The notes beneath the pieces were generated by a model that was not told the origin of the DNA, made no database searches, and was given only the letters and a program-made list of their open reading frames with translations. Source: Rhodosorus marinus CCMP1338 (taxonomy: Eukaryota; Plantae; Rhodophyta). Taken from it: 64,000 nucleotides of DNA. The translations under genes were made by a program, and so were the position numbers. The stretch is from positions 744,001-808,000 of the forward strand of contig JAMWBK010000001.1 in assembly GCA_029953675.1 (NCBI GenBank). Reading direction: 5' to 3'. Positions 1-64,000 of the stretch are shown here, one piece after another; positions within the stretch are counted from its first letter, which is position 1; each line of letters starts with the position of its first letter.

Positions 1-3000
1 ATCTCCCGGCTCCAAAAGTACTGGGCGGACAAGGGATGTATAGTTTGGCATCCTTACAACCACGAGGTGGGAGCTGGTACAATGAACCCTGCGACCTTTC
101 TCCGAGTTTTGGGACCTGAGCCATGGTCTGTGGCTTACGATGAGCCGTCAGTACGTCCTGACGATTCAAGATACGGCGAGAACCCAAATCGAGTCCAACG
201 ACATACGCAGTTTCAGGTGATCATGAAACCTGCTCCCAGAAACTGCCAGGAGCTCCTGCTCGGATCTTTTCAAGTTCTAGGAATAGACACCGCAGCTCAC
301 GACGTGCGATTCGTAGAAGACAACTGGGAGTCACCAGCTCTTGGGGCTTGGGGCCTCGGCTGGGAGGTCTGGCTCGACGGCATGGAGGTGACTCAGTTCA
401 CGTACTTCCAGCAAGCAGGGGGTTACACCTGTGACCCTGTATCACTGGAAATTACCTACGGACTGGAAAGAATTATGATGTCGCTGCAGAATAAGAACCA
501 CTTCAAGGATATCGTTTTTTCTCCTGGTGGAATTAGCTATGGAGACATTTTTATGCAGAACGAAGTTGAGATGAGTACGTACAACATGGACAAGGCCAAT
601 GTTGAGAGAAACCAAATCCTCTTCGATGCCTATGAGAAGGTTTGCATGAGGGAGAAACAACACTGTGCTTTGCCATTGACTTGCTGCAATTCCACGGCGC
701 TGAAGCCCACCTTGCCATACAATCACAACCCGTAGGAAGCCCTTGATATGATAGAGAGTCGACTTCCCGTTCCTGCCTACAACTACTTGCTCAAAGCGAG
801 CCATACGTTCAACATTCTCGACGCAAGAGGTGCGGTTGGAGTAACTGAAAGAGCAGCGTACGTGACACCAGTCGAATATGTCGAGTTGCTTTCTCGCGCT
901 GGGTTGTAGACGATGACTCTTAACAAACTCTTATTGCCCCATGCATGATTCTTTATAGTTTCTTCAGGCGAATGAGAAACCTGGCCAGAGAAGTTTCGGG
1001 CTTATGGTATGATCGGCGCAAGGAGCTTGGCTTCCCGCTCCTGTCCCCCGAAAGTGACTCCAAGGAACCGGTTCGTTGGGGCTCCTCCTGAATCTTGTTT
1101 AGAATCTTTATTAGGATATCTCATCTCTTACAAGAAACGTCGCCTGGGCCAATTCTTCAGGAGATTCCTAGAAAGGAATGGCAGCTGATGGCCGAAGTAG
1201 TTCCGTTTATCCTTGAGATTGGGACGGAGGAGCTGCCCGCAGATGATGTAGACCATGCAATCACTCAGGTAAGCTATGGCTCGGCTATACGGGTGCGAGC
1301 AAGTGGAGATTGAGATTGGTCGCTTCCCGTGCTTTGTTTGCGTAGTTTGAGCGGCACTTGAAAGAGCTACTGGTATCGAGTGGACTAAGCCACGGATCGT
1401 TCAAGGCCTTTGCAACGCCGAGAAGACTTGTCGCGGTTATTGACGATCTCGCCTCCAGTCAAGCGGATTCTGAAGAAGAGGTGTGTAATTGCTGAATTGT
1501 TGAATAGAAAAGGGTAAAAGCTTAACCCTAAGAGGCACGTCCTCTTCATCCGCCGCCTCCATAGGTCAAAGGCCCCCCGCGGAAGATAGCTGTGGACGAG
1601 CATGGGGAGTTAACAAAGGCAGCGCTCGGCTTTTGTAAGAAGAACGGGGTTGACCCGGCGGATGTTGAATGGCGAGACTTAAAGGTAGGCTTCAAGTCAT
1701 CATTTTCCACCCGTTTAAGGGACGTAGAGATAGTTTCGAAACGCTTACCGAAGGTGGCAATTGTAAACGCGTTCCTGCTTTCCAGGGTCAGAGCTACCTC
1801 TACGCGACGGTCAAGACGAAAGGCAGGCACGCAGGAGAGATCCTAGCTGAATGTCTTCCATCCGTTATCTCAAAGATTGGGTTCGTGAAGACCATGCGTT
1901 GGAACGCCTCGGGAACGGCATTTTCGAGACCGATAAGGTAATTAAGTGCCGCAATCTGCGCAACTGTCACGTCTTTCTCGAGGAGTAGTTCGGCCCAGGC
2001 GACAGCTCAACATTTTCTTCTCCTGTTCTCTGGGTAAAGATGGATCACGGCTCTTCTTGGTGATGAGGAAATCGTGTTTGAATACGCTGGTATTGAGTCA
2101 GGACGAGACTCCCGTGGACTTCGGGTCTCAGGTGGACTTGCTCCCAAAATCCCAATAGGTTCTGCGGCTGATTTTGAGAGTGCGATTCGATCGAAGAGGA
2201 TCGTCTTGGGAGTGTCTGAGAGGAGAGAAATGATAAGGGAAATGGTTCTGAAGACAGCCTCCTCTGTGGAAGGAACGATAGCTGACGAGTACACGGGTCT
2301 TGGAGAGGGCACGCTTTTGGCTGAGGTGGCCAACCTTGTTGAGGATCCGAAGCCAGTTCTGGGCAGCTTCGACTCCACGTTTTTGAAACTACCAAAAGCT
2401 GTGAGTTGAACCGTAAGAAATTGAGTATTCGACAAGTAAGAAGGTGCTAAACCAGCCGCGCTGCCGTTCCTTCGACGCTCAATTCAGGTCCTGACCACAG
2501 TCATGAAGAAGCACCAGCGATACTTCCCGGTTGTTTACCCAAGCTCGGATGAGCTTCTACCAGCCTTCATTACCGTTTCAAATGGTCCCACAGATGATGA
2601 GATTGTGAGGAATGGAAACGAGGCTGTTCTGCGCGCGAGGCTTTCTGACGCCTCGTTTTTCTACGACAAGGACTGCCAGAAGTACGAGTCCCTAGCCACA
2701 CTGTTAACCCTGTTACAGGTTTTATGTCTTGTGGGCTCTCCCACTGTCCGACCCGGCTTTGCTCAGAGTATTTGTTTTCTCCTTCCATATTGCGGAACGT
2801 TTCCAATGACTTTCTAGGAGCCTTGCGGAGTTTAAGCCACTTCTTTCCGGCCTCACGTTTCAAGAAAAGCTCGGATCAATGCTGGATAAGAATGATCGAG
2901 TAGAGGAACTGGTCCGCTCGGTAGGTACTATGATCGGTGGTAGTGAGAAGGACCTGGAAGCGGCAGAGCGATGTGCATCTTTGTTCAAGTAAGTGAGGAA

Positions 3001-4213
3001 TTGGACTCCTTAGCTGTCGGAGCTCGATATGTTAGTGTTACATGCGCTGAGGTGCGATCTTTCCCGGCGATGTGGCTAGGGCTGATCTGGCCACGAACAT
3101 GGTCGTAGAGTTCACCTCGCTTGCTGGTGAGATGGGTCGCCATTACGCGAAGACAAGTGGCGAGGATGACGATGTTGCGGATGCAATCTTCGAGACGGTA
3201 CTTCCAAGATTCTTCACCGACAAGGTCCCGCAAAGCACGGCGGGCTGTATCGTTGCTGTTACGGACAGGTACTATCGTCTGAGAGGCTCTTAGACTAGAT
3301 GCTAAGGTTGCAGCAAAGAGTATCCTGCCAAACTTATCAGATCTTCGCGTTTTAGGCTTGACTCTCTGGTTGGATTATTCGCCGCTGGATGTGCGCCTAC
3401 CGCGAACACAGATGTCTACGCGCTGAGGAGAACAGCTGTTGGTCTAATCGCCATCCTCCAAGGAAAAGGGCTAACGCTCAACTTACGGGATGCTGTACAA
3501 GAAGTTGCACGAGTACAGCCTCTCAAGGTCAGATTCGGATATACACCACGGACGCTGAGTCGTGCGAGAGATGTGAGACGCTAACTATTTTGTCTAGCTA
3601 CTGTCCTTGAATCGTGTAGGTCGACGATGATACGAAGAACGCGATTATTGAATTTATTATAAGACGGTTTGAGTCATCTCTGCTCGAGCAAGGAAAGAGA
3701 GTAGACCTTGTTCGCGCGGTTATTTCAGAGCAGGGTGAGGATCCCTTGCGAGTTCAGGCGGCTCTCGGCGAATTGGAAAACCTTGTGGCTGAGAGCAAGA
3801 GCCTGGTCGTGGCGTTGGAGGTGTATGGAAGACCTTCACGACTCATTAGGTCCAAAGGAGACATCATATCGACGCTGGAGGTCCACGAGGAGTTGTTCGA
3901 AAGCGAGATAGAGTCGAACCTGTACGCGGCGTTTCAGGAGGCGAAACAGTCCATCGAAGTAAGTCAGATTGAGAAAGAATCTCGCCCAACCGAGCTGAGG
4001 CTGATCATTTTCGAATATCCCCTCCAGGCCAATGGACACTCGGTAACCTCCGTCGTAAGCGCACTCAGTACAATGCAGGTACAAGTGGATGACTTTTTTG
4101 AAAACGTTTTCGTAATGTCCGATGATGAAAAAGTCAGAACAAATCGACTAGCCCTATGTGCAAACATCGCTGCCCTTCCAAATGGAATCTTGGACCTAAA
4201 CCAAATCCAGTAA
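1..4213 (+). CDS. glyQS: Glycyl-tRNA synthetase, fused alpha+beta (bacterial/organellar type), 5'-truncated by the window, multi-exon
   Basis: Alpha motifs from base 1 (ISRLQKYW...[67 protein letters not shown]) continue into beta motifs ([13 protein letters not shown]...[76 protein letters not shown]). Frame breaks coincide with GT..AG introns. Confidence 0.95.
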
Positions 4214-4871
4214 AAGAACCAAGAACGAAAGCTTCGACTAGAGAAAGGGAGCACTGAGTCCTGCAAATTTCGCTCAAGCCAGGTAAATCGTCTGCTTCAC
4301 CGACCAAGAGCTTCCACATATTCTGCTCAAGAGCTTTTAGGCTCTAGTTCGAGGAACACTGGTGCTTCAAGCACCCACCAATAGGCAGAACAGGTTCCAC
4401 ACTGTCGAATCGTTCGACAAGCCTTCAACAATTCTTGACGTCATTTGTGCCTTGTCACACGGTCGTTGTCACAGACAATCTCGATGCTTTCAACCAGCGG
4501 ATAGCTGAGGAGGAGCGATCCTCAGTTCGACGGTCATGCGTTCCAGAACCGATTCAGCTGCGGCGGAAGCCTACACCTGGAATGACTTCTATTGAGAACC
4601 GCGGTTTGTGGATACTTGTGGGTCACACTGGTTTCGATGGGGTGCAGAACCTGTCCCCATTGAAAACCTGTCTTGTTCATGGGGATCTTCGGTAGTGAGA
4701 GCTCATCGATGCCTATCGTGTCGAGCTATCTCAGGTTCTCTGACTCACCCGCGCAACAAAGCAGGAGTCTTCCTTTAAGCCTGTCGTTCTCTCCATTGCT
4801 TATGTCACTTCTTCTGCCCGTAGGGCTTTCTCTGCTATAGGAGAGAGCTGGCCTTCTCCTTATCCACCCCT

Positions 4872-5725
4872 TCACTTCTTCAAGATGCTTATAAGAAAGC
4901 TGAGAGGCGAACAGGGGGCCAAACAAAGCATGTTAGGAGCGAGAAAGCTGTCTGTCTTGAAGCAAGTATTGTGGTTCTCTTTCCACTACCAGATCAGATA
5001 AATGAAGAACGACGCCAGGAAGAAGATGAGCTTGAGCTCTGCCATCCGTTTCTCTTTCGGAAGCTGGACGAAAATTGTGGTATTGTCTAGCAAGTGCTGG
5101 TTGTTGGTCAGCTGGTTCCCATCATGCGCTAATACAGGCAGGTTGATCAAGGAAGCAAAGTATTGGCCTCTGACCAAGAGCATAAGGAAGAGGCATATAT
5201 GCGTTATGTACCTGAGGTTTTTGGTCCAAAATGGTTTTTGTACATGGAAAAAAATGAAACAGGCAGAAGAGTCCTTAGTTTTCAAGTAGATCAATGCTTT
5301 CCGGTCTGCGGAGGCAGGTTGTTTTCAACTAGACGGAGTAGTGGGATCCAGAAGTGGCAGCTTTGCTTTCTTGAGCTCGTCTCTGCATTGATACATACGG
5401 GTTAGAACCGCTGGTCAAACCGTACTCAGAAAGCATCAACCTAGGTCCGAATGAGTTCAGCTGTTTTCTGAACTGCAGAACAGACTTCAATCTTCAAGCT
5501 CCGTCCTGAAAACCTTGCCTCCGCATCCAAAACCATAAAGACAGAGCGGCGTTCTTACTCAGGCCATCTGAATCGATTCACCTGTTCACACAGTTCGATC
5601 GGATTGATAATATCCGCCATCAGATCGGAAAACAGAATAAGCGTGTAGACCATAGTGAACAGAAGCCAGCTCGTCCCAAAGAATACAGACACCCAAAATC
5701 CAACCTCGATAGCCGAAACTGCCAT
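4872..5725 (-). CDS. CNIH: Cornichon/Erv14 family ER cargo receptor (3 exons: 5725-5559, 5211-about 4991, about 4899-4872)
   Basis: Spliced translation MAVSAIEVGFWVSVFFGTSWLLFTMVYTLILFSDLMADIINPIELCEQVNRFRWPE|YITHICLFLMLLVRGQYFASLINLPVLAH...QHLLDNTTIFVQLPKEKR...KLIFFLASFFIYL carries the cornichon DLxxDxINP, PEY and LNLP motifs. Confidence 0.88.
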
Positions 5726-7029
5726 TCAGAAAAGGAAAAATATTTACAACAAAAGGGCTGGACATCGATCCATAGCTTGACCGCACATGAGAACGCTCCT
5801 CGTCTTGTGAAGCCTGCCAACAATGAACTCAATTCAACCACTCCACCACTTTCGCTGACCTAATCATTTCAGGTCTTACTGTGTGAGTGTTTTATCCACT
5901 TGCGTCCAGTTCTGGTCGGCGCCAGAGATGGATGCTCTGTGCACACTTCACACGAGCGCCCACCATGCTCGATACTTGCTCGCTTCATCCAATTCCAGTT
6001 GGATGCTGACCGATGTTCGTGTTTGTGGCTTCAACATAGTGGTGAAGATGGACCAGTGGATTTGGGGGACCAAGTAGACCAGGACTACCCATCACCAATG
6101 CATTTTGCACACGGTCCGACCTGCGTCGTTTGAAGACAAAGTTCTTGATCGACAACGTGATGTTCGCTATGACAAAACGACATAGCGCACCTAGCAGTGC
6201 TAAGAGTACGATTCATCTCATGCGAAGAATGGTCCTTGGGTCCCAAACTCTTGTATTTTCCGATCGCCCTCAGGAGTGGTGGTGGTAAGCGCATTGCGCC
6301 GAGGATGGTGGTGGCGCGAGCGGAGCTCTATTTCTACAATAGATTAAACCTGCGATCCTCAAGAGACTCGATATCTAATCGGAAGGGAGGCTAGGAAGCG
6401 GTTTCATCAAACCTGCTCTTAGCTAGACCGGTTGCCGCTCGGTGTGCAGCTGCGAGCGTGGCCGCTGTTAACAGTTTTCACGGACTAAGAACAACGATAA
6501 AATCCTGAACCACACGTTTTGCTCAAGCGGTAGATTCCTATTCTCTTCCGTGATTTCATACGTTGGCAGTTGCCATGCGACACAGAGATTTCAACCAGAT
6601 GTAGTTTGAACCCATCAGGCACCCTCATGTGACTTCCCTGAGCTCAACCAATCTCTGGAACTACCAGGTTCATTTCGGACACGTCTCAGTGGTCGCTGCG
6701 TCACAAGCTCCCATTTCAATTTTCATTGTTTCCAGCAATCAGCGCTAAATTAACTATCCCTCTTTACATTAGCTTGGTGGGCTCCTGCTTTGACCAGCCT
6801 TTTTGGCTTTCCGCTAACAACTGTGTCTTTCAAGTTCGCTTGATAGTTTTGAAGATTCCATCCTACCCGGTGCAACGAACTTCTACGGCCGATAAGCGCT
6901 ATTTCTCGACTAGCGCACGAACTGGACGCTAGTCGCAGCCGTTGGACCATGATTCACACAACGTAGGAGTTGAACCATGCCTTTGCTAACGAGCAAGGAC
7001 TTGTTCCGCTTCAGAACGGTCCTTGGTGA

Positions 7030-7748
7030 TGAGTCGTCAGCAACGTCGCGTACCGACTGAGACTGAGACTAGTCCAATCGCGGCCGCATATCCTCGCGGT
7101 ATTTCAAGCCAGCCATTACTGCAGAGTTGAACAACCATGCGATCTAGAGCAGGTCATTGCCTTCACGAGCAGCATAAAGTCGGTGAAGCTCTGTTTCGCC
7201 AAAATCCCGGCGACACAATCATGGTGTGGGACAACTCGGTGTTTGGTGATGGAAGCAACTATTGATGTCAACGGAGTGGACACGACAGTAGAAATCGACG
7301 ACCCTAGATGCGGGAGGAACCGACGTGTCCATACTACATCGGCTGTCCAAACGTGATCGACCAAGAGTCAGACACGAGAAGGGGTGTTAAATACTTTTAT
7401 GGCACAGACTCCGACTACGTAATACTTCTACCTGATGTCCCGTTCACGTGGAGCTCTACCTACGACGGTAGAGATGTGATACTTGGCGGCAACGGATACG
7501 ATATTGTGAGAGCCGGGGGAGGAGAGAATATTATGAAAGGGGGCTTGGGCAACGACCAGTTTATTGCCGGTGAGGACGGGGTACACAGAGTTTACCTCGG
7601 TGGCGGCACTGATGCACTTGGCCCCTTCGCTGACGGCGATGCAACTCCAGACTACTATTATGGAGGCCCAGGAACTGACGTTAACGGCGGGGATTATCCG
7701 GATGAAAGCGACATGCTCAAAAGCTTTGATCGCTATATCCAGGCATAA
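7030..7748 (+). CDS. Cys-rich protein with hemolysin-type (RTX) Ca2+-binding GGxGxD repeats; apparent 1-nt frameshift near 7310, start unclear
   Basis: ORF 7308-7748 has DVILGGNGYDIVRAGGGENIMKGGLGNDQF, YLGGGTD and YYGGPGTD. An upstream open frame (...HYCRVEQPCDLEQ...IDDPRCG) joins if one G is added in TGCGGGAGGAA. Confidence 0.6.
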
Positions 7749-7963
7749 CAAGTAAAGCCACAAGCACCTGATTTGTCAATACAAAGGGAGGCTTTTTACC
7801 TCCCAACCAATGCTATGACAGCCTGTCTAGTACAGAAGACTAGATTCATTGCATAAGCCTTTCACGCCGAGAGGAAATCATGATTCACGATATGGAGTGA
7901 AAGCTTGTCATACCGAGAAGCAATCATAATTCAAAGTCTGGACCGGAGATGATTGACTAAGAG

Positions 7964-8486
7964 TTGGCTACACGGTCAAGGTGGAATCGACACAGCCTAG
8001 TCACCCTCCGCAACCACCTCTACTCGTTGCATCGCAGATCTCCTGGTCTCGGACGCAGCCGCCAGACGCTCAGCATATGTGGAGCTCACTGTCGCTTGCC
8101 CCGTGTCCGGTACATACCCCCCCTTCTGCCGCTCTCCGCAGGGGGAGAGGCAGCTCCTGTGCTTCACCGCATGAACGAACGACGGTACGCCGAGAGATGG
8201 CCAGTCTTCACCGGGAAGAGAGCCGGTCTCACAGGTTCCAGCCTTTCATTGTGGAAACCTTTGGGCATCTGGAAAATTCAAGCTTGGAGTGGCGACGCAC
8301 GTGTTTTACCGAACCTCCTGAAGAATATCTGGTGGTCATCCGCCGTTTAAGTATCGCACTCTGGCGATATTCTAGGAACATGCTCGCCGAGGCGCGCCAC
8401 CGTCGCCTGGGCTCACATGATCTTCTTCCTAGCCCCTAGTTCCCCTTAACGTTTTGCGTAGCGCATCAGGCAATGTTAGTAAAACC
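7964..8486 (+). mobile_element. 5'-truncated, degenerate non-LTR retrotransposon (CRE/RLE-type endonuclease end), copy A
   Basis: Frames give RVGYTVKVES...ADLLVSDAAARRSAYVELTVACPVSG...RFQPFIVETFGHLE, matching the restriction-like endonuclease region. Co-linear with the inverted copy at 10110-10700. Confidence 0.7.
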
Positions 8487-8490
8487 ATAA

Positions 8491-8961
8491 CGGAGTGGTT
8501 ACGGAAATGTTTCGCTGAGCATCCTACCGAATACTTGGAACTCTTTTATGCCGTTTAAGTGTCTCTCCGCGGCGATATTCTAGCAGCATGCTTGCCAAGG
8601 CACGCCTTCGGCGCCTGGGTTTGCACGCTTCCCTACGTAGTTCGTAGTTCCTTTTCAGGCCTTGCGTAGCGCTTTAGGCTATGCTAAAAAAAAAGGAAAG
8701 CTTCGGTCACATGGAGAAGTCGGGTTTGGAGTGGTTGCGGAAATGTTCTACTGAGCATCCTGTTGAATACTTGGAACTTTTGCGGCGTTTAAGTCTCTCT
8801 CTCTCTCTCTCTCTGTGGCGATATTCGAGCAGCATGCTTGCCTAGGCACGCCATCGGCGCCTGGGTTTGCACGCTTCCCTACCTACTTCTTAGTTCCTTT
8901 TCACGCTTTGCGTAAGCGCTTTAGTCTATGCTAAGAGAACCCCGAAAAACCCCAGTAAAAC
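8491..8961 (+). mobile_element. Two further tandem 3'-end copies (B about 8491-8695, C about 8700-8935) of the same retroelement
   Basis: The block GGAGTGGTT.CGGAAATGTT...GAGCATCCT...TTGCGTAGCGCTTTAG.CTATGCTA occurs twice. Copy B ends in an A10 run, and copy C contains a (CT)10 expansion. Confidence 0.75.
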
Positions 8962-9788
8962 CGCATCGTAATATATTTCAATCTCCCAACGGTTTTTTTT
9001 CAAATTGTTATTGATTGAATGTAGCTAACAGAAAAAAAACAGTTGGGAAATTGAAATGCGTTTTAAAAAAGATGGGTGGTGTAGGGGGGTGTGACAAAGT
9101 GACTATGAAGATATTGTTGCGAAACGCGGGTGACTTGATCTCGAACCGTATTTCTAACCGAAGTGGACAAGAGCTTTGTTAGAATCTTTCGGGCACTATC
9201 TGATGAAACTTTGCGGTTCCAAAATCGTCGGAGAAAATAGGACTCGACACGAACAATTCCGCTTTCGTGAAACTCCTTCCCGACTAACCGCGTTCTATGC
9301 GATTCGATTGGTGAAACTCACACCACCAATACGCAATCTGCAGTGCCTCGCCATGCCTCTCGATTAATGTCCACGCGAATGAGCGTTTGCGCGTCCGCTT
9401 TGTGCTCAAGATGTGCAAGTAGTTTCGGTAGTGAAGTATTGGGCCGCTTGCCCGAGTCGTCCAAACCCTTCCACGGCGAACGCTACGTATTGGAAGTCGT
9501 TAAGGTCACCGATGGCATCCCGATGTTTGGCTCGTTTCCCCCCTCAGCGTTAGCTGCAGCATAACCAGTTTAATATGGGGCTCGAACGAGGAGATGGGCT
9601 CGCAGTGGGGATTCCACTTTGACGTCAATTACGTACTGCTTACCTGTGCGGTGATGACGAACGACAATGTCTGATCAAGACGACTACCCTCAAAAAACCC
9701 GAAAGGATATCTTGAAGGTTTCACCGCCGGAGGTTGACGCGCGAGTTTATCACGAATTCGGTTATGGCGCAGTCCAATTCCCGGCCGA

Positions 9789-9839
9789 AGTAGAACAGTG
9801 TAAACTGTTCTACTTAAGAACAGTTTACACTGTTCTACT
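9789..9839. repeat. Perfect 23-bp inverted repeat with 5-nt spacer; each arm is itself near-palindromic
   Basis: AGTAGAACAGTGTAAACTGTTCT-actta-AGAACAGTTTACACTGTTCTACT. Confidence 0.95.
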
Positions 9840-10109
9840 ACCCATCCGCAGCGTGGGGTTTGGCAAAGACTGTTCGTTCAGGAGTAGGGCGAAGACCAGG
9901 TATCGGGAGTCCCAAAAGGAGGCGTAAGCTGCAGCGGATTTCTTCGGTGGAGAGGACCTCAGATACCATGCTAGGAAGGTCACGAAGCCAGCACCGGCGC
10001 CAGCATCAGAAGCGGATCGGACGCGAGCGCGGGTGTGATCGTCAAGGGCAGAATTATCCACGATATCCTCAAATGCTCTACGGTTACTCTCCTGCGAGAG
10101 TATTTGTTG

Positions 10110-10895
10110 GTTTTCTAACGTAGCCTAATGTGCTACGAGACGTAAAAGGAAACTGGGGAGAAGGGCACGCAAGCCCAGGCGGCAGTGGCACGTCTCGGCG
10201 AGAATGTTGCTAATACCGCCAGAGAGCGACTTAAGACGGCGGGGGAGCACCAGATTTTCATCAGGATGTTCGGTGCAACACTTGCGCAGCCACTCCAAAC
10301 TTGACTTTTCCAAATGCCTAGAGCCTTCCACAATGAAAGTCTGGAACCTGTGACACGGGCCCTATTCCCGGGGAAGACTGGCCATCGTTCCTTCACACGC
10401 TGAAGTGCAGAAGCAGCTTGGCCGCCTGGGGAGAGCAGCAGATTGGAGATAGGTACCGGACACGGGGCAAGTGACAGCGAGGTCCACATGTGCTGCGCGT
10501 CTGGCAGCTGTGTCCGATACCAGGAGATCTGCAATGCAAGGAGCAGGAGTGGTTGCGGAGGGTGCTCGAGGCAGCGCCGATTCCACCTTGACCGTGTAGC
10601 CAACTCTGGTCAAGCGTTCGCTCAGGATGTATTTCAGGCACATGTATCTCTTCGTGCGATGACCTCCCATGCCCCATAGACGAGCCGCGGTGGTAGCGGA
10701 CAGTTGACAAGATTGCGTGAGCAGTTTTACTGGTTTTTACTAGCATAGCTTGAAGCGCTACGCAAGGCGTGGACTGTAAACAGTTTTACTGCATAGCGTG
10801 ATGCGCTACGCAAGACGTAAAAGACAACTAGGGACTAGGCAGAAGAGCATGCAAGTCCAGGCAGCGGTGGCCCGGATCGGCGAGCATGTTGCGCA
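10110..10895 (-). mobile_element. Inverted nest of the same retroelement: about 590-bp copy D (zinc-knuckle tail plus RLE) and short 3'-end copies E and F
   Basis: ORF 10362-10670 reads GGHRTKRYMCLKYILSERLTRVGYTVKVE...ADLLVSDTAARRAAHVDLAVTCP, then GQAASALQRVKERW and FIVEGSRHLEKSSLEWLRK. The 3' ends GCGTAGCGC..GCTATGC(T)AGTAAAAC repeat at 10724-10810. Confidence 0.75.
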
Positions 10896-11670
10896 ACCCC
10901 AGTCTAGTCCAATCTACTTTTTGAGTTCTTGCCGTACTAACGGTGTGCGCCTGTGCTGACAAACGCACTGACCTATATTTGAGGTGTGACGGTCTGAGGT
11001 TTTATACACCGACTCAAGACACCAGCGGCAACACAATCGGCTCTATTTCTGATACGCAATTGGAAAGCAATCGAGGCAGTTTTTCATAATTTTCCGATAA
11101 GATGGGACCGGTTTTCCCTCCCCGGTGCTGCCCACCTACTTTACGTGGCGGGGTTTGGTTCGGTGCATTCACACACAACCTGTTTGGCGATATCTTGGAA
11201 TTGGAGGATCTAAGCAGGTACGAAGGGCGTTTTTGCAAGAGTTTCAATTAGCAAGAGATGCACTCGATATAAGAACGAGCGAAAGTTTCGCCTTACCCAT
11301 TCTTCTCGGGCTGGACGACACACCAATCCGAAACTCCCGATTTTGGCGTCAAAGATTCAACGGCCGGGTTGGCGTGCCAATTCAGCTTCGAATTGGCCTT
11401 CGTTTAGGCCCTCCGCTTGGCCAGGTTGGAGTTCCGATTCATCGAAAGTCAAAGAGCTGGGCTCTTCCCAGGTCAAAGGGGAGACACCCCTAGAGACAAC
11501 GCCAGCAATGCACAAAGTGGAGCCGGTGAAACAGAGCGGGACTTCAGCGACCACAGCGAACAGCAAAGGATCTTCCTTTTCGTCGACTCTCAATGAGCTT
11601 CCCAGACCGCCTCAAGCTCGGCTATTCGTTTTGGTATGTTGGGAACCTACATCCGCAAGCCGGTCCTATC

Positions 11671-13169
11671 TTATCCTTTTCGACGAATCTCGAAATATCG
11701 TACACCGGAGTAGACCAAACTTCCTGCCATGCTCAAATTGATCCCGACAAAGTTCCACACGGTAAAGGCGTAGCCAGGAACAAGTATCTACACAAACCGA
11801 GACAAAAAGAGGACTTTGTTTTTGAGAATCCAGGACCACGTCTTCACGCAGTTCTTCAAACCCATCATCGTTTGGTCGCTAAGAAGCTCTCATCGCTGGT
11901 TGCCCGAGGAAGAAGCGCACAGTTGGCAAATCGATCTTGATAAAAAGGAAACCCTCACCATTCCACCATACGTTGTCGCAATATTCTTCAAGCATCCGAC
12001 CACCGAAGTAGTTAACGCGGAGTTCGCATGGGTACAGTACAACATGCTGAAGTGAAGGCACACACCGAGAACTGACGCGAGCACAAACCAGGCGACAAAT
12101 CCGGGATCTTTCCATACATCCAGACCGACAACCTATGGACGAGGAAAAATTGGGAGAGGGACGTGTTCAGCGTTTTCTTGATTAGAGCAGACGCTTTAGC
12201 GGTGGACTTCTTACCCTCTTCATATCTCCGTTTAGGATAGACACGGTGAACATTATAGGAACGCTGAACAGGTTATTGATAAAGAGAATTCCGTGCATTC
12301 CGACCTGGAAGCGAGAGCGAGAAAGCCAAAAGATGATGGACCAATCCAAGGGTCGAGTAAGCAAACGTGACAGCGCTTTTGAGTTCTTGAAAGAGATGCT
12401 TTTGTTAGAGCTGGTTTTTTTTTTCTGCTGTTTACCTCTTTGCAATCTTCCAGCTTTTTCTTGTTAAAAACACCGTTTAGAGCAGTGAAAACGTCGCTGG
12501 TGAGAACAAAGATGTATCCAGACAGAGAGAAGACTAGATCGTCGACTGCCGCGATGACTGCTCCGATGATCATCATGGCTACGGTTGCTGCTACCTTTAG
12601 GGAGGGACGGGATAGGGTTGGAAAAGTTGCAGGAGCATCAGAATCTGCTTGGGTTGGGCTGAATTTTAGCATATACGTACCATTGGAGAAGGGTACACTT
12701 TCAGCAAGCATAGCTCGAAGATCATGGTTAGCAGGATCGTAAACCTTCTTAGAACAGTCATCATGGGTATGGACAGCCTCTGAGTTCCTCCAAGCGAGAA
12801 AACCGCATTGAGCACCGATATCAGTGGCAAAGGATGCAGGCTCTTGAACGCATTCCACGGGTCAGATGGCAGGGGGTACTTGAACACTTTGCAAACGATC
12901 GGTAGCAAAATCACGGCCGTCAAGGCTTGCGAAAACGATACGAACACGAAAGATCGTAAATCGTACGAGGTAAGAACGATCTTATTCGCGAACGTGATCA
13001 GAATCGATACAACCACATAGAGCCCAGCCGACGCCAGCTTATCAGACCTGCTGATCTGTCCCTCCTTTACACTCTTATCGGCCTCATAGTCATCCGTGGC
13101 CTCTCTAGGACCAGACTCATCCTCCTTATTTACTAACTTTTCCCTCCTAGATCCAAAACCAGAGTCCAT
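11671..13169 (-). CDS. Nucleotide-sugar transporter, SLC35D/UDP-sugar type, multi-exon
   Basis: Exons read LYVVVSILITFANKIVLTSY, LSIPMMTVLRRFTILLTM, VAATVAMMIIGAVIAAVDDLVFSLSGY, VGMHGILFINNLFS, LYCTHANSALTTSVVGCLKNIATTYGGM and NFVGINLSMAGSLVYS...RKG*, joined by GT-AG introns. Confidence 0.9.
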
Positions 13170-14381
13170 CCCTCCAAAAAACTAAACCAAGCCCAACAAT
13201 CCCCCCCTCGTCCCCCCACCCCCTTATCCCATCAGCAAAGGAAACACAAAGCTCCTCACCTCAACAGAAAAGGAAAAACTCAGATCTGCCAAAAGCAAAC
13301 CCAAACCGGACAGAATCCTTCTTCCGTTTACTCCCTTCCTTTTCAGATATCGATCAACACATTCCCCCATAACCCCACCAGACGAAACCCTAGGGGAGAT
13401 CGACCACCAAACCCCCCAAAACCCCCCTCCCCCACCCCTCCCCCACCCCATCCACTTCAGTGTCATCTAAAAATTCCTCATTTAAGAAACACGTCAGCCT
13501 CATTCCCCATCGACCAAAAACAAACCAAAAAACGACTGGTCCACATGATGGGACATGAATGGGACACGAAAAAAGTAGGTTGCGGAGACAAACCTAATTG
13601 GGACAGGAGAGTCTGTGCTCTCTTGGAAGGACAGTTTTGTTGTTTAGTGAAAGACAGTCTGTCGTCCGGTAGAGGACAGGCTCTTTGTTTTCTTGGTGTG
13701 TGGTTTGTGAGGGAACCACGCCGACTGCCCTGGTTCCAACGGCCAGGAGAGTTGGGTAGCCTCATAATATATGCATCTATGCAGCTGGCTTCGGAGATGA
13801 CATTGCGCAACTTGCTGCCCTGATGGACGGTCAATTTTCAGCTGAGTTTAAGACCCGGAACGCGCGCTGGTGTAAGCACATATACGCCCGGTAGAGAATA
13901 GAGGATGGCACTCTCGCCAACTACAAGGAAGTCAAGGGGTAGGTGAACGTGCGCTCTAAGTTATGCATTGTCAGTCCTTGTATTCATCCAAAACATAAAA
14001 ATCTACGGATAATCCGATCCTCCCGATGCCTCGCCAATACGTTGCCGTCATTGTCCAACGAAAGGCATGAATCGCGATATCCTTGGATGCTTGCACCGTA
14101 CAACTTATGAAATTTTGATAGAGGAAAGACTTTCTTGGCTAGGATACTCTCAAGACGATTTCCCGATCGAGAACATGTTTCCAACGCACCTTGCGGGTTA
14201 CGCTTCCTACGAAGCCAAACGTTATCGGACCTCTTCTACAAGGGAGAACAGCGCCGAAGGAAGTGAAGGATAAATGAACCTCTCAAAGTGTGTCTTCGTA
14301 CGCTGGAATTCCTGTTCAACGCCCTGCCCCGCTAGGTTGCTGAAATCCCACTCGACTTCTCTCAATGCTTCCTAAGCAGTT

Positions 14382-15460
14382 GTGCCAATGTCATCGGCAT
14401 TGAGTTTGGGGAGGAGGGCGGGGAGGAAGGCGGGGAGTCCGGCGGGGAGGAAGGTTATTCCTAGCTTCAAAGAGGGTTATCTGGAGACAAGTTTTAGAGA
14501 AGCTCCGTTATCGACTAATGACAAAATGAATCGATTATCAAGGATATTCAGAAGTTGTGATGTGAGATCTGTTCGAAAGGAGCTGTACCGATGGTATTCC
14601 GGTGGAGCTCTGCGTGCGACAAAGGTGTTTGGATGTGAGGACAAAGGTGAGGAGGGTGGCATTACCGAGGGTGGCATTGCCGAGGCCGAGGATGGCGGGG
14701 AGAGTGAGAAGAAAACGGCGCTCGGATTTGGTGAAGAGTCCCTTGATGATTTGTGCGAGGATACGAAGATCCTGATGGACTGCATGATCCCCGAGAGACA
14801 GAGGAAATTCTTTAACTTCAGGAACAACAAATTGACGTTTGTAGATTTCCTTTATCGGTTGCCCCACTTTGGCGAAGGACGAAGGCTAACAAGGAGAAAA
14901 TGGTTGATGATGAATCTTCACGATACGTATATGGTACGGTTTCCGCTGAACCAAATCTCGCCATCTCATTAGACGATCACGTCCAAGACGACATGCATCT
15001 TGTACAAGAGTCCGGTGCAAACCTTGCTGTTTTATTGGGTGTGCAGGAACGCATACTGAGGATAGCTTTTTTGTTTGCTACGTTCCGTTTGCAACAGACC
15101 GTGGATAGGGTCAGATTTCTACTTGATGAAAAGGGGAATCCCTTTAGAACAGAGATTAACGGGTTACTGACTTGGAAAGGGAAGGAGATTGATCTACCAA
15201 CACAAGGGAGAGACTTCAACAAGCGCTGGAGAAGGGGAGAATGGCGTCTGTGGTATCCCAATGCTGTGAAAGATTTCCAAGAAGCGAGGAAAAAGCATCT
15301 GAATATTCCTAATGACTTCCCGATATACGCCATGTTGATGGAGAAGCAGATTCGGAAAGGAGAGAAAGAGCTTGCTGACGCAATAGAAACCGCAAAATCC
15401 TCGCGCCGGGAAAACTATCCACAGCTCAAGTCTGGGGCTCGGGTGAATTTCGCCCGCTGA
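14382..15460 (+). CDS. Hypothetical protein (two overlapping ORFs; intron or frameshift near 14930)
   Basis: ORFs of 196 and 186 aa with protein-like composition; no family recognised. Confidence 0.4.
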
Positions 15461-16099
15461 GGTCCGATTCTTTTCTGCTTGAAATCATATCTAATCGCTA
15501 CTCGATGATGTCTAGTTCGACCGTCGATGATTGACCATCGAGCTCTTCGCAGGGGAGAGGAGACTGAGAGGACCTCGAATTCGTTGATCTCATCCTCGTT
15601 GAGCCCTTAGCGAATATTTCGCAAAGTCAAAGACAAGATCCACCGCGGGACAGTTCTCTGTACCTCATTCCCTACATAAAAACTCGTCCGTACGAGCTTG
15701 TCCCGCAACTGCTATCCTTTTCTTTGGCTTGTTCTATTCCACGATTGTAAAGTTAACTGCTAAACTCCCGACTGGCTAGGGACGGATCTGGAAAACCCCC
15801 CGTTATGCCTCGGCCAACTCCGAAAAAGAACATTCGGCACGAATTGTCCATCATCTCGTTCTCTCAATCAACTCACCAGCAACAGCGGCATGATGAGAAG
15901 CCACGAAGACTCTCCACACACACGTCTCTTCCAACTGTAGGAACGCGGAACACAGCAAAGGCAAGGCGCCCAAGCTGGGTTCGATTGGCTAAACAACAGA
16001 ATTTTATTACTTAAAAAGTTGATCCAAACTACGTTGGAATTGACTAGTGCTAGGAAAATATATAGTAACTCCGTTCACAGAAAACCCTAGGGTTCACCA

Positions 16100-17006
16100 A
16101 CGTCAGTGTCCCTCTCTTCGCGGATACACAAATGGTAAACGATTGTGGGTATCATTCCACAGAAGCCTTCTGAATGCTACTCCGTCGAGAACTACAGCTC
16201 GGATTCTCGGATTTTTTCCTCGTTCACAACGCGATCAGCTGTTTATCTTTGCAGCTTCGTTAAATACACCATCTTCATCTCTATCGATCCAATCGTTATC
16301 AAATTGGACGGAGTTGGCCTTGCCGTAGGAAAGCTCTTCGAAACCGGACAGGTCCATAGTCAAGTCGGTCGGTAGCTCACCAATGGTCGAGTATTGCGGA
16401 TCGTGAGGATGCGCTTGAGGGCACACTTCGAAGTGCAGTTCTGAAGCAACTTCCAAGGTCTGCAATCCGCCCGCGGAAAAAGCTTTTGGCTTTGCGATCT
16501 CAATCGACTGTGGGACGTTCTGCATTTAGAATAAACAGACGGACATAAGGCTCTCTAATCAGAAACAGTAGTTTCTCAGTATCAAGCGTTTAGGGAGGTT
16601 GCTACCTTCTTGTGGGTGCCCTCCTGAGGGGGCGGCTGCACTATCGAGGCTGATTGAGCCACATTCCTCTTCATAGGTCCTTCAGATTTCGCATCGCTCG
16701 AACTGCGCAAGGGTTAAATTGCTCCAATTAGCAAACAAAAAACTGTTTCACTATTTGACATCCCGAAACCCTGACAGGTCGTGTCTACCTAGAAACACCG
16801 TTTGGACTACTAGCCCTAGCCCTCTTGGGAGATCGCTTGGGGTTTCCTTCAATCAACTTCCTCTGAGCCTGAATCTCCTCCTGACTCGCACGGAACTTTT
16901 GTTCCAGCTCAGCAATCCGCTTCTGCTGCTGCAGGATCACCGAATTTAAGATATCCCCCCGCATCGACAGCGAATCGCCATAACCCCCGGGCCACTCACC
17001 ACTCAT
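16100..17006 (-). CDS. Hypothetical protein with coiled-coil N-terminal exon; 3' boundary uncertain
   Basis: ORF 16785-17006 (ILQQQKRIAELEQKFRASQEEIQAQRK) and acidic ORF 16235-16525 lie on the same strand, with a C/A-rich upstream tract like other minus-strand genes here. Confidence 0.4.
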
Positions 17007-17736
17007 CCCTCAGTAAGAAATGTCAAACAACCCTTAAGAACAAAATGTGAACCCTCCCCACCCTTCCCCCAAAAAGATACTGAACAATCTCCTCCCACCC
17101 CCGCCGCTTTCTCACCAACACGTCGAAACCATTCCGCCCAAAAAAACACTGTACACTTCCGAAGACTCAATTACTTCAGTCTCCTATTAAGATTCCCCCT
17201 AACAAACCCGAACAAAATCCACAGTTCATATACCAAAATACCACAAAAATCCAAACACCTCACTTCAATCCACCCAAATCCTCACACCTTTCAACCCAGT
17301 CCACCCTCCACAACGCACAATCCCGAGGTCTCGTTAACGAAGTCCCCACACGATTCCGAAAAGGCAGCTCCGCTAGCAATTGCCATCAGCATCCCCTCCT
17401 AAAAACATATGTTCGGCATTCAGACCCAGTTCCACTAAAAATAAAAAAGGTACGCAACTTTATCAACAGAGAGAACCCCCTTCCCCCCCCGCAAGTCAAT
17501 ACCAACACGCTCCACCCGAAGTCGCCCCAGTCCAACTTCGTTATCGACGTTATCTCTTCCAAATGGTACCAGGAAATTTCTATTTCATCTTCATCACCAG
17601 AAGAGATCAAGAGGGAGAGAGAGAGAGAGCGCATGTGTGTGTAAATCTATACCCCTTCGCTGAGTGCTTAGATTGAGATAGCGGGTAGAAAAAGTCTCTG
17701 CCCTCCTCTTTAATGGAGGGGTTTCACGGACTTTCA

Positions 17737-17799
17737 GAGAGAGAGAGAGAGATAGAGAGGGAACGAGAGAGGGAGAGATAGAGTAAGCTGGAGAGGAAG

Positions 17800-17870
<71 letters not shown>

Positions 17871-17871
17871 T
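17737..17871. repeat. Imperfect (GA)n/(GAGAT) polypurine microsatellite
   Basis: Direct read of about 135 bp of AG repeats punctuated by AT. Confidence 0.95.
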
Positions 17872-19331
17872 GAAAACGAAAATTTCGTGATTTTGACTAC
17901 CCCCCCCTTCCCAAAAAATCTTCTTTTCTCCAATATTCTAAAAACAAATATTTATGAAGGCCATCCGATTCAATGGAATAAAATTTACATCCCCCACGCC
18001 AACCCAAACTAAATTAAAAAACAAAATCTACCCCTGGTTTCTTTCTGATCAGGTTTCGTAATGTTTAATATATTGAAAATAATTTGTATGAAATATTTCA
18101 CCGGTGGATGGGTGAGGGGAGAGGGGAAGGGTAGAAAAAAATTGCTACCTGGGAAATCATGCGATTTTAAAACATTACGATTGAATATGATACTTTATTA
18201 ATATTTTAGGGGGGATTTATGGAAACATAGAACAAACAATAACTTCGATGGAAAATCTCGAGGGGGAGGCCGAATGTAACTGAAAAAAGGAGGGGTAACG
18301 GTGATGATATTTTTCTTGGATTTGTTTAGAAGAATAAAAATGAACGAAAATAAGTTGCAAAACTTCTTTGACTAGGGGTTGCGTGGATTGCATGAATCGG
18401 GATTGAATCTCGAGCGTATAGTCTTTTGTTTTTTAAATACTTTTGAGGGGATGGTGAAATATTTGACCTATCAGAATCGATAACCAATGATATGGATGGG
18501 AGAGATTTTTACGTAGATTTTGTTTTGTTTTTCAAGAGAATGGTCGAGATCGGGGATTTTTTCTCAATGGGGAATTTGCGGCAGGTATGGAGAGCGCTCG
18601 TCGGCTTTTTTGGTGGGGTGGTGGGTGGAAGGGCAAGTTGAGACATCGCTAGACAGGGACCTCTCCGACGATCATCATTGACGATGTGAAAAGGTGGCAT
18701 GGGACTGTTCGTGGGACCCTTCCAGGACAGGCGCCCTTTTTGTAAAATTTCGTACCCACCGACTGCGGCATCACAATACTCCGTGGGATCCCCATAGTTA
18801 TCGAGACTAACATCCATTCAGGAATACGTTTTCTTGCCGAGAAGGTAGATCCGGACTACACGTCCTGGACTCCTCTCCTTATTCTGTAGGGCGGCCTTCA
18901 GTGCTAAACCGCCCACGACATAAGCTCGAAAGAATCTAGTATCTTTGGTGAAGTCACGAAACGCCTCCGTTAAGGAGGGGGGGTTTAGTTCGAAAAGAAT
19001 CACCGCGGATGGTTAAAAGCTGGGACTCAACCGGATTTGGAAAATTCCAACTGCGCGCCAGCTTTTGCACGCCCAGATATAAGGGCTTCCGCTGAAACAC
19101 GTTGGGGTCTAGATAATTTTTTTTGGCGGAATTTCATAAGATGAACGAACGGAGGATCTTTTTTCCCACCCCAGAGCATCCTAAAGACGCCGCCAGTAGC
19201 TGCGAACGAAAATTTGACTCCTGCCCGTCGCGCTGACCACTGTGAGGAAATATGGGAAGGTAGCATGGAAATTCAGAACGGTACTCGATTGGAGCGAACC
19301 GTTTTGAGATAAGCGAACGAACGCCGCAACA

Positions 19332-19547
19332 CATCCGCGAGCCTTGTGCCGCAGCAGGTACGAGAAGAATGCCAGATTGCCAATCTGAGATTGCCCATGA
19401 GATGATTAGCGAATTTAGGCAGCAGCATGAATGGATTAGTGCATGGAGGCATCCGCGAGCCTTGTGCAGCAGCAGGTACGAGAAGAATGCCAGATTGCCG
19501 ATCTGAGATTGGTCATGAGATGATTAGCGCATGAAGGCAGCAGCATC
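19332..19547. repeat. 118-bp-period tandem duplication (2 copies)
   Basis: CATCCGCGAGCCTTGTGC.GCAGCAGGTACGAGAAGAATGCCAGATTGCC.ATCTGAGATTG..CATGAGATGATTAGCG starts at 19332 and at 19450. Confidence 0.92.
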
Positions 19548-20285
19548 ATCTCTTCTACACCATCCGAACTCCTTTGTGACCAAAACAAGTACAATAAAGA
19601 GCGTCAATTGTGCTCGAGATTTTTTTTTCATCCAGCAAATTAGAACAGCCCAAAATTTAATCGAAAAGAAGTGCCAATTCGGTATTGATTTCCCGACGGC
19701 AAACCTGAAATTAAATCTGGCCGACTAATTAGCATTTTATCACGCCAAGTCTAATTTCACCGGATTCATGATGATCGGAGGGGAACACGTCGTGGCCGGT
19801 GCTGTCCTGACGCCCGAAACCGATCGAGTGAACGAGTGAACGGATCGGACAAAGTCACCACGCACTATCAATTAAATCCGCCTTTTGGAGTTCATGATTT
19901 CGAAATGACCCTCCCTCCGATTAAACGTGTTAGTCAAACTTTTGGGCGCTGGTGGTTGGTTTCCGCAGCGGCGCTGGGGGGGGGGGGACCGGCGAGAGTT
20001 CACCTGAAGATGAGGAGAAGCTTCGTCGGGAGTTCGCCTGTTTTCCTGATCGAAGCCAAAACGATCGCAACTAAGAAACGCTTTGGCACCAAGAGCTAAA
20101 ACCGCTTGCAATTACCAAAAAGAAAACACTGCTCACTATTAGACATCCGAAACTTTACATTCCGAGATCCGGTCGGATCTCAACTTAGCCAACACGTGAA
20201 TTTCAAAATATTCTTAGCTTTAGTTAATCAATTTGCTCGCGGCATGGTCCTGGGTTAAAAGGCACAGAGCTCAGCCTGCACTTGT

Positions 20286-22879
20286 TTACCATCTATCATG
20301 GCCCTGTTGATTCGGGTTGTACTGTCCGTGGTATCCACCTTGCGGGTTGTAGTTCCCTCCGTACGGATCGTTTGGGTTTCCGGGGACATTCGGGGGGGCA
20401 TGTGGGGCGGAAGCCGAGTAGTGTCCGGGTGGTTGAGCAGAGTACTGCGGACCGGATGGAGGTGGATTGTTCATTGACATCTGTTGGAAAGCGGCCCCGA
20501 TGTGATCCAGGTGATCTTTCAACTCTGTCCTCCTAGCTGCTACAAAATCGCCAACCTCCAGTTGCAAACGCTGCAGAACGTGCATCTCCTTGTTATAAAA
20601 GTCAACTCCCTGTTCCCACTCGGACATGAGCTGTCCCCAACTTTCTGCCGCCCTACGCGCAGCTTCAGGACCATCGGTTTTTGGTGGTGCCTCCCCGCCT
20701 TGGTTGTCCAGAAAAGCCCTTGCTCTCTCGGTTACATCCTCGGCGACTGTACATGTGTCCATGTTCCTGCCCTTCAATGGGTCAAATGTCTCACGTAGGT
20801 TGTTCCTCAGAAACTCTTCCCTGTCGATCACCTCCGTCGGCATGTTTTCCAACTTCGCAGCCTCACCAGCCCAAGCGGCGTTGAAATCACCCACCAATTT
20901 CCTCATAGACTTAAGTACAGCCTCAATTTCCACGAGGAGGTCTGACCGCTCCTTGAAATTTTCGTTTCCGGGTAGATCCTGTTTTTGTGGTGGGTCGAGA
21001 GCCTTTAAAAGCGACCTCGAAGAGTCGAAACGTGACTTGATTCCATCGTCAGCGGCAGTAGCTCGCTGAAGCTCAGAGCGGATTCGATTGCACTTCTCGT
21101 AGTATCGCCGATTGAGGTCAGTGGAGAACGGTCTGCGGATAGCCCCATTCGTTTCCTGTCTGGCCTTCTCATCCTCGGCGGACTCCGCGGCAAGCAATTT
21201 CTCAATCTCCGCCAAATGCAACCACGATTCTTGAGATAGCTTTGAGACCTCTTGCTCCTTAGCTACTAGAGCTTCCAGGCCACCGGCCTGCTTTGCGTGC
21301 TCCGCCAAGGCTGGAAACTCCGCTTCAGGCTTCGGAGCACCGATATCCTCGAGCTCTGACTCGACTGACTTCAAGGGGTTGGCAGCTCTGTCAATCATAG
21401 CTAGCTCGCTGGTGACAATAGCTTTGACATCTCCCATATATTTCCTACTCGTTGCGGCGAGCGACTTGTGCAAGATCGTGCTGAAAGTCCGAGCTACACC
21501 TTCTGGAACCGGTTTCACCAATACCTCCTCGTTGAAGAAAGGCGTGGCAGAAATTCTGGGAGCAAGATTGGGAACAACATCAGAGGCCGAAGTATGTTCG
21601 GTTAAATTGTTCTCCTCTTCAGCTAGTTTGCGCTCTTCCCGAATTTTTGATGAGAGCACAACAGCGTCTGTGGAAAGGAACTGGATCAAGTCCTTAGTTA
21701 CATCAGTCCTCACTAGCTTTTTTGTTGTGTTCGCCACTTCATAAGCCAACTGATCCGCAGCGTACAACACCGCTAGCCGGTCTCTCATGTTGTTCGTCTT
21801 ATCGAAATTTGCGCCCTAGGCACCAAAACCAGGGAGGAATTGTACTGAGCAAACGGTCTTGAGCAAGTAGCCGCGGGTCAGGATCTCGTGTCCGACGACT
21901 TACCATATCGAGGTAGGTAGATGCCAAATAGAATTTTCCCCATCCCTTGAAGAGTTCTACAAGTCCATGCTTGTTGCTCCAGCCTGCAATGTCCCCTGCA
22001 ACTAGTTTGTACGCAAGGTCGTCAATCATTCTCACTACTCCCATCGACAGAGCCCCTAGGAGATCAGGAGCGGCCGATTTTACTCTCGCAGCTTGCAGAA
22101 ACACTATCTGAGCGTTGATGAGCATCAAATCCCTCATAACCTGCGCGAAACTCTCATGGACATCCAGAGGGGCATTCTCACCTACGGGAAACACGCACGA
22201 TGTCAGGGGGTTGGTCTGTTGCTCTGTACACGCAATGCTTGTTGTGTCTTTCCCATCTTACCGGTTACGTAAACGCTGCAGATCTTGTCGAAGTAGCCCG
22301 CCGCAGTTTGGAATCGACCACGAGCAACTTTGAGAGTGTCAAAAGAAACATGGCGAAGCCCCGCGACCCCCATAGCCGCCTCCTCCATGGCTATATTGAA
22401 CATGACATTGGCTCTTTCAACGGCAATGTTCGATGTCCCTACTGAGCCCCCGGTCACGGTATCGCTCCAGACAAAATTAAACTAACATGGAGAGCGGATA
22501 AAGAAATAAGTTAGCGCTGTGTGAAAGGGGAGGATGCTGTGCAAAAAAATTAATTGCCTCCGGCCAAGAAATCGGGTCAGTGGCGCACCTTGTTGTTAAC
22601 GGAAATTTCGACACGCGTACCCGCGTAGTCAAGACCTCGAATATAATCCAGCATGGTATCGATCGCCTCCTGAGCGGCGTTCACATTTCCCAACTCAGAT
22701 ATTCTCACGACTTCTTCCTTCATCCTCTGTAGCGCCTTACACCCGTCCAGACATCTCTTGGCAGTTTCAGGGTCATGCTGAGCCTCCAGTGCCTCATATA
22801 CAACATCAGCAACCTCAGCCCGTTTCGATTTCTTCAATGGTATCCTTAGAAACCATTTAGTCGCGTCACTCCCACTCAT
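20286..22879 (-). CDS. ALIX: ALIX/Bro1-like ESCRT adaptor (BRO1 domain, V-like helical region, Pro/Gly/Tyr-rich tail)
   Basis: N-terminal FLRIPLKKS motif typical of BRO1 domains, helical middle region, and a 500-aa last exon ending PPPSGPQY...PYGGNYNPQGGY. Confidence 0.8.
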
Positions 22880-24376
22880 TTTTGCACCTCAGCGCAGAAG
22901 TAGAAAGAAAACAAAACGCACGTCCTAAAAACACAGTCAACGAAACGCGGGCTCCCCTCCCCACAACCTCCCGCTCCTTACCGTCCTCCCTCCGATCTTG
23001 AGAAAGAACACAAACCCACAACCCACTACAGCTGACAAGTCCCCTCCGAAACACAGAAACGCAATCACACGCGCACACCCCCCAAAACTCCTCACGCCTT
23101 CCCCTCTCCCACAAAACCAAAAAAAAGAAAATTTCCTCGCGACCGTTTCTTAAAACACTTTCATGCCTCAGCTACAAAAAATAAGCACGACCTAAAATCC
23201 GAAAAAAGGGACCCAACCAGGAGGGATTACAAATCAAACCCCAATCAGCACTTCCTGACTACAAATCCATCCACCCCTCCCTCCTCCATCCCCTCTCCTC
23301 AAACAAAAAATCAGCCGTTCCTCAAGCCTTACGTCTCCAGTAAGCCATGACACATCTGCAGATCTTCCCAAGCCTCCTACGTCACACCCCCTTCCCTCCC
23401 TACCCATAAGTGCATATTACCAATCCCAATCCACACTCCCAAAAAACCACAACTTCCCCCCCCCCTACCAAACCCAGTCAACACCATAAAAAGTTCTAAA
23501 TATTCCTAAATTCAATAAAAAGCCAAATCAATCCTGATCACGACAACGCCCCCGGTACAGATATATATTTTTACCCCTGATACAAATATCTGGCCCACAT
23601 CAAAATGCCTTTTTGAGGGGCTTTTCCAAAACCCCGCAATAAAATAACCACAAAAGTTGAATCGGGTGGTGGATTGGATGAGATTGATATTCAGTCATTA
23701 TTTTGTTATTGATTGATTGTTGTGTTTCCAGGGTATTCGCGCGGTTGGTGTGAGTACTGACAGAGGGTTGCTTGAATTTATGCTACTTGGGATGAAAATC
23801 AAACACTATTTGAATTTATTATTTAAATTAGATATATCGAATTCTGTTTTTCTGATGATGTAAACAAGTGTGGTGATTGGTTGAGAGGAATTCGGGTGTT
23901 TTTTTGGTTTTGATTAAAAAAAGGAGGGGTTTTGTCAGGTGTGAAGGACGGGGAATGGGACGGTTTTTGGTGTATATTCTTTGAGGTGTCAGTAAAACGG
24001 GACGAGGGAGGTTCCGCATTTGATAGTGGTTCCGGTCGTCTGGGATAATGTTGTTGAGGTGTTGGGATGGTTGCGTTTCAGAGATGTGCACGTTGTTTAT
24101 GTTTTGTTTTCTTTTGTTGTTCTTTTTTTGGGCGGCCTTCTCACGTATGGAAGGTCTTTTTTTGTGAAGGCGCACCAACCTCAGCCAAAGCCCTTTGGTT
24201 TGAATTTTTGTTTTATCTTTATTTTCTTTTTCTCTCTTTGGCTTGTTTTGTGTGGCTTCGGTTGTTTCCTGCGAATACTGTTCTCTCCGTAACACTGCTT
24301 TCCTAGCATTTTGGATTGTTCTTGAAGAGCATCCATCTTCTGCACCGGATGATGCGGATGCCCCGGCTCATACCCT

Positions 24377-26200
24377 TCAGGATACTCGTTCTCGACGTCT
24401 TGCTAATGCGTTCTCTAGTTTCTTGAACCCTAAACCGATTTCTTTAGCCTGCACAGCGAGCTCGGAATTCATAAATTCCTTGACAGAATTGGCACCCTTT
24501 CGCTCGAGTACCCCAGCAACACAATCGAAAGTATGCCGGTTGGGCTTAATGCCTCTGCTGTCCATAGCCTTCAGGACTCGAGCAATGTTTCGCTCGCATC
24601 CTTGCTTCGCCCACGAGATCAAGACACCGTTCCATATATTGCGATCCGTAAAAAGCTCCTGGGAATACTGGAACCGCTCACAGTCCTCAGGCTCGCAATT
24701 CCTCGCAAGCGCGAAGAAAATTCTCCTAGCGAGAGAAGCCGAAACCGGGGATTTCATCTTTGAAAGTCCGTCTACGATTCTCGCCGCTTTCAGCGGCTCG
24801 TTCTGTTCTAGGTGTGCGAGTGCTAGGTACCAGTCGTCATGCCAGCTGGCGTCCTAAGACATGCGGGGAGCGAATGATTCCAATTTAAACAACAATCATC
24901 AAGTATCCGATCAGGTCGAATCTTGTCCTCACCGAAATCATCTGCATTTTCATCAGGCGCAAGATTACTTTGACGGCTTGCACTTTCCCGTCATAGGCGT
25001 ACGTTTCAAGCATTGCGTGGAAGGGCTCGGACCGTCGTCTGTCTGAAACTTTCTCTCTCATCCACATGCTAAAATGCTCCTCTGCTTCCTCGTGGAGGTT
25101 GGCTCGTACAAGGGCTTTGATCAAGAACGCACAGTCCTTGCCTGATTGCGAGTCACTCGTTGTATCTGGGAATTTTCTTCGCAGGTTTCTTAGTTCTCTG
25201 CGAGCTAGCTTAAGATCGTTTGCAAGACAATATGCTCTGAATAGCGCCCTGCGGATCTGCGCTGTTTTCTCTAAGCGCTTGCCACATTTCCCGCTCATCA
25301 CGACGCTACGGGCTTTCGAGGCTTTTCCTTGTTTTCCGTAGGCGGTAATCAAGTGAAGACTCAAACCAACCGGATCCTGAAACTCACTCCAAGCTATTTG
25401 ATTGAGAGCCTTGTGAACCTCTCTCAGTTTGGAATGTCTTAGGAGGACCTGCATTTGAACTTGTAGGAACTTTTTCCCGATTGGGACGCTCCTCTGAGAC
25501 ATAAGCTCCCGAGCGGTTGCAAGCCACAGCATGTCGTTCTTGTGATCGGCAATGATTGCATAGAATTCCTCATCTGGCTCTTCTTTCAGCTCCGCTCGAG
25601 CATATTCTAGTTCTGCAATAGCTGCCTCAATGTTCCCGGTTTTTGCTTGAGCAAGGCAGAGGAACCTCTTTTCGGTGACGCACACTTCTATACCCATCCT
25701 AAAGGATCCTAAAGGATCACGGGACTCCTAAGCAGGGTTAAATGCTGTGCGTGGACGTAGTCGGCCTTTACTGACCTACGGAGCTCCAGGGACTGGTTCA
25801 AGGCGGAGCCGATCTCGCCTTTCTCGGCAGCTTCCTTCATGGTTAGCAGGATCTTATGCTTATCAGCCTCCCTTTCAGAAACAATCTGTTCCGAAGCAGA
25901 GATGACCATCGGCAAAAGCCTTGTAGGAGCACCAGTCTCAAGCAATTTGTTGAAGACGAACATTGTGATGTCTTTCCTTGCCTGAGAGCGCTCTACCATG
26001 TCCTCATAATCGAATACCATGCTGAAGAAGTCCCCTTTGGAAGCGTGTTCTTTGAGGGACGCCTAGAGAGCAGAATTCTATGTTATTCCTCATCCCTCTG
26101 GTACCCAAGCAAAATTTCTGTGTGCAGTACTTCCAGGTCTTTGTGCTCCGAATGCTTTCCTGAGCCCTGAGCTTGATACAGGGACGACGGAGTGGCACTG
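24377..26200 (-). CDS. Pentatricopeptide-repeat protein, multi-exon; 5' end uncertain
   Basis: PPR-like 35-mers IWNGVLISWAKQGCERNIARVLKAMDSRGIKPN and PFHAMLETYAYDGKVQAVKVILRLM in successive minus-strand ORFs (25709-26020, 24885-25697, 24377-24757). Confidence 0.75.
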
Positions 26201-27363
26201 CTCGCGGAAAGTGATCTCTTGAACACAGAGCCCTGGAAGAAACACGAACAAGTATGCGGTAGGCTTGAATTTCTTTTTCTTAAACGATGTCAACTTTTGT
26301 GGAAAAGCAAAGCTGACTTGTCCCCTCAGATTCACGTTTGACCTTGAAATACTCGTGAACAAACAAAAGTTTGATTGAAGCTTCCACGCAATGGCTTTCC
26401 CCTTCAGTACGATCCAAGACATCGGAGGATTCTAAAACCAACCACGCTAGATAGTGCCCCTAAGACTATCCAAACGACGTCAAAACCAAGTACAAAGCAA
26501 ACACAGGATGCAAAATATCCTGCGCTAAGCTTCAAGCCGCACTACAAAAATTTACGAGCCTTCTCAACTGCAGGTTATCCCACAAACCACAAAAAAAACA
26601 AACCAACTCAGACCAACCTAAAATCGGAAACTACCCATGAGAGAAAGCCAAGAAGATGAGACCTACTACTCTTCAGCCTACCACTTCCGCGACATACCCG
26701 ACCTGACCGTTCAAGCAAGAGCCTTCATATGCTCTCGCCATTTGAGTTTAATCTCAACGCGGGTTGAAAATAGACGCTAAAAATTATCGTTGTTTTTACT
26801 GGGACGAGAATGGCCAAATAATTATTCCCCAAATTTAATTGTTGTAGGTTTTACGTCCGAACATTGAAAGTATGAAACTTCAAAGCAACCGCTTGGGACA
26901 GCTTGGGACATGCGCTCTGACGTGCAGCTTAGGGAGCCGAGAGAGCTGACGACTGCGAGCGTGAGGAACAGTTCTTGAGAAGTTCCTCAGCCGAGTTGCA
27001 AAACTGACAAAGGTTTACATCCGCCACAGCTATTGGAGGTGCAAAGTCTACACTTTGCGTTAAAGCGGTCAAATCCACCCAGGCGGGATGGATTTGCTAG
27101 ATGACCTCCGCCCTTTAATCGGTTCGATGTATAGGTAGGAGTTGGTCAGATATGTAGAGAGGCGATGCGTGAATACTGACAAAGCTTCAGTTGTGGCGGC
27201 GTGTGAGCAACAGGTTTCGTCCCCTTCGGGGCAATTCACGCCTGTGCCGGTAGGTTGACCATATTGCAAGAAAATGATGTTATCGTAGGCAAGAAAAACA
27301 ATGTTTTCTTTCATTGCAAAAGTCTGGAAATTGGCAGCAGCTCGAACGAGCCTGGAGAGTAGT

Positions 27364-27559
27364 GAGGATCAGGGCGGACTTCATATAACAAACATTGCTG
27401 GTATATATGGCGACGCACAAAGGAAGGTGGCTTGCAACATGTGCGGGAAGCAGGGACAGACATCTGTTTGCTGCATGTCCCTGCGGGAAGCAGTACCTTC
27501 CTATCTGCGTTGCCATGTATACCAGCAACGTTTGTTGTATGAAGTACAACCTGATCCTC
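27364..27559. repeat. 196-nt imperfect hairpin: 65-bp ungapped arms (56/65 complementary) plus an inner 9-bp stem
   Basis: 27364-27428 is the reverse complement of 27495-27559 with 9 mismatches; inner GCAGGGACA (27450) pairs with TGTCCCTGC (27476). Confidence 0.93.
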
Positions 27560-27654
27560 CTTCGGGATCATTGAAACCTCTTGGGCCATCTGGGTCTTTA
27601 TAGGATGTTTGTGCAAAACATTGAGGTTAAGAAGGGACTCCAGTCGTGGTCGTG

Positions 27655-27892
27655 GGTGAGTGTTCATCTCCTCTACGACTTTCGTAGCTTTCCGGAGGAT
27701 CTCCAAGAGCACGGACTCGTCTACATATTTTACAAAATCGATCACAGCCTATGTTTCGATACCAACACGTGAGCGTGAGTGGTGTCCGCCTCCTCCAATG
27801 ATACAGGTTGAGGGCCTCGCGCTTCTAATCGCGTCAGAAACAACGGAACAATGGGAACAAGCGCTAACAACAGATGCGCGGACACTTACGTC
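27655..27892. pseudogene. mnmE: Two degenerate mnmE fragments in back-to-back orientation
   Basis: 27767-27655 (-) matches about 30957-31072 (IDF..VDES.LLEIL.KAT.VVEEM, with the intron end TGGTATCGAAACATAG). 27803-27892 (+) matches 30753-30842. Confidence 0.9.
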
Positions 27893-28224
27893 TCTTACTC
27901 GCTCACTATTTCCACTCGGAAATTCGGTCCACCTTTACTTCAAACTGCCCCAAACAGCCTAGCCCGCTGGCCAGGATCTTTCTGGGCCGTTGGCAACTAC
28001 TTGCGGGAGCACGAAACGAACCCAAAGAGGTAGTAGTAAAGTTCGAAATACAAAAAGTTCTCACTGCTTTCGCTCCTTTCTTGACCTGTTCAGCCGCTCA
28101 AGGCTCTCCTCTCGACTCTGTCGATCTTTCCCAACCCTCTTTGTTCCCTTCGGACGGTATATGGCCACTTCTACCCCCTCCCAAGGCCGTTAAGCAACGT
28201 TTCTGGCCTAGGTCGTCGTTCAAC

Positions 28225-29129
28225 ATGGAAGGCTCTTCATCCGTTTGTGGGTTCGCACTGTCATCTCTATCAGACCCAACTACTCGAACTGCTTACACAA
28301 GTCTGGCTTCAACTTTGATGAGGTCCTTTAAGACTGCAGACAGTGCTTTTGGAAAACTTTCTTTTTCAGAGAGCTTGGAAAGGGAGTGTCGTGGGAGTTC
28401 GATGTTCGTATTCTTATTTGAAGTACACGGTACAAGCATTTGAATGGTTCCATAATCAATATGAACTTGCCCAATCTGTTGACCTTATCGCGGATTGTGA
28501 TGTGCGTTATCTTCGTTGCATTGCTTTCCGTCCCGCAAGGGTATGCCAAGTGGCAGCAGCGGGCGTGGGAGGTGAGCTCGAATAGTGAAGCATTCTAGGA
28601 GGTGCACTGATGCCTCGACCATGATGGACACTGACTGAGTCCGTGTTGTCGTTTCCTTCCGTTTCAGGTTGGCTACGTTCTTGCCGTCCTGGCCGGCTTC
28701 ACAGATTTTCTGGATGGGCACTTCGCAAGGAAATTGAACCTGGTGACGGAGTTCGGGAAATTCCTCGATCCTCTCTCCGACAAGATCTTTGCCGTCGCTG
28801 GGTTTGTAGTCCTGACAGACAAAGGGATCATCCCGTGCTGGATAACAGTTGTCCTTCTCAGCCGCGAATTTCTGGTTCAGGGTCTCCGGCAGATGGCAAC
28901 CGGCCACGGAAAGACCATCCCCGTCTCCTACTTGGGCAAGGTGAAGACGACTGTGCAGATGCTCTGCCTCGCTCTGGGTGGTGCCATGATGGTGGACTGG
29001 GTACCGGGTGACCTTTGGGGAGCTCGAATATTGTGGGACAGTCTCCTCGGCTTGACGGTTGGAATTACTGCGTACACCTGCGCTCAATATTTGCGCGTGG
29101 CGTCAGATATTGTTATGAAAGATACGTAA
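28225..29129 (+). CDS. pgsA: CDP-diacylglycerol-glycerol-3-phosphate 3-phosphatidyltransferase (PGP synthase) with probable transit peptide; core starts at 28461
   Basis: MNLPNLLTLSRI...|VGYVLAVLAGFTDFLDGHFARKLNLVTEFGKFLDPLSDK carries the CDP-alcohol phosphotransferase motif DxxDGxxAR...GxxxDxxxD, followed by SREFLVQGLR and LGKVKTTVQM. The Ser-rich upstream ORF from 28225 needs a short intron to join. Confidence 0.92.
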
Positions 29130-29399
29130 AAGCGTGCGAGATAGAAGGCAAACGATACTGTTGTGATGTCCCCTGATCCTTGGCTGAATGTGAAAGCCAC
29201 GGATGACTGGACAGGAACGAACGGCGCGTTTGGTTTGGTTTCAAAGTTACCTAGGCGGGACGTGGGCACGGAATGAGCATTCACTCTGGATAGCGAGACA
29301 AGCGCGGCGGCAAGTGAATCAAAGCCTCTTCATGAAATCTGCTTTTCCATCTTTGGCACCTTGTAGACCAACTCATGACAAACCTTTCGAAGGCTAGAA

Positions 29400-30060
29400 A
29401 GAGGCTGAATAAACATCCCCGCGCTCAGAAGTCAGGAGTCTGAAACACTTCTTACAGGTACCAAATCCCACATAGCGACGGGCAGCAATAGCAACGTTGC
29501 ACGTCCGTTTTCTCCATCATACCACTACTGCGGCGGCTGGTCCTATCTCGAGAATCGGCAGGCTGATCAGTTCTTGTACGTTGGCTCGGAAAGCTGCGCT
29601 ACTCAACGGTCTTGCAAAATCGCGCAGGAAGATGCCGGAGCTGAGTACTTGATAGAGAGCCGGCTATGGAGCAGAAATACGATACTTTCTCAACGCTCTC
29701 AAACTCGAAGAGCATAGGCGTGACAATTCTCGCTCAGCCCACCTCTGATTCCAGAGGCTTTAGACTAGCTACAAGTCGTACGCATTACCGTTGAGCAAAC
29801 TCAGGCCTAAATCAGGGCTTCCAAAGACCCTGGACGCCGCAACAAACTCACCGACACCGACTGTGTCCGCCTGAACTCTTTTTTCACTGACTCCTCAACG
29901 AGACTGGGTCTGACTCGCTATGAATCCCCTGAGTATTTGAACAGTTTGCTCTTCAACTCCAGGCAGAGCGATGGATATCCAGCGAACAAGGAAGCCACAG
30001 GTCGTGAAGCATGAAGAGTGCTTGTCGCCTCCAGCATTGGCTCATGGCCATATCAAACGC
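29400..30060 (-). CDS. Possible hypothetical multi-exon gene
   Basis: Protein-like short frames (MLEATSTLHASRPVASLF..., GIFLRDFARPLSSAAFRANVQELISLP) that could not be joined confidently. Confidence 0.2.
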
Positions 30061-30187
30061 ATCATCTTCCTCACCAGAGGCCCGACGATTCCTCTACTGA
30101 TCAGCGGTGAAGATGTTTGGATGGATCGATGAAAGGGATGAAGGCAAGTCTTGGTACTCTACATGACTGAGGAAGAGACAATTAAGA

Positions 30188-32559
30188 ATGCGGATGTATG
30201 GATTTTGCAGTGGTGCACTATGGAAGGGAGGCAAGACGAAGATTCGCCCGTCGCATGTGACGATGTCGATGTACTCGGATACGATTTATGCCTTGTCGAC
30301 CGGGGTAGGCCGTGCTGGAGTTGCCGTTGTCCGAGTGAGCGGAGCGGATGCAGGAACGTGTCTTCTGCAGCTTTGCTCCTTGGAGAAGCTCCCTGCGGCG
30401 AGAAAAGCCACCTTGAGAAAAGTCATCCATCCCAAGGCAAAAGAAGTTGTGGACGAGGCGCTTGTTCTTTACTTTCCACAGCCGAGGAGTTTCACTGGTG
30501 AAGATGTAGCTGAGCTGCATGTACATGGATCGTATGCAGTCATTAAGTCTACCCTAGAGGCGCTGAGCTTAGTAGATCCAGAACAAGGCAGAAGAATTCG
30601 TCCAGCGGAGCGCGGTGAATTCACGCGCAGAGCTTTCGAAAACGGCAGAATGGATCTAACCGAAGTATGCACGCCGAATCGAAATAGAAAGCCCTACTGC
30701 ACTTCATATAGACCGGCAGGGGCTCAAGCAAGAATCTGTCAACTTCTGTGCAACAGGTTGAAGGCCTCGCCGATCTGATCGCTTCAGAAACTACGGAACA
30801 ACGCAAGCAAGCGCTGAAGCAAATGTCCGGACACTTACGTCAGTACTATGAGAGCTGGAGAGAACAGCTTAAGTCTTGCTTAGCCTTTGCTGAGGTACTT
30901 AGACTGCAGCACAAGGCCCACCTGAGCACGTGACGCGAGTCTTGAATAACCACTCATGCGCTGGTATCGAAACATAGGCGGTGATCGATTTTGGAGAAGA
31001 TGTAGACGAGTCTGCGCTCTTGGAGATCCTGCCGAAAGCTACGGAGGTCGTAGAGGAGATGAAGACTCATTTGAAAGACGGTAGAAGGGGAGAAATCGTA
31101 CGATCAGGTGTGAAACTGGCGATTATAGGTCCACCAAATGCAGGTGAGAGCAATGACTTAGCCGACATTCAATGTGTTTGCAGCTGGAAACACTGAGGAT
31201 CTATGGACCAGATCCTTCCAGAATTCTTGTCAGGGTGGGAGGGAAATCTGTCGCGAAATGGCAGGCCGAAAAGCTCGGGCTGAGCATGGCGCAGGGCAAC
31301 CTACGTAGAGGCTACCAAATCCTAAGGGTTGTGTTGTTTATGAGAATAGTTGTGTCCAACAAGGTGTTGACAAAGCTGCTGAACTTGAACTGGTCTTTTT
31401 CATGGCGATAGGAAAGAGCTCCTTGTTGAACGAACTCGCAAGGAGACCAGCAGCGATAGTTTCACCGATAGCCGGAACGACTAGGGACGTTGTTCAGGTG
31501 AATCTCGACCTGGGCGGGTAAGGCACCGTCGACCCAGATTCTACTTGGAAGCATACTTGGACAGTGCGCGTGCTGTTCTGTCTATCCGGTGGAAGAAAGC
31601 TGTGCAAAAGCCATGGCTTGTCGAATGCTGATGTTCAGTTATGTTCTGGTGGCTCAGGATGTCAGTAGTTGTGAGTGACACAGCAGGAATCCGAACGCAG
31701 ACGGACGATGTGATTGAGCAGGAGGGCATTCGGCGGGCCTGGGCCACAGCGGAGGAGGCAGATATTGTTCTGTGCGTAGTCGATGCTTCTGAGCAGAGCA
31801 ACGACGGAAACCAGTGGTATGCGCGCTTCGGTCATAGCGAAAACTCGCCAAGTGCTTTTACACATGCAAGAAGCTATGAAACCTGAGCGGATCCCGCAAA
31901 CCGTCTTCGTCTTCTCCTCCCTTTGAAAATTAAGGATCGCGAATGACACCGTGAACACCCGAAAGATCATTGTTGCAAATAAGGCAGATCTCGTAGGAGA
32001 ACAGAAGGGACTGATATCAAGGAGTCTACAGGACGTTCCCGTGAGATATATTTCATGCAAGACAGGTTAGCACCAGTTACAAGGTTTTCTGAAGCTAAGC
32101 TGGTTGTACCTATCAACTAACACGACGCTTGTATGGTCGCCTGGGGGCAACACGTGTAGGAGATGGTATTCAGCCACTGTTGGATGAACTGGAAAAGATT
32201 ATCAAGGACGCGATTGTTGGTGACACGAAGGGGAAGGAAATGCCTCTGATAACAAGACAGAGACATAGACAGCACGTGCAAGGTACTTGTGGCAAATCGG
32301 TATTACCTTTGAGCGAGCTCATATGTCTGATTAGCTGTAACGATTACCTGCTTGTCGTTGTTTATTGAACTTTTAAGCATGTATTACCGCACTAGAGACT
32401 TTTCTTGAAGGGTGTGAGGCCAACGGCGGTACCTTGCCCCTGGACATCGCGACTGAAGAGCTCAGAATCGCGACAAAGGAGATCGGACTTGTGACTGGTA
32501 TCGTTCATGTTGAGGAAGTTTTGGATGTGGTGTTTTCTGAATTCTGCATCGGGAAGTAG
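30188..32559 (+). CDS. mnmE: tRNA modification GTPase MnmE/TrmE/GTPBP3, multi-exon
   Basis: [62 protein letters not shown]1 GPPNAG|KSSLLN, GTTRDVV, DTAGIR, NKAD and C-terminal [12 protein letters not shown]. Confidence 0.96.
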
Positions 32560-32943
32560 GGCGGGAAGTAGGAGATGCATTGCTCTTGTGTGGTAACCGT
32601 CGTTATTCTTTTGAACCTTGAAGAAGGAATCCACGTCGAGTATGATACTCTATCTGTCTTTTTGCTCTTGTTGTAAATTGAGCTATTTTTATTCGTCACC
32701 TCTCCTGTTCAATTAGTGGGAATGCTAGTTATATATTCTACGGTAGCCTAATGTACAGCATTTCGCTTCTTGTCGTCAAGTACGCTGGGTGTCTAGCGCA
32801 TTCCTCACTAGCAGACAATTATCCCAATAGCAACGGGCTGCTTCGACTGCGGCAAGCATGAAACCGACAAACCGGTGGTGAAAACTAGAGCATGGTTCTA
32901 GTTGTAGTCGTCCGCCAGGGCAGATTCCTGGCTTGTTTCTTCC

Positions 32944-35900
32944 TCATCCCAAGTCCACTCCCATCCTCTCTTTGACCCGGCTTACAATGTCATAATTAGT
33001 CGGACTACCAGCAACTTTCAGAGCAATTTCACACATACGTAAGAACGCCGGATCCGGGGTGTGGGACTCGATCGACAGAAAATCCTCTGCGATCTCCATG
33101 GCGTCCTCAAATTTCTGGAACAGCATCAGGCTTCCCATTAGCGTCTTGTACACATTCAAAGACTTCGCTATATCCCTCTTCCCCATTTCCGAGTACAAGC
33201 TTATGGCACGATCAACTTGCTTCCTTTTCGTGTACTCGTGTAGAAGTCGGACATACATACCAACCTTTGGCTTTTCGATTGATCGCAAACTCTGCCTTGC
33301 ATCATCTAATTCCCCATCCTTCAATTGTAGTTCAAATTCCACATGGTCGACTTTTCCCTTCGGAAGGCGATCATGAAACGTCTTCACCATTTCTTTCACC
33401 CCAAACGGATCAGGACTTCTTAACGCCTCGTTAATCCAATTCACAATTTGCTCCTTCTCGGCATACTCGCCTAGTTGGAGCAATTCATATGCGCTGCGAA
33501 GATCGCAAATGTTCTCGGCGTTTGACAGCTGCTTAAGAAACTTGTGCGCTTCTCGCTCTCCATTATCCAAGCTGAAACTTGCGTATAGCGCACAGAACGC
33601 TCTGAGTGATGGAAATATCTTGGCGCGCACCATATGCGAGAAGACACGCTGCACCTCCTCCCCGGACAATCCATGGGTTTCCAACACTTTCACATAAAGC
33701 TCTTGGTCAAAAGCTATTCCTATCTTGCGACTTTTCTCTAGCAAGGCAGCAGCTTCGTCACCGTCACTGGATTCCACCAGCAGAGCTACGGATTGCGCCA
33801 GCGGATGCAAACCTTTGCTCTCCATTTCGGATAGTATTCGCGCAGCAGCTTCTGGCTGACCCTGCATTATGCGCATTCTTATGACTTGGTGGTACACCTG
33901 CGGTGAGAGACCACGAACAGCTTTCGTTCCAGATAAGACCAGTTCCGCTTTTTCAACCTTGCGAGCATCCAAAGCGACCTTCATGGCACTCGCAAAAGTT
34001 TCTTGAAGCCCACCAATCTTTTTCCTCTGCCAGGTCGGGAAATGGCTCCCGAGGAGAGCCAGGTCACTAACCGCCTGAAATCTGAAAGAAAGGGTTACAC
34101 CGTCATAGGAACCTGTACGTATGGACTCCTTCAGAAACGCCTTGAATACTCCAGGCCTCTCAGCTTTCTTTCTATGATGAGCAGTCACGAGAAAGTTTCG
34201 GAGCATAATGTGCATAGAGGACGTGGGGGAGCCCCGACCTCTGAGACTCTGAGGAAGGCTTTCAATTTCCCCCCCAAAACGCAGAAAGCAATCAACAAGA
34301 GCTTCATACGCTTGCCGACTTAATCCAGTTTCGGCATCACTCCTCTTAGAGATCAGGGCGTCCACCGTCCCGGCTAAGTCCCCTCCAGTTGCTAGCAAGC
34401 GTACAATATCATCCAAACTTTCTACATCCAACTTTCGCTTGTGCTCCTTCCATTTCTTGAAGAGGTCTGCACCCGAAACGAAGTCATCCTTGTGCACGCA
34501 GGAGTTGAACAAAGATAGAACTATTCGCCTGCTGGGATAGACGTGAGCTTTGTTTAAAATGGACGCCACCCTTGCGATCATATCGATATCGTGGGTTCGC
34601 TCGCAAGTGGTAAAGATTGGCTCAAGTTCCTCAAGGGTTGCGACATGCTCAAGATGGCGAAGCTTCTTCATCGCGTACTCAATCATGTTCTTGTTCTTCC
34701 TTATGATACTCGCCTTTAGCAAATCCGTGTACATACTGTTCGTTGGTGCTAAACCCTTCCGCGAGACTTCGGTGAAGACGTTTGGTACACTTTCAAGTCT
34801 TCCGGAATCCGTGAGGGCCTTGGTCACAAGCGCATACGTCCTCAGATTCGGTTTACACCTGCTGTTTGCAGACAGCATAGTGCTGTACATTGCGAGAACT
34901 TCATTAACCGGGACCTTTTTGCTGTTTTTCAATAAGTCCTCCATCTCAGAATTCCTATCCTCAACGGTTGGAGTACTCCAAAATGCTCCTGTCAGTTCTT
35001 GCTGAGAGAACCTGAAGTATTGTTGCCATCTATCCGGCGCATTTTCTAGGATTGTTTCTGCGGACGGCCAATCTACAGTGCTTCGACGCTTCTTCGCGTG
35101 CTTGTCCTTGAACTTTTTCGCCGCCTCATGGTCCCCGAAGTAGGATAGTACGGAGTAATTCAGCTCAGCCCACCGCTTCTGTTGTCCCTCGCTCAACGCG
35201 TATAACCGCTGTTTGGACACTGACCTGAAAATCATTTTGCAAGTATCCAAGTCGCCTGCTTTGGAGAGTGCTGCGATGGTCATTACCGCGACTGGGTACT
35301 GGATCCGTGTGCTTCTCGCCAGCGCCTCTTTCACCCAAAATTTCGCGTTTTCAATATCCATAACGGCGACGTATTGAGCAATAATCGAGTTTGCAACGAC
35401 CTCGTGCTTGTGATCTGATACTTCCTTCTGCGCTTTCTCAAATATCATCTGTACTTTGTCATGCAGTCCATTGTCAATGTACACTGACAGCATGGCTACG
35501 TACAGGTCGTCCCTCTCCGAGACAATCCTACTTTCGAAGACGCCCTCCGCTTCTGCGACTTGCCCTGCTTCTCCTAGTGACTTGATAAGCATAGAGTGAA
35601 GGACGTCGCTCTTCACTGCCTTCCTGCCCAGCTTCGCCATCATTTGCTTCATATCGTTGACACTTGGAACTGTACCAAAAACTTTCCAGAGGTCATGCAA
35701 CCGGACCTTTTGATCACTGACGTTCGGGAGTGAGCTGAGCATGACCTCTGTTCGATCGAACTTTTGCCCCCGTCCTTCTTTGGCCTTGAGCACCTTCTCG
35801 AGCAGTGCCAACTCGTTCAAATAGACGTGAATGGAACCTAAATCAACTACCGCCTGTGAACGAGCAGAGGCGCCGGTTAAAGCTCTCATAAGCAGAGATA

Positions 35901-36339
35901 AATTCGCCTTCTTGACGGTATTGTCTGCGGTTGAAAGCACGTTCACGCTAATGGGCTCTGCTGGCCCCTTCAGGCTATCAATATTCTTGCCTTCCCATAC
36001 ATCGCCGCTAAGCAGACCTCCCCGTTCCTCTGGAAATGATGTCTTCTGGATAACATTGTCCGCGTTTTTCTGCTCAAGAGCGGTTCTCCCAACGTTCAGG
36101 ATATTATCTTTAGAGTCCAGCGACATGCACCCTGATTGACCTACTCTCCCACTGTTTAACGCACTTATAGGGTGGGATTCTTTTCCATGAACATCCTCAT
36201 CTGAACCGTCTATGTCCGCTTCCTTTGAAGTACGTAGTTGCTGAGATGCCAAAGCATTTCCGTCAGACAGACTTGAAAGCCCGCGATATGAACGAGATAA
36301 ACGCTTTAGAAATCTCGTATGATACTGGTATAAAGCCAT
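32944..36339 (-). CDS. Large intronless PPR protein (1131 aa), likely organelle-targeted
   Basis: PPR-like repeats TYALVTKALTDSGRLESVPNVFTEVSRKGLAPT, VYHQVIRMRIMQGQPEAAARILSEMESKGLHPL and MYVRLLHEYTKRKQVDRAISLYSEMGKRDIAKS; Arg/Ser-rich N-terminus. Confidence 0.85.
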   Translation of the reverse strand: MALYQYHTRFLKRLSRSYRGLSSLSDGNALASQQLRTSKEADIDGSDEDVHGKESHPISALNSGRVGQSGCMSLDSKDNILNVGRTALEQKNADNVIQKTSFPEERGGLLSGDVWEGKNIDSLKGPAEPISVNVLSTADNTVKKANLSLLMRALTGASARSQAVVDLGSIHVYLNELALLEKVLKAKEGRGQKFDRTEVMLSSLPNVSDQKVRLHDLWKVFGTVPSVNDMKQMMAKLGRKAVKSDVLHSMLIKSLGEAGQVAEAEGVFESRIVSERDDLYVAMLSVYIDNGLHDKVQMIFEKAQKEVSDHKHEVVANSIIAQYVAVMDIENAKFWVKEALARSTRIQYPVAVMTIAALSKAGDLDTCKMIFRSVSKQRLYALSEGQQKRWAELNYSVLSYFGDHEAAKKFKDKHAKKRRSTVDWPSAETILENAPDRWQQYFRFSQQELTGAFWSTPTVEDRNSEMEDLLKNSKKVPVNEVLAMYSTMLSANSRCKPNLRTYALVTKALTDSGRLESVPNVFTEVSRKGLAPTNSMYTDLLKASIIRKNKNMIEYAMKKLRHLEHVATLEELEPIFTTCERTHDIDMIARVASILNKAHVYPSRRIVLSLFNSCVHKDDFVSGADLFKKWKEHKRKLDVESLDDIVRLLATGGDLAGTVDALISKRSDAETGLSRQAYEALVDCFLRFGGEIESLPQSLRGRGSPTSSMHIMLRNFLVTAHHRKKAERPGVFKAFLKESIRTGSYDGVTLSFRFQAVSDLALLGSHFPTWQRKKIGGLQETFASAMKVALDARKVEKAELVLSGTKAVRGLSPQVYHQVIRMRIMQGQPEAAARILSEMESKGLHPLAQSVALLVESSDGDEAAALLEKSRKIGIAFDQELYVKVLETHGLSGEEVQRVFSHMVRAKIFPSLRAFCALYASFSLDNGEREAHKFLKQLSNAENICDLRSAYELLQLGEYAEKEQIVNWINEALRSPDPFGVKEMVKTFHDRLPKGKVDHVEFELQLKDGELDDARQSLRSIEKPKVGMYVRLLHEYTKRKQVDRAISLYSEMGKRDIAKSLNVYKTLMGSLMLFQKFEDAMEIAEDFLSIESHTPDPAFLRMCEIALKVAGSPTNYDIVSRVKERMGVDLG

Positions 36340-37349
36340 ACCAGCCTTTTTAGAGTTCCTAGGACACCTTAAGGAGCGCAGGGCCTAGAAAATAGCGAGC
36401 CCGGTGTTTATGCATCCCATTCAAGGACGCCCTTCCATAACAATTCTATCCCGCCTGCAGCCTACAGCAGCATTAAATTCATCAGCTTCTCTACTCCTGT
36501 TCTGTTCGAATGTGGATCCCAAAACGCCTCGAGGGGTAGCGTCGCCTCTGGAGCTCTCAGCTCCTTTCTGCGCGGAAACGAGCCCCTCATCCGCCGAGCA
36601 GAAGAAGCTACTCAGAACCGACACCCCTTTTCCAGGTCATCTATGCGGAAGGTCTCATAGGAAGACTAGGTATTCTCCTCTCTAACCAGTCGCAGTCCAA
36701 TCCCAGCTCCTTACCATCACGTCTACACTTCCCCACCGTCCCACTCTCTTGCAAGTCCAGAAAATCACTCCACCACATTGGAAATTCCTCCTTCCTGATG
36801 AGAAAAACAAAGTACTTATCTGGTCTTGACTGGTGTTCCCGTTGCAACCTGGTAAAATGGCAATTTGACACAGGCCAAAACGACGGATTCCACGCACGCT
36901 GCTAAGCAATGACGACCGTGGGGATGAGGAGGAGGAGGAAAAGTTCTTCATGTAGGTCAGATCATCTACGAAGAGACCATATCAAGAAGATCCTTAGCAC
37001 TGTGGTATTATAGTAGTTACCCCATTCCGAACACAACAGCGTCTGCTCAGAAGTAAACCAACACATGACGTTTCTTCAGAGGAAACGCCCACTCAGCGGC
37101 GGTCGGTCCCGATGAACACTTCCTGGTGGGGTCATCCAAAATTATACTAATAAAAACAGGTACATCAACGTTCCTGAGTATGATTGGTAAATTTATTAGA
37201 TTAAGGGCGCTAATAACTAATTAATACAGTAGATTAACTAGGATAAGGCTTTAAGATTTTTAATTGGTCAAGAAAAGAGTTAAGGGATAATACATTGCTA
37301 ATTACTGGTCGATTGGGGAGGAGTGGTTCGGTTGCCTGTTGCCTTAGAT

Positions 37350-38381
37350 TGGGTTTATGGAGCACGCTGAAGAACAAGGGCTAGAGCGCTGGTTAGCCAG
37401 GGCTTTCATGTCGACAGCATATAGAACCAGAAACATGCCCAGAGACTAGCTGAATTCTCGCGCTGGGCTTCTTTTTTTGAACAAGAATCGATATCCCTTT
37501 CTCCTCCGACGAATTGAACACGCGCGAAATGCTGAAAAGCACGGGTATTGCTGTGCTTGGCTCACACGATTCTCACATGAACACGGTCAGGTGCTGCAGA
37601 AGGATACAGGCACTTGCCTGACCACAGCAAAAACTTCGGATACGGCGATTCTCCTTAATAGCGCGAAACGCTTTATTTACAAGGGTTAGAATTCAGCCAG
37701 ACGGTTTAACAAGCCACTTCAAATTAACGCCAATCAAACTTTGATTCTGGAACTCAGTGATCTTCAAGCACACAGAGATATGCGTCTCAAACCACATGGC
37801 GTTCAAAAGTATTCCTCAATGGCAGCTTCTTGGACAGTTCTCCGAAACCTTTTTGACTGCTCGTCTGAACAGAAATGCGCTTTTCATAGCTGGAGAAATT
37901 GAAACGTTCAGGTTCGGGTAAGAAAATGATGCGGCGATATTCAAACATGATTTCAGCTTGACACTTTTGTTTCTCTCCCAACGCGCTTGGCCTCACTCTC
38001 AGATTTTTCCTTTCCGCCTGTTTTCGGCGTTCGACTCAATTCTTCTTGCGCCTTTGCTCTGAGGGCTTGCACAAAACGTGGTTCTTGAAACTTCCCAAGA
38101 CCTCCTGCAAAAGGTTCTCCTTGTACTGATCCCTTGGGTCCGCTTGAAACCTGGTTCATCAAAGCGCGGAAAAGCTTTCTGGATTTGGGGCTCCCTCTCG
38201 CCGCTGCTTGTGACTTTGCAAACCTCAAAGGTTGTCTTGATAGGGAAGCAGGTATGGGAGCGCCGCCAATATGTACATGATTCCTATTCAATGGACAGGA
38301 AGAAGAGACCCTCAACACGCACGAAGCAAAACGGAGGAGGAAAGTGCGACAAGGTTTCGGCCATGACAAAACCAACGTCAT
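37350..38381 (-). CDS. Hypothetical, possibly organelle-targeted multi-exon protein
   Basis: 142-aa ORF with an Arg/Ser/Leu-rich presequence-like start, further protein-like frames to about 37350, and a C/A-rich upstream tract. Confidence 0.3.
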
Positions 38382-39910
38382 TCATATCGACAAGCGTTTC
38401 TGAGCAGTCAAACGCCTCCAACTTACCCAAAGAAAACTATCCGTCTAAGCGAAGACGAAAGCATCGATCCTGAACTCCCCTTTGAGCTGTGCACAAAGAG
38501 CAGTTGGCGTTTACAAGCCGGGGAAGACTTAAAATTCTTCCACTCTCTCCTAACAACAACTTTCTCAATTCGCACAAAACAAAACCCAGCAGCGCGTTCA
38601 ACACCTCTTCTCCGAGACAGACAGTACTCGCAGTTCAAACCTTGTGAGAAGAAAAAAAACACAACCAAAGCCAAACCTCCAAAACCGCTCCCCTCCCCCT
38701 CCTCCCCTCCAAACAAACAACCAACCAAACAAATACAGAAACCTATCCACTCCTCCACCTTCTCATGGATAAACAATGGTAACAATCCTTCAACCAGTCA
38801 CCTCCGATCCCATTTCCTATTCTCATCCCTCTTGACACATCTTGTTAGTCCTACCTGACTCAACCCCCCTTTTCGAAAGCCCCCACACTGAAAACCCTAT
38901 TCACATGCATCTTAACATTTCCCAAACCTACTCCTCCTCCCCACCCCCCAGACCTTTTTTCAGTTAACCGAAAAATCAAGAATTATGTGAATAATATTAC
39001 ATTCAGTGTACAGAGTTATATTTCACAAACGGCTATCTCGTTCTATATATGACGCAAGCATAGATATCTTAAAATTAGTAAGCTTAAATAAGATATACCA
39101 TAATTAGGATCCTTTGTCATAGATAAAACACCGCCAATGTCTCATATTTGATTTTATTTTATCTTCTTCTGATTTAGGAGCTATAATAAGAACATTTAGT
39201 ACTAGTTTTTGATTCATATAAACGTGCAATAATTTGATGTGTAAATATAGGATGTAGTTTTAGTTTTGAAATATATTCTTCCGAGTACATGGGGACGGAA
39301 TTTTTCAAAAACTTTTCTTTTCTTTTTTTTTCGGTTGGAGATAATTTAGCCGGCCCATTTTTTATTTTTTTTCTACCCGTCGTCTGTCATACATGTTTGG
39401 GTATTTATGTATAGAATAAATAATTATAGTGCTTTTGAATATATGGTTTAAAAAATGTATCCTCCCTAAGAAAAGCGTTAAGAACGGAAGAAAAGCGTCG
39501 ATTTGAGTGCAGCGGATATGCACGTAGTAATTTCTAGTACACACAGGATGTGTACGAACAGCGTGAACTGTACTAGAGGACCTTCCGTGGAAAGCTATGA
39601 GGAGACTCGGTCGCGTCGATATCCTGAGCTGCTTTGATGCTTTGTCAAATAGATATCATTAGTTTTATTATCTGTTGCCAATACAAACCAAACCCAAGCT
39701 TATGGACTATGAATCAGTTTTCTTACTTCTTTTGCGCCCTGACCGGTTCCTATCTGGGATGGAATTTCGCTCGGTACTTTCACCTCCGAGTCTAAGCTGT
39801 GGTAACCGTGAACCCCAGACTAAGCACAAACCTAACCTGTTTGTACGTGCTCGGGCGCATAGATCCCACTGTACATCTCTTCATGCGCCTTTTCAGTGTC
39901 AAACGTAAAA

Positions 39911-40681
39911 TCAGGTATTGTTGGTGCGGTTGTACTTGTCTACAAGAGCGCGCAGATGAATGTCCCATAGCTCGCACTTGATCGGCATGTCCATCTCGTA
40001 GAATGGGTTTTTCATGATGTAGTCCGCATACAGCAAATGAGCTTCCTTCTGTTTTCGATCAAAGAGCATGAAGACACATTCTCAGTCGGGAACTTGTCAC
40101 TTTGATCTTCCAAGGTACTAATTGATCCATCCTCTTTGCAATTGATCGCATCTCGATCAGGACAAATTACTGAAGTATCGAGAGGGAAGCGCTTGGTTGG
40201 ATTGGCGTAGTCGCAGATCCGGTGAAAGGTTGTTCACTTTCTGATCGTGCTGATACTTATTCAGAACAAAACAACGTTGTTGCTGGAATGCTTACCAGAA
40301 ATTCTGCCAATTTTTCTGCCTTTGGGCTTCCCGTAACGAAAAACTGAACTTTCGTCGCTGTGTAGAAAGATCGAAGCACAAAATCAGAAGTCTCCATAAA
40401 CTCTATAGCACCCACGCCGTCGATCCCCTTAGTTGGTGAAACCTCGTTCACCATCAGCTGCATCCTACAATATCACATGGCACAGCGGTTGATTTCAGAA
40501 ACCTCTAAGAAGCCCGTAAAAACACACTTTCTCCAGATCAGATTCCAAACCCTCACCCATGAAACGTCGACGCCAAATGTAGGTAGTCATTCTGCCTCAG
40601 TGGCGGATCGCTACTAAACGATCGATGGAAGATCAATCCACCAGCCTTGTTCACTACAAAGAACGACTTGAGATAAGGCAT
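39911..40681 (-). CDS. TRAPPC4: TRAPP complex subunit 4 (Trs23/synbindin), multi-exon
   Basis: MPYLKSFFVVNKAGGLIFHRSF...NDYLHLASTFHG|...EVSPTKG...AIEFMETSDFVLRSFYTATKVQFF...|LLYADYIMKNPFYEMDMPIKCELWD. Confidence 0.92.
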
Positions 40682-41024
40682 ACCTTCGTTAAAAAGCTAC
40701 TATAATGAATCAAAAGACTATTAATAGACGTTTCGCGTAATGAGAGAAACTCGTCTGCGTAGGCACCCTCACCCTCCTCGAGACTTAAGACGTAGCCTTG
40801 TTAACATCGCTGGGCGGGTCTCGGATGACAGTGCTTTGAAAGTATAGTTCATCGGGAAGGTCTATCTTCGAATGGATGCTGATGGAAACTGAAACGGGTC
40901 CGATAATTTCAAGTTTAGAGCGATTGAGCAGGTGGTCTTCGTCCTGGGTTGAGAGTGAAGCATCCTGTTAGTCTGTTGTTGGCCGTGAGTGTTAGGTTTA
41001 GGTTTGGTGTGTGTTTTTTTTGAG

Positions 41025-43231
41025 ATGGGGAGAAAGGAATCTGAGGCGAAGAGAAGGGTTGGAGCGTCTGTGATAGACGATGAACGCTTCCAGAGAATAC
41101 ATTCGGATCCCAGGTTTAGGAGGGATCCGAAAAAGGCTATGCGCCGGCCGTATCAAGGGAAGAAGCCGGACGCCGGCGGTGGTGTTGGAGAGTCTGCAAT
41201 TGATAGGCGGTTTGAGATTGCAGAAGATGATTACAGGTTTGAAAAGACTTTAGAAGTTGACAAGTATGGACGAAAGCTCGTCGCGGATGTAGACTTGGAA
41301 GAGGAGCAACTGGTTCATGAGGAGAGTTCCGACTCTGAAGTTTCAGACGGCTTCTCCGGATCTGATGCCGAAGTCCCAGGGCTCAAGCTTGAGGAGGAAA
41401 CCATCACGTATGGTGAAGAGACCCGTAGACTGGCTTTGCTTTCTATGAATTGGGACCAAATGACTGCCATCGATGTTCTTGTAGCCTTGAGCAGTTTCTG
41501 TCCTAGCAATGGGAAGGTACGCATGCCCGCCGAGTCATTGATTCTTGGTTCTTGGATTGTCCTATTCACTGGTTTCGAAAAACTCGACTGGTTTAGATAT
41601 TGGAAGTCAACGTCGTCAAGTCCAATTTTGGCCTTGAGCAAATGAAGAGGGAAGCTCTGCATGGGCCTGACGTTGCCCTGAACGCTACCGAGAACCGGAC
41701 AGATTCAGTTGCAGGATCTCAGAGTGGTGACGATGGTGAAGACGACGACGAGCTTGGAGGAGACAACAGCGATGAGGGGGAAAGCGACGACGACGAGGTT
41801 GATATCTTTGAAGATTACAGGAAGGATCCAAAGGCACAGGCCAAGGAGACGAACGAGCTCGTTCGCAACTACGAAAAGAGCCGGTTGAAGTACTTCTATG
41901 CCGTAGCTAAGTGCGACTCTGTAGCGACCGCTGCACACTTGTACAACCAGTGCGACGGTGCAGAGTATGGACGAAGCGGGAACACGTTTGACCTTCGTTT
42001 TATCCCAGACGAAGTTGAAATTACGAATCCAGTCCGCGATTCGGCGACTGAGGTAAGTACACCTGTTGCGGAAAGGAGAGCGTTTCCGAAGGACGAAGGA
42101 GCTGACCAAACACAAACATCGTATGCACAGATTCCAACGCACTACAAACCGCCGACGTTTACAACGAAAGCTCTGCAGAATACTCAAGTTGAGCTCACAT
42201 GGGATCGGGATCCAGAATCGAGGACGGTCCTTAGGAAAAAGTTTATGAAGGAAGATGAAATGTTGGAACAGGACCTTCAGGCTTACCTTGCGAATTCCAG
42301 CAGTGAGGAGGATTCAGCTGACGGCAACGCGAAGACGAAAAGGGCTGCCTTATTAGGTGAACCTAAAGTCGAGGACGACGATCTCAAGCTGGCGGGATTA
42401 GAGGAGGCTGACGGCGACTCCTCGGTTGAGGAAGTTGAGGATTTGGAGATACAGTTTGAACCAGGATTGGTGCGCCGTGGATGCGCTCTTTAGTTTTGGC
42501 GAAGCTCGATGGGTTTCTGTTCATATTTTGCACCATGTTCTTACCTGATTTGTTTGCTTACGTAGGGCGATGCCGCGGAAGAGATTTTGAACTTGGCGGA
42601 GGAGAAGAAGGCTCAAAGTTCGGAAAATCCATGGGAGGCTCGATTGCGAAGGATGAGGGAGAGGAAGAAGGAGAAGAAGAGGGCAAGGAAGGAGAAAATT
42701 CTAAAAGGAAAGCAGGGTAGTGGAGAGCCGGGCGCGGATGAGTTCTTTGTGGAGCATGATGAGGAGGAACAGAAGGAGAAGGAATTAAAGCGGTTGGAGC
42801 TTCTCATGATGGATACAAGAGAACGGGCTGAGGACGAATCGGAAGAGGACGAAGAAGCACGTTTGAAGAAACGGGGAAAATCGAAGCAGGCGATGAGAGA
42901 GCGAAGGAAGGAGAAGGGGAAGGAGAGCAAATTCAAAGCTGACCTGAGCGATAAGCGATTCGAGGCTGTTCTTACGTCGAGCGAGTTCGCTCTCGATCCC
43001 ACGCATCCGAAGTTTGCCAAGAACCGTGGTACTGGGGCTTTGCTTAAGGCCAGAAGCGAGACTCGCCAAAAAGCTATTAAGCAACAGAAACGAGCGGAGC
43101 TTCCGGATCAAGCAGAAACAGCAAAAAGATCGAAAGCATCTGCAGCTGGGGACCTCCAAGCTCTAGCTCAACGTCTGAAGAGAAAACTCGCACGGGCCGA
43201 GAAAAAGCCGCGGAAAAGGACAAAAATTTGA
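41025..43231 (+). CDS. ESF1: Pre-rRNA processing protein ESF1 (NUC153 domain)
   Basis: DERFQRIHSDPRF, TRRLALLSMNWD, YEKSRLKYFYAVAKCDSVATAAHLYNQCDGAEYGRSGNTFDLRFIPD and DKRFEAVLTSSEFALDPTHPKF. Confidence 0.93.
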
Positions 43232-43333
43232 GGTCTGCACATTAACATGGTATAAACCGTTACGTGTAAAAGTATACTGCACAACATATATATTAAAAGG
43301 AGTACCCTGCCAATGGAAAAAAGGAAACAAGCA

Positions 43334-44100
43334 TCACCCAGAGTCATCGCTCCCCTCGCTCGCCTCACTCTCATCGTCGTCTTCACCCTCCTCATCATCA
43401 TCACTTCCCAAGCTCAGGTCACCGTCAATAGTTTCCTGTAACATCTCTTCTTCCTCAGAATCAACATCATTACGATCCCAGTCCTTCAGCTTGGATGACG
43501 CCTTGGATTCTCCCTCAGCGGTCAGGGCCGCCCATTCTCCTCTTCCTTTGGCTTCACCGTCGTCGATATCAACATCTCCCGGGGAGAAGTCATTACCTTC
43601 CTTAACCATCCTCATAAACTCGTCCTTGTTAACGGTTTTTGACTTCCTCTTGTTTTCCTTTTTCTCTTCGTCACGCACCGAGTCTCTCTGGACCTTTGCA
43701 ACAGCGTTGAAGAGAGCCACTGCACCCTGCGAGGACACACGCGACAAGGGGTCCCGTAGGGTAGGAGCATAAGATCAAGTGAAGAAGAGCGTAGAAGAAC
43801 TGCAACTCAACGAATGGCTAAGCCTACCTTTGTTGCGATCCTCCTGAGACGACGCTCTTTCTCAATATCCGTAGCGGCGTCGGGGATCACTCTAGCATTC
43901 TCAGCCAATTTCAACCTATCCGACCGTCGTATAACCTCGTCCTTGACCTTCTGCTTCTCTCGCTTCCTCATCAGCTTCCGTCGCTTTAAATGCTTTCCCT
44001 CCGGAAGCTCAATCCCATCAGATCCATCCTTCTCACCCGGTGCCCGAGATAAGATCTTCCCCAACGCACTCCCGAAATGTTCAACTTCTGTACTGTCCAT
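43334..44100 (-). CDS. RRP15: RRP15-like 60S biogenesis protein (2 exons)
   Basis: DIEKERRLRRIATK|GAVALFNAV motif of the Rrp15p family; acidic tail. Confidence 0.88.
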
Positions 44101-44579
44101 ACTGAAAACCAAAACAAAACAGATCCTAAAATCCACACGCAGTCCACTGCACCCACCTCAGTCTAAACACCAACAGAACCCTATTGGCAAAAGACCAGAA
44201 TTCTCCGCTGTCCACCAAATCCCGGATGGCCGTTTTTTATCACCGTCGTGTCGCTGCAAGCAAAAGTCACCAACCCCACTGCGGCGGGAAACAGCTGCGA
44301 CTTGCGCTCGATTAAGAATATCCACAAAAAAATTTAGCAGCGCACCGCTCTTCAGTCCAAACGCAGAAGAACCCTATTCACGAGCCCGGAACACTTTCCG
44401 CCCCCCACCAAATCCTCATTTTTTATCACCATCGCCGCGATGTCAACAAAACCCGAGCTTGCTTACTGATCCATTCATTCAGAGCCTAGCTACCCTAGCG
44501 GAACGGAAAGGGAGATGCTGATGACGCGCATCCAACAACAAAGCTGCGTTCGAACTCCAGAGACTTAACAGGCAGCTCC

Positions 44580-45480
44580 GTGAGGAGGCTACCGCTTCAC
44601 AGCGCATCGGACAGCCAAGGAATTTGCAGTCGACGGAATCCCGCAATGACTTTTTATCACCGTCGTCGTCCGAGAGGAAAGTATTACCACTTGACCGTCT
44701 TCAAGACGGTCGCGTCCCGCCCTGGAGATGTAGCTGTAGTTGAAGAGTGTTCATTTGAATCTTTTGGACCACCCGACGGCGACGAAAAGTGACAACGAGT
44801 ATGTTACTGCGGTCTTATCCAGGGCTCTGGTAAGGTCCTGAATTGGACTTTGCCTTTTCTACTGGTCGTAGGGCGGTTGATATAGTTCAACGCGAACGCG
44901 ATGACGTGTGGGCACGAGTATATGGGACCGGTCGCCAGGGCGAGACAGCACGCGAGTTGCTTAGCCAGCTGGATTCGGAGATAAAGGCAATCTCCGCATT
45001 CCCCTCAACCGACGAGCAAGAGCGACGATTCGCCATCCTGGAAGACAGCGGGAGCTACGAGAGCTACCGCGACTTGACCGCCAAGAATGAGAGTGTCGTC
45101 ATAGACAACTCTACGTCGCGAGGAATATTCCAGACCCGTAACACAGAGTTGTCCATTACGTAATACTGCTTGTAACTCAAGTAGGGAAGCTTTTTGTAGG
45201 TTTGCATCAACAGCGTCGCGACGGAGCAAAACACCGCTTCTTCACTGCCTTAGGCAGCCGCAGCCCTCCAAATGCCAAGCTAGCTTTCATCAGCGATAGG
45301 AGCAGAACATCGTTAGTCTACAGCCTGGGACAGGAGCGACAGGTTATCTAGTCGACTCATGCCAAAGGACTTCACAACTGTAGCCGTGATGTAGAAACGA
45401 TGGCGGCGTACTTGTTTGAGGAACAAGACGTCTGTGTGACTCCGTCGTCGTGGGAGCGAAACACTTCACCACTTGGACTG
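44580..45480 (+). CDS. Hypothetical multi-exon protein
   Basis: Protein-like ORFs 44580-44792 and 44843-45163, with GT-AG boundaries at 44790-44870; no family recognised. Confidence 0.3.
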
Positions 45481-45559
45481 CATTTGAACCTGCGGAGCAG
45501 AACGTAAATATGACTTTGTCAAGCACACGGACCGGAAGAAAGGCCTCAAGATCCATTTT

Positions 45560-45830
45560 CAATTGACAAGACCCGTCTCTTTGACAGCCACATTGAAAAT
45601 CTGATTCAAGGCTCGGGCGGCCTGTTTTAAAGCGTAGAGTCCTTGGTTGAGTTGACAGATCCTGTCAGCGCCGTTGGAGTATTCCTTAGGCTGCTCCATG
45701 AAAACCTTCTCGTTCGGACACCATTAAGATAAGCTGCTTCTACGTCGTACTGCCGCGTCCTAAAGTTCCGACTAAGGCAAGCGGAAAAGCTATTCGTACG
45801 CCAAGACGAGGTCACAGCTTGAGGCTTCGG
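45560..45830 (-). mobile_element. Ty1/copia reverse-transcriptase relic
   Basis: Reads RQYDVEAAYLNG, then after a frameshift EKVFMEQPKEYSNGADRICQLNQGLYALKQAARALNQ, matching the copia consensus QMDVKTAFLNG...VYMEQPEG...CKLKKSLYGLKQA. Confidence 0.8.
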
Positions 45831-46546
45831 TCTCCACCAGAAACGCCCTAGGGAAGACGCCGCGTGTTTGCCTTGATCTCCGCGTTTTGGCGCAGAACAT
45901 GGATAGAGCAGTGGGCGGCTAGCTTGTTTCGGATTCGCACTGCCAGCAGCAGGCGATCCTAGGCTCGCTCCCCAAGCCTGCGCTAGTGAGCTCCATGCTC
46001 GGCATGCGTATAAATGGATGGACGAGGTTTTGAACGTGAATTCATCAAACGTGCCACCCGGCTGCCATTTCGTGAGTACCGTCCTGAGCCCGAGAACTTA
46101 TCAAACGAACGAGCCAACTTCCTTTATAGTCACATAGTATACTGGCAGTTGTCCAAGAGCTTCTCATAATCCATAGGTCCAGGGTTCTCAGTCGAACAAG
46201 AGTTTTTCGAATTCAATATTGACCGCTAAATGAGTTCTTTTTTTTTTTCACGTACTAGGTTGCGTGAAAACATAGCTCCTGAATATCCGAACATCAGCTC
46301 GAAAACTCGAAATCAGTTTGTACCGAGCCTGTGGCGTTCTACCCTCGGGAAAGTAATGTCCTCTAAACCCAGTGACCAAATGAGCTGAACACATTCTGCA
46401 CACCTGACAACCGAGACCAACCGCACGGTCGGCGAAAGTCTCAAGGCAAAAAATGCATCCAACCGACCATTGTACCATTGTGCCCGGCTTTGCTGCAGAA
46501 CATCCTATTGACATTCACACGCGCAGTTCCAAAGAACTAGATTCAA

Positions 46547-48093
46547 TCAGGTCGATGTGTAGAACCTTCTTCCTATGTCGTCAATTCTTTCCAGGCAAGT
46601 TGTCTCCGACCAGAGCTCAGCAAGTTCCTGAGCGGGCTCTACGCCGAACGCGCAATACTTTTTCTCTTTTCTCTCCAGGACCTCGGTGAAATGCTCTGGG
46701 TCAACGACTCTTCTCGCATCCAACCTCTCTCTTATCAAAAGCGAACTCGACAGCTTCCCTATGGGGCTAGCAACTCTGATGATGAACATGGACGACGCCA
46801 TGCCAGATCCGTACGAAAACATGAGGATTCGCTTCCCAATAAGTTCGTCTCCCTTCTCCTCCAGAATTGCGGCGAGTGAGGACCAGAGAGACGCCGTGTA
46901 CGCGTTGCCGATACGTTTTGCCAACCAATCGCCCGGTTCAACCATTTTCTTGTAAAGAGCCGATGACTCAGTGACAAACGCTTTCTCCAGCTCCTTGACG
47001 GGCACGAAACACGACAAGATCATCTTGAGCGGGCTCATCGGGAAAGACGATGCAGGTTGCAACCAGCTCAGAAGGTTTCCTTAGCATACCTTGTTCGTGT
47101 AGGAATCTGCCAAGGGCACGTCTCGAAACTTGCTCAGTTTTCCTTCTGGATCCACTACGGATGTTGAATCCGCGAGATAGTCATTGTAGCGGATTCTCGC
47201 AAAGGACTTCTTAACCATCTTGTTAAACGGCGCATGGAAAACTGCATAATCCGCAAGATCGGAAACCGATCCGCTTGATCCAGTTCTCTTCTTGAGGCGC
47301 TGATAGCAGCGATCCAGGGCCCTCAAGTAGCAGGACAGGGTTTCTGCGCCGTTGACAGTTGGATACTCGCATCCAAGCCTCGGTTTGAAAAAATCGTACG
47401 TGTGCTCCATGTGTGTTGCTCGGGCGTTGATTTCGAATCTGATCGGTGGCTGTGGGTTGATTCCAAAAAGAATCGCGACCGCTCCAGTACCTCCAGTTGG
47501 CCGAGCGGGGCCACGTTCATAAACCGCGATATCTCCACATACGACAAGACCATAACGGCCATCCCACCAAGGCGATTCCATCCATGAAAGCGTATTGAAC
47601 ACTGCTGCTGTCCCGCCATAACACGCGTTAGTGCTGTCCACACCTTCAATAACGAAGGAGAGGATACGAGTGTTTAGATCCACAAACCACAAACTGATGA
47701 CGGTACTCAAGCAAACTTTTTTCACGGCGACTTTGACACTGAGTTTTCTTTACCTTCGACATCTGTGTTTCCTGCTTGACACAAAAGATCCATCAGAGCA
47801 GTCTTGACTGATTTGCTCTTGTCAATGATCGTCTCCGTCCCAACCTCGAGCCTGCCGATGCTGCTCAGGTCCACTCCTTGCCTCGCCACCAACCTCCGCA
47901 CAGCAGTCCTACAAATCGATATAACGTCCTCCCGATCATCAACGAACGCCATCTCATCCTGCCCCAGTCCAATAGTGTACTTCCCGCTCGATACCCCATC
48001 GAACTTCTCCAGGTCCGCTTGCCTCACACACTGCCGAGGGAAGTACGTCTCAATTGCAAGTATTCCAGCCTCAGAAAGTCTCAAACCCTCCAT
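46547..48093 (-). CDS. HMGS: Hydroxymethylglutaryl-CoA synthase (eukaryotic type), multi-exon
   Basis: [39 protein letters not shown], catalytic [41 protein letters not shown] and FSYGSG. Confidence 0.96.
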
Positions 48094-48331
48094 GATTTCA
48101 GCTTGAAACAAAAAAAAAACAAAACCAGAATGGCTCTGAATACGTCAGATCCTATTTCCTCACTACACCTGACTTCCTGTTTATCCAGCAGATCTATGCA
48201 GCGAGCATTCCATTCCCCTCGCTCAAAAACCCACTTTCTTAAAACAAAAACGATGAGACGTCGTTCGTTCGTACAGATCTATCCAGTTCTAATATGTACT
48301 ATCACGTATTTGATTACTAATACTGAGGAAC

Positions 48332-50909
48332 GCCATATTCATATTACGATACTAATTTCAACGGTTTTGCCCGAAATTGTGCCCTATCTGCAAGTCAATT
48401 CGTCGATTCCAACCGGGCTGCTCAACTATTGATGCCTTATGCAAGCCCTATGGCCCTATGCCAAGGTGTTCTTCGGTGAACTCTAGGAGCAGGTGACATG
48501 TTGTGAAATGGATGGGATAGAGTACGAGCTTGTAAAACGCTTCTGCTGGATGGTTAAGGGAGTAAGAACACTGAATATGGTCGAACAAGGGTGCTATGGC
48601 GGAGGTGTGGTTGAAGGGCATCCGTCTGCGGTTTCGAACCTTACGTCTTAGCTATTGTTTATCACGCACCCCTTGATCAAGCGAAGAGTTCTTCGTGTTT
48701 AGGGAGCTGAGATGTACTGTGATTGTTCAACTCGTTCATTGTTGCAGTCGGTTGTAACCAGGAGAGTTGAGGTCGAGAGCCTCCCCGGAGATGTTGGATG
48801 CGGCATCTTTTTCTTGGCTTGTTTATGTTTGGTTTTGCGGCTTACCACACCCGTTTACTACGCGTTGAGACCCTTTCTGTTGCGGAGCACCTCTTCTACT
48901 CCCACTTTTTGTCTTAGTTTTCATGCTCTCAGGCTTGTTGTCTGAATATACAATGATGAGGTTGTACTAATACAAGTATGTTTTAGTGAACATCGACTTT
49001 CTACCGCAGTCCTTTGGTTCCTCGAATTATTTCAGGACCTGCCCGATCTCCATTTATTGCTTGCTTTGGCATGTGCAAAACTATGAGAAGCGGATGCGGA
49101 AGGAGTGCCAAGTATCTCTTCGGTTTCTCCGAGCTTGGTTTTCTCCTCTAAGATCGTGTCCGCGATATCAGGATCAAGATGTGCTGAAGTATCGAACTCA
49201 TCAGCACCTGGAACAGAATTTTGTTTTCCTTTCCTGATCCGTTCTGGGAGCTGCTAAAACCATTGTTTCCCCGGTGCGCATTGACTCTACCTCAAAGTTG
49301 CAATCGTGTATGCAGTCGAATGCTCATCATCATCCGTTTATTCAGAGCCTAAGTACCCAGAGGAAAAGCAAGCGTTCCGTGAATTTCTGCTCAAAGCTTT
49401 TCCGCCAAGCTCTCTTCCCGAAGCAAGTCGGTCTCACAGACTATATCCCACTGTGAATTTTAATTTAATAATTCATTATAGCGCTAGACCGTTGATTTCT
49501 CTTCATAATACGAATGTCCTTCAAAATAGGGAATTTTATAAACAAAAACAACACAAATATAGGGCATGAGTTAAGAATATATCTACCACATAGGGCATGG
49601 AAATGGCACTAAAAAATGGCCCTGCGGCCCTATGAAAATGGTTCAGAATCGAGGGGTACCCCTCGAGTTCTTTTTCATTATGGGGATCCCTATCGAAACT
49701 TACAAAGGGCTATTTCACTGCCCTATGTTGTAGATATATTCTTAATTCATGCCCTATGTTTGTGTTGTTTTTGTTTATAAAATTCCGTATTTTGAAGGAC
49801 ATTCGTATTATGAAGAGAAATCAACTTCCTATCGCGATAATGAATTATTAAATTAAAATTCACAATAACATACGTAGTCTGACTGCATACACGACTGCAA
49901 CTATTGAGGTAGACTTTGAAAACAAATTCTGTACCAGATTTTGATGAGCTCGATACTTCAGCACATATTGATCCCAGAACGGAGCAGGAAGGGAAGACTT
50001 GAAAACAAATTCTGTTCCAGAAGATGCTGAGTTCGATACTTCAGTACATCTTGATCCTGATATCTCGGACACGATCTTAGAGGAGAAAACCAAGCTCGGA
50101 GAAACCGAAGAGATACTTAGCACTCCTTCCGTATCCGCTTCTCAAAGTTTTGCACGGGCCGAAGCAAGCAATAAATGGAGATCGGGCAGGTCCTGAAATA
50201 ATTCGAGGAATCAAAGGACTGCAGTAGAAAGTCGATGTTCACTGGAACATACTTCTAGTAGTACAACCTCATCATTGTATATTCAGACAACAAGCCTGAG
50301 AGCATGATAACTAAGACAAAAAGTGGGAGTAGAAGAGGTGCTCCGCCACAGAAGGGTCTCTACGCGTGGTCAACGGGTGTGGTAAGCCACAAAACCAAAC
50401 ATAAACAAGCCAAGAAAAACATGCCGTAGCCAGCTTCTCCGGGGAAGCTCTCGACCTCAACTCTCCTGGTTACAATCGAGTGCAACAATGAACGAGTTGA
50501 ACTATCACAGTACATCTCAGCTCCCTAAACACGAGGAGCTCTTCGCTTGATCAAGTGGTGCATGATAAAACAATAGCTAAAACGTAAGGTTCGAAACCAC
50601 AGACGAATGTACTTCAACCACACCTCCGCCATAGCACCCTTGTTCGACCATGTTCAGTGTTCTTACTCCCTTAACCATCCAGCAGAAGCGTTTTACACGC
50701 TCGCACCCTATCCCATCCATTTCACAACTTCTCATCTGCTCCTAGAGTTTGCACCGAAGAACACCTTGGCATAGGGCCATAGGGCTTGCATAGGGTTTAC
50801 TATAGGCCATAAATGTTGAGCAAACCGGTTGGAATCGACGAATTGACCTGCAGATAGGGCACAATTTCGGGCAAAACCGTTGAAATTAGTATCGTAATAT
50901 GAATAGGGC
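48332..50909. repeat. Palindrome 1: about 2.58-kb fold-back (unit copy 1 +, copy 2 -) centred on a perfect 18-bp palindrome at 49649-49666
   Basis: 48332-49320 is the reverse complement of about 49875-50909 (66/71 identical in one checked segment). 49452-49610 mirrors 49705-49864. The centre is TCGAGGGGTACCCCTCGA. Confidence 0.95.
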
Positions 50910-50920
50910 AGATAGGGCCG

Positions 50921-52550
50921 ACCCTATGCATAGAGCGATACTAATTTCAGTGGCTTTGCCCCTTGAATTATGCCCTATGCATGCTCGATGGCCCTATGTC
51001 AAGGTGTGCTTCATACCTCTATGAGCAGCTGAGGAGTTATGAAATGGATGGGATAGAGATCGCGCTTGTAAGATCGATTCTGTTGGGATGGTTAAGGGAG
51101 TATGAACACTGAATATGGTCGAACAAGGGTGCTATGGCGGAGGTGTGGTTGAAGTACATTCCGTCTGCGATTTCGAATCAGACGTTTTAATTATTTTTTT
51201 ATATCATCCACCACTTGATCAAGCGATGGAGCTGTAAGTGTTTAGAGATGTACCGTGCTTGTTGAATGCGTTCCTTGTTGGGAGTGCTATGTATCTCTTT
51301 GATTTATCCCAGCATAGCTTTCTCCTCTAGGATCGTGTCCGAGATATCAGGATCAGGATGTGCTGAAGTGTCGAGCTCGATATAGTTGATATAATTAATA
51401 TAATTGATTGATGTAATTGATAGAATTGATCGAGATGGTTAGGTGTGGCGAGCGACGACATGATGAGAGAACAGCGTCGGTGACTAACGCCCTAAGCTAC
51501 ATTCACGATTGCAAGATTGAGGTAGAGTCAATGCAAACTGGGAAAGCAACGGGTTCACCAGTTCCCAGAACGGAACCAGGAAAGGAAGACCTGAAACCAA
51601 AGTCTGTACCAGAAGATGTTGATGAGCTCGATACTTCAGCATATCTTGATCCTGATATCTCGGCACTATCCTGGAGGTCAAAGCAATAGAGATACATAGC
51701 GCTGCTTTGCATCCACGTCTCAAAGTCTTGCAGAGCCCAAAGGAAGCTATAGAGAGGATCGAACACATCCTGAAAGTATTCGAGGAATCAAAGGGCTAGC
51801 TACGTAGAAAAGTCAATGTTCACTAAAAAAAAGAAGCATGCGTGTATCAATACAACCTCATTAATGTGTATTCAGAGAGAACAAGCCTGAGAGCATGAAA
51901 ACCAAGACAGAAAGTGGGAGTAGAAGAGACGCTCCGCAACAGAAAGCAGTGAAAAAATGATCTCACCGCAATGTAAACGGGTGTGGTAAGTCACAAACCA
52001 AACATGAACACGCCAAGAAAAAAGACGCCGCAGTCAGCTTCTCCGGAGAAGCCCTCAACCTCAACTCTCTTGGCTACCACCGACTGCAACAATGAACGCG
52101 TTCAACAAGCACAGTACATCTCAGCGTTCTAAACACTTAAGAGCTAGCTCTTCCGCTTGATCAACTGGTGCATAATAGAAAAAATAGTTAAAACGTCTGA
52201 TTCAAAGCCGCAGACGGATGTACTTCAACCACACCTCCGCCATAGCACTTTTGTTCGACCATATGCAGTGTCCAAACTCCCCTAACCATCCGAACAGAAT
52301 CGATCTTACAAGCTCGAACCCTATCCCATCCATTTCACAACTCCTCAGCTTGCTCATGGAGGTTCACCACCGAAGCACACCTTGACATAGGGCCATTGGG
52401 CTCGCATAGGCCCCCTCGCATAGGGCTACTATGGGGCAGAAAAAGTAGAGCGCGCAGGTTGGAATCGACGATTTGACCATTGGATAGGGCACAATTAAGA
52501 GGCAAAACCGTTGAAACTAGTAAAGGAATATGCATAGGGCAGATAGGGCC
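50921..52550. repeat. Palindrome 2: about 1.63-kb fold-back of the same unit (internally deleted copy 3 +, copy 4 -)
   Basis: 50921-51390 repeats the start of copy 1 (e.g. GAACACTGAATATGGTCGAACAAGGGTGCTATGGCGGAGGTGTGGTTGAAG). 51505-52550 is an inverted full copy ending ATAGGGCAGATAGGGCC, as copy 2 does. Confidence 0.93.
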
Positions 52551-52562
52551 TGCCCGATTACT

Positions 52563-52598
52563 ACCCTACTAATAGTACTATTGTACTATTAGTAGGGT
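52563..52598. repeat. Perfect 16-bp hairpin with 4-nt loop at the right edge of the array
   Basis: ACCCTACTAATAGTAC-tatt-GTACTATTAGTAGGGT. Confidence 0.95.
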
Positions 52599-52644
52599 TA
52601 ATGAGGGTTCATTGGCCGGACAGGGGTCAGTCGAGTCTGAAGAT

Positions 52645-52721
52645 CGGGACTGATGATCTCCGTCCTTCGCAGCAGTGCTGTGTATGTGTAGATAAGAGGA
52701 AATAGGAGTATGCCTGACCCG
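52645..52721 (+). ncRNA. Candidate box C/D snoRNA
   Basis: CGGG-ac-TGATGA...CTGA-CCCG: box C-like and box D motifs closed by a 4-bp terminal stem, 77 nt, intergenic. No rRNA guide match recognised. Confidence 0.2.
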
Positions 52722-53206
52722 CAGCCTTCTCGTGCTGTTGTTACTTGGATCTGGTGGAGAGTAGCGACTTTTGAGAAGCTCTGGTCGAGGTAGTGCTCTT
52801 TTCTATTACTCTTACACGCAATCTGGTGGGTGATACATTGGATGTATACAAATAAGTTAGATTTACCTATTAGATTTCGCGAACACTCTACAATAAAACA
52901 AACGAGCAATACCTACTAATAGCTCATAGGGGAACAGCGTGTGAGGCAGGCTGCAGTATCTACTAGAGTGGGGCGGACGCAGGGCTGGTGGTCTCTGTCC
53001 ACAAAGAGCGGGGAAAGCTCCTTCGCTCGGCTTGCAGGTTCGCCATTCCAACTTGTACCTTTTTTCGATATATTTTCAGCTCACTTTCGGCTAATCCCTC
53101 TTCGTCTCGGACTCGGAATACCCGTGGGACTTCAGCGTCAGCTGCACTCGTCCGTTCCATTAGGAACGCCCTTGGGCTAGAACCCCTTTGTTGCAACGCA
53201 AATATA

Positions 53207-54075
53207 TTAAAGATAAACTCTCTTGAATTGCGGATCTGCCACAACTTCCACAGGAGGCGCCCCTGGAGCACCAAAGTCCTTAAGCAGGAGAGTAGAAATG
53301 AAAGCGTCGAAAACAGTGATTGACCATTGCTCTTCGTGACGTCTAACCAAGCCGTCTCCGTCAAGGAAAAACTTCGTCTTCCCTAAGAACGCCTTCACGG
53401 AAGGTTTCCAAGGCAGCCTTAGGACCCCTTCTAGACGCCACTCAGCGACGATGAGTTTATCTTCAACAATCTATTCGGAAAGAAAACAAGACCAGACCTT
53501 AGGGCTTTGTTGAGCTCTTCGAAGATACCCAGGGAACACAGCTCATGAGCTCGAGCCTCAGTTCTTATGCTACTCACCTCGATGCTTAGCAAATCACAGC
53601 GGGAAAGCCGTCTATTGAAGAGGTTGGAGGCAGCGTCCCTGTACTTCTTCAAGTCACGAATGGGCAAATCCGGGTCCGGACTATCGAAGAAGCAGTCGTC
53701 TCGATATATTTGGGATGTTAGCGCACCAGTTATATAATACTTATTAACCAAAAAATCGTCTCGAAGGATCTCAAAAACTTGCTCTGTACTCAGTTTCGTC
53801 CTCTTAAGCTCCCCGGTCTGTAAAAAGGGGCGAATATCCAACCTCTTATGCCGAGATGCCACCCAATCTGCAACTACTTTCACCGCGTCCGCAAAGTCCA
53901 CCGCCCGCCTCCTTAGGAACGGGCACTTCAACTGCTCCGCGCTCTCTCGCATTCTTTCCAGCTTATCCATACCTGTCATCGCCATCGTCAACCTCACGGA
54001 CCTCCTCATCCCAAGCGATCTTCCCCTTCGATCGGGGTTCATCGGTATTCCCCCAACAAACGACAAGTGCGACAT
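53207..54075 (-). CDS. DUF2358/SnoaL-like (NTF2-fold) plastid-type protein, 2 exons
   Basis: YYITGALTSQIYRDDCFFDSPDPD...KKYRDAASNLF|...RLEGVLRLPWKPSVKAFLGKTKFFLDGDGLVRRHEEQWSI; transit-peptide-like start MSHLSFVGG. Confidence 0.75.
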
Positions 54076-54250
54076 GTTTACGTATGCAGCAACCCTATAA
54101 TATTCCAACTTGTCTATCCCATCAATCAAAACAAGCCAACCTGTTTAACCCTAGCCCTTCCACTTCCGCCTCTCCCACCCACCTTTATGCACGGTGACTC
54201 CTGTCGGCACCCACCTCTTCTGTTCCAAGTTCTAAATACCCTGGCCCAGC

Positions 54251-54400
54251 CCGTGATTTTTCTTCAACAAATAATACAATATTACATGCTATTACTGATT
54301 ATAGGTATTTTTAGAGTTCGTATAAACCGTGATTTTTCTTCAATAAATAATATAATATTACATGCTATTACTGGTTATTGTTATTTTTAGAGTTCGCATA
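54251..54400. repeat. 76-bp AT-rich tandem duplication
   Basis: CCGTGATTTTT.CTTCAA.AAATAAT..AATATTACATGCTATTACTG.TTAT.G.TATTTTTAGAGTTCG starts at 54251 and at 54327. Confidence 0.9.
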
Positions 54401-56248
54401 TTGGCTGGAATATCTTGTTTAAACAAATATGTATATGCCACGTGTCGTCTATTTTTCTATAAGCTTTTCAATTGGATGGAATGCCAAAGTATCCACAAGC
54501 AAAAAAAAAGAAGAACCGCATCAACGGGATAGATCTCCTACAAACCAATAACGATATAATTAAATTAAAATTTCAATTTATCTATATTGTATAGAATATG
54601 TTTAGCCGATGTGTTATTCGATTTTAATAACCAATGAAAATCTTTAATATAAGTTAGTAATCCTAACATCCAATCGCAGTACTTGCCGGGTAAAATTGGG
54701 AAAAGACCACAACCGATACCCCCCACGAGTGATACCCTTCGTGCTCCTAACTGCCTCTAAAATATTCAATTTAAGAAATATGGAAAGGCGAGAACCCCCT
54801 CATCACCATTTTCGACATTTGACTGTGCAACTCTCGACCTGTTTTTCTATCTCGATGGATTATTTATATCATTTAAATCGTATGAAATATGAAATTAAGA
54901 AATATTAGTACTAATTATACGTTCTAAGAAATTAAATTGGCCACTGCCTTTTTTTGGGACAGCTCAAATTTTTTTTAGTTGTTTCAGATGTGCGTTCCTC
55001 TTTTTGGGAAGTTTTGAGGGAGAGGAAAGAAAGTGACGGATTATGTAGGGAAAATCGCTGTTTTGGTTGTTTTCTCCTCTTTTTGGTTGGGGAGGAGGAT
55101 GGGGTTTTTTGTTTATGTGAAGGAGATGATGGCGGATGTAGAGGTGTTTGGGTTTTTACGTGGACTTTTTTTTGTTTGAGTTTTACCTACTTTCTTCTTG
55201 TTGAAGAAGATTATGTGAGTGTTTGTGTGGTAATCGGAGTATCAAGTCTTTCGGGAAGTGGTCCATTTCGGGAAGTTGTTGGGGTTGAAAACGTTTTTTT
55301 GTTTTCGACTTGAGGGCATCTTGGTTTTTCGTTCCCCTTTTTGTTTTCTTTGTGAGGCTTGTTCAGCGGCTTCTGGGAAGGTTTTGTTGTGTTTTGCTGG
55401 TCTGATTTTGAGAAAAAGCACACGGGTTGATTTTGGTGCTCGGTGCTGTTGTTGTCTTGGCTGGGGTTTTCGGTTTCTGGATTTTGTGGAGCGGGAATTC
55501 GAGTTTTTAGCGTTTGTTGAATCGATCGCAGAGGAGCAAGTCGGGACTACTGAGCCGAATCTTGGCTGGTTCGTTTTCTTTCCTATTTGAAGTGAGCTTG
55601 GGTTTTATCTGGAAGATCTGCGGGGAAATTCGCCGTTCGCGAACTTTTCGCCTTGTACCAAAAATGACGATGCTTTGATGTGCTACGAACTTGAGAGGCT
55701 CATATGTGTCCTAGGGGAGAATTCTTTCAGCGGCACGGTTGACCTTCTTACGTTTCTGGGGGTGAAGTTCTGGAGAGAAGCACGGGAATGGTTTCTTTCG
55801 ACTCCACTGGCTTTTGAAGGAGCAGCGCTTTGAGGTATTTGGACTATACGATCCCCGCTGGTTGTTGGGCACAGAAGCAGATTTCGGTTTGTTTTGCAAG
55901 GGAGGAAAGCTTTGGATCGCGACTGCAAAGATATCGCCGCCTCTGGAGAAATCCGTTTTTTTTTGGAGCGCGCGCGTGGAGCCGTGTTAGGTTATTTAAG
56001 AGAGAAAACTTTGGACTTTTGATGGTGGATCGTCGGAACAAATGCATCTGTGAGAGAAGCGAAGTCGTCACCAAGGTAGAATAAGGTTGGTTGAGTATCA
56101 TGGAGACTGTTGTAATCTAGTCTGCGCTTTCATCTAAAGGAGGAGCCAGCCGAAAAGCGCAAATTTCTTACTTTAACTATTGGTGTCGTTGGCTGTGATT
56201 CAGGATTGTGAATAGGTGAGGCTACATGCAGCTGCAATTAGAGTAAAT

Positions 56249-58704
56249 ATGGAGGGCGCAGAACAAGTATCAGAACCCGTAGCGCCCAAGCGACTATCGT
56301 TTTCGAGTTTCGAGTGGTTTGAGCGAAAAAGACATCGTGGTCCCTCGAATGGAGTAGATGAGCTCAGTAAAATATTTCCAGAGGATGAGGAGGAAGGGGT
56401 GGAGAGCTCAGCGAAGCGATTCAAACGGAACCAGTCTAGGAGGTAAGCTGGCAAAGTTGATATTGTATTCTGCTTTTTCGAAGACCTCGACTGGCTTTAT
56501 CAGTTCAACTAGTAACCGTTTTCTCTTCCCTTGCTCTGATCAGATTTGGGAGGCGTGTTTTCAAACGACCACGAACTCCGCCGCCTGTAGTCAAGCCTAC
56601 AATGGCTAATAGAGTCCCGACGCCCCCGCTCGTATTAGCTCAGGACTCTACTCTAAACGAGAAGCTCTATGTTGCGAGGGAGAAAGCGAAAAAGGCTATT
56701 GGAAACCCCCAGTTCTCTCCCTTGGGGTCCTCTGTTGACCTCGTGGCCGACCTTCGTGTATCGTTTACAATACATTTGTATATCGACGGGTATACGAAAG
56801 TGGATGCGGTACCGCCTAATGGCAGTCAAGCAGCGCAGAAGCCACCGTTGAGGTATCCATACAACAGACATTCACGGGATTTTCTTCTCGCCCTTGATCT
56901 TGGTTTGATCCCCCCCCGGGAGGACCTTCCGGACCCCGGATCGTGCTCCTACGTAGCGGGTTGTTTGGTAGCGGAACTGCATGACCACCGGTCCAACACG
57001 GCAATAAGATCGAGGAAGATACTCCTGAGACCGGACGGATTGAGCATTGTGAACGATATCAACCATCTAGATGTGGCTTCAGAAGGCGAAGAATTTGTTG
57101 GCCTTTTCGTGGAGAGTGACATTCTCCGAGTGACGAAGCGGGTTGATTTAAGACCATTCGACGCGGAGCGCTTCCACCGCTATGGCTATCGGTCGAGCAC
57201 GAAGTTGAACATCTGCCGCATGCCAGGCTTTGCGAAACGACTATCCGAAGCGAGAATCCCGCTCACAAGTCAAGCCCTAGTGCTGGTGGCGGGAGCAAAC
57301 GGTAAGCTGTGGCGTTCACTCCGCGAAACCATCACCGAGCCTTCTGGCTTCTTTTAAAAATCACAGAGTGAAGTACTGAACAAAGCTGCGTTCTCTTCGT
57401 TTACTCCGCCTAGGTCTACGCAATCCTTGGCGCAAGATTCGACCGGAAAATAGGATTGCCCTTTCCTCGCCCAGGCCGACTGGAAGAGAAATTAGTGCCC
57501 CATACGGAAAGGATTTGCCGGTACCGGTAAAGCTGAACGAGTTATCCCTGAAACCCTATGCGGAAAATGGGTCACGGATTCGGCTTGTTCGGTTGCATGC
57601 GAGAACTACAAACCCTATGACTGGGGCTCCTACCGAGCACTATTATCAGCTAGAGCTTAACTTCAGGCAGAAGAAAGGCTGCGAATGTACGATTCAGAGG
57701 GGTCCAGAAAAACCCGTGGATGGCATAAAGGTAAGCGAAAGCGGCCATCCGGGCTCGCCTTGACATGGGTCTCCAACTCTTGTGGACACAGAAAGTCGAC
57801 GTGATTGCTTTTTCATTGTGCTCTTTGCGTCAATAGTGGTACTGACAAACGGTCTCTTTGTACTGTCTGTATTCTCAAGAGGAGCTTCGGAAGCGTTCGG
57901 GACGGGCACAGGTTTGTTGACCAGATGAAGAAAATCAAGAAGGCAGATGGATTCGCAATAATGTTGGATACGAACGATATGGACGCCGCTGCGATGGCTC
58001 AAAAGCTGCGGAGGTCTTCGGTCAGTGCAGGCCGTGGTTCTGATGGCGGTCCTCGGACAACCGTGGGTTCGAATGTTGTACAACAGCAGCGAACTGCACA
58101 GGAAATGCAGATGCAGAATGCTCAGCAGCGTGGAATGCCACGGGCTGCACCCAACCCAGCGACGTTCGCAAATACGATGCCAAGAGCCGCTATATCCAGG
58201 GCAGCTCTAACAGTGAACAGCTCTACTGGCTTAATGGCTGGTAACCAAGGATTTCAAGATTCGCAGCGGCAACAAAGTCAGAACCCTCAACAGAATGCGC
58301 GAAGCCAGCAGGGTAGGCAGCAGGAAATGCAAAAGTTCCTCCCGCAAGCTTACCAAATGCAGCAGTCGCAGCGCCAGCAGCAAATGCAACCGCAGTCCCA
58401 GGGTCAACAGCAGCAACAGAGACATGCTCAGGCCCAGCAGATGTCAAACAGCACACAGCAAGGCCTTGTACAGCAGCAGCAAATGGCTCGGACCTGGAAT
58501 GGTAAACAGTTTAAGCGGGAACCCGGCACAGTGACAGGCCCGGGCGCAGCCAATTCTTCGGTTCAAGGTGGTTATGCGAGACCAGGGGTTCAAAACGCCG
58601 GCAATAGTGGTGCTCCCATTAGCATGAGAGGCAAGTGGACGAACCAACGCACGACGGGACCAATATCCCCACCCCAAGGGTCTGGGTCGATGCAAAGAAA
58701 GTGA
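56249..58704 (+). CDS. SPT20: SAGA subunit Spt20-like protein with Gln-rich C-terminus, multi-exon
   Basis: SFTIHLYIDGY...YPYNRHSRDFLLALDLGLIPP...SYVAGCLVAELHDHR...KILLRPDGLSIVNDI resembles the Spt20 domain; poly-Q low-complexity tail. Confidence 0.72.
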
Positions 58705-58869
58705 AGCATCTGGGAAGTTGTCGCTTGAATTTATTGTTGAGGCATGAGGCTCTCGTGTATCGGTTGGAGACCCAGTAAGGAACTGGGGGTTATGAACAGG
58801 CCGAAGAGTTTTGTACAGAAGACGGGGAGCTCTCTTAGGATCCTTTTGGACAATCGAATTGACGGTAAT

Positions 58870-59890
58870 TGGGCTTCAATTAACGGTTTTTGTAGTGCCA
58901 GGGATGGCTGTCCAGGATGGCTGTCCCTCTGCCCTGCTCGGCAAGCAACTTGAGGAACGGAAGCCTCATTATTCTGACTGCAAGAGAGCCTCGTTCGGAG
59001 CAGTTGCTTTGCGGGCAGTTGCTTCCTAATCCCCTTGTTGTCAAGAAAGATAATAAGGGTAGGAATTTGTAATAGCGAACATGGATTAAAACAAAAAGGC
59101 GTTCGCTATCTTTTTGTTATCCGTCGAATCGCCAACCACCTAGTAGACCAGAACTGGTCCCTCATTCCGACCTCCCAAAACCAGACGCCAAACGATGAGC
59201 AAGCCGATCCGAAGTTCGCTTAGCGCGTTCCATTTTCAAAACGCCTTTGTAGTTCGGGCTTGAACACATAAGGAGCACCCTCGCTACTCGCTGCCGCCGC
59301 TGCACCGAGAGCTTTCTACTCCCCGATTCTCTTCACGGCGGTCGTTCAGCTTGGCCAAGTCTAAGGAGTTCTCATCTGACCGTTTGCCGACGTGCGATGG
59401 CAGGAGGTATCGAGTTCGAGAAAACGACGGGCTCCATAAGAAGGATGCTCTCGCGGTAGCCAAGCAGGCAGGTACATTGTTTCCATGTCTCCAAGATAAT
59501 GCAACGGCGAACATGTTGTCGCTGCATATTGTCTCTATGGGGCTCAGGACGAGATTCTGAGCACATTCAATCCAAAGCGTTCAAAGAGTGCATACTGGTG
59601 CCTAACCGATTCACAGCATCAGAACTCTTTTGAGAGGAGCGTCTTTCAACGAAGCTTGAACGTGACCGCCAGTCTTTCTCAATGAAGTACTTAGTCTTCA
59701 GTCTACAGTTCGACAGTCTTTCTGCTCGGTCAGAGGGTTTGAGCTCATCACGTGATGTCCAGGCCAGTATCCAATTGGTACAACGGGAGGGGTTTTTGCA
59801 TGAGGTCTCTTCTTCGCGCTTTAGTTGGAAGTGTGAAGATTTTGGCACCCACGTTGAGAACACTTTTAGAAGGATTTTGGGAGGTGCGTT
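58870..59890 (-). CDS. Possible hypothetical multi-exon gene
   Basis: Protein-like frames (HYLGDMETMYLPAWLPREHPSYGARRFLELD; RLPFLKLLAEQGRGTAILDSHPWHYKNR*) not joined with confidence. Confidence 0.2.
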
Positions 59891-59968
59891 GGACACTGTC
59901 CGGAGCTCGGGACCGCCTAGAGGGGAGAACTGGATGCTCGTCGTGGTTTAGGAATCGTGTAGGATCGG

Positions 59969-61160
59969 ATGGGTCTAAGGGAGTTTGACTATGGGCCTCT
60001 GGTTTCTGTTGAACGAGGCACCGAGGTGACCACTCGTGAAAGGAAACGGCAATGGAACGAATTGAGACCGCTTTTTATGAGGACGAGAATGGTTTCCCAT
60101 GCGGCTGGGAGTTCGTACCTTGAGGCGGAGAATAGTAAGGTAAAGGTTTTTGCGTTAGCGAAGCGTTTGAACAGCTTGAGGTAGCTCCTTTTGACGGTGA
60201 TCCTTTGCTCCTCCCACGACTGTCGGGTCAAACTTCAAAAGGTTATCTGCTCCGTGAATGGACCGTTGGCAAACACGGGTGGGAGAACGGAGGCGATTGA
60301 GAGGGCGAAGATTTCGTGTTACATCTCGCGAACAAAGTTTTGCGGTCTGGAGGACGACGAGCTCGAGAAAAGGGCGACTACTGAGTACGAAGGGATCGTT
60401 TGCCGAGCTCTCGAAAGTATTGTCCGTGTCGAGCAGTATCCGAAGAGCACGATTGAGGTCCACGTCCTTGTAATAGAGGTACACGAGGTCATAGTTTGCG
60501 ACCTCAGCGGATATATTTTGTTCAACATCTCACAGTCTCTAATCTTTGAATCATCGCCAAGGATGATGGATCGACACTCTCGGCGGCAATTACTTGCGCT
60601 TGTCTGGCTCTAGCCGACGCGAAGATTGAGCTGAGGGAGCTCATGGCCTGCTGCTCAGTTGTGAATGCCAATGGACAGCTGTTACTCGATCCAACTCTTG
60701 GTGAGGCCAAAAACGCAAACCACACTGTGCTCCTGTTTCTTAGCTGCAAGCCACCCGGGGGATGCCTGAGCCCTCGATATCCGATCCTTTGCTAACAACG
60801 GAGTTGCCTTGACATCCGCAGATGAAGAAAAGGAAGCCTCCGGTAGCGTTCTGGTTTCATACTTGGCGACTTCCGGAAAGGTCTCCACGGTTTTTCAGGT
60901 CAGTGAACATGCACAAATCAAAATCTCCTCAATAAATTTCAGGGTTGAGCTGTTTCCTCTGCCTCAGTATTGTCCGTCTTGAAGCTGACATACATCGTTT
61001 CATCTCTCGCCGTGGTGTTCTTTCAATCCGATAGACGGGTCAGCTCGCTTACGACGAAATGGCGCAGGCAGTCGAATTGACGATAAGTGGCGCAAGGGAA
61101 ATTGCGGTTCTCGTTCGCAACTGCCTTAGACAAAGAGAATCCAAGGACAGAGGTTTATAG
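59969..61160 (+). CDS. MTR3: Exosome RNase PH-like subunit (MTR3/RRP41-like), multi-exon
   Basis: ELRPLFMRTRMVSHAAGSSYLEAENSKV|ICSVNGP...RALESIVRVEQYPKSTIEVHVLVIE|DDGSTLSAAITCACLALADA...LLDPT. Confidence 0.85.
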
Positions 61161-61368
61161 GAAAGTCTAAAGCGCAATCACGCCTATTTAAGGAACGCAT
61201 AAAATTAAGCTTCAAGGATGTTATACTGTAATCGATTTCCATTTACAAAACTGGCTCTTTTGTGCTTCTAAGACTTCCTAAACGTGAGATTATCGTGTCT
61301 GCGCCCCCGAGCTTCCTCGCCGACCGAGCGAAGGTGCACACAACAAACCGTGGAAGGACCTAGCTCCC

Positions 61369-62854
61369 TCACCGGCGACGACCGCGGTGGCCAGTCGCGA
61401 GGAGCTCCCTATAACCTTTTCGGGCAGCCTGCACCTGCTTCCACACCAAGCCATACAGGATTGGTAGCGAAATGAGGAACAGGGATATCCCAATCGCGAC
61501 GTGATGAATAGTGGCTGCTCTCATGGACTGCGCTTCATCAAAGGCTGCATCCTCTTCCTCTGTCGCTTCCGCTTCGAGATCGTTTGGTATTCTACCCGGC
61601 TGGAGTGTTTAAAAACAAAACGAGTTTTTAGGATTAACTTTCTTCTACCAGCAAGCAAAAGCAGGATCGCTGCCAAAAAGGGGGCGAACACGGGATCAGA
61701 CAGTTAAATTCTGGAAGATACACTCACGTTGGGGTAAACTCTGAATATAACTTTGCCGATAATGTTCTCAATAGACACGGGCCCGTACATTCTTGAGTCC
61801 AAGGATCGGTGAGGGTTATCACCCTGTAGCCAGAAGTGGTCCTTGGGCATCATGAACTCAGTTTTGTCATCAAGAATGATGGTATCTCCCTCCTGAGGAT
61901 ATTGGAAACGGCAGCATCTTCGTGTTCAGTACGGCGGTGCTTGATTCGGAAACAAACATGCTACGTGAAGCTGTTGAGGGGTACCATCGCGCGTATTCTC
62001 TTCAATACACGCTTGCCGGGGTTTTGCTTCTTCGGGTCTGGTGGCTTTGCGACAACCACATCACCTATTTCGTATCCTCTTCTACGAGCCCCGAATGTTC
62101 CTATGAGGACGATGTCGCCAGTGCTACCACTGTTAAAGGTAGGCAGCATTGAAGGTCCACCCAACTACAACGAAGCAAAGCAATCAAAAATTTGATGGGT
62201 TCAGCGTCACAAAATGGCTGGGATCTTTCCCACAGTTGCTTTTCTGTACAAGGATCGGAGAACTCACCGTAGTGGGAAAGAAGAAGAGCACTCTAAAAAG
62301 CCATCCCCCAGCAACAATGAGTCCGAACCGGAAGAACACCCACGCACCATTCTCTATCCAGTAGAGCAGTTTGTTTCGGAAGGAAACTGCTCTCCAAGAT
62401 AGCGACAAAGGTGAAGGAAACAAGTATACGGTGATGAATCGTGTGTGAAAGACGTGAACGGTCTTCTCACATTGTGCGTTTTGTTTCCAATCATACCTTC
62501 CGGAATCACCTTGCTGAACTGGAGTATTTTATCTATGCTAAACCTCCTCCAGTCTGGCTTCGGTCTCGATATGTAGTATTTTGGCAGCGGCTCTCTTCCA
62601 GGAAAATAGTCGTACCATTTCGGCTTGGTTTTTCGTACGGCCGCTTTCGACTGGTGATACGCTATTTCCATCATCCTTGTCTTCGAGACGATTGGTGCCC
62701 TACCGGGTAAAACATGCCGCTGTTTCTTGTGTCGGAACCGTACTTGAGTATATACATCAGGTCTCTCTAGACAGCCTCTACTTCTAAGAAGAAGGCTCTT
62801 GCAGCCGCCCTGCATCCTTGGCAAAGCCCCTTCCAAAGCCGCAAACCCAGGCAC
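61369..62854 (-). CDS. Mitochondrial inner-membrane peptidase IMP1/IMP2 family (S26) with long N- and C-terminal extensions
   Basis: Catalytic Ser/Lys motifs GGPSMLPTFN, GDVVVAKPP..KRVLKRIRAM|EGDTI and PKDHFWLQGDNPHRSLDSRMYGPV. In-frame GT-AG introns 62496-62387 and 62267-62165 join the upstream 119-aa exon. Confidence 0.82.
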
Positions 62855-64000
62855 TGGGTTTGGCTAACTCCAACAAAGTTCTTCCAGCTTCGAAACAGCC
62901 AGTATTTGAATGAAACAAACACACTCGGAACTACAGTGTCCCTAAGAAATCACTCAGTCACTCCTCACGCTGCAACTTGTCCTCCAATACAATGCAACCG
63001 CGCTTACTCAACTGCCGACCCGGTCACCGACGGTGGAAGCAAAGAGCTTCAGGCGCGGAGCGCTAGCTTTGGAGAAGCAGACAGATCTTCTTGGGAAGTG
63101 GACATGTCGACATGAGAATAATGGAGAAGAAGATGGTTGTGCTTGACATCGGTTCTTGATCAAGCCCCCTTTCCGGACGATTGCCTGATCGCTTCCAGTG
63201 ACATCGCCTACATCTGTGGGGACAGCCTTCGGTCCAAGCTGTGGGATCCAAAAGTTTGCATCGGAATTCTAAACGAGATCGTGCTGAATCCCTGCTATTG
63301 AAGAGTCAAGAAAAGTCGCATGAGCCAGACAAGTGGCCGGTCACTGTTTTTCTAGCGGGGCTTAAGCGATCCGGCTCTTGTTCAAAATGACGGACCGATG
63401 CCAACGTAAGAGGATTTCATGAAGGGGATCTTGGAAAGAGAATCGCAGCCTTTAATTTGGGCGATTGTGCAACTTCGGACATGCCTCAATCTCGAGCGAG
63501 GATGAGGAGTTGTAACCTCCCGATCCAGCCTCAAACGAAAAAAACTCAAGTCAGTCATCACGCAACTTAAATTTTCCTCATTATTTGAAAAAGGTAGAGA
63601 ATTTTAACAGTATATCACCCAATGAAATCCCTCCAAATCGGAGATCAATCAATAACACCCGTCCGCCTGTAAAGGAATCCCTGAAATGGTTTTATTCCTG
63701 TTCCCTTAGTCCTATGAATCAATGAAACATACGCACGTGTCTTTTTCGTGAAGAAATCCAATTGCATATCCGTAAAAAAGCTGAAAGCTCGTTTTATTAA
63801 TACACGCGTCCTATACCAAAATTTGTCCAATGGTAAGGTAGTAGGTGCCATTTTCTTCCAGTACTATTAGAGTAGCTTCAGTACTGGTGAAATAGTTTAA
63901 AAATATATATTTTTACCGTTCAGTACGATGAAAAAGAACAACACATTGCTAAGGATGTGTTTTTGAGTAATAGTTCTCCCCCTTTTCGTTTCGCTCGTTT

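Follow-up and report, generated by a model that had tools for sequence, protein, structure and literature searches.

An imperfect palindrome in an intergenic spacer of the red alga Rhodosorus marinus: a probable template-switch scar with the geometry of a hairpin-RNA precursor

An imperfect palindrome of 196 nt (27364-27559) lies in intergenic nuclear DNA of the red alga Rhodosorus marinus CCMP1338, and it raises the question of whether such a structure is a nascent small-RNA gene, a decayed mobile element or a scar of DNA copying. It was analysed within a window of 64 kb, the whole stretch of DNA under study and the frame for all coordinates given here, which amounts to 0.2% of the R. marinus genome. 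The CCMP1338 assembly comprises 31 Mb and 8392 genes, with 15% repeats and abundant nuclear inserts of mitochondrial DNA, or NUMTs (Lee et al. 2023; PMC10250338). The palindrome falls within a 2.4-kb spacer that runs from a minus-strand PPR-like gene, which reaches to 26020, to pgsA (from about 28461), a CDP-alcohol phosphatidyltransferase gene located upstream of mnmE. Its parts are as follows.

27364-27428: left arm, 65 nt (inverted-repeat search and mismatch list)
27429-27494: asymmetric centre, 66 nt, containing an inner 9-bp stem and a direct repeat (sequence, repeat search and folds)
27495-27559: right arm, the reverse complement of the left arm at 56/65 positions (inverted-repeat search and mismatch list)
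27552-27570: mini-hairpin TGATCC-TCCTTCG-GGATCA at the right boundary, which repeats part of the arm terminus a third time (terminator-like match and sequence)

The two 65-nt arms are ungapped, 86% complementary (56/65) and separated by a gap of 66 nt, exactly as the initial annotation had described them. Their nine mismatches consist of five transitions and four transversions, the latter disrupting pairing on both strands. The central 40 bp (about 27378-27417) hold four differences, at 27386, 27394, 27406 and 27412, all of which are transitions, and three of these four would give G:U pairs on the plus strand. These counts, to which the same annotation had drawn attention, were verified; the G:U share carries no signal, because all nine mismatches taken together give G:U pairs at three positions on the plus strand versus two on the minus strand. 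The extra inner stem and the duplicated sequence that had also been reported were both located in the centre. The 9-bp stem pairs GCAGGGACA (27450-27458) with TGTCCCTGC (27476-27484) and is present in the minus-strand minimum free energy (MFE) structure, and the 12-nt direct repeat TGCGGGAAGCAG occupies 27442-27453 and 27482-27493, its second copy stopping one base before the right arm. This repeat is part of a longer imperfect one, TTGCaaCATGTgC..GGGAAGCAG, at 27431-27453 and 27467-27493.

A palindrome of this quality cannot have arisen by chance: arms this complementary have a binomial probability of about 5e-25 per placement, and about 1e-17 are expected in the whole window. It is also sharply bounded, as neither an extension of the palindrome nor terminal inverted repeats rose above shuffles in the flanks. 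A nuclear insert of mitochondrial minicircle DNA, or another foreign fragment, would suit a species in which NUMTs are reported to be unusually abundant and mostly non-coding (PMC10250338), but the palindrome bears no positive sign of such a source, and its GC content (49.5%) is like that of the nuclear surroundings (47%). We regard this origin as barely probable at all.

The DNA beside the palindrome bears more directly on its origin, as it contains two scraps of the gene mnmE, whose intact source lies 3 kb downstream.

27560-27656: spacer of 97 bp between the palindrome and the mnmE scraps, with no match to mnmE or to the rest of the window
27657-27773, minus strand: mnmE scrap 1, a copy of 30953-31069 at 88% identity (blastn, alignment and exon model)
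27803-27892, plus strand: mnmE scrap 2, a copy of 30753-30841, the start of exon 2, at 81% identity (blastn and alignment)
30188-32559, plus strand: mnmE, the intact source gene, with 8 exons and 7 GT-AG introns (exon model and NCBI comparison)

Antisense mnmE DNA had been placed about 95 bp from the palindrome in the initial annotation, and the copy does begin there, at 27657. Scrap 1 consists of the last 25 nt of intron 2 and the first 92 nt of exon 3, and a plus-strand transcript would consequently hold 117 nt antisense to mnmE exon 3. Because intron sequence is included, the scraps must be copies made at the DNA level and not retrocopies. They are inverted relative to each other and join at a quasi-palindrome, a point at which the start of exon 2, when reverse-complemented, is similar to part of intron 2. 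Divergence between scraps and source is 12-19%, and scrap-specific change amounts to 11% (20 changes in about 180 nt). Relative to the split between strains, the scrap has seven variant sites in common with the window's own gene and three with L001, a transcriptome contig from another Rhodosorus strain. In protein terms, a continuation of this mnmE pseudocopy into the palindrome arms is tempting, the spacing from EEMxTH to 'AG' being 45 versus 46 residues. We rejected this candidate, as DNA alignment of the arms to spliced or genomic mnmE was no better than alignment of shuffles.

Two smaller observations concern the nearby genes pgsA and mnmE. An ORF of 189 aa on the plus strand (27874-28443) starts inside the exon-2 scrap, at a Met homologous to that of KQM-SGH, and runs to the first pgsA exon; it was considered as a hidden 5' (presequence) exon of pgsA and set aside, as its codon usage is non-coding (-0.13 bits/codon), and it is probably a chance ORF. 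The mnmE model itself differs from NCBI NDN08_005236 (Rhodosorus marinus) only in one alternative 3' splice site. For the last intron (32283-32395), NDN08_005236 uses a site 18 nt upstream of the one chosen here, which adds ACITAL; both choices keep the frame.

The oppositely oriented mnmE fragments from 3 kb away, joined at a quasi-palindrome, are direct evidence of template-switch or patchwork copying at this site. Our preferred explanation, to which we assign a probability of roughly 0.6, is that the palindrome is a neutral fold-back or template-switch structural scar, probably formed together with the mnmE scraps in one patchwork insertion. During replication or repair, the polymerase would have changed templates and made a reversed copy of about 65 bp of neighbouring sequence, through fold-back or snap-back synthesis of the MMBIR/FoSTeS type, and the two scrambled mnmE pieces would have been placed 97 bp away in the PPR-pgsA spacer by the same insertion. 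The left arm and the knuckle-like centre described below may represent the template and the right arm the copy. Such an element would have no selected function, its capacity to form hairpin RNA being a by-product.

Templated patchwork insertions and fold-back inversions of this kind arise from template switching during replication or repair, including MMBIR/FoSTeS, snap-back synthesis and the filler DNA found at repaired breaks. The locus resembles them in several respects. Firstly, an inverted copy lies beside its presumed template, the two being separated by a short asymmetric centre of 66 nt. Secondly, a small inner inverted repeat (9 bp) and a direct repeat (12 nt) mark the zone in which the switch would have occurred. 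Finally, further templated fragments lie nearby, namely the two mnmE pieces, copied from a few kilobases away in opposite orientations and with one junction at a quasi-palindrome. Unlike a fresh insertion, the structure records an old event (about 14% divergence), and exact microhomologies are no longer legible.

One event or one fragile site may have made all of these pieces. Were the palindrome and the scraps independent, their chance co-occurrence within 100 bp would be an estimated 1-3%, roughly, in this window. One age followed by neutral decay is compatible with the data, because the arms differ by 14%, comparable to the 12-19% of the adjacent scraps. A single event is what we infer from these figures; it counts against it that neither the 97-bp spacer nor the arms have a template match in the window. 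Other palindromes and inverted duplications share the same 64 kb, so that palindrome formation is recurrent in this genome and hairpin-forming inverted duplication is not rare in it. As it stands, the hairpin is an ordinary imperfect palindrome of a known kind, and its main value is as a well-preserved case of patchwork template-switch copying in a red-algal genome, in which a fold-back adjoins gene scraps copied over a distance of 3 kb.

A scar may still be capable of forming RNA structure, and the predicted folds are strong. The plus strand has an MFE of -120.7 kcal/mol (z = -15.0) and the minus strand one of -112.8 kcal/mol (z = -14.4); no shuffle equals either value, and the two strands fold about equally well. 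The hairpin still dominates when folded in a 396-nt context, with 100 nt of flank per side. With an MFE index (MFEI) of 1.24 and a single stable foldback of less than 300 nt whose mismatches are few and mostly symmetric, the structure has the form of a plant-type miRNA or hpRNA precursor, and the folding check proposed in the initial annotation thus came out in favour of precursor-like geometry. Whichever strand was transcribed, an RNA spanning the locus would fold into a long and almost perfect hairpin, which could be diced if the alga has RNAi. A foldback of this kind would be diced into siRNAs, not into one single miRNA.

According to a model reportedly put forward by Allen et al. in 2004, young plant MIR and hpRNA genes are born by inverted duplication of a fragment of their target gene. 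The palindrome is like these genes in being an inverted duplication found at a single locus in the window, with coding-like arms that lie between genes and fold back almost perfectly over about 200 nt. It is unlike them in that no parent or target was found in the window or the protein libraries and there is no strand-specific G:U bias. A young hairpin-RNA or proto-miRNA locus would require that Pol II transcribe one strand, that the roughly 85-bp stem be diced, and that an arm-homologous gene or mnmE be targeted; as part of the same reading, mnmE could be reached through the adjacent 117-nt antisense scrap on a plus-strand transcript. The precursor geometry fits this proposal, as does the inverted duplication, a classic birth route of plant MIR genes, and the 2.4-kb spacer, long for so compact a genome, might conceal a transcription unit that is missing from the annotation. 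Elsewhere among mesophilic red algae, miRNAs have been reported on the basis of small-RNA data, and DCL and AGO homologues are described in one of them, Asparagopsis (PMC12026948).

Several results count against this proposal. No near-complement to the 21-mers of the hairpin, with up to four mismatches, was found beyond chance in the 64-kb window, and neither the window (at four or fewer mismatches per 21-mer) nor the protein libraries yielded a donor or target. Searches for tRNA and Rfam elements returned none: no Rfam 15 match reached gathering scores, and the hairpin itself had no match even at E-values up to 5. JGI contigs including a Rhodosorus transcriptome, scanned with peptides from the hairpin ORF, gave no transcript relative, which is weak evidence against transcription in a comparison where the strain is 10-15% diverged and seeding needs conserved peptides. 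Apart from these results, an orthologous spacer was sought in other strains. The L001 contig covers only mnmE and the downstream PPR gene, at 86-91% nucleotide identity to the window. A pgsA-seeded scan of metagenome contigs for the orthologous locus retrieved only bacterial relatives of about 40% identity, and exact look-ups of a 1131-aa PPR ORF and of P0001 gave no match to the locus in another strain. Our literature search found no report on small RNAs, Dicer or Argonaute in Rhodosorus. On the side of the sequence itself, G:U pairs are not in excess over disruptive mismatches, the strands show no asymmetry and the arms have diverged at a neutral level. Taken together, these observations make a proto-miRNA locus unlikely, though it retains a real minority chance. 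If the hairpin were diced, it would show a hairpin small-RNA gene in the act of being born, in a red-algal class, the stylonematophyceans, for which we found no small-RNA literature, as well as a concrete locus for testing whether RNAi works in Rhodosorus.

A more specific functional proposal is that the hairpin might be the point at which Dicer enters a small-RNA locus specific to this lineage. On a plus-strand transcript the foldback would precede the 117 nt antisense to mnmE exon 3, and siRNAs triggered by the hairpin, possibly transitive, could tune mnmE 3 kb downstream. The gene product affected would be a mitochondrial tRNA-modification GTPase, in an alga whose mitochondrial genome is split into 13 minicircles. 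We give this scheme very little probability.

The arms can also be compared with each other for traces of selection. Read in the frame quoted in the initial annotation, their differences are distributed over codon positions 1, 2 and 3 as 4/3/2, and all eight changed codons (8/8) are non-synonymous. Because there is no strand or codon-position bias, the two folds are about equally strong and the arm divergence matches that of the scraps, neutral decay since formation is the natural conclusion. The divergence looks neutral, and these comparisons do not support post-duplication selection on either a reading frame or the RNA structure.

Whether the arms were once coding is a separate matter. They had been said to translate like coding DNA, and the quoted translation is correct, but the coding support is weak. 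With codon-usage scoring trained on exons of the window itself, and with presumed non-coding segments of 63 nt for comparison, the arms scored +0.23 and +0.27 bits/codon in the quoted frame, near the median of real exons; this is also about the 90th percentile of non-coding DNA, 9-13% of the non-coding segments scoring as high. ORFs crossing the hairpin scored -0.07 to +0.01 bits/codon versus +0.08 to +0.27 for real exons, and, with at least four of the six frames open through the arms, a lack of stops carries little information. Similarly, an inverted duplication of a gene fragment had been proposed: the inverted duplication is real, while its donor gene was found neither in the window nor in the protein libraries. 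The blastn search of an arm for a donor or target, suggested at the same time, gave no match elsewhere in the 64-kb window, and tblastn likewise gave none. Pfam gave no match to the local ORFs or to any of the 60 pieces from the six-frame translation of the spacer, and Pfam and the protein libraries provided no protein family, homologue or annotated ORF for the hairpin. Searching 1.84 billion representatives with the plus-strand ORF (phmmer) found no credible relative; the sole match, P0121, is a bacterial repeat protein whose score was summed over eight repeats, and it was discarded as spurious. A 144-aa minus-strand ORF had no match in a word-indexed search, and ten local ORFs had no exact match in a collection of 15 billion proteins.

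One motif nevertheless stands out from this background.

27433-27474, plus strand: CCHC zinc-knuckle-like string CNMCGKQGQTSVCC, with Gln for His, in the ORF leaving the left arm

The string reads C-x2-C-x4-Q-x4-C in place of the canonical C-x2-C-x4-H-x4-C. No other string of this kind occurs in any of the six frames across the 64 kb, and 20 shuffles produced none. Of the 13 matches in a PDB sequence search, 10 were to retroviral nucleocapsid or Gag chains whose alignments cover the string (E 0.08-4.6). These features hint that the left arm and the left part of the centre could derive from an older, once-coding copy of a retroelement Gag or host CCHC gene, in a suggestion that is post hoc and below significance. 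The locus might accordingly be compared with Mu killer of maize, an inverted partial transposon duplication that makes a silencing hairpin RNA. Both are single-locus inverted duplications, here of a possibly TE-derived coding fragment. Unlike Mu killer, the present locus owes its putative TE origin to a degenerate zinc-knuckle-like string, and the window contains no parent element.

An inverted duplication of a Gag or host CCHC fragment, whose hairpin RNA could silence the parent element, would account for the uniqueness of the string, the nucleocapsid matches and an arm codon usage near that of real exons. Against it, the zinc-binding His is replaced by Gln, and none of the 60 six-frame spacer pieces matches the Pfam zf-CCHC, gag or RT models. 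The top nucleocapsid-knuckle matches have E-values of 0.08-0.8, of which even the best, 0.08, is not significant; no retroelement is seen in the window, and the motif was spotted post hoc. We accord this origin little probability. The mildly coding-like arms and centre do argue against the template-switch scar, as a simple local fold-back leaves them unexplained unless its template was already a gene or TE fragment.

A mobile element could also have supplied the inverted arms directly. As in MITEs and foldback transposons, the structure is small and dominated by two inverted arms, and its sharp ends, the adjoining gene scraps (as seen with fragment-capturing elements), the 15% repeat content of the genome (PMC10250338) and several further inverted-repeat structures in the window would all be consistent with a decayed, non-autonomous foldback or MITE-like transposon inserted in the spacer, possibly one carrying gene fragments (Pack-type). 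The expected traces of insertion are absent, however. There is no target-site duplication, the flanks GGAGAGTAGT and CTTCGGGATC having no repeat in common; no second copy and no similarity to other repeats occur in the 64 kb, or 0.2% of the genome; no terminal inverted repeats enclose the hairpin together with the scraps; the GC content is not AT-rich; and the scanned contig collection holds no relatives. The MITE alternative raised in the initial annotation was thus not borne out within the 64 kb, and a transposon of this kind, perhaps from a low-copy family, is an unlikely source.

The region around the locus contains further features of possible interest for RNA biology. In the other Rhodosorus strain, positions 1-5950 of L001 (JGI 3300017118) correspond to 30117-36746 of the window and place the convergent mnmE and PPR genes on one transcriptome contig, which keeps mnmE intron 7. 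This arrangement suggests overlapping 3' ends or read-through of the mnmE/PPR pair as a natural source of dsRNA. The PPR gene of the pair corresponds in the window to an intronless ORF of 1131 aa on the minus strand (32944-36339), which had no homologue in the word-indexed search. Its L001 counterpart is a gene of 1143 aa with faint PPR matches and 86% nucleotide identity, and the missing homologue looks like a limitation of the index, not a true absence.

Inverted repeats of other sizes are present in the same window. A repeat cluster at 7960-10890 contains inverted copies at 7960-8487 and 10108-10607 (78%) and diverged tandem copies at 8253-8941, and its ORFs are non-coding-looking only. Small palindromes occur at 9789-9839, 50854-50978 and 52563-52598, the first of which is nested and built on GTAGAACAGT...ACTGTTCTAC. 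The largest structure is a nested palindrome of about 2.6 kb (48332-50927), with 940-nt arms at 48332-49249 and 49972-50909 that are 91% identical, an inner palindrome at 49437-49881, and, extending to 52558 in both orientations, further copies of 76-83%. The interval 48332-52558 contains no ORF as long as 100 aa and is a candidate for a hairpin RNA, or a repeat cluster, far larger than the 196-nt hairpin.

Follow-up and report, generated by a model that had tools for sequence, protein, structure and literature searches.

A four-copy array of alternately inverted units in the red alga Rhodosorus marinus and its possible origin by old local palindromic amplification

Introduction

Large genomic palindromes, such as those of sex chromosomes, are maintained by arm-to-arm gene conversion, inverted-repeat (hairpin-RNA) loci give rise to siRNAs, and hAT elements are known for their 8-bp target-site duplications (TSDs). 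Yeast has provided described cases of inverted amplicons whose boundaries are short interrupted inverted repeats and which later undergo one-arm deletions between short repeats (PMC4689423), and the "2 TIR" copies of Galileo in Drosophila have TIRs of 0.3–1.2 kb, short TSDs and TIR repeats that are secondary transposase sites (PMC3573991).

Here, we describe an array that shares features with several of these systems, located in nuclear DNA of the red alga R. marinus CCMP1338 (genome size 31 Mb; GCA_029953675.1, contig JAMWBK010000001.1). The analysis covered a window of 64 kb, by which we mean the whole stretch of DNA that was studied, and the array consists of four alternately inverted copies, designated A to D, of one non-coding unit.

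Its alternating orientation and the presence of both junction types at short palindromes or interrupted inverted repeats recall the amplicons attributed to ODIRA, fold-back inversions and DUP-TRP/INV-DUP, and, as in ODIRA-type amplicons, the array is interstitial, its flanks were kept and one-arm deletions between short repeats came later (PMC4689423). However, ODIRA yields 2n+1 copies, with an inverted central copy and an origin, whereas the array has four recognisable copies, with a fifth perhaps lost, and no known origin, its unit measures only 1.3 kb and its copies are old and 9–24% diverged. Palindromes that undergo gene conversion also have two arms, a short asymmetric centre, arms that resemble each other more than they do paralogous copies and a weaker homogenisation at the outer boundary; in those of the sex-chromosome type the arms reach from 10 kb to the Mb range, while the arms described here have 1.2 kb, are 83–95% identical, gene-free and decaying. 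Drosophila FB elements and Galileo "2 TIR" copies likewise combine kb-long inverted arms, almost no middle, a repeated short motif, lack of coding sequence and a short flanking direct repeat (PMC3573991), but the array has neither matching inverted termini at its flanking repeat nor tandem subrepeats in its arms, no other copy and no transposase are known for it, and its dimers are in-phase direct copies rather than independent insertions. With siRNA hairpin loci it has in common long, near-complementary arms and a very stable predicted hairpin, if transcribed, but the unit matches no gene.

Organization of the Array

A repeat search, blastn of unit A and a four-way MAFFT alignment agree in placing four copies of a non-coding unit of ~1.3 kb, in the order + − + −, at positions 48332–52557, which confirms the four alternately inverted copies proposed in an earlier note on this DNA, with refined limits. 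The array occupies a 5.1-kb gap between the gene of a DUF2358 protein (53207–54042, minus strand) and that of HMG-CoA synthase (CDS 46547–48093, minus strand). Both genes are annotated in the NCBI record and intact, as previously stated, and the gap itself contains no annotated gene.

At the left border, the 8-mer GATTACTA (48312–48319, plus strand) is separated from the array by the 12-nt stretch ATACTGAGGAAC (48320–48331), which matches nothing else in the array and is missing at the B|C junction. Copy A (48332–49657, plus strand), the longest of the four, begins with GCCATATT and does not have the outermost 12–17 nt that are present in copies B and D. The centre of the first palindrome is a perfect 18-nt palindrome, TCGAGGGGTACCCCTCGA (49649–49666), identified in the sequence and by folding and bordered on both sides by ~45 nt of scrambled arm; what had been taken for a 95-nt spacer between A and B actually belongs to the arms, which continue in badly diverged form up to this palindrome. 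Copy B (49658–50921, minus strand) has a complete head, with the end ...ATAGGGCAGATAGGGCCGA, contains an internal tandem duplication of 83 nt (49916–49974/49999–50057) and is devoid of ~135 nt of A.

Copies B and C meet head-to-head in a short, asymmetric interrupted inverted repeat, ATAGGG-CCGA-CCCTAT (50903–50928). The two junctions are centred on TCGAGGGGTACCCCTCGA and on this sequence, both of which may predate the amplification. Copy C (50922–51378, plus strand) begins with CCCTATG, at the unit position where A also starts, and has suffered an internal deletion of approximately unit positions 413–771, the loss of its tail and a further deletion bounded by two GCCCTAT motifs. It is followed by an unrelated C/D spacer of 118 nt (51379–51496; MAFFT, tandem-repeat search), inside which an AT-rich 9-nt repeat, GATATAATT, extends over 51379–51430. 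Copy D (51497–52557, minus strand) has a complete head, with the end ...ATAGGGCAGATAGGGCCTGCCCGA, and a tail cut at about unit position 985. The right copy of GATTACTA (52556–52563, plus strand) overlaps the last 2 nt of D and, directly 3′ of the array, there is a perfect hairpin with a 16-bp stem and the loop TATT (52563–52598), one of only two perfect hairpins in the 64 kb whose stem reaches 11 bp or more.

No tandem subrepeat arrays were detected in the arms with TRF, and a single unit has no TIR of its own, its head matching the reverse-complemented tail no better than shuffled sequences do.

Divergence and Phase of the Copies

Copies A and B are 90–95% identical over most of the unit (86.7% overall, with the scrambled tail counted), C and D are 83–92% identical, and the identity of A or B to D is 75–87%. 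In total, the copies differ by 9–24%, with many block indels and with deletions peculiar to single copies. Long-read libraries are known to fail at palindromes, and such an array could in principle stem from a chimeric fold-back read or from the collapse or expansion of a repeat, but near-identical arms would then be expected and the copies are too diverged. In addition, 4.2 kb is well below read length, and the R. marinus assembly is a polished long-read assembly with megabase-size contigs (PMC10250338). We consider an assembly or sequencing artefact barely credible, so that the earlier dismissal of sequencing noise holds and a fold-back chimera likewise fails. The substitution spectrum is neutral-looking, and repeat-induced point mutation or deamination was rejected, since their signature, a C-to-T excess, is absent from it.

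The interior of the unit and its ends group the copies differently. Interior sites alignable in all four copies support AB|CD in 31 cases, AC|BD in six and AD|BC in two, whereas in the outermost 60 columns B and D are 88% identical and A and B only 75%. The end structure joins A to C, by their common start, and B to D, by a common longer end with 12–17 extra nt. Since A and C begin at one unit position and B and D are 12–17 nt longer, one asymmetric inverted dimer is present as two direct copies in the same phase, [A B] and [C D]; in fact, when D is virtually joined by its end to the start of A, the result is the B|C junction, save one 24-nt gap. This discordance between interior and end structure is what one would predict if a dimer had been copied in tandem and its arms had then undergone conversion with each other, as the arms within each palindrome are closer to each other than the duplication history predicts. 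Gene conversion is here what we infer from four sequences only. A block of 26 nt is identical in all four copies and is perhaps merely a conversion tract.

The phase of the copies also bears on the origin by rolling-hairpin replication of a hairpin-ended replicon, or by breakage-fusion-bridge cycles, that had been put forward in the earlier note. Copies that alternate in orientation and meet tail-to-tail as well as head-to-head around short palindromes are in line with such mechanisms, but these should leave mirror symmetry, with A resembling D, B resembling C and mirrored flanks. Instead, ends and junctions are direct and in phase, A shares its end type with C and B with D, and the flanks are unmirrored; furthermore, the site is interstitial, both flanks are unique and intact with no distal loss, the B|C junction is asymmetric, and no remnant of Rep/NS1, HUH or telomere-resolvase proteins was found in the array frames. 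Mirror mechanisms are therefore not supported, and we regard them as highly improbable.

Coding Capacity and RNA

The array has no coding capacity. With tblastx, no conserved reading frame was found, as the six frames are equally conserved among the copies and stops occur in each; a six-frame query of 5.8 billion proteins returned no match, Pfam gave nothing at E ≤ 0.1 in the array frames and exact look-ups of the unit open reading frames (ORFs) retrieved no record. A coding gene or pseudogene was rejected on the grounds that tblastx, protein and Pfam searches were all empty, and so was a short ORF of A, B and D, which is frameshifted between pairs and has mostly non-synonymous substitutions. 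Protein and Pfam searches detected no protelomerase or transposase remnant in any array frame, and none of these proteins, Rep/NS1, HUH and telomere resolvases included, is present among the large ORFs of the window. It had been correctly noted that no transposase is encoded in cis. The window also contains a 1131-aa PPR ORF, for which an exact look-up gave no record.

In the whole window, there was no Rfam match at gathering score; the sub-threshold matches are exclusively to hairpin-shaped miRNA models, lie far below the threshold and fall at the palindrome centres. An RNA gene in the most conserved core (48479–48660) was also considered and rejected, with nothing real in Rfam and no tRNA according to ARAGORN. 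As RNA, the arms are predicted to form a hairpin of −247 kcal/mol for 441 nt (z = −27.8), in agreement with the earlier proposal of long dsRNA, which would fold very stably if the arms were transcribed. Any effect of the array would be indirect, either through a hairpin RNA, if read through, or through the spacing or regulation of the promoter of the HMG-CoA synthase gene, at a distance of 239 nt.

Other Loci and a Possible Mitochondrial Source

No fifth copy of the unit was found within the 64-kb window by blastn or repeat search, and its conserved 21–24-mers had 0 matches in one viral and two metagenome scans. A relative with the same order of the DUF2358 and HMG-CoA synthase genes has an intergenic region of 1.83 kb with no repeats, motif or similarity, i.e. 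the array is missing from this syntenic site. Three closer Rhodosorus contigs, with 84–87% nucleotide identity, all end before the array.

A unit that is non-coding and has no protein relatives could be the non-coding constant region of the R. marinus mitochondrial minicircles, of which several fragments would have been captured by end joining as a NUMT. There are 13 such minicircles, of 2–6 kb and with a common non-coding constant region, their copy number is at least 100-fold the nuclear one, and NUMTs were called abundant in the R. marinus genome (PMC10250338); a flank with a short duplication and a 12-nt filler-like stretch also fits such a capture. Nevertheless, zero mitochondrial gene fragments were found in the array in protein and Pfam searches, minicircle concatemers are head-to-tail and, according to the supplement text, inverted repeats are absent from the minicircles of R. 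marinus. Moreover, co-inserted fragments should diverge equally, whereas A and B form a far closer pair than either does with C or D, and A and C share their start phase. A mitochondrial source thus seems very unlikely.

The GCCCTAT Motif and the Borders of the Array

The motif GCCCTAT is present 20 times in the array and twice in the other 60 kb, with 4.35 occurrences expected for the whole window. The two ends of the unit bear it in opposite orientation, it recurs at several junctions, and further copies are scattered in the arms, with only two adjacent pairs. Plain intergenic DNA fails to account for this enrichment and placement, which resemble those of subterminal binding sites of an element. 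GCCCTATG is a candidate protein-binding sequence. Other CCCTATG sites, at 57554 and 57613, are unrelated and were discarded, being inside the Spt20 coding sequence.

The presence of GATTACTA on both sides of the whole array suggests insertion, as the chance of it is 0.8% (a shared 8-mer in such flank windows was obtained for 0.77% of random position pairs in the window). The sequences beside the two 8-mers are not mutually inverted and 12 unrelated nt follow the left one. The GC content of the array, 44.6%, is below that of its flanks and near the bottom of the range of the window.

Motif and borders may be those of a non-autonomous foldback-type (long-TIR) DNA transposon. In such an element, [A B] would be two inverted arms of ~1.25 kb, GCCCTAT(G) the transposase-binding sites and GATTACTA an 8-bp TSD, tandem duplication would have followed, and further copies and an autonomous partner should exist elsewhere in the genome. 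Consistent with this, the inverted arms are long and mostly 90–95% identical, with almost no middle domain, much as in the Galileo "2 TIR" copies; the enriched motif clusters in inverted orientation close to the unit ends and also occurs at breakpoints, the direct repeat surrounds a region of lower GC, and 4% of the R. marinus genome is unclassified repeat, with a few hAT fragments present. However, the ends beside the 8-mers do not form an inverted pair, the left one being preceded by the 12 unrelated nt and A lacking the outer 12–17 nt, the arms have no tandem subrepeats and the unit has no TIR. Also unfavourable are the absence of a second copy in the 64 kb, the empty viral and metagenome scans, the lack of resemblance of any unit frame to the 5.8 billion predicted proteins and the share of DNA transposons in the R. 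marinus genome, which is only 0.03%. We consider a foldback transposon unlikely.

The same borders could have been produced by integration of extrachromosomal palindromic DNA from elsewhere, either a linear molecule with hairpin caps or a circular inverted multimer. It may have been an inverted-dimer intermediate derived from an ODIRA-type "dog bone", or a plasmid-like replicon, and would have entered via 8-nt microhomology at GATTACTA. The array is circularly permuted, since the end of D and the start of A together form a head-to-head junction of the B|C type, but this is equally expected from a simple tandem duplication, and, compared with the virtual D|A junction, the B|C junction must have lost 24 nt. 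The even copy number, four, fits the ectopic integration of a circular inverted multimer, in-situ ODIRA giving 2n+1 copies (PMC4689423). The 8-mer on both flanks, the perfect hairpin at the right border, a unit unlike its surroundings and the short syntenic site of the relative, which has no array, agree with such an entry, while neither a source copy nor a free form is known and a replication protein or recognisable origin is lacking. This makes integrated palindromic DNA distinctly unlikely.

Taken more broadly, it is a minor but real possibility that the array is an integrated, undescribed palindromic element of red algae, be it a foldback-type non-autonomous transposon or a hairpin-capped or inverted-multimer replicon, with GCCCTAT(G) iterons at its ends and entry at GATTACTA. 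Should the motif-bearing unit turn out to be dispersed or to exist outside the chromosomes, red algae would have their first described element of a foldback or palindromic type. Hardly any DNA transposons are annotated at present in the R. marinus genome.

A Proposed Origin by Old Local Palindromic Amplification

The explanation that we prefer, with about even confidence, is that the array is an old palindromic amplification of non-coding DNA, locus-specific as far as the 64-kb window and the viral and metagenome scans are concerned. A segment of ~1.3 kb would have been copied in inverted orientation, resulting in a tail-to-tail palindrome, probably because an intermediate of replication or repair folded back or switched template at a short palindrome (GGGGTACCCC, at the present centre). 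The asymmetric dimer, with one arm 12–17 nt longer on the outside, may then have been copied again in direct phase, which would account for the + − + − order and would have created the head-to-head junction at ATAGGG-CCGA-CCCTAT. Since then, arm-to-arm gene conversion would have kept the arms within a palindrome more alike than one palindrome is to the other, and deletions between short direct repeats, partly GCCCTAT, would have worn down C and D and left the palindrome centres scrambled or replaced. Nothing in the array indicates that it moves or replicates today.

Local amplification has the difficulty that the left breakpoint of the second duplication must coincide with the end of the A/B homology. 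We also counted against it the GCCCTAT enrichment, the GATTACTA copies on both flanks and the low GC. The motif, the 8-nt direct repeat and the adjoining hairpin are left unexplained, and this is why a foldback transposon, a palindromic circle and a mitochondrial insert retain the probabilities given above.

As a local amplification, the array would be a clean natural case of a small palindromic amplicon that was formed, duplicated, homogenised arm-to-arm and is now decaying. As context only, RAD52 loss was reported for this algal class and frequent microhomology-mediated recombination was argued (PMC10250338). The host lineage is thus reportedly devoid of RAD52, and the window holds several more local inverted duplications, along with perfect hairpins. 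Counting such loci across the genome could show whether nuclear repair has shifted towards fold-back and microhomology events with the loss of RAD52. The additional local inverted or tandem duplications, at 7960–10607 and 27364–31069, are unrelated to the array, and the second includes an inverted copy of a piece of a TrmE exon. The only two perfect long hairpins of the window are at two local-duplication loci, and together these features point to a genome-wide tendency rather than to one element.

Structure of the array

Four copies of a ~1.3-kb unit alternate in orientation, as the earlier note had described, and the repeat finder, blastn of copy A against the window and a four-way alignment were concordant on this arrangement. 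Copies A (48332–49657, plus strand) and B (49658–50921, minus strand) come first. Copy C (50922–51378, plus strand) is missing a large internal segment as well as its tail, the tail being likewise absent from copy D (51497–52557, minus strand), and the two are separated by 118 nt of unrelated sequence (51379–51496) containing an AT-rich 9-nt repeat. A and B had been described as separate inverted copies, which they are, but the apparent 95-nt spacer between them is a scrambled continuation of the diverged arms, which extends to a perfect palindrome of 18 nt (TCGAGGGGTACCCCTCGA, 49649–49666) at the A/B centre. Blastn with copy A and repeat searches found no fifth copy elsewhere in the 64-kb window.

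Across most of the unit, identity amounts to 90–95% between A and B, 83–92% between C and D, and 75–87% between A or B and D. Of the block indels private to one copy, B carries a tandem duplication of 83 nt, A has ~135 nt that no other copy contains, and C has lost two blocks. The A/B differences include 74 transitions and 92 transversions with no C-to-T excess, and thus no signature of repeat-induced mutation. A fold-back chimera or mis-assembly would leave near-identical arms, but the copies differ by 9–24%, in addition to their private indels, and the CCMP1338 assembly (GCA_029953675.1) was built from long reads and polished, and has contigs of megabase size (Lee et al., 2023; PMC10250338). 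Sequencing noise, which had been considered an unlikely explanation, is ruled out together with such artefacts, and we conclude that the palindromic tetramer is real, as well as old and non-coding.

Relations among the copies and proposed origin

Where the four copies align, 31 informative sites support the pairs A–B and C–D, and the two alternative groupings have 6 and 2. At the ends, A and C start at one unit position (GCCATATT and CCCTATGC, respectively), B and D extend 12–17 nt beyond it (TCGG(GCAGG)CCCTATCT in unit orientation), and in the outermost 60 columns B and D are 88% identical, against 75% for A and B. A virtual join between the D end and the A start matches the actual B|C junction but for one 24-nt gap. 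The common start of A and C, the common longer end of B and D and this D–A join indicate that the asymmetric dimer A–B was copied directly and in phase to give the pair C–D. Breakage-fusion-bridge cycles and rolling-hairpin replication, proposed in the earlier note, predict mirror images (A like D, B like C, with mirrored flanks); these were not seen, and, as judged from the sequences, the ends of the copies contradict mechanisms of this mirror type. The interior sites and the end structure group the copies differently, a conflict consistent with tandem duplication of a palindrome followed by arm-to-arm gene conversion, which, from these four sequences, would have been weaker at the outer arm boundary.

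The mechanism we prefer, to which we give an even chance of being correct, consists of inverted duplication, in-phase duplication of the dimer, and then conversion and decay. The first step would have been fold-back or template switching at the short palindrome GGGGTACCCC, which lies at the present centre. In-phase duplication of the resulting dimer would then have brought two heads together at the short, interrupted inverted repeat ATAGGG-CCGA-CCCTAT (predicted DNA hairpin, −27.6 kcal/mol, z = −6.6), and arm conversion and decay would have followed. In yeast inverted amplicons, short interrupted inverted repeats lie at the junctions, a hairpin-capped intermediate replicates to an inverted dimer and one arm is later deleted between short repeats (PMC4689423); the scheme proposed here draws on these ingredients, although the yeast model yields odd copy numbers, whereas the array has four copies. 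RAD52 is reported to be missing in this algal class, which was tied to mitochondrial microhomology-mediated recombination (PMC10250338), and an equivalent effect on nuclear recombination is speculation. We regard the array as a new example of a known structure type, plausibly of replication or repair origin.

Repeated motif and insertion-type explanations

Three features fall outside the preferred mechanism, and keep three insertion-type explanations alive. Of the 22 GCCCTAT motifs in the window, where 4.35 would be expected, 20 lie inside the array. There the motif points inward from both unit ends (four to six unit-strand copies at the head and two opposite-strand copies at the tail) and marks the A and C starts, the B|C junction, one of the C deletions and the edges of the scrambled centre between A and B. 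The 8-mer GATTACTA is present on both sides of the array (48312–48319 and 52556–52563), a match found, as a post-hoc figure, in 0.77% of random position pairs. At 44.6%, the GC content of the array is among the lowest values in the window.

A foldback-type non-autonomous transposon, the earlier alternative, has its closest analogue in the Galileo '2 TIR' copies, with TIRs of 0.3–1.2 kb and 7-bp duplications (PMC3573991); here 12 unrelated nt follow the left 8-mer before the array begins and the two outer ends do not form an inverted pair, and we consider this origin unlikely. An integrated palindromic circle or hairpin-capped DNA, recombined at the 8-mer, would account for the even copy number, and seems to us quite improbable. 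NUMTs were reported to be abundant in the R. marinus genome (PMC10250338), and a mitochondrial insert is, in our judgement, very doubtful. That the array constitutes a new element is conceivable but unproven.

Coding capacity and function

In tblastx comparisons among the copies, the six frames are conserved to an equal degree and contain stops in every one. The six-frame translation of copy A has no relatives among 5.8 billion predicted proteins (E ≤ 0.01), no Pfam family was found at E ≤ 0.1 when the entire array was translated in its three forward frames, which represent all six frames of the unit as both orientations are present, and the window's large ORFs encode no transposase, reverse transcriptase or Rep, so that the claim of no transposase in cis holds in all these searches. 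No tRNA genes were found, and Rfam gave no match in the window at gathering score, with sub-threshold matches only to miRNA-precursor models, fitting the shape of the palindrome centres. We saw no sign of function for the array. A 441-nt RNA around the A/B centre is predicted to fold into a highly stable hairpin (−247 kcal/mol, z = −27.8), and a hairpin-RNA or siRNA role of the arms is conceivable, if they are transcribed through. Cruciform extrusion, also suggested previously, is energetically unlikely with arms 5–10% mismatched and scrambled centres.

Genomic setting and comparison with relatives

The window is eukaryotic nuclear DNA, with intron-containing PPR, ALIX, ESF1, Spt20 and HMG-CoA synthase genes, and the array occupies a 5.1-kb gap without annotated gene (NCBI record, contig JAMWBK010000001.1). 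The HMG-CoA synthase protein cluster pointed to R. marinus, and the NCBI locus around this gene matches window positions 38000–58093 at 100% identity. The HMG-CoA synthase start codon (48093, minus strand) lies 239 nt from the head of A, and the DUF2358 gene (53207–54042, minus strand) faces the gap with its 3′ end. In a contig of a relative (L001, a Logan contig; HMG-CoA synthase 69% identical), gene order and orientation are as in the window, but the intergenic region is only 1.83 kb long. It lacks GCCCTAT, direct or inverted repeats of at least 30 nt and any similarity to the gap in the window; therefore, as far as this comparison indicates, the array does not belong to this intergenic region as an ancient, conserved feature. 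Contigs of closer Rhodosorus strains (L004, L005 and L006; 84–87% nucleotide identity) end before the array, at 48054, 52794 and 53249, respectively. L005 (JGI 3300017118) aligns to 54167–52794, covering the DUF2358 gene with its intron and ~400 nt past the stop codon, and ends 237 nt before the array, which suggests that the DUF2358 3′ UTR may approach it. The most conserved 21–24-mers of the unit had no matches in the scanned viral and metagenome contigs.

A 76-nt AT-rich unit is tandemly duplicated (92% identical, 54251–54400) between the DUF2358 and Spt20 genes. The ORF at 67–735 matches the bacterial-type glycyl-tRNA synthetase alpha subunit (Pfam, E = 8e-97), presumably a nucleus-encoded, organelle-targeted enzyme.

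Other inverted duplications in the window

An inverted repeat unrelated to the array (7960–8487 and 10108–10607, 78% identity over 530 nt) is accompanied by tandem copies of ~210–250 nt (8253–8941) and a further partial copy (10783–10892); ORFs on its arms matched no Pfam family. The 64 kb contain just two perfect hairpins whose stem measures 11 bp or more, each at an inverted-duplication locus: one between these arms (9789–9839, 20-bp stem, 11-nt loop) and one directly past the right-hand flanking 8-mer (52563–52598, 16-bp stem, loop TATT). Such unrelated local inverted-plus-tandem duplications, with perfect hairpins at two of the loci, suggest that inverted amplification is a property of the genome rather than of one element. 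One arm of the 52563–52598 hairpin (TACTAATAGTAC) is similar to the left flank of the array (GATTACTAATACT). A further locus of this inverted-plus-tandem kind lies within 27364–31069 and contains a 200-nt self-palindrome (27364–27559, 75%), an inverted copy of part of a TrmE/MnmE-like GTPase gene (27657–27773 and 30953–31069, 88%) and an adjoining direct copy (27803–27892 and 30753–30841, 81%). Two 97-nt direct copies, 93% identical and with starts 118 nt apart, are located at 19332–19546.
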